Shown here piece after piece: positions 1-43,336 of a stretch of DNA of 43,336 nucleotides. The stretch covers positions 62,001 through 105,336 of the forward strand of contig BAAIJX010000065.1 in NCBI GenBank assembly GCA_054600435.1, read 5' to 3'. Under the pieces are notes generated by a model. It was not told where the DNA came from, made no database searches, and saw only the letters and a list, made by a program, of their open reading frames with translations. The number at the start of each line of letters is the position of its first letter. Position 1 is the stretch's first letter. The DNA is from Neophaeotheca triangularis. Taxonomy: Eukaryota. The translations under genes and the position numbers were made by a program.

Positions 1-597
1 CCACAATACTACCATAGCTCTGGCTCTTGGGAGCAGCGTTGGGGTAATTGCCTTTGGGATTCGATTTCGCCATGGCGGCGGGCGCGTACTTGAGAGCAAA
101 AAATGGCGCGTACGCGTGAGCGGAGAGGAGGTTTTGGAGATCGGAGGGGGAGGTGGAGGCGAGGGTCGAGGGTGCGGACACGACGGGGGTTGTCGTGTAG
201 ATGTCTAGACTGTGATGCAGGGGGACAGGGTTAATTGATGGATGGGGTTGGTTTGGGGAGATGAGTTTCGGGCTTACCGGCCCCAGGTGTTCAGAACCTC
301 GTCTATGAGGGCGAGAGTGTCTTGCTCGTCGGCTTGTTTGAAGGGGTATCCGATGATCTTGGTGTTGGGGAAGTGGGTTTTGACATCCTGGGCGAGGTTC
401 GCGGCGTGGGCGTCTGAAGGCGTGGTTGAGCAGGCGTAGACGCAGGCTGCGCCGTGGGCGGCGAGTTCGTGCACGATTGCTTTGCCGAGGGATTGTTCGG
501 CGCCGGTGACTATGCAGACGAAACCGTAGAGTTTGCCGTCCGAGCGGTAGGGGGAGAAGTGCGCGGTTTCCGGCTCTTTGTAGTCGAGCGTTGCCAT
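1..597 (-). CDS. Short-chain dehydrogenase/reductase (SDR), 3' part runs off the window start; exons 597-278 and 209-<1
   Basis: ATG at 597. N-terminal Rossmann-like segment VCIVTGAEQSLGKAIVHELAAHGA. GTAAG donor at 277, TTAAC branch, CAG acceptor at 210. Splicing gives ...NTWGRLDIYTT...FFALKYAPAAM...YGSIV, typical SDR segments. Confidence 0.8.
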
Positions 598-1186
598 GGT
601 TGTTTCACGGATAGTCTTTAATCTTTCTCTCCCAGCACGCGGCGAGGATCTTGACATGCAAAAAAGAAAAGAAAGAATAAAACGGGAACTCTGCCACCTA
701 CCTCGTCAGGGTGTTGTATCTGAATCTGTGGGATCATGCTCTACTGATACACCTCCGGACCTCATTGCTGCAGACAAGCTGTACAGTAATCGCTGTTGAA
801 GTGATTGGTCACGAATAGTTGTCCTCGGAGTTGTATCTTGAAGTTCCTCTGCAGAGATAAGAATGTCGACGAGCTTTGCACAGACCAATTTTTAGCTGGT
901 ATCTAGTTTAGGCCGAGGGTTTGGGTAGACAAGAGACCAACCCAACTTGGCTTAGCCTCGTCTCCCGGCTCCCATGGGAGGCTGGTCAGATCTATCGCGA
1001 ACAAGTAGTAATACAAACATACCATATACTGTTACGCTAATGTAGCTTACACTCCCACAATGCTAACCCTTCGATCTCTCCTCCCGTGCCAGAAGCATCA
1101 AACGCACATGATGCAACCCCCGCAAGTGAATCCCTCAACGGCAACACCCAGAATCACACCATTACAATACCTGCTATCCTCCCCTC

Positions 1187-3688
1187 TTACTTAGCAAAAT
1201 GCAAATCGTAATTCAACCACTTCCGCGCCTGCACTTGCTCGACACTCAATCCCGGCTGACCGTAAGTCAAAGGCGCAAAGTAGATGAAACCACCAATGAG
1301 CGCCGCCACGACCAAAGCCCCGGCAGCCCAAGTAGCGAGCAAGCTCTGCCCGGCAATTCTTTCGCGAATCGGCCTGCTTCTCAGCTCCCTCAGCTTCTGA
1401 CCCTTGACGCCCTTTTCGCCGCCAGGCTTGCCGTCGGAGATGCTGGGGTTGTCGGTGGCGAGGGAGGTGAGTTCTTGGGGTTCGATGTTGAAGACGAACT
1501 CGAGGAGGGCGCCGGCCACGAGGGCGGAAGCGAGGTGGGCGGGCAGGTAGTGGTGAAGGAAGAGCTGGCGGCCCATGATGAAGAAGGGGAGGTAGTGGGC
1601 GGCCCAGGTTAGAAAGAAGAAGCCTGTGCTGTTGTAGAGGCGGGAGCGGGTGCCTTGGGGGAAAGCGGTGTTAGTATACATGAGGGACAAAACGACAAGG
1701 GGGAAAGGCTTGGGCTTACGTTTGTCCAGCGCGTCTACACCACGGCGCATGCTGAGTTGATCCGCAAGCAAGACGCCCGCGAAGACTGCGAGAATCGAAG
1801 CTGCGAGCCACCAGCCAATTGGGTTTCCAAGGAAGTAGATTTGCTGACGAGTGTCGTTGTGAGTCCAAAAGCTAACGCCGCGAAGCAGGAAGGGCCACTG
1901 GATAGGCTGAGAAGCATAAGGGTGGCTGCTGGTGAGGGCGTTGTTGTGGATGAACATTGCTCGCTGTAGCTCGGTCCATTTACGCATGAAGGGCAGTCTC
2001 TGAACTTTACGCTCTTTCTTGGCTACGCGCTCGCTGTCGGCAGGGATACCTGGGATTTCTTCGACGAACCAGATGTTTGAGGATTGCGCGATGTTCTTGT
2101 TGCCGTTGATTTCGGCCTGCTTGTAGCCCCAGTCTGGTAGTGGTTTGTCGGCATGCGTCCACATGGCCACCTTGGTCGGGAAGTGAACGAGCTTGAAGTG
2201 GCTGGCCATTGTCTTGAAGTTTGCATCCTTCTTAGCGTTCTCGATGCGAAGCTCAAACAATGTGTCGTTTAGTCGGTCACCATTCGCCGCGACTGGGTCT
2301 ACAGTGGTAAACTCCTGGTTCGTGGGGTAGTATGGTGATGCGACATCGTGCGATAGGAGGTAGGAATCAGTGACCAAGTGGCGTAGTCTCACAACATCGC
2401 CATGCTTGACGTGGTGGCCAGGGCCTTCCAACGGTGTCGATGGAATGATCTGCCACAAGTTGTTTGTATCGTTATGAGGGTAGCCAGTCACTTGTTGGCC
2501 CTGGGAGGAGACACGACCATCATCGTAACGAAGAGGGTACTTGTCAAGGTGAGAGTGCAAATAGACCTTGGTTTCCTTGTGCTTCATTGCGATGCTGTCG
2601 AAGTAGTCGATGCCAACGGCTTGAGAAGTCATAATGTTGTCGGAAAGAGTTGCCTGGAATTCCGGGCTCATGAAGTCGTCCCCTGGACCCGACCGAGTCA
2701 AAATGGCAAAGTGTACCTGGAACCAGAAAAGGTAGAACATGAACGGGACAAAGATCAATCCAAAGATGCGCGCTCCGAGGTGCTTGCCAAAGGTAGGCAG
2801 GGTCATTGGGCCCTGCTTGCGGTTCACATCCAGGAGATCCCATAGATCGATAGCGACCGGTACGCCAATGGAGAAGAAGGTAAAAGCTCCGACGTACTTG
2901 ATGCTCATGACGCAGCTGAGGCAGACACCAGTCAAGAGCAACCACTTCCACCATTTCCGGCCAAAGGGCTCATGTCTGAGCTTGTAAAATCGAATGTAGG
3001 ATAGGACGCTCAGCGCCATAAAGAAGACCAGCGAGGCGTCCAAGAGAATCAGACGCGTCTGAGCAACATGCGCATTGTCGAACAAAACCACCGACGCAGC
3101 CACCAGACAAGCCGGTAAGCTATACCCGCTCTCCCACATGATCCAGAAGACCGCCGACACCGTCAACGCACCCATGGACGCTGGCATAGCGCGGTATGCG
3201 ACGTAAGGCACCTTATTTGTAATATAGGATTCACCAATGTTCTCGAAGAGGAAAGAGCCATCGTAGCCCACGAGCCAGCCGGCGAAAGCGAAAAGGAGCT
3301 TGCCAAATGGAGGGTGGACGTCGAAGAAGTAGGTTCGTTGGAGGTAGTAGGAAGCAAACTATCGAGATTCATCCATGTCAGCATCTGCTTCCTTCCAAGC
3401 CCCCCAGAATCTTGATCCACCTACCTTTCCAAAGTGCACCTCATCGAAGACGACCTGATTGGGGTGCGTGATGCCCCAGAAGCGGGTCACGAACGCGAGG
3501 ATCGTTACAACCGCCAGGCCGAGCTTGTAGTCCCAATCGTTGCTTGCCGCCTCTTTGCCTGTCTGTTTCGCCCTGTCGAGCACCTCGTTGGCGGAAGAGT
3601 GGCCATTCATCCTGCTGTCGTTCGGGGTGGGCGTGGTACCGCGCTTATCATTAGAGCCGCGCTGGCGGACGCCCTCAGTGGAAGACAT
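1187..3688 (-). CDS. PMT4: Dolichyl-phosphate-mannose:protein O-mannosyltransferase, PMT4 subfamily; exons 3688-3425, 3358-1720, 1653-1187 (~789 aa)
   Basis: [27 protein letters not shown] is restored across intron 3424-3359. MIR-domain segments (YLHSH, VRLRHLVT), RQLFLHHYLPA and C-terminal DLHFAK are present. Intron 1719-1654 has GTAAG, CTAAC and an AAG acceptor. Confidence 0.92.
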
Positions 3689-4886
3689 GGTTGCACAGCA
3701 ATCTGAAGGAAGCCAGTGTGGGAATTGGCTGTGAAGGTAGATAAAAAGGAAATGCGGTTTGTGACCGCTGCAAGAAGAAAAGGTGTCAACAGGAGAGCGT
3801 TAGCTGACGGAATCGGGTTGGTGGTTCTACTGCGCTGGGTAAAGGTAAAGGTACTGTAGGTACCTCTAGCAAAGGGATGCGGATGCTGTGTTCGCTAGCG
3901 CCGAATTGTTTCCTACCAATGCCAGCTGGCGACGTAAGGTCCGGACAAGAAGGGGGCGAACCACTGCGAACTTGACCTCTGCCCCTACCTACCTTACTTT
4001 ATCTACTAGACTACTAGACTGCTAGTACAGTAGTACCTTATGTAGCATTACTTCCAACAATACTCTCATCACCAAACAAGATATGTCTCCATGCCACAAA
4101 TCCCCCGCTCGGATAGTTTTCGCTACTCGACGTCAGATACCCTCGTCTCGACAATAGCCCACATTGACCTAGAATTGTCTCATTGTATCAACGAAATAGA
4201 CCTCTATCCATCTCTTGGCTAATTCGTCGACCGACCACCTCCGAGCCTCGCTTGAAAGACGCCAGACCAGGCCTCTGGTACGTACACGGTACACACACCG
4301 AGCGAGCATTATTTGTCCGACGGGAATCGATGCACAGTCAACTTGGATCGCACATCATACACTCGCATCCTTCTCTAACCTGTGTTTCTGCCAATATGCC
4401 GCTCCATGAGATAGATTGGCTATGCATGACTACTGCGTAGCAGACATTTAGCAACTGCTTACGATAACACAGTCGAGTTACTTTCAATGAACAGACGCTG
4501 GGTAAGTATCATGACGAAGATAGGGATGACACGATGAGACGTGAGCAAGGAACGGGGTCGCGCGGGAAATGTGATTGAGGAAGTTCCTAATATGCTGCAA
4601 TGCATCTTGATGAATGATGGACCTTTTCTCCTGACTTCGAAAGCCGCCAGTCTCAAACGCGAAATGGTCCAGTCAGGCCGTAACATTTCGTGGTTTTTAG
4701 TGACACGTACGGACGTGGAGTCGCAATGGCCGTCGCTCAGGTGGGTAAATTTGGTATCTCGAAATTTGGTGGTATGGCTTCGTTGTTGCTAGACTACACG
4801 GTGTACGCATGCTCGTGCTCCATTGCTTCCACTGAAGACCACCATTGGCACCATCTCTTCCAATAAAAATGCTCTACGCAAACCCT

Positions 4887-5647
4887 CTACTTCAGGGGAA
4901 TGAAACGCGAAGAGTGGGTAGCACCGATACCGGGCCTACCGTGCTTGACGGGGTGGCTGTGCAAGGGTCAGCATCTTGTTCGAGATCAATGAGGCATGTC
5001 CTTGCAACAAAGTGAAAACTTACTAAGAGATGGAGAATTCAGCCAAGTAGTGACCGACCATCTCAGGCTTGATTTCGACCTGGTTGAACTCCTTGCCGGA
5101 GTAGACGCCAATGACGGAGCCGATCATCTCAGGGACGACAATCATGTCACGGAGGTGCGTCTTGACGAGGGCGGGCTTCTCGTTGGGGGGAGCCTCCTGC
5201 TTCGCCTTGCGGAGCTTCTTGATCAGACCCATGGGCTTGCGCTTGAGACCGCGGTTGAACCTGCGGCGGGCGCGGGCGTGAACAACATCGCGGAGCTGCT
5301 CGGAGGACAGGTCAAGGAGCCTAGGAGGAAGAACGTGTCAGTTGAGTGTTGCTGGCAGTGTAGGCGCCCGGCAAAGGCGTGGTTGCATAGGGCGATGTGT
5401 TTGGTGTACTCACTCATCGAGGTCGATGCCACGGTAGGAAAACTTCCTGAACGCTCTCTTTCTCTTCAGCTCTGTTGTGCCATAGTGATCAGCCGATATC
5501 CCATCTTCCTGCGCCCCTTTGTGGCCTTGACCATAGGGTTTTCAACCACGTACCAGCAGCCTCCTCGGGGTTCTACGAATTGTGTCAGTATCCTGCGAGT
5601 AATGTTCGAATGTCGTCTATTGTACTCACGTAATCTTGGTCGGCCAT
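4887..5647 (-). CDS. RPS15: 40S ribosomal protein S15 (uS19); exons 5647-5630, 5572-5554, 5471-5414, 5320-5024, 4956-4887 (153 aa)
   Basis: Four canonical GT-AG introns join to give [30 protein letters not shown]...[17 protein letters not shown]...[18 protein letters not shown]. Confidence 0.96.
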
Positions 5648-5778
5648 GGTGATTGCTGTGTTTGTCGTCGGTTGGCGATGTCGATGGCAATGTCCAAGTA
5701 GAAGTCGCTGGCTTGCGGTGCTGTGATGGTTTGAGGGGATTTGCGCAGCCTCCGGAGCGGATTTTCATTTCGCCGAGT

Positions 5779-5798
5779 ATCAGATCTGATCACGTGAT
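5779..5798. promoter_or_regulatory. Overlapping palindromes ATCAGATCTGAT and ATCACGTGAT (Cbf1/bHLH-type E-box) ~140 nt upstream of the RPS15 ATG
   Basis: RTCACGTG core is seen directly in the sequence; factor binding is inferred. Confidence 0.45.
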
Positions 5799-6187
5799 TG
5801 CCATCTCTTCGACGTTATGACCGCAGGTCCATGTTGGCATCGACTGGTGAAAGTCTTTAGTGGGACAAGACAAATAGACATAGTGCGACAGAGGAAAAAG
5901 AATAGCCTGTAATCAACGACAAGGCGAGTGGGGTTCGTCCGATTCACGGAGAGGTTGGGAAAGTGTAACATCACAGAGCGCTGAAGCTTTGGTACCGGTA
6001 TCTTAATGACAAAAAGCCGCAAATGCACATACATTGCGGCTCCTGAAACGACTGCAAGCACTCATGGTATCTTGCATCCATCTCGCCGCGCGCCCGTATC
6101 CACGCCTTCCCATCAGCCAGCGCGCATCGAGCCCACGTTCCCCAGAATCTACTCGCTTTCGCGCTCCCCCTTCCACGTACTCGTCGC

Positions 6188-6601
6188 TTAGTCGAACAGC
6201 CCGAAGCCCATGTCGTCGTCGGACTCCTCCTTCTCCTCCTCCTTGGCGGCGGCGGGGGCCTCATCGGCGGGGGCGGCACCACCAGCGGCACCACCAGCGG
6301 CGGGGGCGGCTGCACCGCCAGATGGGACGGAGGCAAGCTTCTCTTGGCCAGAGGAGATCAGCTGTTTCCAAATGTCAGCCTCTCGATTTTCTTCGATATC
6401 CAGCTATTCGTGGTGAAAGGGTGCTTTGGGTCCCGCGCATACCTCAGAGATGTCCTTGCCCTCGAGTTCCTTGAGGAGGGTGTTGAGCCTCTCGTCGTCG
6501 GCCTCGATACCGACGGAGCTGAGAACGCCCTTGATGTCCTCGGCAGAAGGCGAGGTGTTGCCACCAAGGCCGAGGAGGAGGTATGCTGCCATGTGCTTCA
6601 T
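6188..6601 (-). CDS. RPP2: 60S acidic ribosomal protein P2; exons 6601-6443, 6361-6188 (110 aa)
   Basis: [19 protein letters not shown]...[17 protein letters not shown], an Ala-rich hinge, and the P-protein C-terminus [13 protein letters not shown]. Confidence 0.96.
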
Positions 6602-6606
6602 TTTGG

Positions 6607-6695
6607 CTGTTGCTAAAGGCAGACGACTGTCAGTTTACTAGTCCTCCAAACACTTGCGAAAGCGCTGAGCGCTAGATACCAGGGGAGCAACATAC
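6607..6695 (-). other. Predicted 5'-UTR intron of RPP2 with tandem acceptors (TAG at 6613, CAG at 6607)
   Basis: GTATGT donor at 6695, CTGAC branch at 6633-6629, then ...ctttag caacag ccaaaATG. Confidence 0.6.
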
Positions 6696-7119
6696 TTTGA
6701 GGTGTTTCTGAACAGGAGAATCAATCGATTTAAGCGCTAGGTTGAGGCGCAGACTGATATCTTCGAGTTCGTGTAGGGGATTGTCGCTGGTCGTGGTCAG
6801 AGGGGGAAATGCTAGGTTTGCTCTGCCGCAAATTCACACTGTGATTTCCTTATGCCAAGAGTTTGCGGGCGCTAGGCCCAAAGCGAACGACGTGGACCGC
6901 TTTGCCGAGAGTCATGACTGCTGGGGCCCGATTGCTGGAAGCGGTCGACGTCGACGTCTCCTCACTTTACATCTTCTCTTCTACCTCCATCCTTCCACTT
7001 GTTATTCCCAGCTCTTACTTATAATTCTTTCAGGCGTTCAAGACTCCCTCCATCTGCGCTTCACCCCTCACTAATATCACAGGTCCAAACACCAACACCG
7101 AGCGGGCGGTGTCACCACC

Positions 7120-8344
7120 ATGGCGGTATGGCTCACTGACCTCGCTAGATATGGAAGCGTGGCGTCACTCACATCAGACACAGTCATTTAGCTCGCTCCT
7201 TTCATCCATTTCGGGCGCGCCCCAGGCATCACCGGCAAACTCTTCGAAACCGCCACAGCAAGGACAAACGAACAGAGCACCGAACGCAGCCTCTAACGGA
7301 GCGATATCGGCGCAAACAAACGCAGCAGCAGGTGTGAAGCGAAAGGCTGAAGACGATCGAACCGCACCAAATGCATCAAAATCCATCAAAACCGATCCAA
7401 CCTGGGGAGCAGCGAGACCAGTACAAACCAGCAATCCCCCCTCCGCCCGTCCAAATACTTCAGCCACAGCTCCAACGAGCCGCTTCCAGCTCTCGGCACG
7501 ACAGAGTACATCCTCACGACCCAACGCCCCTTCTCCAGTGAAGCCGGCGCAAAGGCCACCGGGCACTGCGCCCTTTCAAACTCCCGCAGCACCTTCAAAT
7601 CCCACCTCATCGAACTCCCAAGCGGGAGCAGCAAAGAAACGCGGCTTCGCCTCGATCATGGAGAAAGCCAAAGCAGCGCAAGAAGCTGCCAAAGCTGCCC
7701 CTAGCACAATCCGGCATAAACCTGTTGAACGGCTCTCTCGACGCGAGCGACTACGGCGCGAACAGCAGGAAGCAGCAGGCGGAAAGCCCAATGGCAAAGA
7801 CGGCAAACTCAAACCCCAAGGGCCGCAAGGCGGACGCAGTAGGAGCGGAACCCCGAGCGATACTCCCCACGGCAAAGCAGGCGGCAGGAAGCGCGAGGAG
7901 CTAGGGTACAAGGGAACGATGAAAACCGCTGCGCCCTCAACGAACGTCAAGAAGCGCGAGCCGCTCGCTTTCAAAGGCACGATGCGAGCCGGCGCAGTCG
8001 GTGCAGGTGGAAGTGGCGCGGCAGCTTCCAAAGTCCCTGCCACTGCGAAAGAGAAGGACAAGCGCCTCGCGCAGGATAAATACGGCGGCTACGCGTCGTG
8101 GTCAGATCTCTCGGACGCGGAAGAGGAGATGGACGAGCAGGATGACTACGGTTCCGAGTCGGATGACATGGAGGCCGGGCTCGACGATGTGGAGATGGAG
8201 GAGTTGCAGAGCGCGAAACTGGCTCGAGAGGCCGATCGCAAGGAGCAGGAGGAACTGGACCGGCATGCGCGGGAGAAGAAGGAGAAGAAAACGAGGTTGG
8301 AGGCGCTTGCTAAGCAGGCTAGGGGGAAGAAAGAGAGGTTTTGA
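7120..8344 (+). CDS. SPT2: SPT2-family chromatin protein / histone chaperone; exons 7120-7125, 7184-8344 (~388 aa)
   Basis: ATG GCG|GTATGG...CAG|TCA TTT is in frame with the long ORF. The C-terminal SDDMEAG...EE..SAKLAREADRKEQEE resembles the SPT2 domain. The rest is low-complexity and basic. Confidence 0.75.
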
Positions 8345-8589
8345 GTTTATGGTATGATTGAGACGAATTTATTTGATGTGATGAGGGGGTTCATGGTATA
8401 GCTTGGATTGCAAACATGCGTGCATGGAGTGGGATCGCCTTTAGCTTGGTTTGATTTTCCAGCGGGTACAGCGTTTTGAGCGAATCATTCTCCAGTCTTT
8501 GATAGCGTTGCTGCCAGACACAGGCGTATATCTACAAGTCTTTTCCGTCTGTCCGGACCCCATCGCTCACGGTAATCAGACGGGTACGC

Positions 8590-9100
8590 AAATGTCCTCG
8601 CCACACACCCGCATCAACCAAACCACCCTACTCCAAACTCGCCAACCTCTCAAAACCCCTTCGCCCCACCCGCCCACACAACAGCACGTTCCCAAACCAC
8701 CCCCCAAAACCCACCCCATTCCTCAAGAACGCAGGGAAAAAAAAGAAAAAAAAAAAGGCAGGGAAACCAACCCGCAGCAAAGGAAACGCAAAACACCGAC
8801 CCTCCTCCCCCCACCCCACCCCAAACCGCCATAAAACGTAACCAAAGCCACCGCCACCACGACACGACAGTGAAGACGCACGCACGCCCAATCCGGTCCT
8901 ATTCGCCACAAAAGAGCCAGCGATGCGAGAGACTTGCCTTGCGACCTTTCGACCTCACGACCTTTGTCCGAAAGCAGTCCGGCGGGGAGTCGGGGAAAGA
9001 GCGGCGACGAGGGCACATTTGTTTGTTCCGCGGCGCGTGTACGCGGACAGACTGTTCGAGAGCAGCCGCACTGGTGTCTTGCCCTGCCTGCTCTGCCTGC
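8590..9100 (-). ncRNA. Candidate intron-encoded structured RNA with H/ACA-like layout (~510 nt) inside predicted intron 9108-8549 of a non-coding host
   Basis: In order on the minus strand: GTATGT donor (9108), 5' hairpin, AAACAA (ANANNA) at 9024-9019, a 9-bp stem pairing 9012-9004 with 8604-8596 that closes directly before ACA-UUU (8595-8590), CTGAT branch (8579-8575) and CAG acceptor (8549). No credible ORF. Confidence 0.5.
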
Positions 9101-9619
9101 GCACATACGTAAAGAGTTCTGGCTGACAATCGGGGGTTGGAGAGCTAACTAAGGAAAGGGGGTTGTTGCGATGGGGGTTTCTCGCTCTGCTATGGAGGTA
9201 TGTGTGTATATATGTATGTATGTAATCCAAAGATTATGCTTGTTATCGGTAAGGTAGATGTGTATTGTGTGTGAAAGACAAGACACAAGAAAGGCACTAC
9301 ATATCGGAACGGGATCTAAGGGTATCGTCTTGCATAGCATGTTCAGCAAAAAGTACAAGAACCCCCTCCTCGCCTCGCTTCGCGAACACAAGGGCTACTT
9401 TCGTTCGTTGGCAAGTGATAGCTATGGATGCACAAGCCCCTTTATGTCGGATCGTAGCAACTCCACTGCCTTGGATGAAGAAAAGCAAAGGAAAACATAA
9501 CATCATACTCATCATGAACCCAGCCCCAAGCGCCATGCTAACCCATTCCAAAAAAAAAAAAAAAAAGAGCCGCTCCCTCTCATCTCCCAGAAGACCCCCA
9601 CCGCAGTTCCAAACCTCCT

Positions 9620-11770
9620 CTACTTCCTTCCAAGCAACCCACTAAACCTCTTCCCCCTCCCCATCCTCTCCTTCTTCCCTGCACTCGCAGCACTCGCCGC
9701 CGGGGAAGAGATCCTCGGCGGTTCGAATTTCTCCCAAGGCACAACATCCGCTTTGCGAGTGACTTTGCCGCCCAGACCTAAGCGCTCTTTGGGAGCGAGG
9801 TTCCACTGTTCGGACATGATGCTTGGGGTGACGGAAGCGGCGCCTGCGCTGTTGTTGCGGACGGGTTGGGAAAGCGGCCAATCCGCTGGGAGGTCGGGTC
9901 CTATGTCAGCTTCTGTACCGTCATCATCATCATCGTTGTTGTTGTTGTTGTTGTTGTTGTCGTCGTCGTTGTCGTTGTCGGAAAAGTTGGAATTGGGAGG
10001 GGGTTGTGACGCGCCCTGAACGAATTGCGAGAATTCTTGTGGATGGGGGGTTTTGGCGTTGGCGGAAGAGTAGGAGTGGTGCGTTGTGGTTTCGGCAGGG
10101 TTGGAGGGGAAGGTCGCCGAGGTCGCGCTGGGCGCTGTGTGATAGGAGGCTGTGGAATTGGAGGTTGCGGAGCGGTGCGCGGACGCTGCTTGTGGTGGGC
10201 TGGGCGCTGTGCGTGAGTGCCGGGCTATAGTGGAGTTGATGGGAGCGGGACGAGGCTTTTCTCGGAAGGGCAAGCTAGTCGACGAACTGTTGGCTTTTGC
10301 ACCTGCTGGTGATTCAGATGTCTCATCCGCGATGGGCTCTAAAGGGGCAGGTTTTGGTTTTCGGAACCCAATCGGAGGTCCTAGGACATCAGCGCCGGCT
10401 CGTTTGACAAAGATGATGTCGTCGGGGTCTGTTTCGTCGAACCACAGAGTGCCCGTAGCACTAGTAATTGCGGGAGGGTTCTCCGTAGCCACGGATATCG
10501 GGAGAGGTTGGTGAGGCATCTCCATGTGAGGCGTCAAAGGCGAGGCTTCCTGAGGCGTTGGTGTTCGTGTTCCCGTATGAGAGGCTGTCCTCATGGAAGC
10601 CGTGTCCGTCTCGCTAGTATCGTCATGTTCGCTCTGCTCGTCCTGCTCAGCCCACCTGTTGAACCAATACAAATCGGGACGGTCATCTTCAGAGGTAGTT
10701 GGAGTCTTGCTCTCCTGCTCTTTAGATGCCGGCGTCCCCCAATCGAACCCGACGGGATTATCTGACTCGGTGACCGGGGTGGAGCTGTGGTGAAGATCCC
10801 GTGCAGGTCGCGAAACCGTACTCTGGCTGGAAGGACGGTGCTGCCGCTGCTGCGACTGAGAGGCCTCGCTCGAAACCGAACCAAGCTTGCTCCTTCGCGA
10901 AGAGTAAGCTTCATCCGACGCAGAAGTGGAGGAATGCACACTCCGCCGACTAGCTCGAGTAGGAGAAGAGACAGAAGAGCCGCGATGACTCTTGTGCAGG
11001 CTCTCACGCTCCGCAAGCCTCTTCTTGCCGTCCGGCGGTAAGCCATTCCACTTGCTATTGACCTTTGGCACACCCTCGGGGAGTTTCTTGGAAGAGATGC
11101 CGGGCATACCCACAGACGTAGCTCTTGCACCCTTTTGCGACGTCATCTTTCTCTGCTGGTCTGCAAATTCCTCCCACGCCGAAGTCGACGGCTCCTTCAG
11201 TGTCAGGAAGCCCAGCATACCAGTCCTCTTCTTCTTGGCTTGTGGCTGCTCTTTGGCCTTTTTCTCCGAACTCCCCGACGAGCCTTGGGCGGTCGACTGG
11301 CGCGTCAGCGAGGTAGTGCTACTGTTCCTCGAAGCGTCCGGCGAGCCGGTTCTGTGCGAGGATGTCGATGAAGCATTGGTTTTGCGCCGCTCGCCGCCGC
11401 GAGTCGGCAGAGCGGTGATTTCGTCGCCATTTGCGTCTCTAGATCGACTGCGGGCGGCAGACTGGTATGTTCGTCTCGGCGAAGCGTCGTCGTCGCGGCT
11501 TGATGTTGGCTTTTGGTGGTTGGAGGCACGCTCCGACAAGAGATCCGCAGCAGGCATCAGGACGCGCTACCAGCGGGTTCCCCAGTGTCAGTGGTGCTGC
11601 TAGCCGAGGCCCTTGTGCTACCGAGCGCGACCACGACGAGGACAGGACAGGATGGGAGGAGGTTTAAGTGGATGGGGACTGCAGTCTGGAGAAGTAAAGA
11701 AGACTGCACAACGGCAGCAGCCTCTGAAGGTACTATCTACAATCTCTGGGCCTGTGACGGACGCAGACAT
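9620..11770 (-). CDS. Uncharacterised Ser/Arg/Pro-rich, largely disordered protein; main exon 11566-9620, possible first exon 11770-11741
   Basis: 645-codon ORF from ATG 11557 with short motif-like islands (GMLGFLTLKEPS, PKVNSKWNGLP, SEQWNLAPKERLGLGG). An upstream CTGAC branch and TAG acceptor (11567) with a GTAGAT donor (11740) give an in-frame 10-codon first exon. Confidence 0.7.
9921..9980. repeat. Compound trinucleotide microsatellite (ATC/GTT/GTC)n encoding a poly-Asn/Asp tract
   Basis: Directly visible; translates as DNDNDDDNNNNNNNNDDDDD in the minus-strand ORF. Confidence 0.9.
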
Positions 11771-12568
11771 GTCCGGCCAGCAGAAGGCAGGCGGGCAGTA
11801 AGTTCCAGGTTAGTAAAGTTGCCTAGTAAAAACGGACGGATCGTGACTTGTGGCTTGCTTCGACCTAGCGTCGACTCGAGCCAAATTTGGAAGTGCCAAT
11901 GATTCTCGTCTCCGCCAAAATATTGACTTTTATGATTCGCTGAATCGCGAGAATAAAGAAGGGTAAGGTATTCAAGGTCCTTCCCATCAGTTACCAGAGG
12001 ATGGGCTGAGATGTCGTACCTAGGTATTCTCACAGTAGAACCGCAAGCCACCCGACCAAATTTGCAGCTTCCAGTACGAGGAAATAAATCCAACCCCGAC
12101 CCGATAACAAGCAACGTCGTCGTTCTCCAGTCCACTACCTACTACTGTCTGCGGCCTTGTGACTAGTCTTCACAGTAGTAGTAACAGTAGTAACTCAGTA
12201 GTCTTCCGTCCCTGCGTGTCTAGCAGCTGCACGCCGACAGATGCCAAACGGCCGCGATGCAAGGCCAGAGTCTAAAGAGAGGTAGAATCTTCCGATCCAG
12301 TCATGCCCTCGCTACTACCGCTGAGGCCCGTCAATACTCATTGATTTGACAAGTCTCCCGCTCTCCCTTCCCTCCACGTGCAACGAGTCAAACGACACCT
12401 GGCGCCCGGGATGATGCTGGTGCTTGGTGAGGAGGACGTCAGTAGTAGTGGGAGAATGGTTTGATCGACCCGGGTGTTTTGGAAGGCAGTCTAGGTAGTG
12501 GTTGTGGTGTTAGTATGCTATTACTGGTGTAGCTCCGAAAAGACGTGCTGCCACGCTGTCGCCCCGAT

Positions 12569-12648
12569 GATTGATTGACTGACTGACTGATTGACTGACT
12601 GACTGACTGACTGATTGATTGAGTGATTGATTGATTGATTGATTGATT
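12569..12648. repeat. Compound tetranucleotide microsatellite (GATT/GACT)~20
   Basis: Directly visible intergenic tandem array. Confidence 0.95.
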
Positions 12649-13200
12649 GGCCAAGACCGCATCATTGGAAACAATAATGCCATCTCGAAACTTGCCGTGT
12701 TCGAGCGCGCATACTAGCAACGATAATAATGTCCTTCCAGTCACCATCAAGAAGTCTCCACTCTCCGGGTACGAGGTTTGGCACGGGCACAGGTACAGTA
12801 TTATTACATATTGCTAGCATTCATCTTCTCTGCGCCTTCAATCATCTGTTCGTGTTGCAAGACAAGCCAAATATCACACTGTCTACATACCTTAAAGCCG
12901 TGAACGTAAAGACCACTATGGATTCGATTAAATGAGCAAAGCAAATCCAAGACTGTCTTTCGTGATGACAACAAAACATACGACAACCCGTCACCACCGA
13001 CAGGGCGACCAACTCCTCAGCCCTCTATACAAACGCATGTGCGACCCCATCGCACCTCTCAAGCTGCCGCGGTATATAGGCTGGCTCCAGCGCAACCTCT
13101 ACTACTACAACACCACAACCCCATACCTCAACCCCTCCAAATCCGGCTCCCCCCCACAACCCCAACACCAACACACTCAGATCGCAAATCATCCCAAATG

Positions 13201-14197
13201 CTACTTGGTCAAAAAGGCCTTCATGCGATTGCTGCCAGCCGTCTCATCCTCAATCTGCTCAAGCTCATTCAATCTACCCGTAGCCACATCCAACAAGACG
13301 CCATGAACCTGCGTTTGTCCAGCCTGCATGGCATCAATCACGGTACTAATCCTCTTGAGCCCCTCCACACCCGCCTGCACATTCAGCTTTGCAAGGTAAT
13401 TGCTCTTCTCCATCCCCTCGAGCTTCTCCAACTCCTCGGCATGCCTTTCCCGCAGCAACCGCATCGGCTGCAACCAGACGTCTATAACGCCGAGTTTGGC
13501 ATTTCCCAGAGTCGCGCCCACGCCTCCGCAGCTGGTGTGCCCGGCTACGACAATGTGCTCGACTTTGAGGTTCTTGACGGCGAAATCCACAACGCTGAGC
13601 ATGTTGATGTCGGTCGGGGAGACGATGTTGGCGATGTTGCGGTGCGTGAAGACATCGCCGGGTTTGAGACCCAGCAGCGTGGTTTCGGGCATGCGGCTGT
13701 CGGAGCAACCGATCCAGAGGATCTTTGGGGATTGCCCTTTTGCGGCTTTGGGGAAGAAGTCTGGGTTCTCACTCGCGGTGCGTGTCGCCCATTCTTCGTT
13801 GGCGCGGATCGAGTCTGCCCATATGTTGCCTTTGGAGGTGGTTATGTTGTTAGCTTCGGCATCGTCGGTGGGAGTGTTGCTCCTGCTGCTGCTGCTGTGG
13901 AAGCGGGTTTGGGACGAGTCATGGGTGCTGCGAGGTGGTGCGTGGGAGATGCAGGGTCGGGTGCGAGGTTGGAGTTGGAGGCCGCCGGGTCTGGGTGTGC
14001 GGACTGTGCCCGCCTGGCGTAGACATGATCGTAATAATGGTTGCATGAAGGGAGCGAGGGGTTTTGCGCTTGGTGCGAGGCAAAGGATGGGGATAGGAAG
14101 CGAAGGGATTGATGTGCTGCAGGGTTTGGAGGGCGTTCGCATATCGAAATGATTCACTCTACTTACCCGATGGCCCGTTCCCGTTGGTCCCAGCCAT
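13201..14197 (-). CDS. Beta-class carbonic anhydrase; mitochondrial isoform 14046-13201 (281 aa) and predicted spliced cytosolic isoform 14197-14167 + 13829-13201 (219 aa)
   Basis: Zn-ligand motifs ILWIGCSDSR and GHTSCGG, plus GDVFTHRNIANIV. Arg/Ser-rich, nearly acid-free N-terminus from ATG 14046. GTAAGT donor at 14166, GCTAAC branch at 13854-13849, AAG acceptor at 13830. Confidence 0.9.
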
Positions 14198-15156
14198 TGC
14201 GATCCAGGAGTTTGGTGGTGGTTCTTGAGCTCGTCGGGTTGGAATGTATTGAATTGGAATAGACGATAGAGACTCTTCTCTATGGAGCAGGTCGTAGATT
14301 ACAGGAGATACTGCCGTTGAGGAAGATATGTACAATACAGACGCAATCGCTGACGATAGCAACGGGCGGTCTTTCTTTTGTGATTTCACCCGAGCTGTTG
14401 GGAGCTCAAACTCCGACGAAAGTGCGGATACAGCGGGGTAGTGCCCCCCTTCTCGGCACGCCTGGGCGAAAGAGGAAGATGCGACTACATTTGGTAGGTA
14501 CTGCCTACTTGAGGCTCACACAGTCACGAGGTTTGTATCGTACCGCCAAAAGTGCGACGAATGGCTCGCTGTGCCCTCCCTACAAGACCACCTCGAGCTT
14601 CGTAGGTTTTTGAAGTCCGACGAGAAATGAAATGGTGATACGCTTTCCACAACAGAGACCAAGCATTGAGATATCTTGAACGCTGCTCGTCTTCACCCCT
14701 TCTTACACCCAAGATGCCCAGTCAACTGTCCGCGAACTTGGCTACCTTAGCGCCCAAGGCCACGAGACGATGTGTGGTGTATCAGCTCGTTCACACATGA
14801 GCTGGGCATGCAAAGACCCCTCAAAACCACCTGAGGGGGAGTCTTCGGAACAACGGCTGGCTTCTGTAGCGGGCGCCAATGTCTCGGAACGCTCGCGAAA
14901 GACTTGCGCGCATGAGGAACATACAGCAGCGCTCTGCATACTTGGGTAGGTGTATGTATGTACCTGAACTGTATCAAGTCGGTACACCCAAGGTGTAGCC
15001 ATGATAAGACGCCCGTCGAGACCGCTGTCTCGAACACGAGGTAAGCATGTCGAATATCAAGTACGCCATGCCGGCCTGTAGCACCTCGATGAACGATGGC
15101 AAGGCCACGCAACCACCTACCGTGAATACATCCATACGGCAAAGTCAACCGGAGCC

Positions 15157-16065
15157 ATGGACAACATCTCACACCCAGACCCCCTAATCGTCCACGACAT
15201 CACAACAGTCCAGCGCACCCTTTTCGCAGTACTCCTGTTCCTCGACCTTTGCATGTTGAGCATCTACCTCCTAGCCTGGTTCGGGCAACGCGAGCCCGAC
15301 GATCCACTGAAAACCCTCTCGACCGACCAGCGCGAGGGCTGGAACATAACCCAAAAAGACATTGAGCTAGGAGCCGCTCGAAGCCAGGTCTGGACCGGCT
15401 TGATCGCTCTGCTCGTTGACAGCATCCTCACCTTGGCTCAAACCGTCCTCTACGTCGACCATCTCAAGCGGCTCGGCTCAGTAGCTTTGACAGACAGCGG
15501 CGCCGTGCTGGCGAGCGTCGGAACGCTCGCGTGCGTGGTCTTGCTCCTCGCTTCGCCTCTCTTCCTCGCCGTGCTGCTGCGAGCCTGTCGACCTTGCTTC
15601 CAGCACATGGGCCCAGAGGAAGCTACAAACCGCACCAACGCCATCGCAGTCGCTATCACACATCTCCTCGTGCTCATCGCCATGGGCAGCACCTTGCCAG
15701 GCCCTTTAATAACGTCGGGTATCGCGGCCAACTGGGTCTTTCTTTCCACGATGGGAGCAGCGTGGTCATGGTTCATCGTCAGCGCGGCTCTCACTTGCTG
15801 CCAGACTGAGAGACTCGTGGTTTGTCAACGTGATGCGAGCTTTGGCACTCTGGTGAAGCGCTGCTATGCTGTAGGGAAGTTCAAGAGGGCGTTGCGAGGG
15901 CACAGACATGGTCGGGCGAATGCCAAAGCCTCGGACAAGGCGGGTCTTGGAGGCAATTTTGAGGTTCAGTTTGCTAGAAAGGGTTTGCGGAGATACAGTC
16001 GTGATTCGGGTGAGAGGGATGTGGAGGAGTCGAACAGGCAATGCAGGCGAATTGATATTGATTGA
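15157..16065 (+). CDS. Uncharacterised multi-pass membrane protein (302 aa)
   Basis: Intronless ORF with a GCCATGG start context, about 5 hydrophobic segments and a basic C-terminal tail. No family recognised. Confidence 0.65.
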   Translation: MDNISHPDPLIVHDITTVQRTLFAVLLFLDLCMLSIYLLAWFGQREPDDPLKTLSTDQREGWNITQKDIELGAARSQVWTGLIALLVDSILTLAQTVLYVDHLKRLGSVALTDSGAVLASVGTLACVVLLLASPLFLAVLLRACRPCFQHMGPEEATNRTNAIAVAITHLLVLIAMGSTLPGPLITSGIAANWVFLSTMGAAWSWFIVSAALTCCQTERLVVCQRDASFGTLVKRCYAVGKFKRALRGHRHGRANAKASDKAGLGGNFEVQFARKGLRRYSRDSGERDVEESNRQCRRIDID

Positions 16066-17464
16066 GGCTCTTTTGAGGCGAGATGTCGATCTGCATTAGG
16101 AAGGCTGGGCTCGTGGCGGGGTTATTGTTTTCTGCTGTCACCGTTGCGAAGGCAAACATGGCAACGCAGAAAGTGGAGAGACGTGCTTGCGTTGCCTACA
16201 GGTACGAGTCTTACGCGCATGCGTATGCATGGCTGGATGTGTGGTGGTTACCACCGGGATACCGCATGGTTTCTATTTCCATTAACATATTAATGCAGGT
16301 GAGCAGGTAGAATGAGGTATCATCCTAGATGGATCCTGGCGGTCGTCAGCGACAACAGCCACAGTGGCAGGTTGACGCGGCTCCGGCGGTCGATCTGCGC
16401 TGACGGACACTACTACTGTCGGGTTGCTGGGCACACCAGCATGATGAGCATGATGAATACGAACGCGGAATCGGGTTTTGTTGTTGGCGTTACACGACAA
16501 GCTGCAGGCTGCCGAAGAATGGATGTGCATGGTACGGTCAGGTAGGAGGTAGGCCGGAAAAGCTGTCTGCTGGTCAAGGATCGGGAGAGAGTGGGCAGAG
16601 TTCAGACTTTTTGGTAGGTAGTATAGGTAGTTTGGATGGAAGCAACTGATGGGCCATGTGAATGTCCCAAGGCTGGTCCTGTACGCAGTGTATCTCCACG
16701 GAGAGAGGGAATTGGTGAGGCTAAGGTATGATATGAACTGACCCAGCGTTGGGGGGCACGCTATCTGAAACAGCTCCCGTCTGGGATGATTCGATGAACA
16801 TGTCCACGCCGCGCGTTCGTTTTGACCGGAAAAAGGCGTGTAAGTGAAGTAGTTAGTACCTAGGTAGTCATGGCTGGGATACAATTATCTTACCTACCTC
16901 ATCATACAAGCAGCAGGGACTGTTGAGCTCTCGACCGTCGCTAGGTATGCTTCTATTATTACTGTAGCTACTTCTTCAGCCACTTTCTGCAGCTGAGAGG
17001 TGCAGGTGCAGGTGGGGATGAATGTTTGCGCGTCCCCAGGCCACCGAGTGCCTGAGAGTTTTCGGGCACAGCCTGTCAGCCACGGAACACGCAACCCGAC
17101 ACAGCAACAGCCACCGGAAGCCACTGCTTAAGCATGCCAAGCCGTCAAAGCTTTGTGCGGGTGCAGACGTTGGCGCAGCGGCAAGGCGGGTACCTCTTGT
17201 TAGCGCGTCGGTAGCCCTCTTCGCTAAAGCAGGGAGGAGCTGCAGGGGATCGTGCCTTCCAAAACAGATATATGGCCAGGCCTCCATCTTCTTTCTCTCC
17301 CTTTCCACACACACACACTACTCCTCTTGCTCAAACTCTTCACCCTCACCTTCACCTTACATTACCTTCTCCCACACGTCTTGAACGTATTTCCATTCGC
17401 TCTCCAACAAACTAATCTAATACCAACAACTCCCATCTTCAACAAACCAACAACCACCCTCACC

Positions 17465-18247
17465 ATGCGTTCCTCCATGATCCTCCTCTCCGTCGCGGCC
17501 ACCAGCGTCATGGGTGTCGCCGTCGACCACGCCAAGAACTTTGACCGCGACACCATGCCTCAGGGCTACGAGCAGAACGATGCCTACCCCGTCTCCCAGA
17601 TCGAGGATGGTAAGCTCTCTCCACCTGATACCACTCCCTTCTGACCAACGCTTTACTGACTCACCATTCTAGGCCAAGTGCAAGCTCCTACTGAGGCTGT
17701 TCCCGTTGACATGCCCGCCGCTGAGACCTCCATCCCCGCTGTCGAGACTGAGCAGCCCGCCGTTGAGACTGAGCAGCCCGCCGCTGAGACCGAGCAGCCC
17801 GTCGCTGAGACCTCTCAACCCGCTGTCGCAACCGAGCCCATGCCTGAGACCGCCACAGTCCCAGCTGCCGAGGAGACCGCCCCTCCTTCTCCCTACGAGA
17901 GCGAGGCCTCGGTCGAGATCCCTTCCAGCGTCCCAGCTGTCGCCCCCATCCCAGAGCCCGTCGAGACCCAGACTGAGGCCGAGACTGAGGTTGCTGCCAC
18001 CACTCCCGCTGTCCAGACTCCCTACCCAGTCGGCAACGGCACCGTCCCTGCTACTGGCACTGGCGCCGTCGGCACCTCCTCCACTCTCGTCTCCACTGCC
18101 ACCGCTGGCGGCGCCGGTTCCTCCTCCACCGCCGACTCGGCCGCCGACTCCACCTCTTCTGCTGAAGCCAGCGAGGGCGGTGCCTCCGGCCTCGCCATCC
18201 CCGCCTTCGCCTCGCTCTTCGCCGGCGTCATGGCTCTCTTCGTTTAA
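17465..18247 (+). CDS. Secreted GPI-anchored cell-wall protein with one PIR-like repeat; exons 17465-17609, 17673-18247 (239 aa)
   Basis: Signal peptide MRSSMILLSVAATSVMG. Splicing creates VSQIEDGQVQA, close to the PIR consensus SQIGDGQIQA. Ser/Thr/Pro/Glu-rich stalk with ~4 copies of a 21-nt PAVETEQ-type repeat (17735-17818). Hydrophobic C-terminal GPI signal. Confidence 0.85.
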
Positions 18248-18811
18248 GAGACTCGCGTGCTCAGACAACAAGCCAAAAACAACACCTTGTACAACTTTAG
18301 CGTTGCAACTTCGGAGTACGACTCGGGGTCATGGGATTGCTTTAGCGGGGTTTTTAACTGCTCTACATCAGCAGTAGAGGGAGGGAAAATAGTAATGTCG
18401 CTCCCGTTGATGAGAGGGTCATACTAGACGGCGTTTATTGAACAGTCGATTTAGATAGATACCTCTTGTGATGACAATCACACTCAAAATGCAAACACAT
18501 CCATGAAATGCTTCACAATAGCACTACTGCCCTCATGTTTTCTCTCTACAATTGGGCCCGTTCGACGCTGCCATCATACTTGATCCTATCCCCTGTCCTC
18601 CGCAAGCGGTATTTTCTCAATGCCCCGTTGAGTTGCCATCTCGAGCAGACTCCTCACCCTTCAACAGACATTGCGAGTGCCAACATTAGGTACAGACTTT
18701 CCCAAAACGCAATCGAAGTTCCATCAACGCCTTCCTCCGACCTCACCCCTCGCCCTTGAAATCTCCCTCCCTATCTCCATCCCACTACGCCTCTCTCACG
18801 CGTCGCCAGCA

Positions 18812-19922
18812 CTACCACAACTCTGTCGGGCGGTCCAGGAGGGTCCAGGATAGGAGGAAGGCAGTTGTGTCGCGGTTGGCGAAGAGGATGGCGAGGGTTT
18901 GCGAGCGGAGCTCGAGCGGGGAGAAGGGTGTGGGTTGTTGGGCGCGGTCTAGGAGTTTCGGCTCTGGCGCGTCGGACGGATTGCGAGGTGAAGTTCCGTG
19001 CCGCGGGTAGAGGCTTTGCAAGCGGATGCGCGGCATCGTGTAATGGCCGGCTAGTTGAAACTGTTTGCGGAATTCATCGCTGGAGACGTCCTGCTGGCCA
19101 GGTTCTTCCGCTGGTGCAGTGTTGGAAGTCTCTCGAGCCGTAGTGGGTTCGGGGTAGTTCCTACGGATTGCAGCTGCCTGACCGCGCCTGCGGAAACGCC
19201 GAAGAGGATTTCGGGGACCGTGTCGAGCGTGAGGTTGAGCAAGTGGTCCAAGAGCTTCGACTCCCTTGTCCGGCCGTCCGCGTCACAAGGACCCCACGCT
19301 TCGATGAGTTGGTCGCAAGCTCGGTTTGTGCTCTCGAGGTCGTTGATGTTTACGCGCGAGAATTGGGGTCTGAACATGGTGCGGGAGTGCTCCCGGAAGG
19401 CGCCATCGGTGCTGAAGATGCTTGTGCCCAAGAGCGGCGCGAGTTGCGCTCTGCAACGGGGGGCCGGTCTCGAAATCGGCGAATTGGGTCGAATGGAGGG
19501 CTTGCAGGTTGCCTGGGTCGTTGGTCATGATTGCTTCGCTGCCTTCGAAGGCGCGGTTACGCACTGTGCTATGCATTTTTGAAATCGTCGGCGAAGATGT
19601 CGTGAGGATCTTCAAGAAGTCAGTCGGGGAGGGTAGTAAGTAGTGTGGCTGTTGTTGTAAACTCACGTCTTCGCCTGTGGACCTCGTACGCCTGTGCCCA
19701 GCACGTTCAGCAAGCGCTGCTCGGAAATCACGGCGAATTGGACTCAGAGTATGTGGATGATCTGAGCAACACCATACGGCCACGATCCAGAGACATCAAG
19801 AGGAGGCTCGCAGCCGTTTTCTTTGGCGAAACGCTGAAATTGGCGTTGTCGAGCGAAGTTCACAAAGGCACGATACACGCCGTCGCCAATAGTGCAAGAT
19901 TCGTCCATGATACTACTGCTAT
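18812..19922 (-). pseudogene. Degraded CYP52-clan cytochrome P450
   Basis: Colinear fragments in different frames: TM anchor, RFAKENGCEPP, TNDPGNLQAL..TQFADFETG, IFSTDG..EHSRTMFRPQFSR, LTLDTVPEILFG, and an I-helix ELRSQTLAILFANRDTTAFLLSW. Several stops and frameshifts. The presumed start reads ATA. No heme-binding Cys motif seen. Confidence 0.8.
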
Positions 19923-20712
19923 GGTAGAGTAGTTGCTGAGCTGATGCGACCAGATATTATCGAAAAGCTCGCAGTGGTTGGAAGGGGGTTGGTAGAGGGT
20001 TGCAGCTCCTAAGTTTCGCGGACCCATTGAAACACGTACCAAGTCGGTTTCTGTCCAAAAACGGACGACTAGAGCAAAGAAATTGACGAGCACAGTCTTC
20101 TCTTTTGAATGCTATCTCCTGTTATTCAGCTCGCCAAGTTGCCAGGCTCCCAATAACGAACCGGCCAATCAAGCCGTGAGACGCCCGTCAGCTTACAACT
20201 TTTAGCGTCCCGATCCTTCTAAGCTACCTGGGTACATCCGAGGGGTTACGGCCGACAAGTATCTGTATCTCGCCCTCACTAGATGCGCGGAAAAAGGCCA
20301 TGACGCTGCGCATATCCCCAAGGCTGAGTACCAAAAGGTTCGTAGTGTGCCTTGACTTGGCCAAGCTAGGACGGGGCATGTTTGCAGGGTGCCGTGAGCA
20401 GTCTGTTGTGTCCCCGGCTTTCCGACTCGTCTTTAGACTGTCAGTCAGGCTCGCGGACAGTCATCACTTATCATTACACGCGGTCAGTTCGCGAAAGCGA
20501 AGACTTGCACTGAATAATTCGTCGAAATGGCCTATTTTTAGACAAAGCGGCCGAACGTATTATGCTTAGTAGACATGCCTCGTGGGCAGCTGGCTGATCG
20601 TGGACTAGCAGCGAGTCTCAACCGTTTCAGATTCCATGCTCTCACACATCGTCATATGTAGGCGGTTGAACGCGGTGCCGTGGTTGTACGATTTTCAGCA
20701 AGATTTCGACCG

Positions 20713-21759
20713 TCAATTTAGAAGCGAGTCCTTGGTCCAGGTGTGCCCGCGGGAGAGCTGATCACGAAGGGTCTCCAAACGATTCCCTTTTTCCATCCAA
20801 CGTTGTTCAAGCCAAGCAGCAAGCTCTTGATCCGTGTATGGCAGGTCCTTTAGTTCATACCGTCTGGCATCGACCAGAAAAGTCCAGTCTTCGTCCAGCT
20901 TGGGTCGACTCAACGACTGCCAGAATGACGGAGGAACCATGAACTCTCGGCCTTTGGCGTAAGCCACGGTGATATCGTAGACGGCCTTGACGTGAGGTGC
21001 TTGTCGCAGTCGCTGAACCGAAGCAATGAAGCCTTTTGTCCGTGGGTATAGAGTGTGTTTTGGAATAGGCTTGTCGTTTGCTTTGCACCACTCGACTGCC
21101 TCTGCGTACTTGCCGGGCGAGAATCTCGTAGCTTCGCTGTACGCGATCAGCCCTTTAGTAAGCTGTCAGTGTCGTCGACTTGTTACAAGCAGTCTGTGCA
21201 GGTCGTGCCTCGAAGACGGAAGAGGTTAGCACGCACACATTGGCCAAGAGCGTTTCAGGACGCCGTGGAAGACACGGTCCATTTCCCCCTTGTCATGGGT
21301 CCACTTGCGCGAGACCAAGGGCATGCCCATGGCCCAGAGTCCCCATCCGAGAAATGGCACCCATTTGAGTTGCTGCTTTGCAAACCAGCGACATCGACTG
21401 AGCATGCCGGCGTCAACGGCCAGCTGCTGGATCATGTAAAAGTCTGTCCACTCGACATGGTTGGAGACGACGATGGCCGTCTCGCCCCGAGGGAGTGCAT
21501 GTCCAGACGTGACAATCTTGGCGCGATTGAAGCGGGTGAAGATGAGCTGGATGCCGCGCCAGACGGATTCGGCGATGCGGGAGGACAGATGGTAGGTCAG
21601 ATCGGGTGTGACGGCGGCGAGGGGCAGCAGCGCGGAGAGGCAGGCATTGGCAAGCAAGAGGTGGAGCAGCCACGGGATGAGGAAGAGGGAGCAGCGCAGG
21701 ACGAGGACGGCCTCGACCGCGTCGCGAGCCAAATAATGGACAAGGCGATGGCGCGACAT
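20713..21759 (-). CDS. PlsC/AGPAT-family lysophospholipid acyltransferase; exons 21759-21237, 21152-20713 (320 aa)
   Basis: Catalytic NHVEWTD (HxxxxD), FAKQQLKWVPFLGWG, YSEATRF, HTLYPRTKGF and VYDITVAY motifs. The intron has a GTGCGT donor, CTGAC branch and AAG acceptor. Confidence 0.88.
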
Positions 21760-22744
21760 GTACAGCAAACAGCCGGAGTAGTAGGTACCAAGTAATAATG
21801 ATGGATAAAAACAATAGTTAACAGGGTTTTATGAATAAGGGCAGGACAAGACGAAACAAGACAAGACAAGACGGGAATTGATGTGCGGTGCAAATGCAAG
21901 GACAAGACAAGGAAACTGACTGACTGGCTGCCGCAAAAGAAGCGAGGCGTTTTTTACACTCGGACTAGCAGAGTCGAGGCATAAGTACTAGTCACGTGTC
22001 AAAGGAGCCGTGTACCCGGTTTCGTGCTAGGAGGTACAGCTTTTATGGATACTAGTATACCTTACCTTACAGTGCTATCGATCGGTACTTGGTAGTAGGC
22101 TAGTAGGTTCTGCTTATAGTACTACTGATGACAGACCTCATGTCTCAAGATTAAAGGTTACCTTGAGTTCCATGTCCCCGGATTAATAATCATTCAGCCT
22201 CGTCTTCTTAATGTTATAGGTAATTATTGTTGTTTGCTCCAAGAATACTAACAAACGACTACCGAGTACATGATAACATCCAATAATACCTTACTGTAGG
22301 CTGCTCCTCGCACAAGACTCGAAAGCAGTGCGTCCTTCCTGCGTCCTTCCTGTGCTCCAGCTCGTAGTACTACTAGTAGTACTGTACTTTGTCTGGCACG
22401 CCCAGCTCACACGAGCATCGGCGTCCATCGCATTGGGTTTTCCCTGCAGCCAGCCGCCTTTGCCTTTAGCTGTCCGCGGGTATCTGATTCATTCATTAAT
22501 ATTGCATTGCGTTATCATCCATCCGCCTTTGCCTTGGGGCTGTATCAGCACTTAGTATGTACTACTACTACTCTCTCACTACTCTTCTGTCTAAACTCGA
22601 TTAATCACATGACACGGTCTAGACCGAATAAAGCTCCCGCTCCACTGTCCTTACCTTATACGACTTCATCGTCCGCCACTCCACTGCCCACCCCACTTGC
22701 AGTTGCACCCCATTCTCCGGATACAGTAGTAGTGACAGTACCTA

Positions 22745-22764
22745 CCTAACCTAACCTAACCTAA
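22745..22764. repeat. (CCTAA)4 pentanucleotide repeat
   Basis: Directly visible; it also reads as four tandem CTAAC branch-point motifs just before a CAG at 22767-22769. Confidence 0.85.
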
Positions 22765-23136
22765 CTCAGGCCGAGGTCTTTCCAGGGTCCAAAATCGTTA
22801 GTTACTGTATCTGACACCTCGTACACTGGTACTCGACCAACCTTCCCACCCTCCCGGGTCTTCCACCTCCAAAACTCACACGCCTGGAACTGCGATTCAC
22901 ATTGCTCTGGCCAGCCTTCTCGCTTAACAACGTACGTATTCATCACTCGCTCTCTGCCCTCCCTTGACCCTTGGTGGCTCAGATAACTACTACCGCCATC
23001 ATCGCGACGCTTTCACCTCGATGCAAAGTCTGACTTTTACCCTTCCAGAAGACTTTCAACACCACCACCACCAGCACCCCTCCCGACCAAAAACAAAGCG
23101 CCTGGCTTTTAACAGTACGCTGTAGCCTTCAAAATC

Positions 23137-24690
23137 ATGGCTTCTTACGAGAATGGCCACGGCTCTGTAGCCGGTTTCGTACCAAATGCGCCCATGGACC
23201 ACAACAGTGGCTACGGTACGCTTCTCGCTCTTATCTCTGCCACATTCTTGCAGAGCCCATGCTGACTCCATCTCGCTGTAGCCAGCAACGACTCTAGCAG
23301 CAGAAGTCCTCTCAACAACTTAGGCTACCTTGGCAATCTCAGTGCGGAAAAGAAGCAGACCAAAGGTAGACTAGCAGCGCCTCATCTAAAGTAATGTTGC
23401 TCTAACACTTCGCACAGATGGACAGCCCGCAAAGAGGCGAGGCCCAAAGCCAGACAGCAAGCCTGCTTTGACTAGGCGGCAAGAACTCAACAGGCAGGCC
23501 CAAAGGTTGGTGTCGTTACTCGTCGCCACCCAAAATCACATACTGACCGATGTAGAACTCACCGCGAACGCAAGGAGATGTACATCAAGGCTCTCGAGCA
23601 AGAGGTCCTTCGTCTCAAGGAGATATTCGGAAACTCAGCACGAGAGCGAGATGCAGTTGTCGAAGAGAACCGAAAGCTCAAAGAGCTTCTCGCTCAGCAC
23701 GGTATTTCTTACGACTTCGCCTCGCCTGAAATCAAGTTTGAGCGGCAAGCTGTCGGCTATGGTGTCAGCTCGAGCGGTAGTATTTCTGGCAGCTACCGCG
23801 ACAGCAGTCAATCTAGCCCGCCGCCACTCCATCCCGGTCAGAAGCACCAGCAGTACCAGGTACAGCCACACAACGGGCAACAACAACACCTCGCCCACAT
23901 TCCAACTCCATCGCACCACTCGATGGCGCAGGGCCACAACAATCAATTAGACTATGATCAAATCGGCATAGACTTTGTCCTAACGTACGACTCCCAAGGC
24001 CGCCCCATCAGGCCCCAGCCACCCTACCCATCGCCCCCACCCCAGTAATCCCGGTACGGCATCGCACCCCTTTCAAACCACCCAAACTGACGCTCATCAC
24101 TATCCCACGTAGGCTCGAACGGCCCTGCATGGACCACATGCAGTACCTGGTAGTGCGCTCGCACAACCCCGAAAACCAGCCCTTTCACCACCCAATGGAA
24201 AACCCCGACGACGACCAACACGAGCACATGAGCGGCCACGCCTTGATGGCCACTTGCCCACCGCACAGCCACATCATGCAGAAGCCCGCGGAAAAGTACC
24301 CTTACCAGATGCCCGAGCTGCCGAAACCCGATCTCAGCAAATTGCTCGAGCTGAGCAATCGACTGCCTTTCGATGCCGAAGGCGAAATCACACCCATCAT
24401 GGCTTGGACCCTCATCTACCGGGACCGAAGGCTGGGCTTGCTGGGGCCGAGGGATTTTGAGCGCATCAAGGAAGCCCTCAGTTCGCGCGTCAGGTGTTAC
24501 GGGTGAGCTTTCAACACTCTTCCTTTCCAAGTAACGTTCTAGTGCTGACCCCTCCTTACCCAGTTTCGGCGCCGTCCTCCAGGATTTTGAACTCCAAGAT
24601 GCCCTCGAGCTCGTCATGGCGGACAAGGATGCCGGGCCCCCTGCGGCGTTACTGCAGCCTATGGCTCCCGCGCAGATTGCTGCTTATTGA
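23137..24690 (+). CDS. flbB: FlbB-like bZIP transcription factor; exons 23137-23215, 23282-23365, 23418-23505, 23556-23984, 24113-24502, 24564-24690 (398 aa)
   Basis: Spliced product contains DGQPAKRRGPKPDSKPALTRRQELNRQAQRTHRERKEMYIKALEQEV (basic region plus zipper), GIDFVLTLERPC, SGHALMA, GEITPIMAW and VRCYGFGAV. I recognise these as Aspergillus FlbB-family motifs. Confidence 0.85.
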
Positions 24691-25257
24691 TTCACTCCAC
24701 CGAACACCATTCTCTGCACTGCATGATTTTCGCCGTGCGCAGCGCTTTGCGAGAATCGCACGATTGACGCCTTACCATACATTTTGAGATTATTGCTTCC
24801 ATCCAGCGGTCACTTGTACTTACTTTCTTGATGACGGATCGGTGTTGTTGTTGTAGCGAGGGCTGTGGCATTATTGTACACGCTTTATGAAAGTCCTTAC
24901 ACACTTCAGCATATACCCAGTCCTGCAAACGGTAGTCGATACCCGACTCAACGTTATGTCTCCAATATCCTTTCCCACGCTTCAGCCTTTGTGAGCCCAG
25001 GAAAAATTCCCGAAACGAGAACCGAGAACGAGAGGAAGAGGGAGGAAACAGCTTCCACGCCCAGCTCTGCTCCCAAGCTCAAACAGGCACAGGTCTTTTC
25101 TTTCATGACCGTCGAGAGCTGAAAGAGTAGACAGACAGCCAGAAACCACCAGCTCCCGTCCATCCATGTATAAATGTAGGTATACCTTAGGTAACATACA
25201 ACACAAGTAGCCAACGGCTTCGCGCTCACTGCAGCTGCAGTTACGCCTAGGTATCTA

Positions 25258-25302
25258 TACCTACCTACGCTACCTACCTAACCTCTACCTACCTACCTAC
25301 CT
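25258..25302. repeat. Imperfect (CTAC)n microsatellite
   Basis: Directly visible between the convergent flbB and KGD1 genes. Confidence 0.85.
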
Positions 25303-25923
25303 TGCCTAATTGTGCAGGTAGGTATTCATCCGACCCTCCCTCCCTCCCGCGTGGGCGAATCGAGAAGACGAGAGCCTCCGTGGTGAAAACTCGTCACGAA
25401 GTTTCCAACCCATTGGATTGGAACCCACCACCGCTGTTGGGAGATGCTTTGTAGATAGGTATGTACCGTATTTACCTATGTAGCCAGCCAGCGGACGAGT
25501 TATCAGCAGCAGTAGCAGCAGTAAAAGCGGTTTTCCATCCATGTCGATGTCATGTCATGTCCTCTTAAAGAAGAAGAAGAGAGGGGCCCTACTCACGAGG
25601 GATGCTCTTCGGATTTTATTTTGTTTTATTTACCTTTTCTTTTTGTTTTGTTTTTTAACCACGCCGTCGCAGATGAGAAAAGAAAACCCGTTAAGAAATT
25701 AAAACGTACACTCAAGACGTACACTCAAGACGATGGAAGTCCCCAAGACGCCGGGCATGTTCCGCGAACTACACAGCTAAGTAGGAACAAGATATACACG
25801 AAAAGAGGCACTCGTCCGCACACACACACACACCCATCACCTTCACCTTCACTTTCCCAAACTACACTGACACTTTTCTTCCCTCACAGCCCAGCTTTTT
25901 TTTTTTTCCTTTTTTAAATTTAC

Positions 25924-28900
25924 TTACTCCCCCTTCAACTTATCCTGACGCACACTATAAGCCATTTCGAGCAAATCATTCTCCTCCTTCATATGCGTAG
26001 ATTTCAAACCCGTGGCAACACTGGCACTAGGGTTGCGGCCGGCGTACATGACGTGGCGCCTGTTGTGGTGCTCGGTCTCATTGAGCAAGGTCTCGATACG
26101 GGGCTGGGTGAAAGACCAAGCGCCGGCGTTGAGCGGCTCCTCCTGGCACCAGACGATGTTCTGGGCGTTGGGGTATGAGTCGAGGTTATCGCGCAGCTGG
26201 GCCCAGGGGAAGGGGTTGAGCTGTTCGATGCGCGTGATGGCCGTGTTGGTGAGGTTGTGCTGTTGGCGGTATTTGAAGAGGGCGGCGAAGACTTGGCCAG
26301 AGCAGAGGATGACGCGCTCGATCTTTTCTGGGGCATCGATCTTAAACTCGGCGTCTTCTTTGTGCGCAGGATCGGCGATGATCCATTGGAAGTGGCTGTC
26401 GCCCGTGAAGTCTTCGATGTTGGAGCGGGCGAGCGGGTGGCGGAGCAGAGACTTGGAGAAGAAGGAGATCAAGGGTTTGCGGAATTGACGGTTCATCTGC
26501 CTGCGCATGATGTGGAAGACGTTGGCGGGCGTGGTCAGGCAGGTGACCTGCATGTTGCAATCCTGGTGCTGGCGTTCCAGCTTCTCGGGGGCCGGGAAGA
26601 TGCGCGGGTCTTCGTTGCAGAGTTGCAAGAAGCGCTCCATACGCCCTGAGCTGTGTTCTGGTCCTTGACCATCGTAACCGTGGGGCAGGTTCATGACAAG
26701 ACCGGACCTCTGCAGCCACTTGACTTCACCAGAGGCGATGAATTGATCAATGATACATTGAGCGTTGTTGGCAAAGTCTCCGAATTGCGCCTCCCACATG
26801 ACAAGGGCAGAGGGCGAAGAGAGGGAGTAGCCATATTCGAAGCCGAGGACACCAAACTCGCTCAAGCTGGAGTTGGAGATGACGAAAGAGCCTTGATCCT
26901 TGGTGAGGTTGTTCAGCGGAGTGTAAGTCTTCTCGGATTCCTGGTCGTGGAGCACAGCGTGGCGCTGGGAGAACGTGCCACGCTCGACATCCTGACCGGA
27001 AACGCGCACGTGGTGGCCTTCCATACACAGCGAACCGAATGCAAGAGCCTCAGCCGTAGCCATGTCAATGCCCTTGCCCTCGTTGACGGTCTTTGAGCGG
27101 TTGGAGAGAATGCGCTTCAGGTTCTTGTGGACCTGGAAGCCCTCGGGTGCCTCAGCCATCTTGTTGGAGATTTCCTTGATCTTCTCGGCCTCGATCGCTG
27201 TTGGCAGATGGGGAAGAACCTCGGTCGCCAATTCCTTGGGCGACTTGAAACCGTTCCAGGCGCTGGTAAGCCATTCCTTTGCGGTCGGCTGGTAGTCCTT
27301 GGACCTGGAGAAAGAGTCGTCAAGCATGCCCCAGACCCACTTCTTGTGCTCATCGATGTCGTCTTTGGTGAAAGTCTTCTCGTCCAAAAGCTTCTTGACA
27401 TACTTGTCAAGCACGGGTGCCTGTTCCTGAATGCGCTTGTACATCAAAGGCTGGGTGAAAGAAGGCTGGTCGGTCTCGTTGTGGCCTTGTTTACGGTAGC
27501 AAACAATGTCAATGACAACGTCCTTCTTGAACTCGGCGCGCCAGTCAGCGGCAAGCTGACAAACAAAGTTCAACGCTTCGACATCGTCACCGTTGACATG
27601 GAAGACAGGTGCGTCGATAGCCTTGGCGATATCAGAGCAGTAAGGGGTGGAACGGGCGAAACGAGGGTCGGTGGTGAAACCAATCTGGTTGTTGACAACG
27701 ATGTGAATCGTGCCACCAGTCTGGTAAGCCGGCAAAGACATGAAGCCCATGGTCTCGTAAACAATACCTTGAGCGGCAAACGCAGCGTCACCGTGTAGCA
27801 AGACACCCATTGCAGAGGAAGCTTCCTCTTCATCGCCGTTGTAGTGCAAAATGGCGCGGGTCTTGCCAAGGACGACTGGATCCTCGGCCTCCAAGTGAGA
27901 AGGGTTGGCTACGAGAGAAAGCTGCACGCGCTTGCCGGAAGGAGTAGGACGCTCAAAGTTCATACCCAAGTGGTACTTGACATCACCGCTACCTTCATCA
28001 GAAGGCTCAGCGGATCCACCAAACTCAGAGAAGATGGACTCGTTGGGCTTCCTGACGACGTTCGAGAGCACGTTCAAACGTCCACGGTGAGGCATACCGA
28101 TAACGATGTCCTTGATGCCATAGTCGACAGAGCGGTCAATGAGAGCCTTCATACCGGGGATAAGTGATTCTCCACCCTCCAGACCGAAACGCTTGTCGTT
28201 GGGGTATTTCTGGGCCAAGAAAGATTCAAACGAGGACGACCAAATAAGACGGTCCAGGATTCGGCGCTTCTCATCCACGGAGTACTTGTAGGGTTGGGGG
28301 ACTTCGATTCTTTGCCTGAGCCAGTCGCATTGCTCCCGATCGGGGATGTGGATGTACTCGACACCATAGGGACCACTGTAGAGGCGCTCACAGGCGTCAA
28401 TGATCTCTCTCAGCGTCATCTTGTCCCTTTTGTCGGTCTTGAAGCGCGGCAAGATGCCAGGGCCGAGAGAAAACTCTTGGTCCATATCTGCCTCGGTGAA
28501 GTTGTACGTCTTGAGGTCAAGCTCCTTGGGGTTGGCGTAACCGAAAGTAGAGGCCTGGTTTCGAATGCCCAAAGGATCGATCCTAGCCTTGTGGTGTCCT
28601 CGTGCCTGGTACGCCCTTACGAGGAGTTGAACCTTCAAATGGTTGGTGACATCGCTACCTTGACCTTCTGACATACCCATTGCGGGACCGAAGTTGGGTG
28701 CTGGAACACCACCGGCGGGGGATGGAATGAGCGTAGGCGGAGGTGTGAAGGCTCTGCTAGTAGGCATGTCGCCGGCTTCCATGTTCTTGAAGTAGACCTG
28801 CCATGATACGTGGACGGATTTGGGGTCCTCTTTCCAGTTCATATACATCTCGTCGACATAGTTTGCGGTGTTGCCCTGCAGGAAGGAATCTGAGGGGTCG

Positions 28901-29106
28901 ACACCCTTGTCTGTGTCCTCGGCGGCGACGGCATAGTGGCGGTGCTGCGAGGTAAAGCGGTTGTAGGAGGTGATACCCAGCTCTCTTCTCTTCGCTACCA
29001 GGGCGGATCTAGGGGTGCTGTAGGCGAGGTTGGAATAGCTCGAGCGGGACGAGCAGCTACCTCCGGCGAGGCGTTTGCTGCATTGGCGGAGTTGGGTTCG
29101 CAGCAT
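25924..29106 (-). CDS. KGD1: Mitochondrial 2-oxoglutarate dehydrogenase E1 component (1060 aa, no coding introns)
   Basis: Mitochondrial presequence. [29 protein letters not shown]-binding [10 protein letters not shown]...[23 protein letters not shown] and GQGPEHSS motifs. Confidence 0.98.
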
Positions 29107-29849
29107 GCTTGCGGGTGTTGCTCATCAAAATCGGAAGAGGAGGCAATCAGATGTAGCAAAGCAGGGACATGCGCAGAGAGAGGAAGATAGGTGAACGAAG
29201 GAGGGGTCACACGCAGAGGTGTGGGTGTTTGATGGTGTTCAAGGTGCGGTCACTTGCCTCGTCCAAGTCCCAAGAGTTAGGTAGAGAGCTCGAACAGAGG
29301 CGATGCCACTAGGCCGCATTTGTTAAGCTGCGGCTACGTCCGGTGAAAGAAACGAAGCGCTTCCGATCATCCGAGTTTTGACCTCGAGAGCCCCGGCACG
29401 AACTCTTCATTCCCCTACGGTAACCGTCTCTTCTCAACTTCAACTGCACTTCCCTCGTTATATGCACTTGACCTTACAATTAAACTACTGAAGAGTTGAT
29501 ATCCACTCTTCACACAATTACCTTGACATACTAATGTTTGTTTCGGTACGGGTGGTTCGACAAACAACCAACGTTAGAAACCATGCGTATCCCCCTAACT
29601 CCGAAGACGACTACGAACACCTGGTTTATAACTGTTCAAAAGTGACAACTACGTTACCTATAGCAGTGAGGGTTCCTAGTGTTACTATTGCTCTACTTAG
29701 TACTATGGGCAGAAGCAATGACTAGCATGTCTTGCGTAGGCTTCCTATATCTATACCTTCCCCTGTACACTTTAGTCTACCCAACAACCTACTTGAACCT
29801 ACGAATAGCCTCCCCCTGATCAAATCTCCTTCCATTCTCAAACTTCGAT

Positions 29850-30920
29850 ATGAATGAACACATCACACAAGCCGATCGCCAATGGGCTGCTCAGCAGTGG
29901 CAACAAGGCCCTCAAGCGAGTATGGTTGATCCCGAAACTGCAAACAACTTCATCAACCAAGTGTTGGCCGGTCAGCACGACACTCAAGTCCGCAACATGC
30001 TTCGACGGCACAACCAGACTTTCGAACAACCGCCTTTTGCTTTTGTGCCTACTCCATTCCCATTCAACAACCCAGCGCCGCACATGCCCGGCACTCCAGT
30101 CTTCAACTCAGGCCAGTTCCCTTTCGACGGCGGAGCACCACAAATGCCTAGCATGGGCTTTCCTTCCATACCTCCAATGCTAGCGCATATGCCTGTCTTT
30201 GGAACGGCGGGCTGGCCGCAGACGCGTCTGCCAGACCCTTTCGCGGGCTTTCAGGCCCAAGTAGCACCATTTCCCGGCGGTAATGCTACTCACCAGCACT
30301 TCAGCTCTCCTGACGGAAACGCGCACTTCAGCAGTAGCAGCGTGTCTTACTCGACTAACACGGACATGCATGAACCCGGCCAATCTCTCGCGCAAACCGG
30401 TACACCTGTCAGCCACTCTGCGCTAATAGACCGACGTTTTGAGGAGATAACACCAAGTCCGCCGGCCTCGGAAACCGCTGGCTCGGGAGAGCTGTCTACC
30501 AGCCCTGGACATGAGGGAAGCCGACTACCCTCTCCCCACGGGGGTGCTTTTGACGAAGAGACCTGTTTCAGCAACCCACCCGGTAGGTTCAATACATCGG
30601 TCGACTCTTCTGAGAACGACTCAGAAGGCAATGAGTCGGCTCACGAGCACCATGCGGCCGACGATACAGATGCCAGAGAAGCCATTCTGGCCGCAGCACA
30701 TGGAATCCACCATCGTCGGAACCTGTCTCGTGCTCAGAGTCTCGACATGGCTAGGGAGATGTTGAGGGGGGAGCAAGGCGATACGGTGCGTCTCCTTCTG
30801 GATGTCCGCAAAAGTGATAGTCTCAGGGGTATTGATGATGAGGGTTTCTTGGCGAACTGCCACTACTATGTTCAGCAAATGTTGGCTGGAAAGGAAGTTG
30901 TTGCTCCCGTGGGGCTGTAG
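29850..30920 (+). CDS. Uncharacterised Pro/Gln/Phe-rich protein (356 aa)
   Basis: Long intronless ORF following a pyrimidine-rich leader; possibly folded C-terminal ~80 aa. No family recognised. Confidence 0.6.
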   Translation: MNEHITQADRQWAAQQWQQGPQASMVDPETANNFINQVLAGQHDTQVRNMLRRHNQTFEQPPFAFVPTPFPFNNPAPHMPGTPVFNSGQFPFDGGAPQMPSMGFPSIPPMLAHMPVFGTAGWPQTRLPDPFAGFQAQVAPFPGGNATHQHFSSPDGNAHFSSSSVSYSTNTDMHEPGQSLAQTGTPVSHSALIDRRFEEITPSPPASETAGSGELSTSPGHEGSRLPSPHGGAFDEETCFSNPPGRFNTSVDSSENDSEGNESAHEHHAADDTDAREAILAAAHGIHHRRNLSRAQSLDMAREMLRGEQGDTVRLLLDVRKSDSLRGIDDEGFLANCHYYVQQMLAGKEVVAPVGL

Positions 30921-31291
30921 TTGGAGTGATATGCTGTGTGGAATGGATGTTTGACGGCCTCTTCTTTGACGATATGTAAGATGTGTGTACTTCACCTTCA
31001 ATTGTTAGCTTGTTTTGTAAAAGCAACCCATCTTACAACCTTGCGAACCCTCCACAAAGACTAAAACATTATGCTTGAGTATAGCGACGGGACATGCAGA
31101 TACTTTGTCCACCAGTCGACGTGTGAGGTGTTCAAGATGTCGCGTAGGGTTAGAGTTTGGTTTGCTCGAAGTAGCTGCAGACCCCACGTGCAACACTGCA
31201 GGTCAACCTTGAACTTTTTATTTACCACACAGCTCAAACAGCTCTTTGCGCGCTTCAATCCCACAAACGCGCCTTTGCGCACCATAAGGCC

Positions 31292-33544
31292 ATGGATTCA
31301 GAACGCGCGCAACCGGCGTGGAAGCGCAAAAGCGACGAGGGTCATGGCAGCAGCAAAGCGCAGAAGCTAAACGATGGTGGAGGAGGCGGAGGAGGCGCGA
31401 AGATGTCGTTCGCGGAGAAGATGATGGCGAAGATGGGTTATAAGAAGGGACAAGGTCTGGGAAAGGAGGGCGAGGGTATAGTAAACCCGATCGAGGTGAA
31501 GATGCGCCCGCAAGGAGCTGGTGTGGGCGCGGTCAAGGAGAAGACGGAGCAGCACCGCGCGGAAGAGAAGCGCAGAGTTGAGGCGAAGGGTGAGGAGTAT
31601 GTGGATAGCAGCGAGGAAGAGCGGAGGGCTAGGAAGGCTAGGAAGGAGAAGGCGAAGAAGGTACAGGAATCTCGAAGTTCTGGTGGAGCTGGCGGCGCTG
31701 GGAAGAAGTCAAAGACGAAGTACAAGACTGTCGCGGACGTGCAAACTGCCGCGCCTGGGCTGGAGGTGCCGCAGCAAATGCTTGGATTGATAGTGGATGC
31801 AACGGGCTCGCAGACGAAATTGCTGAATGGTGCCAACGGCGGGATGCCGTCTATGGCACCGACAGGGTTTACAGCGGCGGAGACCGAAGCCGAGAAGATC
31901 GCGAAAAGGGAGCGCATGGAGCTGGAGGCCTTTATTGAGTCCTGGCACAGTATTCAGGATCGCAAGATGTACATTGATGAACATGAGGGGCAACTCAACA
32001 TCGAGGCGGAGCAGAAGAAGGAAGATATGGAGCAGCTTCAACGTGTAACACAAGCCGTCGAAGCCTTGAGGGTATCGCCAGTAGACCGCAACAATCTCAG
32101 CGATGATGGTGCAGTGTCAGAGCAATGGGACAAGCTCATTGGGAAGCTCACTATGTTCCAAGAGAGTTTCCGTCACGATGTCAAGCACTTCAACCTGGCA
32201 GAAGCTACGATTGGCGTTACGCATCCCATCTTCAAGCAGCAAATGGAGATATGGGATCCGCTCGATGAGCCAGCCAAGTTCTCCGGCGATATGGACAGCG
32301 TAAAGACCGTATTTGGCTTGGCTGCGAGCGACGAGATCACTTTCAACGGCCACTTTGACATCGATGGAGACTATGGCAAGAGTCGCCGCCAGAAGACCAC
32401 AACACCCTACGAGACAATGATGTACACCACGTGGCTTACCAAGATCCGGTCTGCAGTCAATCGCTGGGAGGTGCATGACCCACGTCCTATGATCACGCTC
32501 ATGCAAGCCTGGCGTCCGCTTCTGCCAGCTTTCATCTACAATAATGTCATCGACCAGCTAATCGTTCCGAAGCTGCTCTTAGCACTGAAAGCATGGACTC
32601 CTAGAAAATCTAAACACCACCACAGGTCGAACAACAGCAAGCACTCTTCGCCGCACACCTGGCTATTCCCTTGGCTGGAATATCTTCCCCCTTACCATCT
32701 CGACTCCAAGGCTCCCACTGGCCTCTTGATAGACGCTAAAGCGAAGCTTAAACAAGCCCTCAACGCATGGGACATATCGACAGGAATCTTCCCAGCGCTT
32801 GACCAATGGCGCGGCCTACTGAAAGCCGACCTGGACACCATCCTCGTCCGCCACCTACTGCCCAATCTATCGAAATACCTCTCCACGATCGACATCAACC
32901 CAGTGGACCAAGATCTAACACCACTGGAAGGTTTACTCCAATGGCAGCCAGCCTTCTCCCCCGACATTCTAGCTCGCCTACTCTCCGCCGAGTTCTTCCC
33001 CAAATGGCACAGCACGCTCCACATGTGGCTCACCAGCGAGGGCGTCAACTTCGAAGAAATCGGCGAGTGGTACGCGTGGTGGAAAGCCCAGATTCCCGAA
33101 AAGCTCAACCACAACCCGGAGGTCCAAAAAGAATGGGAAAAGGCCGGCGAGATGATAAGCATAGCCCTCAACCTCTTCGAAGAAGGCAGACTCCACGAAC
33201 TGCCACCACCCGTAACCGGACCCACACGCCCGATCGCCAGAGACGCAGCCAACACGAACGATGCGCCAGAGGAACACCCCGCCGTGCGAGCGCCAGAGAC
33301 TTCCTTCCGTGACATCGTGGAGCAATGGTGCGCAGAGCAGGATCTTACGCTCGTTCCGCTCAAGGAAGCGCATCCCACTACCGGGCTGCCGTTGTTTCGG
33401 CTTACTGCGAGTGTCACTGGTAAAGGTGGTGTGCCCATTTATTTCCAGGGGGATCTCATTTGGGTGCAGAAGAAGGGGGATCGGACGGCTTTTGAGCCGG
33501 CGGCGATGGACGATGAGCTTATTGCTCGGGCTGAGGGGAGGTGA
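31292..33544 (+). CDS. SPP382: G-patch spliceosome disassembly factor TFIP11/Spp382/Ntr1 (750 aa)
   Basis: G-patch SFAEKMMAKMGYKKGQGLGKEGEGIVNPIEVKMRPQGAGVGA, then GCFC-like Trp-rich segments (PHTWLFPWL, EFFPKWH..LHMWL, EIGEWYAWWK) and a C-terminal SFRDIVEQWC. Confidence 0.9.
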   Translation: MDSERAQPAWKRKSDEGHGSSKAQKLNDGGGGGGGAKMSFAEKMMAKMGYKKGQGLGKEGEGIVNPIEVKMRPQGAGVGAVKEKTEQHRAEEKRRVEAKGEEYVDSSEEERRARKARKEKAKKVQESRSSGGAGGAGKKSKTKYKTVADVQTAAPGLEVPQQMLGLIVDATGSQTKLLNGANGGMPSMAPTGFTAAETEAEKIAKRERMELEAFIESWHSIQDRKMYIDEHEGQLNIEAEQKKEDMEQLQRVTQAVEALRVSPVDRNNLSDDGAVSEQWDKLIGKLTMFQESFRHDVKHFNLAEATIGVTHPIFKQQMEIWDPLDEPAKFSGDMDSVKTVFGLAASDEITFNGHFDIDGDYGKSRRQKTTTPYETMMYTTWLTKIRSAVNRWEVHDPRPMITLMQAWRPLLPAFIYNNVIDQLIVPKLLLALKAWTPRKSKHHHRSNNSKHSSPHTWLFPWLEYLPPYHLDSKAPTGLLIDAKAKLKQALNAWDISTGIFPALDQWRGLLKADLDTILVRHLLPNLSKYLSTIDINPVDQDLTPLEGLLQWQPAFSPDILARLLSAEFFPKWHSTLHMWLTSEGVNFEEIGEWYAWWKAQIPEKLNHNPEVQKEWEKAGEMISIALNLFEEGRLHELPPPVTGPTRPIARDAANTNDAPEEHPAVRAPETSFRDIVEQWCAEQDLTLVPLKEAHPTTGLPLFRLTASVTGKGGVPIYFQGDLIWVQKKGDRTAFEPAAMDDELIARAEGR

Positions 33545-34713
33545 TGTTGGGCAGGCGCCTTCCACCACATACGTGACGAGTGCGAGGAGCATGCCGCCGG
33601 AGCGTTCTCAACTATCTCTACTAGGGACTCCAGTCCTCAAGTTCTAGCATTCGCCGCTCTTGCGGGCAAGCTTGTCGACCGCGATGCTGAGTTTGCTGGT
33701 TTCTTGGCTTTCGTTGACGATTGTCAAGCAACCGCAGAAGACGGCACTCCAATTGGGCATTGTACGTTCCAATGGGCTTCAGTCAAACCCACTCAGCCCG
33801 CACAATCACTACCACCGAGCTTCTTTGCTGATCGATACTGGAAGGAGTTCTTTGACCTCACAGCACTTGCCGACGACAGTTTACATAGCGGTTTCTGAAG
33901 GCAAATTGGCGAGGTTTTACGGCACTCCGAAGGGCATGAGGTTGCTTATAAATTGGGATTATGATCCTCGACACAAACGCAAAAAGCCACCTTTCTGCAA
34001 CATCACTTTCGTTAAGAATTGCTCTATTGCATGGTGTTATCAGTCCAACCCTTAGCATCATACGCTTCCGAGGTTAGCTAGCGAATGTGTGCAGAGAGTC
34101 ACTGCTGCTTTGTTGGCAGGGCGTAGTCTCTCTTCCTTGTCTCATATTGCAATTTTGACAATACATAACCTAGTTAGAAGCAACGCAGAGCCTGGAAGAA
34201 GGAGGGGAGGGGAGGCAGTCCAATTCCGTGTCGCTTCACCAGCCAATCAGACAAGACAGGCCAATGCTGCAACCACCTCGGTGGCTACATGATCTAAAGA
34301 ATTATTATATATGAATGCCCCCTTTCTGACTTCGCAACCTGCTCTCCGGCGTCATCTTCCCGTCTAATGCAACACGATAGATGTATTTCTGTCCCGTGGC
34401 CTTCGAGGCTGCCGGAAGCGTCTGGACCCGTCACGGATCAGTCTCAAGACCTCGACAGCTACCCGAGGGACAACCTCATCTGCCCCGCCAGCGACCCCCT
34501 CATCTCTGACGTGACTTTGGCCCAAAACATAGGCATGCGGCGTCCCGATATGCGATTTGCTCTGGCCAAGTGGAGCGAAAGACTATAGAGGTTTGTTTGT
34601 TTGCCATAAGAGGTCAAGTCTTGTCCACGATTGCTCCTACTCCTATCTCTTTGAAGCTGCAAAGCATCACCCAATCCACGCAGGATTTACAGAACGAAAC
34701 GGAAACACTGACC

Positions 34714-35792
34714 ATGGCACACAATGTTCCCGACTTCGATGACTTGCCCAAGGTCGAGGGAATGCCGCAAGGTAGGACAAATCGCCACCCATCAATTCAA
34801 TACGCTGCTAACTCGTTCACATAGGCACCGCTTGGGGAATCTGGGACAAGAACGGCAAAAAGGACGTCTTCGGCACCCTCAACCTTCTGACCCAGGACGT
34901 CGTCAAGGAAGCCTACAAAGAGGCTAGGGAAGGGATCTCGGTGTCCCTAAACTGGAACCTCGGCGCCATCAAGACGCCAGGTTTCGGCCGAAAGCCCCTC
35001 GAACACAAGGTCATGTCCTTCGTCGACACCCCGTTGTCCGCACACGGATTCGACGATGAAATAAGCCTCAATACCCAGGCCTCCAGCCAATGGGACTCGC
35101 TGTGCCATTTCCACCACCAAGAAAGCGCCTCAGGCTACAATGGGACCCAAACCTCCGTCCAAGAACTGACCCAACCCCACGGCGAAGAGGACCGCGAGCA
35201 GAAGCTCCCAACGCTCAACCACTGGCATTCACGCGGCGGGATGGTAGCCCGCGGCGTCTTCATCGACTACAAAGCCTGGGCCGACTCCAAAGGCATGACC
35301 TACGACCCCTTTGACGCGCACAAAATCACCGTGCAAGAGATCGAAGAAATCGCCAGAATCCAGAACGTGACTTTCCGCCCGGGCGACGTCATCATCATCC
35401 GCTCGGCCTTTACGGAAGCCCTGACGGACCAGACGGGCGAGAAGCAAGCCGAGCTCATGGGCACGCATCGCACGTGCGGCGTCCAGGGCGATAAGGAGAC
35501 GGCCAAGTGGTTTTGGAACCAGCACTTTGCCGCTGTGGCGGGGGATATGATTGCTTTTGAGCATATTCCGCCGACTGACCCGGAGACCGGTAAAGAAGGG
35601 GCTGTCTCGCAATTGCAGCTGCATCAGTGGTTTTTGGCGCTGTTTGGGATGCCCATTGGCGAGTTGTGGGATCTGAAGCAGTTGAGTGAGACGTGCAAGA
35701 AGTTGGGCAGGTATACGTTCTTGTTGAGTTCAAGCCCGTTGAATGTGCCTGGCGCCATCGGGAGCCCGCCGAATGCTATTGCTATGTTTTAG
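34714..35792 (+). CDS. Putative cyclase / kynurenine-formamidase-like metal hydrolase; exons 34714-34771, 34825-35792 (341 aa)
   Basis: AWGIWD...DVFGTLNLLT, NTQASSQWDSLCH, GMVARGVFID, GDVIIIRS, AAVAGDMIAFE, LHQWFLALFGMPIGELWDL and SPPNAIA motifs. Confidence 0.88.
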
Positions 35793-36120
35793 TGGTAGTC
35801 AGGGGCTTGGGCATTGTGGAGATTCTCATCGTGAATTCTACTTGGCATTGAACGTTGAGTCACTCTAACCACTTGAACTTCGATGTCGTATGTGTGCTGG
35901 CAGACTGTTGACCACGAAAAGGCTGACCAGCCTGCGACTATTTATGTACATAGGAATTCACTTTGTAGAGTACGCTTCTGATCGTTTCAAAGGCGTGTAA
36001 TTGCAGAAGTAATCGTGTACCTTCTCCTCTCAACACAAGTCGCTTAATGTACATTATTCATTGTATGTGCTTGCGGCTTGTCACATGTGCCACTCTCTCG
36101 AACTCGACCATCGCCCCAGT

Positions 36121-36956
36121 TTACTGGAACCTCTTCTCAGCGGCCTTCCAGTTGATGACATCCCAGATAGCCTTAAAGTATTCCGCCTTCCTGTTCTCAT
36201 ACTGCAAGTAGTAAGCGTGCTCCCACGCGTCGATACCAAGGATGGGCCTGAATTGGCCAACAACGGGGTCCTGGTTGGCGTAGGTGCGGATCTGGATGGC
36301 ACCGGTCTGGGTGTCTTGGACGAGCCAGGCCCAGCCAGAGCCCTGGATGCCGGCGAGGGCGGTGTTGAACTTCTCCTTCATGGCGTCAAGGCTGCCGTAG
36401 TGGGAGTCGATGGCTTTGGCGAGGGCGCCAGAGGGAGGGCTACCGCCGCCTTGCGAGCTGGGGGCTAGGTTCTCCCAGAAGAGGGTGTGGTTGGTGTGGC
36501 CGCCTTGGGAATTTGTGAGCTTCAAGTGTTTCTCAATGGTTGAACCTTTGTGCCATCAGCACTCACCTCCGTGGAAGTTGATCAAGGGCTGCGTAGCGAT
36601 CATGGTGGTGATGTCGCCCTTGGAGGTCGCCTCGGCCATCTTCTCTTCGGCGGTGTTGTAAGAGTTGACGTAGGTGTTGTGGTGCTTGGAGTGGTGGAGC
36701 TCCATGATCTTGCCGCTGATGGCAGGCTCGAGCGCGCCATAGTCGTCTGCGAATAGCCATTGAAGTCAGTCAAGTCGATCTTGGGATGCTATTGCCACGG
36801 GAGCATTGTTGATAAAGGCTTACATGGCAGGTCGGGCAGGGTGGCCTTGTTGCGGGCGAAGGTGGTGCTTGCGAGAGCTGCCCTCTTGGTGGTGGAGGGA
36901 GCTTGAGTCCTCACGGCTGTGCGCAGGGCACCTGAGCGGAGCATGGTGGCGGACAT
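36121..36956 (-). CDS. SOD2: Mitochondrial Mn superoxide dismutase; exons 36956-36824, 36746-36567, 36503-36121 (231 aa)
   Basis: Presequence, then [44 protein letters not shown] and the DAWEHAYY signature. Confidence 0.96.
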
Positions 36957-37505
36957 TGTGATTATTGCTTGAGTGGATTCAATAGCAATTTAGAGACGAC
37001 TGAGAGGCTTGATGTGTAGATGAAGTTGTAGAAGAAGTCTGAAGTGTTTAGTCTGAAGTGTTTCGATGTTTCTTGAGCTCGGAGACTTCCTCCTAGTGAC
37101 CTCGAAGCTGGAGAGAGCTCGGTTGGCCGGAGGCCGACGTCATGTCAGTGCAAGATTCCATAAAGATACGAACGGTTCACGTGATCCAAGATAGCATTGA
37201 TCCCGTCGGGGACTATTGTTCTTAGCTACCTCAGTCTTCATTAGATATGTAATTGCACGCTCAGTAGACACTTTTAGTTTCGAGACTCGCGACTGGGCAA
37301 AACAGCGCCATAAAGCATATGCTAAAATCAATTTAAGATAGTACAATTTATTGAGAGTGCTATACAGGCGGGCATTTGTCTGCGTGTCTTGTCCCTTCTC
37401 AACTCAACCTAGCTAAGAAATGAGGCTCATCAGTGTATATTGACCAGCCCGGCAGGCAGCCTTTCGATGTGTCGCTGAATCGCAAAGTCCAATGCACTTC
37501 TTTGT

Positions 37506-38409
37506 CTACCGCAGCTGCTTGAACAGCTTGGGGGCGGCACACTGGCTGGCGCAGTGCATCAAGTGGAAGACTGGTACAGTCCCGTTAGTAAAGTAGATCA
37601 AATTGATGTGGGTGCTGCAGCCGCAATTCAAATGGTGAAACTTACACTCCTCAACACAGTCCTCATCGGCCTTGCCGTTCGTCTCCTGCTGGTGCTGGAC
37701 GCGCTCAGCGCATTCGTCGTAGTGGTGCTTGAGTGGCGCGCATTGTTGCGTCTTCATGCAGTCTGTAGACGAATGGTTAGCCCATTGTTCTGTCATATAG
37801 CCTGCTCCTACGCGGCAAACGCTTCTTCACCAGGCAAATCCTCTCGGACAAACACCTGCAGGAGTCGCCTTCGGGACTGCCTCAACCAAGCCCTCGGTAT
37901 AGCTGCACGGAAGCCTACGTACCTTCCTCGAGTTTGGGTTTAGGGTCTTCAGGCTCTTCCTCCTCCTCTTCCTCCTCTTCCTCCTCATCGTCGTCATCGC
38001 CCTCGTCATCGTCACTGCCAGCAGCAGCCCTCACGGGTCCGCCGTATGGCCCAGAAGCCTCAGGACCCTTGTTGCCAGCGGCAGCCTTCCCCGCGTCATC
38101 GCCCGGGGAGTGACCAGCATCGGCTTCGCCGGCACGCTGCTTGCTCTTCGCCGCGTCCTCCTTGTTCGCCTCCGCCTCCGCGCCGCTCTCCTCATCGGTG
38201 CCGGAAGCGGGAGTCTTGGTGCTCACGCCACCCCGAGTGGTAGCTCCGCGGTCGTGATGCGCAGTGCCGATTTCATCGTGGTCCTTGGCGCGCTTGTCAG
38301 AGGTCTGCTCGCCGGAGGTGTCGACGGGGCCTTCGAATTGTTGCTCGGCTTCCGTGGGCTGGATGCTGAGGGCGGCGTAGAGATCGCCGACGTAGTCAAA
38401 AAATCCCAT
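37506..38409 (-). CDS. QCR6: Cytochrome b-c1 complex subunit 6 (hinge protein); exons 38409-37923, 37762-37646, 37570-37506 (222 aa)
   Basis: Acidic tract followed by EDPKPKLEEDC...CAPLKHHYDECAERV...EDCVEEFFHLMHCASQCAAPKLFKQLR. Confidence 0.93.
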
Positions 38410-39123
38410 CTTGAGGTCTGTGGATTAGATGGACGCAGGAGAAGCCAATGGCTGAGGACAAGTGCTGTATTTAGTGCGGATGATGTCCTGAGAGAGTCTC
38501 TGCGTCTCCTGCAAATGCACCAAGCCAGCTCCGGAGCATCTTGGCACTAGACTTCGGCGGTTTCCGGCCCGACCTCACCTCTTCGTTCCCTGGCCAATAG
38601 CGAACTTCACGTTACTCACTTTACTATTGTGCTATCAAAAGGCCTACCTTACTTCTTGGTTCACGGTTCATAGACACGAACACATCTAGCAGGGGAAGTG
38701 AAAGTGTACATTTCCATTGCACAGGTTGGTAGCCAAGATTGTTTGCTGTCCAATCTCACTTTTCTTTTGCTCGCCGGCTGGAGACAGCCTGGTTCGTCCT
38801 AACTTGAGCGCCATGCATCTGCAGGCATTTCGGAAGTAGTGCGCTGTTCCTACATTAGCAGTACCTTAAGGACCTCTAGACTCTCGAAGTTTCAGCTTTG
38901 CCGTCGTTCTTGCTTCCACAATCCCGCTTCTCCATTCGACTAATCCCAAATCTGTTGTTGCGCGCGGTTGAAGGCGTATCGCTCAATCGGAAATCTGGCG
39001 TGTTTCTAACCTCTGGCCTGTTCAGGACCCCCAGAGCCGATTTAGGACCCGTCCACGAAGAACCTTTGGGGAAGCTCACTGGAGGTTCGTCGCTTCGCTC
39101 TGGCGGTATCGCTTTGCACTCCG

Positions 39124-40953
39124 ATGGCGACACGGTATACGTACAAGCCTCTGCAGAAAGACATTAAAGAAATTAGACTGCTCGTAGTTGAGCCGGGAAA
39201 GCCTCAAGACACGATACGTGCAGAGCTGGAGCATGTATATTTCTCCGAAGATCGCTTTGTCTACTTTGACCAGCGAGAAGCCAAGTATGAGACATGCTCA
39301 TACTGCTGGGGCCCTCCTAGCGCCGTGGAAGACGTCTTTGTAGGTCATCATATGTTGAGCGTACCACAAAGCGCGACCACGGTTATACGGCGCATGAGGT
39401 ACCCCGACCGAATACGAATACTGTGGATCGACGCTGTATGCATCAATCAAGGAGACCCCGTCGAACGTGGCCATCAGGTCGGCCTCATGAGCGAGGTCTT
39501 TACGCATACCTGGAGGAATCTCGCATGGCTCGGCGACGAAGACGGAAATTCCGGGCCCGTTCTCGACGCTCTAGAGACGTTGGTTGCTGAGGTTCGCGAA
39601 GACACCGATGATTTCCGCTTATTCAGAAATGTTGTATGATGAGGAAGGTCGACCCAAGTTTTCGCATTCCGCCATTCGTGCTCAACGGGAATTACGCCTC
39701 GTTGCGACTCTGTTCGCACGAACTTGGTTCTCTCGCCGGTGAGTGGCCGCGCTTCGCATTTGAACTTTAGGTACTATGTACTAATCAACGGCAGGTGGAT
39801 ACTCCAAGAAGCGACGCTTCCGCCTGAAACCTTAGCATTCATTGGGCGCTATGAACAACGTCTTACCGACGTGCTTTCCATATCTCTGTGGGTTTCCTAC
39901 AAAAGTGCCCACATTGACCAGGACACTATAGACGTCTTCCAGCCCACAATTACCATGGCATCATACGCTTCTGAGCATTCTCCGTGGTGCGCACGCTGGT
40001 CAAGGCGGCACTTAACTAACGCGCTTGTGGGGGCAGACACTTTCCAAGCTTCCGACCCCAGAGATTTAGTTTATGGGATCTTGGGACTCACCCGTTCACC
40101 GACTCTGTTGCGCCCTGATTACAGCGCTTCAGTTCTAGAGGTCTATCGCGACGCTATCAAAGCGGCCATAGCCGAGTCAGGCTGGCTCACCTTGCTTGCA
40201 GGTTTGCGTCCCCGATCTGAAGACGACAGGGACCGTCCCAGTTGGATCGTGCAGCTCGACCGTAAGTTCGATCATTCTTACGACTCGCACCATTTTGCGC
40301 AAATTTTCCGTGCCTGCGATGACCGGTTAATTAAGCATGTTCGTGTTAGAAGGGACGATTCTGACGATCCTTGGTTGCTGACCCTGAGCGGCTTTACTTT
40401 GGCTACCATAACCAGGCATACAAACCTCATGAGCGGCCACCTGGACGGTTACAGAGCCGCACTGTCGATGTGCGGACTTCAAATCAGCCCTAGCGAGCCA
40501 CATCACAGCTTACGTGGACTATGCTTCGCTTTGACCGCTGGCACAAACTACTTACTTGAAAGAGCAAACGAAGAAACGTACCAGGACTTTTGCGCATACC
40601 ATGATTACGTGGCAGTGAATGACTGCGATCCGCCATCTCTGCGAGATCCTGCAACCGAAGGCAAGTCTGCTGCGCGTTTTCGTGAGGCGATGTTCTTGGC
40701 TTCCAAGAACAGCGGGCTTTTTGTCACTTCTAGTGGCTCGTACGGACTAGGAGCACAGAGGATACAAGTTGGCGACCTGATCTGCGTGCTCGACGGCGGA
40801 GAATGTCCAGTTATCTTACGGCCTAGGCCTGGAGGTACGGAGTATCGATGGATCGGATTTTGCTACATCTCAGACGACGATTTGATGTTCGGTGATACAG
40901 CGCGTAAATTTGCTGCCGAGGGAAAACCGTACGAGACCTTTTCCATTCGATGA
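39124..40953 (+). pseudogene. HET-domain (het-6-like) gene with an apparent frameshift near 39600-39640; intron 39739-39794
   Basis: YKPL..EIRLL, YETCSYCWG, LWIDAVCINQ, ERGHQVGLM and AWLG motifs end at TGA 39637. The continuation (..LFARTWFSRR|WILQE) is in another frame. Later segments: ASDPRDLVYGILGL, PDYS, PSW, GDLICVLDGGECPVILR, IGFCYI. Confidence 0.75.
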
Positions 40954-41578
40954 TGAAGACCCTCCAGTTTGCAGGTCGAGGACGGCAGAACACTTTGTGG
41001 AAATGTCATACCCAGGCTTGCATTACTGCCTGGCGTAGCATAATGCGGCGAGACTTCCACATTCCCTATTTGGCCCGAAAAAGTCTGTCGTTAGTATCAC
41101 GACTGCGATGTATGAGCAACGGCTCAGCGGGAACCCGAGAGGTTACAACTATGCAGTCGAGCTCTCTGTAGCAAAACGACCTCGGCCCAGGAGCTGCACA
41201 ATGTGCACATGTATTGGCGAGATCCCTCGAAATATGTCCGCAGTCCGCACTCAACCAAACGCACCGCGCCGACTCGACTATGGCGTTCCGTTGCAAGCGT
41301 TCCGTTGCAAAAGGAAGCACCATGATTCATCTCGACTTTTTCCAGACAATGAAACGTCCAGGCGAGACAATAGCGCACCGACTCGATTGTGAAGAGCGGT
41401 CTCAGAAGAAACGAAGTTCGAACAAGGTCTTGCGCTTGTCTTACATCCCAACTCAATGTCTCAAAAGCCAGGTCCAAAGGCCTTATAAAGATGTTGGCTG
41501 CAAGCTTAACTTCCTTTTAACTTGAAATACATTGCAGCAGACTTTTCTCTCTCACACTTTCAGGCGAACATTCCAAGC

Positions 41579-43012
41579 ATGAACGCCGGCAACGACCAAG
41601 ACACCACAGCCGCCGAAAGTCGAGCCCATGGGTCAGCCCCTCCGCTTACGTCTGCGGCAAAACCAGCGAGAACGAAGCACCAGACCAGACCCTCTCCGAG
41701 TGGAACAACCGCGCAGGAAGAAATCAACAAAGCCCTCTGGGCGAAGATCGCAGAGCTCGACGCCCGTCAAGAAGACCTCTGGAACGGCCATTTGCAGGTA
41801 ACGACAAAAATCAGCCGCAGGGTCAGTGTGATTGAGGTGGCGCTTGGCGGAGAGGAAAAGCTACGCAGACAGCAGGGGCTGGATATCGACGACAGACTGT
41901 CCGTCGAGCGTGAGCTTGAGGAGCCATTACCTAGCAAGGAGGATTCACTTGGCGAGAAACGGATGCCGGAAGTGCCAAATTCGACCACCGAGCTCAAGAC
42001 CGCTCCCGGCAAGTGGGTGATTAGAGTTGACACTTGGCCTGATGGTACGGAGACTTTGCAGTTGAGGAGGCCGGGGCGGGTTACTAATGTTGACGATGAG
42101 ATGTTTGAGGAGGATGGAGATGCGGGTGAGGATGGGGAAGGCGGCAGTGCGGACGAACAGGATGGAGGCGAGCTCGATGGAGACGCCGAGCAAGAAGATG
42201 CTCATGCAGGTGAAATGGATTCTGGCGACGATGACGACGATGAGAACCAAACTCTCGGAGCCGGAGAGGACGCGGATGGCGATAGGGACTACACTGAAGA
42301 CGAGGACGAGCGCCCGAAACCAGATCATGACACGAAAGCGTCACGAAAAAAGCGCTCAAGAGACGACGACGACAATGACAATGACGACAGCGACGACGAC
42401 GAGCCGCCTCGTAAGCGTAATCGCACGGCAAAGAACCATGGCCATACTGAGGGCAAAAAATCTTCAACCGTGCCCTGGAACCCAATCAACAAACTATCAG
42501 CCTCTTTGGCTCCCTTGGAGAACGAGCCTGGACCATTAACAATGGGTGCTGAAGCAGACGAGGATGCTCAGTCTCCAGAAACAGTGTCCGTTGCTCCCCG
42601 GCCCCTGGCTCACTTCTCCGAGGACCATGAAAGAGAGCGCAGAGCTGCCCTTGCGAAATATGACAAACCTAGTGGCGACACCAGAACATCCACGAAAGCG
42701 CGCCATGAGCCTACGAGGAGTACACATCGAAAGCACCAAACGCGGCCCCAGCCACCAAAGCCACCAAGACCAGCAAACCCCCCATTGCCATTCGCTCAGC
42801 CAAAAGCGAAGAGGAAAGGACCCGGCTATGACTTGGTGCCCGAAGAGGACTTCGTCCCGAAGACCATGGGCGTGGATCGTGATCCCATGCGAGAGGCGAA
42901 GAGGTCTTTACAGGAGGTCTCGGCAAGCAGTGGGAGAGGAGATTACGAGGCTGGGAAACGCCGGCCTGCGACAAGGTGGGCGAATAAGCGTAAGGCCGAT
43001 GCTAGTGCTTAA
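41579..43012 (+). CDS. Uncharacterised acidic/basic low-complexity protein (~477 aa) with a short coiled-coil and NLS-like motifs
   Basis: Long ORF with Asp/Glu tracts and basic clusters RKKRSR, PPRKRNR and KAKRK. A polypyrimidine tract plus CAG at 41563 suggests a possible upstream exon. Confidence 0.65.
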   Translation: MNAGNDQDTTAAESRAHGSAPPLTSAAKPARTKHQTRPSPSGTTAQEEINKALWAKIAELDARQEDLWNGHLQVTTKISRRVSVIEVALGGEEKLRRQQGLDIDDRLSVERELEEPLPSKEDSLGEKRMPEVPNSTTELKTAPGKWVIRVDTWPDGTETLQLRRPGRVTNVDDEMFEEDGDAGEDGEGGSADEQDGGELDGDAEQEDAHAGEMDSGDDDDDENQTLGAGEDADGDRDYTEDEDERPKPDHDTKASRKKRSRDDDDNDNDDSDDDEPPRKRNRTAKNHGHTEGKKSSTVPWNPINKLSASLAPLENEPGPLTMGAEADEDAQSPETVSVAPRPLAHFSEDHERERRAALAKYDKPSGDTRTSTKARHEPTRSTHRKHQTRPQPPKPPRPANPPLPFAQPKAKRKGPGYDLVPEEDFVPKTMGVDRDPMREAKRSLQEVSASSGRGDYEAGKRRPATRWANKRKADASA

Positions 43013-43336
43013 GTCTGTATGGAGAATGAGACGGCATAGGATGGACGCGAAGGGACCAAGATGTGCGAGGCAATTGTGGTCATGTAGAGTTCAGAAGTCT
43101 ACGTCCTGGGCGGCCTTATGCAGTATCGAATTCACTTGTTCTACAGTCAACGGTAGTCTCGATGGGTAGTTCATACAACAGTTACTATTAAGGACTGACT
43201 CTAGAAGGATAGCCATGTGCTTTCTATCCACTGTACCAAGCTGTCAAACGCTTCCTATTAACGCCCCCGTTCCCGATGCTTTACACATAAACCGATGTCC
43301 AAAAGCAAGAAAGACACAAACCATCCTATGCCCCTC

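Follow-up and report, generated by a model that had tools for sequence, protein, structure and literature searches.

The window analysed here, a stretch of 43,336 nucleotides from Neophaeotheca triangularis, carries on its minus strand between positions 14297 and 13201 a plant-type beta-carbonic anhydrase (beta-CA) gene which probably has two 5' ends and would thereby supply the cytosol as well as the mitochondria with enzyme. The splice that gives rise to the leaderless mRNA is present in public RNA, and the leader-bearing form is predicted from a reading frame inside the spliced intron that runs without a break into the catalytic exon. That one locus supplies both forms had been proposed in a preliminary description of the sequence; the leaderless mRNA has since been found in RNA and the layout recurs in four of eight relatives, whereas long-form RNA and a second start were not found in the contigs. 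The positions reported there, including those of ATG 14197, the GTAAGT and GCTAAC hexamers, the acceptor AG and ATG 14046, all proved correct on re-reading the minus strand.

The carbonic anhydrase gene

The long open reading frame (ORF) matches the Pfam profile PF00484 (Pro_CA) with 151.8 bits against a cut-off of 25.7 and covers profile positions 1-156 of 156. The Pro_CA domain is located at the C-terminal end of the protein (13270..13722, minus strand, residues 141-291 of a 313-aa reading), and exon 2 (13201..13829, minus strand) holds the whole catalytic domain and ends in the stop codon TAG at 13203-13201. Two motifs are invariant in all 36 aligned sequences: a Cys-x-Asp-x-Arg motif at 13693..13707 (minus strand), whose residues C114, D116 and R118 in the numbering of the 281-aa form we take to be a zinc ligand and the Asp-Arg dyad, and a His-x-x-Cys motif at 13528..13539 (minus strand), which provides H170 and C173 in the same numbering. 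The accessible part of a 2026 review of fungal carbonic anhydrases gives the zinc ligands of beta-CAs as two cysteines and one histidine (PMC13514724). By profile and motifs the product is a beta-class carbonic anhydrase, for which CO2 hydration activity is predicted.

The best database relatives are Dothideomycetes, including Saxophila, Hortaea, Peltaster, Friedmanniomyces and Zymoseptoria. Among solved structures the nearest are those of a red-alga carbonic anhydrase (1ddz), of CafA from Aspergillus fumigatus (7coi, E 1.2e-67) and of CAS1 and CAS2 from Sordaria (4o1j, 2.6e-61, and 4o1k, 3.4e-45, respectively). In the structure match the conserved fold sets in at residue 72 of the 281-aa form, at the position of the splice acceptor.

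The mini-exon and the short form

Public RNA containing parts of the stretch comes from ten libraries, marine metatranscriptomes of five studies, and the contigs of four of them (runs X1-X4) were compared. Exon 2 is covered by contigs of all four runs, which span 13176-13828 in pieces. The key record is a 227-nt contig (run X2, record 6; depth 4.7) which matches the window with 0 mismatches and joins 14297-14166 to 13828-13734, with arms of 132 nt upstream and 95 nt in exon 2; it is one contig from one of the four runs. The joint skips 337 nt bounded by CT..AC (cut +1), which corresponds to GT..AG at 14166/13830 on the minus strand. The junction between 14167 and 13829, predicted earlier from the sequence, is therefore present in RNA: the splice is real and a leaderless mRNA exists.

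The first exon of this mRNA (exon 1a) consists of a 5' untranslated part (14198..14297, minus strand), the limit of which is the end of the RNA contig so that transcription starts at or upstream of 14297, and of a coding mini-exon of 31 nt (14167..14197, minus strand), which comprises an ATG and 28 further nucleotides, ends in phase 1 and is joined to exon 2 in the RNA. The start codon at 14197 lies in the context atcgcaATGg, with a purine at -3 and a G at +4, and since a scan of the minus strand finds no ATG in 14297-14198, AUG 14197 is the first AUG of the RNA contig. The short-form intron is of the GT..AG type (13830..14166, minus strand; 337 nt), follows from the RNA joint and contains the whole leader-coding ORF; it is C-rich in composition (C 140, A 87, G 55, T 55). 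It opens with the 5' splice site GTAAGT (14161..14166, minus strand), seen both in the sequence and at the RNA joint, and closes with a phase-1 AG (13830..13831, minus strand), likewise placed by the RNA joint, which is the first AG after a GCTAAC (13849..13854, minus strand). The latter matches the branch-site consensus approximately 20 nt 5' of the acceptor and would be the likely branch point; in the long form the same hexamer (13854-13849) reads Ala-Asn. With 13 copies of GTAAGT in the window (11.96 expected) and 12 of GCTAAC (15.86 expected), both are at chance frequency and the hexamers alone prove nothing. An alternative acceptor, CAG at 14119-14117, which with the same donor would give a 50-nt intron, can be dismissed: it would put the reading from AUG 14197 out of frame, and the RNA shows a different junction.

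The spliced coding sequence is in frame, has one terminal stop and encodes 219 amino acids. The 219-aa enzyme has a short neutral N-terminus without a targeting signal and is presumably cytosolic. If the intron is retained, the reading from ATG 14197 ends after 12 codons at a TAG (14159..14161, minus strand), in agreement with the earlier view that the unspliced reading is an upstream ORF (uORF).

The leader-like reading frame inside the intron

Within the intron an ORF of 72 codons from ATG 14046 (13831..14046, minus strand) resembles a presequence and is contiguous with exon 2, which predicts a 281-aa form, and a further in-frame stretch of 32 codons from ATG 14142 (14047..14142, minus strand) would allow a 313-aa form. 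The ATG at 14142 was absent from the preliminary description; no other ATG is found between 14142 and 14046. The enzyme frame has 0 stop codons in the intron, and the other five of the six frames have 3, 3, 3, 5 and 1. The extension had been described as Arg/Ser-rich, and the first 40 residues from ATG 14046 indeed contain 7 R+K, 6 S+T and 0 D/E with the first acidic residue at position 43, as compared to 3 R+K and 5 D/E in the first 40 residues of the short form. The highest helical moment over 11 residues is 0.63 for the leader versus 0.48 for the short form, on a scale that has no calibrated threshold and for a leader that is rich in Pro and Gly. The view that the extension from ATG 14046 is of the mitochondrial-presequence type is supported by its composition.

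The consensus of the processing-peptidase motif is given as R-x-(F/Y/L)-(A/S) in the accessible part of one report (PMC11285713). A pattern search with the looser version R-x-[FYL]-[AST] gave no match in the leader of the window, and one, two and two matches, respectively, in the leaders of three related loci that are described below (L001, L002 and L003). ATG 14046 has a T at -3. In terms of codon usage, with seven long ORFs of the window as the training set, the log-odds per codon are +0.368 for exon 2, -0.117 for the 72-codon leader ORF and -0.030 for the +1 frame of the leader, and the value of the leader falls below those of all 60 in-frame 72-codon training windows (mean 0.303, minimum -0.097); the leader ORF is without coding signal in its codon usage. 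A search of 5.8 billion proteins with the N-terminal 104 residues gave 53 candidates, among which the window's own protein alone was matched in this part. Presequences are compositionally odd and evolve fast, and for this reason the weak coding signal, start context, motif and homology weaken the case for a leader and do not refute it.

No contig of runs X1-X4 covers the intron (13830-14166), and this is not counted against the long form because contigs cannot show absence. A (CAG)n-like stretch of the intron at 13870-13902 is matched by low-complexity pieces of unrelated records (4 and 7).

These observations bear on a different explanation, considered rather unlikely, in which the 337-nt intron is constitutive, the 219-aa cytosolic enzyme is the only product and the Arg-rich frame is an untranslated by-product of C-rich sequence or the decaying remnant of a leader exon. 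The sole RNA record across the region is spliced, as this explanation expects, and it can also draw on the codon usage of the leader, on the weak context of ATG 14046 and on the lack of a cleavage-type motif. In the closest relative (P0002, 80% identical) the ORF is shorter, starting only 42 codons before the acceptor position, and its N-terminus makes a poor leader with 3 R+K and 1 D/E in 30 residues. An open frame by itself is not rare: dinucleotide shuffles of the window intron contain an in-frame ATG-ORF of at least 60 codons reaching the acceptor in 581 of 5000 cases, and long stop-free frames are common in the surrounding G+C-rich region, even antisense. A leader-like ORF in any frame is obtained in 475 of 5000 shuffles. 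However, an ORF that is open in frame and at the same time leader-like is found in just 44 of 5000, and the five other frames of the intron do contain stops. A constitutive intron is further at odds with its length, as at 337 nt it exceeds the inner introns found in relatives (53-82 nt) several-fold, which would be expected if it houses an exon, and with four relatives that keep a leader ORF and a phase-compatible donor in introns that are otherwise unalignable.

Related loci

A search for homologous loci on metagenome contigs returned 80, of which the best eight (L001-L008) were read; the remaining 72 of the 80 (L009-L080) have at most 50% identity, and the majority of them are probably bacterial. 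By their predicted exon structure both alternative N-termini are conserved in relatives, since the two-start layout is found in four of the eight loci read, namely L001, L002, L003 and L008 (62, 62, 44 and 57% identity, respectively). In these the mini first exon contributes 19, 7, 19 and 4 coding nucleotides and ends at a GTAGGT or GTATGT donor, the introns are 208, 276, 206 and 237 nt long with a CTAAC-type branch, and the acceptor is in phase 1 directly before the first conserved helix. When the intron is kept, the frame of the mini-exon stops 4-9 codons past the donor in all four. Each intron holds one Arg-rich, leader-like ATG-ORF of 34-56 codons, counting the two nested ATGs of L008 as one. 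The remaining four loci read do not show the two-start layout: L004 is cut by the contig edge, at the phase-1 position in question L005 has, as judged by eye, a plain intron of approximately 70 nt, the intron of L006 is placed elsewhere and L007 begins directly with an ATG.

The leader ORF of the four relatives is not continuous with exon 2, being set in another frame or interrupted by a stop within the branch site. Each has an inner donor in phase 1 (GTGCGT in L001, GTACGC in L002 and L003, GTGCGC in L008), located 53, 82, 69 and 58 nt, respectively, from the shared acceptor, and 53-82 nt is the usual size of a fungal intron. Such a separate leader exon with a donor of its own was beyond the reach of the preliminary description, which had one sequence at hand. 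In the window none of the 6 GT dinucleotides of the intron is usable as an inner donor of this kind; the GT at 13915 (GTCCCA, 86 nt upstream of the acceptor), the only one whose distance to the acceptor is comparable, was considered and rejected for its phase 2 and poor hexamer.

The five introns (the window, L001, L002, L003 and L008) are unalignable, with 10 of 10 pairs within the range of shuffled sequences, and the first 300 nt of exon 2 of the same five loci align with scores of 84-148. As the introns cannot be aligned, the shared two-start feature is not merely inherited sequence. A joinable, leader-like ATG-ORF arises in 65 of 4000 dinucleotide shuffles of the L001 intron, 257 of 4000 for L002 and 47 of 4000 for L003, figures which are only indicative because the loci had already been seen when thresholds and donor pattern were fixed; for the window intron, an in-frame one arises in 169 of 4000. 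The first criterion for composition was at least 5 R+K in 30 residues, which L003 fails, and was later relaxed post hoc to at least 4; L008 fails the strict criterion with one Glu in its first 30 residues.

Homologous proteins

Annotated proteins of other fungi show both kinds of N-terminus. The predicted long form of L003, which is made of the leader exon, the inner donor and the shared acceptor, is 251 aa long and can be aligned over its full length to P0078, a protein of Friedmanniomyces endolithicus which NCBI annotates at 251 aa; the residue at the junction is identical in both. Of the 10 positions at which the two proteins differ, 8 are among the first 41 residues and 2 among the 210 that follow. 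The leader exon of one relative is hence used by an independent annotation, which speaks against an intron that is only ever removed as a whole. The predicted short forms of L001 and L002 resemble short annotated or assembled proteins that start with Met-Ala-Gly (P0005, P0008, P0022 and P0024), and of two Hortaea entries that start with Met-Ala-Gly, one runs into the helix and the other into an Arg-rich extension.

The length of the N-terminus was counted as the number of residues before a Gly-Gln-x-Pro anchor in 119 of 120 homologues, those in which the anchor motif was found. It amounts to at most 50 residues in 73 of the 119, to 51-70 in 12 and to more than 70 in 34, and many of the homologues with a long N-terminus are Arg-rich and acid-free in this part. 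The split between short and long forms may partly reflect paralogues, notably in the Eurotiomycetes.

The protein assigned to the window by a gene caller (P0001) is the 281-aa ORF, and its length is close to that of the 284-aa CAS2 and of the 287-aa chain of CafA (7coi). Both would fit a gene whose main product is a long, unspliced mitochondrial enzyme of the CAS2/CafA type with the splice as rare noise. This is highly improbable given that the spliced contig was assembled at a depth of 4.7, that four relatives have retained a mini-exon and its strong donor and that short forms make up 73 of the 119 homologues.

Proposed mechanism

RNA starting at or upstream of 14297 has AUG 14197 as its first AUG and, with the 31-nt mini-exon spliced to 13829, encodes the 219-aa form. 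It is proposed that a second mRNA keeps 14166-13830, through retention of the intron or through a transcription start inside it, and translation from AUG 14142 or 14046 would then read without interruption into exon 2 and yield a precursor of 313 or 281 aa, in which the Arg-rich, acid-free extension would serve as the mitochondrial presequence. The ratio of the spliced mRNA to the unspliced or internally started one would set the shares of cytosol and mitochondria. Intron retention, a start within the intron or both could be behind the switch. As 14142 and 14046 have no further ATG between them, an mRNA started internally (14166-14047) would have its first AUG in frame, and a pyrimidine-rich tract before 14046 resembles the CT-rich regions near fungal start sites. 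A retained intron leaves the 12-codon uORF, whose end is 17 nt from AUG 14142, so that leaky scanning or reinitiation would be required. The leader ATG of L003 is only 13 nt 3' of the first donor, and for this reason two donors competing on one transcript are more likely there.

The uORF also invites the explanation that the retained-intron mRNA is regulatory and has no part in targeting, with uORF and retention reducing expression, nonsense-mediated decay being one conceivable route, and the long protein being made in small amounts or not at all. The stop 12 codons after AUG 14197 and the stops 4-9 codons past the donor in the four relatives are what this predicts, and intron retention is the dominant splicing variant in fungi according to the accessible part of one study (PMC12861292). 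It is nevertheless improbable, as it leaves unexplained why the enzyme frame is open and leader-like in five diverged lineages and why the relatives possess a second donor which restores the frame.

The preferred reading of two targeted products from one gene is likely and draws its best support from the comparison with relatives. Under it the two-start layout would be old, and in the relatives the leader would form a separate exon 1b with its own phase-1 donor and the shared acceptor. The lineage of the window appears to have lost the inner intron, a view that is based on the lack of a usable inner donor, and this would have left the leader contiguous with exon 2. A broader and more tentative hypothesis is that the beta-CA gene of the Dothideomycetes carries an ancient switch of two first exons, in which a cytosolic mini-exon and a nested mitochondrial leader exon compete for the phase-1 acceptor and the choice of donor, retention or promoter, possibly in response to CO2 or bicarbonate, divides the enzyme between the compartments. 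In the window, retention of the 337 nt would toggle the targeting, and many gene models, with 73 short and 34 long ones among the 119, would each show just one of two products. This may be so, and is put forward with less assurance than the two 5' ends of the gene in the window.

Comparison with known systems

The systems compared here are cited from the accessible parts of their sources. In Sordaria macrospora the first 60 residues suffice to bring CAS2 into mitochondria, as shown with GFP/DsRED fusions; the cas2 coding region is reported to be intronless, and a variant with a CTG start inside the leader, the one second form suggested for it, is mostly cytoplasmic (PMC2664464). Residues 1-74 of CafA from A. 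fumigatus are treated as a targeting peptide (PMC7528686). The long form predicted for the window resembles both in its Pfam family, in the C-terminal position of the domain and in having 55-74 additional N-terminal residues ahead of the first helix, and its 281 aa compare with 284 in CAS2 and 287 in the CafA chain 7coi; this is a likeness and does not amount to orthology to CAS2 over CAS1. Unlike the gene described here, neither is described with a mini-exon or a leader-skipping splice in the parts of the two reports consulted (PMC2664464, PMC7528686). A term search of the accessible text of the 2026 review on fungal carbonic anhydrases gave 0 occurrences of 'splic', 'dual', 'alternative' and 'transcription start' (PMC13514724), and the literature searched, which leaves most subscription journals outside, contained no description of a leader-skipping splice in a fungal carbonic anhydrase.

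In plants, alternative first exons or start sites change the N-terminus and the location of the beta-CAs AtbetaCA2 and AtbetaCA4 and of CA1/CA2 of Neurachne (PMC5226100). The enzyme family is the same and in both cases one gene would yield several N-termini and locations through alternatives at the 5' end. The plant enzymes differ in that the choice is between chloroplast or plasma membrane and cytosol and in that the exon layouts are other ones, and no intron-borne leader contiguous with the next exon is described in the accessible part of the report (PMC5226100).

Two yeast genes offer a further comparison. APE2 has an AUG inside its intron, where there is probably a start site too, with a predicted mitochondrial signal in exon 1, and for PTC7 splicing versus retention decides the location (PMC7491326). 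As proposed for the window, an AUG in the intron, possibly with an internal start, or retention gives rise to a second isoform and one of the isoforms is mitochondrial. The polarity is however reversed in APE2, where the intron AUG leads to the cytoplasmic form, and both are other proteins and belong to the Saccharomycotina. Bol3 of A. fumigatus is made in mitochondrial and cytosolic forms from one mRNA by leaky scanning to a downstream AUG (PMC11285713); it is likewise a gene of a filamentous ascomycete in which a leader is included or excluded. The difference is that no splicing is involved, 'intron' and 'splic' having 0 occurrences in the accessible text (PMC11285713), whereas in the window the leader is removed by splicing and the start of the cytosolic form is upstream of it.

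Implications

The gene would add a new fungal case to a mechanism already described for plant beta-CAs and for yeast APE2 and PTC7; with these precedents in plants and yeasts, its significance for biology in general is modest. Fungal beta-CAs provide carboxylases with bicarbonate and contribute to CO2 sensing, and their use as antifungal targets is under discussion. In the accessible parts of the literature, cytosolic and mitochondrial carbonic anhydrase activity in fungi is treated as the work of separate genes (PMC2664464, PMC13514724). If one gene serves both compartments across a fungal class, a knock-out would remove both pools at once. A localisation derived from a single gene model would be wrong for half of the product, and automatic annotations would need two models for the beta-CA gene, which bears on the gene models of Dothideomycetes. 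Filamentous fungi are generally credited with little functional alternative splicing, and the beta-CA gene would offer a compact example, open to testing, of how they regulate the choice of a 5' splice site or the retention of an intron.

Sequence variation in the carbonic anhydrase and its leader

The presequence-like leader ORF (13831..14046, minus strand) lies within the 337-nt intron of the beta-carbonic anhydrase (CA) gene, and the evolution of such a leader can be judged from a pair of close relatives. When the predicted long form of the related fungal metagenome locus L003 (864-1069) is aligned with P0078, the annotated 251 aa protein of Friedmanniomyces endolithicus, the differences cluster in the leader, with eight in the first 41 residues and two in the other 210. 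This comparison shows a leader that evolves rapidly while retaining its character. Within exon 2, the window differs from RNA contigs of several metatranscriptome runs at positions 13369, 13397, 13504 and 13507. On the reading of the frame used here, the variants at 13504 and 13507 are synonymous third-position changes in Gly and Leu codons, respectively, that at 13369 also falls on a codon third position, and that at 13397 replaces Tyr with Phe, a pattern that would fit purifying selection on this exon among natural strains. In Hortaea werneckii, three near-identical enzymes (P0012, P0015 and P0024) are annotated at three different lengths of 286, 239 and 214 aa, of which the 286 aa and 214 aa forms share a Met-Ala-Gly start; these look like homeologues annotated with or without the intron.

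Repeats and open frames around the gene

A (CAG)n-like stretch within the leader ORF (13870-13902), which encodes its poly-Ser/Ala region, draws fragments of unrelated contigs from one marine metatranscriptome (run X2, records 4 and 7) that could be misread as expression of the intron. Downstream of the CA gene, two overlapping minus-strand ORFs (12439-12747) encode runs of Gln-Ser-Ile/Val/Asn repeats, and this part of the 3' flank consists of a tandem low-complexity DNA repeat. Opposite the CA gene, the plus strand carries long stop-free frames (12910-14149) of 370 and 250 codons from stop to stop, with ATG-initiated ORFs of 274 and 199 aa. Composition most likely accounts for these antisense frames, which serve as a caution that open frames come cheap around the CA gene.

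Follow-up and report, generated by a model that had tools for sequence, protein, structure and literature searches.

On its forward strand, the window (the whole 43,336-nt stretch of Neophaeotheca triangularis DNA that was analysed) carries a six-exon gene that we take to be an orthologue of flbB, and the coordinates of this gene and of the features within its fourth intron are collected in Table 1. The five introns measure 66, 52, 50, 128 and 61 nt, and intron 4 is indeed the longest in the gene (128 nt against 50-66 nt for the others), as the original prediction had stated. Introns 1, 2, 4 and 5 are confirmed by joints in RNA contigs. An N-terminal basic region and leucine zipper are present, the spliced model reading KRRGPKPDSKPALTRRQELNRQAQRTHRERKEMYIKALEQEVLRLKE, and homologues of the gene carry the precomputed domain PF00170. 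Pfam returns a weak bZIP_1 match for exon 4 alone (E = 0.089), because the basic region is split across exons 3 and 4; a match of exon 5 to XRN1_DBM was at chance level and was dismissed. Columns that are invariant among homologues of exon 4 include query residues D134, G137, F140, V141, L142 and Y144. When exon 4 was searched together with the reading frame that continues into intron 4 (hereafter the tail), full-length Dothideomycete homologues were retrieved at identities of up to ~60%. Exon 4 is 57% identical to Zymoseptoria tritici 66896 (P0013, 380 aa), a protein listed as an FlbB orthologue in the accessible text of Cortese et al. 2011 (PMC3053368). The assignment to flbB is indirect, running through Z. 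tritici 66896.

Table 1. Features of the flbB orthologue and of its composite intron 4, in positions of the window.
Feature	Position	Strand	Description or basis
flbB orthologue (probable), full-length form	23137..24690	+	six exons, 398 aa; exons assembled by coordinates
Exons 1 to 6	23137-23215, 23282-23365, 23418-23505, 23556-23984, 24113-24502, 24564-24690	+	gene model
Start codon ATG	23137	+	
Stop codon TGA	24688-24690	+	
Exon 4	23556..23984	+	end of basic region, leucine zipper, Ser/Gln-rich middle, DYDQIGIDFVLT motif
Exon 5	24113..24502	+	begins the Cys-containing central/C-terminal region (LERPC...RCYG); missing in the short isoform
Proximal donor GTACGA	23985..23990	+	joint 23984/24113 in an X1 contig; donor in 66/77 related intron-holding loci
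Alternative coding extension, 20 codons YDSQGRPIRPQPPYPSPPPQ	23986..24045	+	conservation, codon variation, X1 RNA contig 23956-24045
Stop TAA of the short isoform	24046..24048	+	gene model
Distal donor-like GTACGG	24054..24059	+	sequence reading; use seen in relative L050 and, presumably, L033
Core intron, 59 nt	24054..24112	+	branch-site-like CTGAC 24087-24091; acceptor AG 24111-24112

The overall layout of the protein matches that of known FlbB proteins. A. nidulans FlbB and its Pezizomycotina orthologues likewise have an N-terminal bZIP, a motif before the LERPC junction, a Yap1-like C-terminal region and the CPP and RCYGFG cysteines. In the window the cysteine motifs TCPP and VRCYGFG are found in exons 5 and 6, and CPP and RCYGFG are common to all full-length homologues that were inspected. 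According to the accessible part of the Cortese et al. study, C272 and C382 are the two cysteines of A. nidulans FlbB that are conserved in Dothideomycetes (PMC3053368); the cysteines of exons 5 and 6 are probably their equivalents, matched by motif rather than by direct alignment. The same text describes intron calls checked in 40 orthologues and five intron positions (PMC3053368).

Intron 4 (23985-24112) is a phase 2 intron (AC/G.../G), the G after its acceptor completing a Thr codon. If the intron is read through, its first 64 nt continue the frame, supplying the third base of that Thr codon, 20 further codons and a TAA. The ten residues that come first would be Tyr-Asp-Ser-Gln-Gly-Arg-Pro-Ile-Arg-Pro, and the ten that follow, up to the stop, Gln-Pro-Pro-Tyr-Pro-Ser-Pro-Pro-Pro-Gln. 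Retention gives a protein of 247 aa in which the bZIP is preserved and the whole stretch that begins with LERPC, including the RCYGFG region, is missing, as had been predicted. Since chance alone would leave a run of twenty codons free of stops in ~38% of cases ((61/64)^20), the window by itself proves nothing, and support for a coding role comes from conservation. The original prediction also drew attention to a weak donor. GTACGA does depart from the donor consensus GTRNGT at +6, but so do GTACGC, GTAGAC and GTGAGC, three of the four other donors of the gene (the fourth being GTTGGT), and GTACGA does not stand out clearly as weaker than these. We reject donor weakness as an explanation: GTACGA is the conserved state, and it is conserved because the hexamer doubles as coding sequence, (Thr)G-TAC-GA being read as Tyr-Asp.

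Homologues of the tail were sought with two protein queries, both of which contained it, so that forms which bear or retain the tail are over-represented among the listed matches, and these give no measure of how often retention occurs. The search for longer homologues listed 120 matches, which were classified by junction: 107 pass from DFVLT directly to LERPC, 9 have an odd insert, 3 end in the tail and 1 is not classifiable. The near-length search gave 563 matches, mostly open reading frames called on genomic contigs, which begin in exon 4 and extend into the intron. Among the best 120 of these 563, all 120 continue DFVL(T/A) with a tail that starts with Tyr, 110 pass a strict motif test, and in 106 the S-P-P-P motif lies 0-3 residues from the stop. 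Three families of tails could be distinguished: Y-D-S-Q-G-(R/N)-P ... (A/P)-Y-P-S-P-(P/S)-P-(Q/H/N), Y-D-R-(T/S)-P-Y-L-S-P-P-P-Q-Q and Y-(A/G)-(D/N) ... S-K-A-Y-M-S-P-P-P-Q. The conserved core of the tail is Y-x-S-P-P-P. A PPxY motif (WW-domain ligand), proposed earlier as a feature of the tail, had to be given up: the window reads P-Q-P-P-Y-P-S, relatives read PAPY, PGPY, TPY or KAY, and the motif is neither present in the window nor conserved.

Genome annotations already contain the tail form. The original prediction had pointed to ascomycete homologues with a similar ending, and such proteins were found in Pseudocercospora eumusae (P0128), Meristemomyces (P0134), Elasticomyces (P0149), Sclerophora amabilis (P0249) and Dothideomycetes sp. 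NU459 (P0175, g5435t3) and NU457 (P0244, g0810t2), the last two being isoforms t3 and t2 of two Dothideomycete assemblies. Two Neurospora models are labelled 'variant' at the same junction (P0307, P0394). The annotated NU459, NU457 and Neurospora isoforms are database models, for which we found no description in print. Beyond these close forms, a filter-free search of representatives at 50% identity added 145 new sequences. A tail with the motif is present in 53, other tails (several of them plainly degenerate) in 47, 18 end at DFVLT, 12 are canonically spliced and 15 lack the DFVLT motif; the motif test was accordingly passed by 53 and failed by 47 of the 100 readable tails. Tails named as Lecanoromycete (Stictis, Loxospora) begin with Ser-Val and are strongly divergent. 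Conservation of the tail is weaker in this wider sample, in which few representatives carry taxon names and which lies outside the Eurotiomycetes, A. nidulans included.

Codon-level evidence was obtained from a scan of metagenome contigs with the patterns YIKALE[QE]E and [IV]DFVLTYD, the second of which favours tail-bearing loci. The scan gave 80 loci with DNA; 77 hold intron 4 and the other 3 are spliced transcripts. An in-frame tail and a stop are present in 77/77 intron-holding loci, tail length ranges from 11 to 25 codons with variation always in multiples of three, and no frameshift was seen in the tail at any of the 77. Y-x-S-P-P-P, followed by the stop, occurs in 54/55 unique tails. Over the six codons of the motif, mean entropy at positions 1, 2 and 3 is 0.19, 0.16 and 1.46 bits; the motif filter may make positions 1 and 2 look more fixed than they are, although it removed one sequence only and cannot create free third positions. 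In the group of 13-codon tails (22 unique sequences, 231 pairs), dN/dS (NG86) is 0.07, with 842 synonymous versus 185 non-synonymous codon differences, and nucleotide identity is 0.84 over the last 39 nt of exon 4, 0.88 over the tail and 0.36 over the 39 nt past the stop. For the groups of equal tail length in which lineages are mixed (20 and 24 codons), dN/dS came out at ~0.43; these groups were set aside, as their ungapped comparison mixes non-homologous positions. This pattern argues that the tail is a translated peptide under purifying selection in several Pezizomycotina lineages and not an RNA element, and bears out the expectation that the 5' end of the intron would show coding conservation, here across several classes.

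The related loci also clarify why intron 4 is so long. Downstream of the stop, GTAYG is found in 35/54 unique introns, against 4.7 expected from shuffles, and GTACG(C/T/G) lies past the stop in most loci. The position of this second donor is tied to the acceptor: 34 of the 35 distal donors sit 52-65 nt before it, whatever the total length of the intron (128-278 nt). Most Dothideomycete-type loci carry the second donor, the window among them, and the core intron that it would delimit in the window falls within the size class of the other introns of the gene (50-66 nt). Intron 4 is thus best read as an ordinary core intron preceded by a 69-nt alternative exon extension (23985-24053, comprising the 20-codon tail, the stop and 5 nt), and it would be long because the two are combined. 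Leotiomycete-like loci have introns of just 71-79 nt with no second donor, the stop overlapping the branch-site CTAAC, so that at these loci the tail should be obtainable by retention only.

RNA from the window's own organism was available at low depth. Thirteen runs hold parts of the stretch, and four metatranscriptome runs from three studies were examined; the evidence consists of low-depth assemblies and speaks for presence only. Joints are seen across introns 1 and 2 in the contigs of X1, X2 and X10 and across intron 5 in those of X2 and X7. As to intron 4, a spliced contig of X1 joins 23956-23984 to 24113-24409 at a depth of 5.75, and a second contig of the same run enters the intron from exon 4 and covers 23956-24045 at a depth of 3. 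In X1, X2 and X10, introns 1 and 2 are nowhere covered by unspliced contigs, which in X1 argues against carry-over of DNA. Positions 24046-24112 have no cover in X1, the intron-entering contig ending at 24045; as contigs of depth 3 can simply break, this end fits distal-donor use and full retention alike and is no pointer to polyadenylation or to use of the CA/GTAATC site at 24045. In X7, which holds mostly relatives at 95-99% identity, spliced and unspliced pieces of the junction occur at similar depths; its other introns could not be judged, and these pieces may be DNA or pre-mRNA. Single intron-entering contigs may likewise represent nuclear, incompletely processed RNA.

Transcript forms are more varied among the relatives. 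Loci were called transcript-like when introns 2 and 3 are absent, and 13/80 qualify; as the searches favoured tail-bearing sequences, counts of these contigs prove the existence of forms and not their frequency. The proximal donor is used in 3/13 (L021, L064, L080), the whole of intron 4 is kept in 8/13 (L004, L013, L037, L038, L052, L054, L061, L070), and exon 5 is joined after the extension in 2/13 (L050, L033). Intron 5 is removed in every transcript-like contig that reaches the exon 5/6 junction. Distal splicing is seen in L050: it differs from L052 by the loss of a 52-nt GT..AG piece, and in comparison with genomic L051 all of its other introns are gone; for L033, of which no genomic counterpart was found, we infer the join. 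Retention is specific in L037, which is 100% identical to genomic L036 and has five introns removed, only intron 4 being kept. L013 (retained) and L021 (spliced at the proximal donor) share 99.7% identity, which places the two forms in a single taxon. In relatives, then, two donors share one acceptor and both are used in RNA. Retention had been put forward as the route to the short form; it does occur, but it is not the only route, the distal donor being used in two contigs. Splicing of intron 4 is not constitutive, and tail-including RNAs exist in the window's organism and in relatives. Neither of the outcomes contrary to the original prediction, constitutive splicing or lack of peptide conservation, was found.

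The conserved tail motif, the codon signature and the tail-including transcripts agree with the central claim of the original prediction, that of a conserved short isoform, and we consider it probable that flbB encodes one from a composite intron 4, by means of two nested donors together with retention. There are other possible explanations for these observations. Among them, regulated unproductive splicing fares best, although we regard it as improbable: the extension would place a premature stop in the message, the transcripts would be degraded and FlbB dosage would be tuned, the peptide itself having no function. The exon 4-5 and 5-6 junctions both come after the stop, which has ~640 nt of mRNA downstream of it, and its presence in every intron-holding locus is what such a mechanism would need. 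A mere stop, however, would constrain neither at least six codons, as seen in the low dN/dS and in fixed positions 1 and 2 beside a free position 3, nor an open frame over 11 to 25 codons, and the depths of the retained and spliced RNA contigs are comparable (3 versus 5.75).

Slightly less probable again is that the tail is the relic of a constitutive exon segment, once internal and now decaying, which remains visible through splicing noise. Four Xylariales models read DFVLT-Y...SPPPQ-LERPC in frame, the Neurospora intermedia 'variant' P0394 has an in-frame 11-residue insert, YEFPPPSNPSR, at the same junction (without Y-x-S-P-P-P), and in the window CA/GTAATC at 24045 could in principle yield an in-frame insert. 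The Xylariales models may nevertheless be mere predictions, and a relic would be expected to accumulate frameshifts, of which there are 0 among 77 loci, rather than to keep both the tail and its nearby stop in several named lineages at low dN/dS. A nucleotide-level element (an RNA structure, or a sequence that enhances or silences splicing) that mimics a coding frame is very unlikely, for although the region is C-rich, adjoins two donors and has a donor hexamer overlapping the first two tail codons, third positions are nearly free (1.46 bits against 0.16-0.19 bits), synonymous differences far exceed non-synonymous ones in the 13-codon group (842 against 185) and lengths always change in multiples of three.

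Under the preferred reading, in which a conserved short isoform is made, use of the proximal donor (23985) would yield full-length FlbB. Use of the distal donor, or retention of the complete intron, would yield FlbB-short, in which the N-terminus, basic region, zipper and middle region are followed by a tail with Y-x-S-P-P-P-(Q/N/H) near the C-terminus. [quoted passage not shown] A fluffy phenotype results from the C382A change and likewise from truncation of the allele at amino acid 305 (accessible text of PMC3053368). By analogy, FlbB-short would keep the nuclear localisation signal and the bZIP, with its roles in dimerisation, DNA binding and FlbE binding, and would be without the central and C-terminal region, on which FlbB of A. 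nidulans depends at the tip and for conidiation. It could thus enter the nucleus, bind DNA and form dimers with itself or with full-length FlbB while standing outside tip signalling, and might work independently of the tip as a partner of the full-length protein, as its competitor or separately from it. The suggestion in the original prediction that the short form could be dominant-negative or differently localised is likewise an extrapolation from the A. nidulans domain studies. The invariant Ser-Pro that follows the Tyr in the tail suggests a candidate site of proline-directed phosphorylation or docking. The short mRNA has one or two exon junctions downstream of its stop and might be subject to nonsense-mediated decay.

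Two products of one flbB gene have been described before, in A. fumigatus, where FlbB-alpha and FlbB-beta (Xiao et al. 2010, as cited) are both needed for normal development (accessible text of PMC3741515 and PMC3563288). The difference between these forms (390 and 420 aa) lies in the start codon, and the C-terminal domain is present in both (PMC3741515, in its accessible part). The A. fumigatus pair is thus likewise a case of two flbB products, but with an N-terminal difference, whereas the form predicted for the window would differ C-terminally and lose that domain. In its accessible text, the Cortese et al. study discusses alternative transcripts for FlbE only and mentions no coding extension or short isoform of FlbB (PMC3053368). 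Our literature search, whose coverage lies outside most subscription journals, turned up no account of an FlbB isoform that differs at the C-terminus. A parallel in mode of working exists in an unrelated gene and kingdom: the mammalian DeltaFosB is a splicing-derived isoform of FosB that keeps DNA binding and dimerisation and is without the C-terminal regulatory part, and to our knowledge it has no conserved new tail motif. The likeness is one of mechanism and not of membership.

For fungal transcription factors that move from the hyphal tip to the nucleus and trigger sporulation, FlbB is the reference case, and all functional work known to us treats it as a single full-length protein or, in A. 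fumigatus, as two N-terminal forms. Intron retention in fungi is mostly regarded as noise, and retention or alternative-donor events under coding selection across classes are, as far as we know, rare. We raise, tentatively and with more doubt than confidence, the possibility that flbB is an ancient two-product gene, in which the tail would be a regulatory module older than the divergence of Dothideomycetes, Leotiomycetes, Sordariomycetes and Coniocybomycetes. The choice between nested donors, or retention at loci that lack the second donor, would then set the ratio of the full-length, tip-signalling form to the bZIP-only, nuclear-resident form, and hence the threshold of asexual development, while in Sordariales and Xylariales the junction would have turned into an in-frame insert. 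A short form of FlbB shared across classes would be a built-in modulator of the tip-to-nucleus pathway, and it would also account for the inconsistent gene models at this junction, seen as odd inserts in 9 of the 120 longer homologues listed. A truncated bZIP isoform that arises by alternative splicing would be of clear interest to fungal developmental biology.

In the window, the final codon of the 20-residue tail that opens flbB intron 4 and the stop codon after it read CAG TAA, and the same letters can be read as a donor-like, phase 2 site, CA/GTAATC. Splicing from this site to the normal acceptor would place the complete 20-residue tail in frame ahead of LERPC. The RNA contig of metatranscriptome run X1 that runs into intron 4 ends exactly at 24045. 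Four annotated Xylariales proteins (P0093, P0101, P0109 and P0114) carry the tail in frame before LERPC, like the hypothetical product of CA/GTAATC. Short tandem runs border the gene on both sides.

Sequence features in and around flbB (window coordinates)
Feature	Position	Location or basis
CCTAA x4	22745-22764	upstream of gene
CAG TAA, also readable as CA/GTAATC	24044-24050	sequence reading
TACC/CTACC-type runs	about 25241-25305	downstream of gene

In related metagenome loci whose introns are short, at 71-79 nt (L041, L045, L054, L055, L069, L071 and L073), the tail stop codon overlaps a branch-site-like CTAAC, for example CAG TAG CTAAC. Because of this overlap, one short stretch in these introns doubles as the end of the coding frame and a splicing signal. 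In another relative, two more stretches of genomic locus L036 (~158 and ~675 nt), both upstream of the coding exons, are missing from the transcript-like contig L037; the gene of this relative may thus have introns in its 5′ untranslated region.

Annotated full-length homologues carry differing short inserts at the DFVLT/LERPC junction, namely AADLR (P0011), YGKDFSGA (P0070), YADPSKS (P0077), YGKDSSST (P0100) and YENPDDPSKA (P0108). Most likely, gene-prediction software guessed at donors internal to the extension, the 5′ part of the intron that holds the tail, and so produced these inserts. In Neurospora intermedia, a ‘variant’ model (P0394, compared with the Neurospora model P0307) has YEFPPPSNPSR inserted in frame at the same junction, and the label ‘variant’ is likewise attached to N. 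crassa models of the flbB-type gene. The Sordariales may therefore also use alternative donors at the intron 4 position, with a different outcome.
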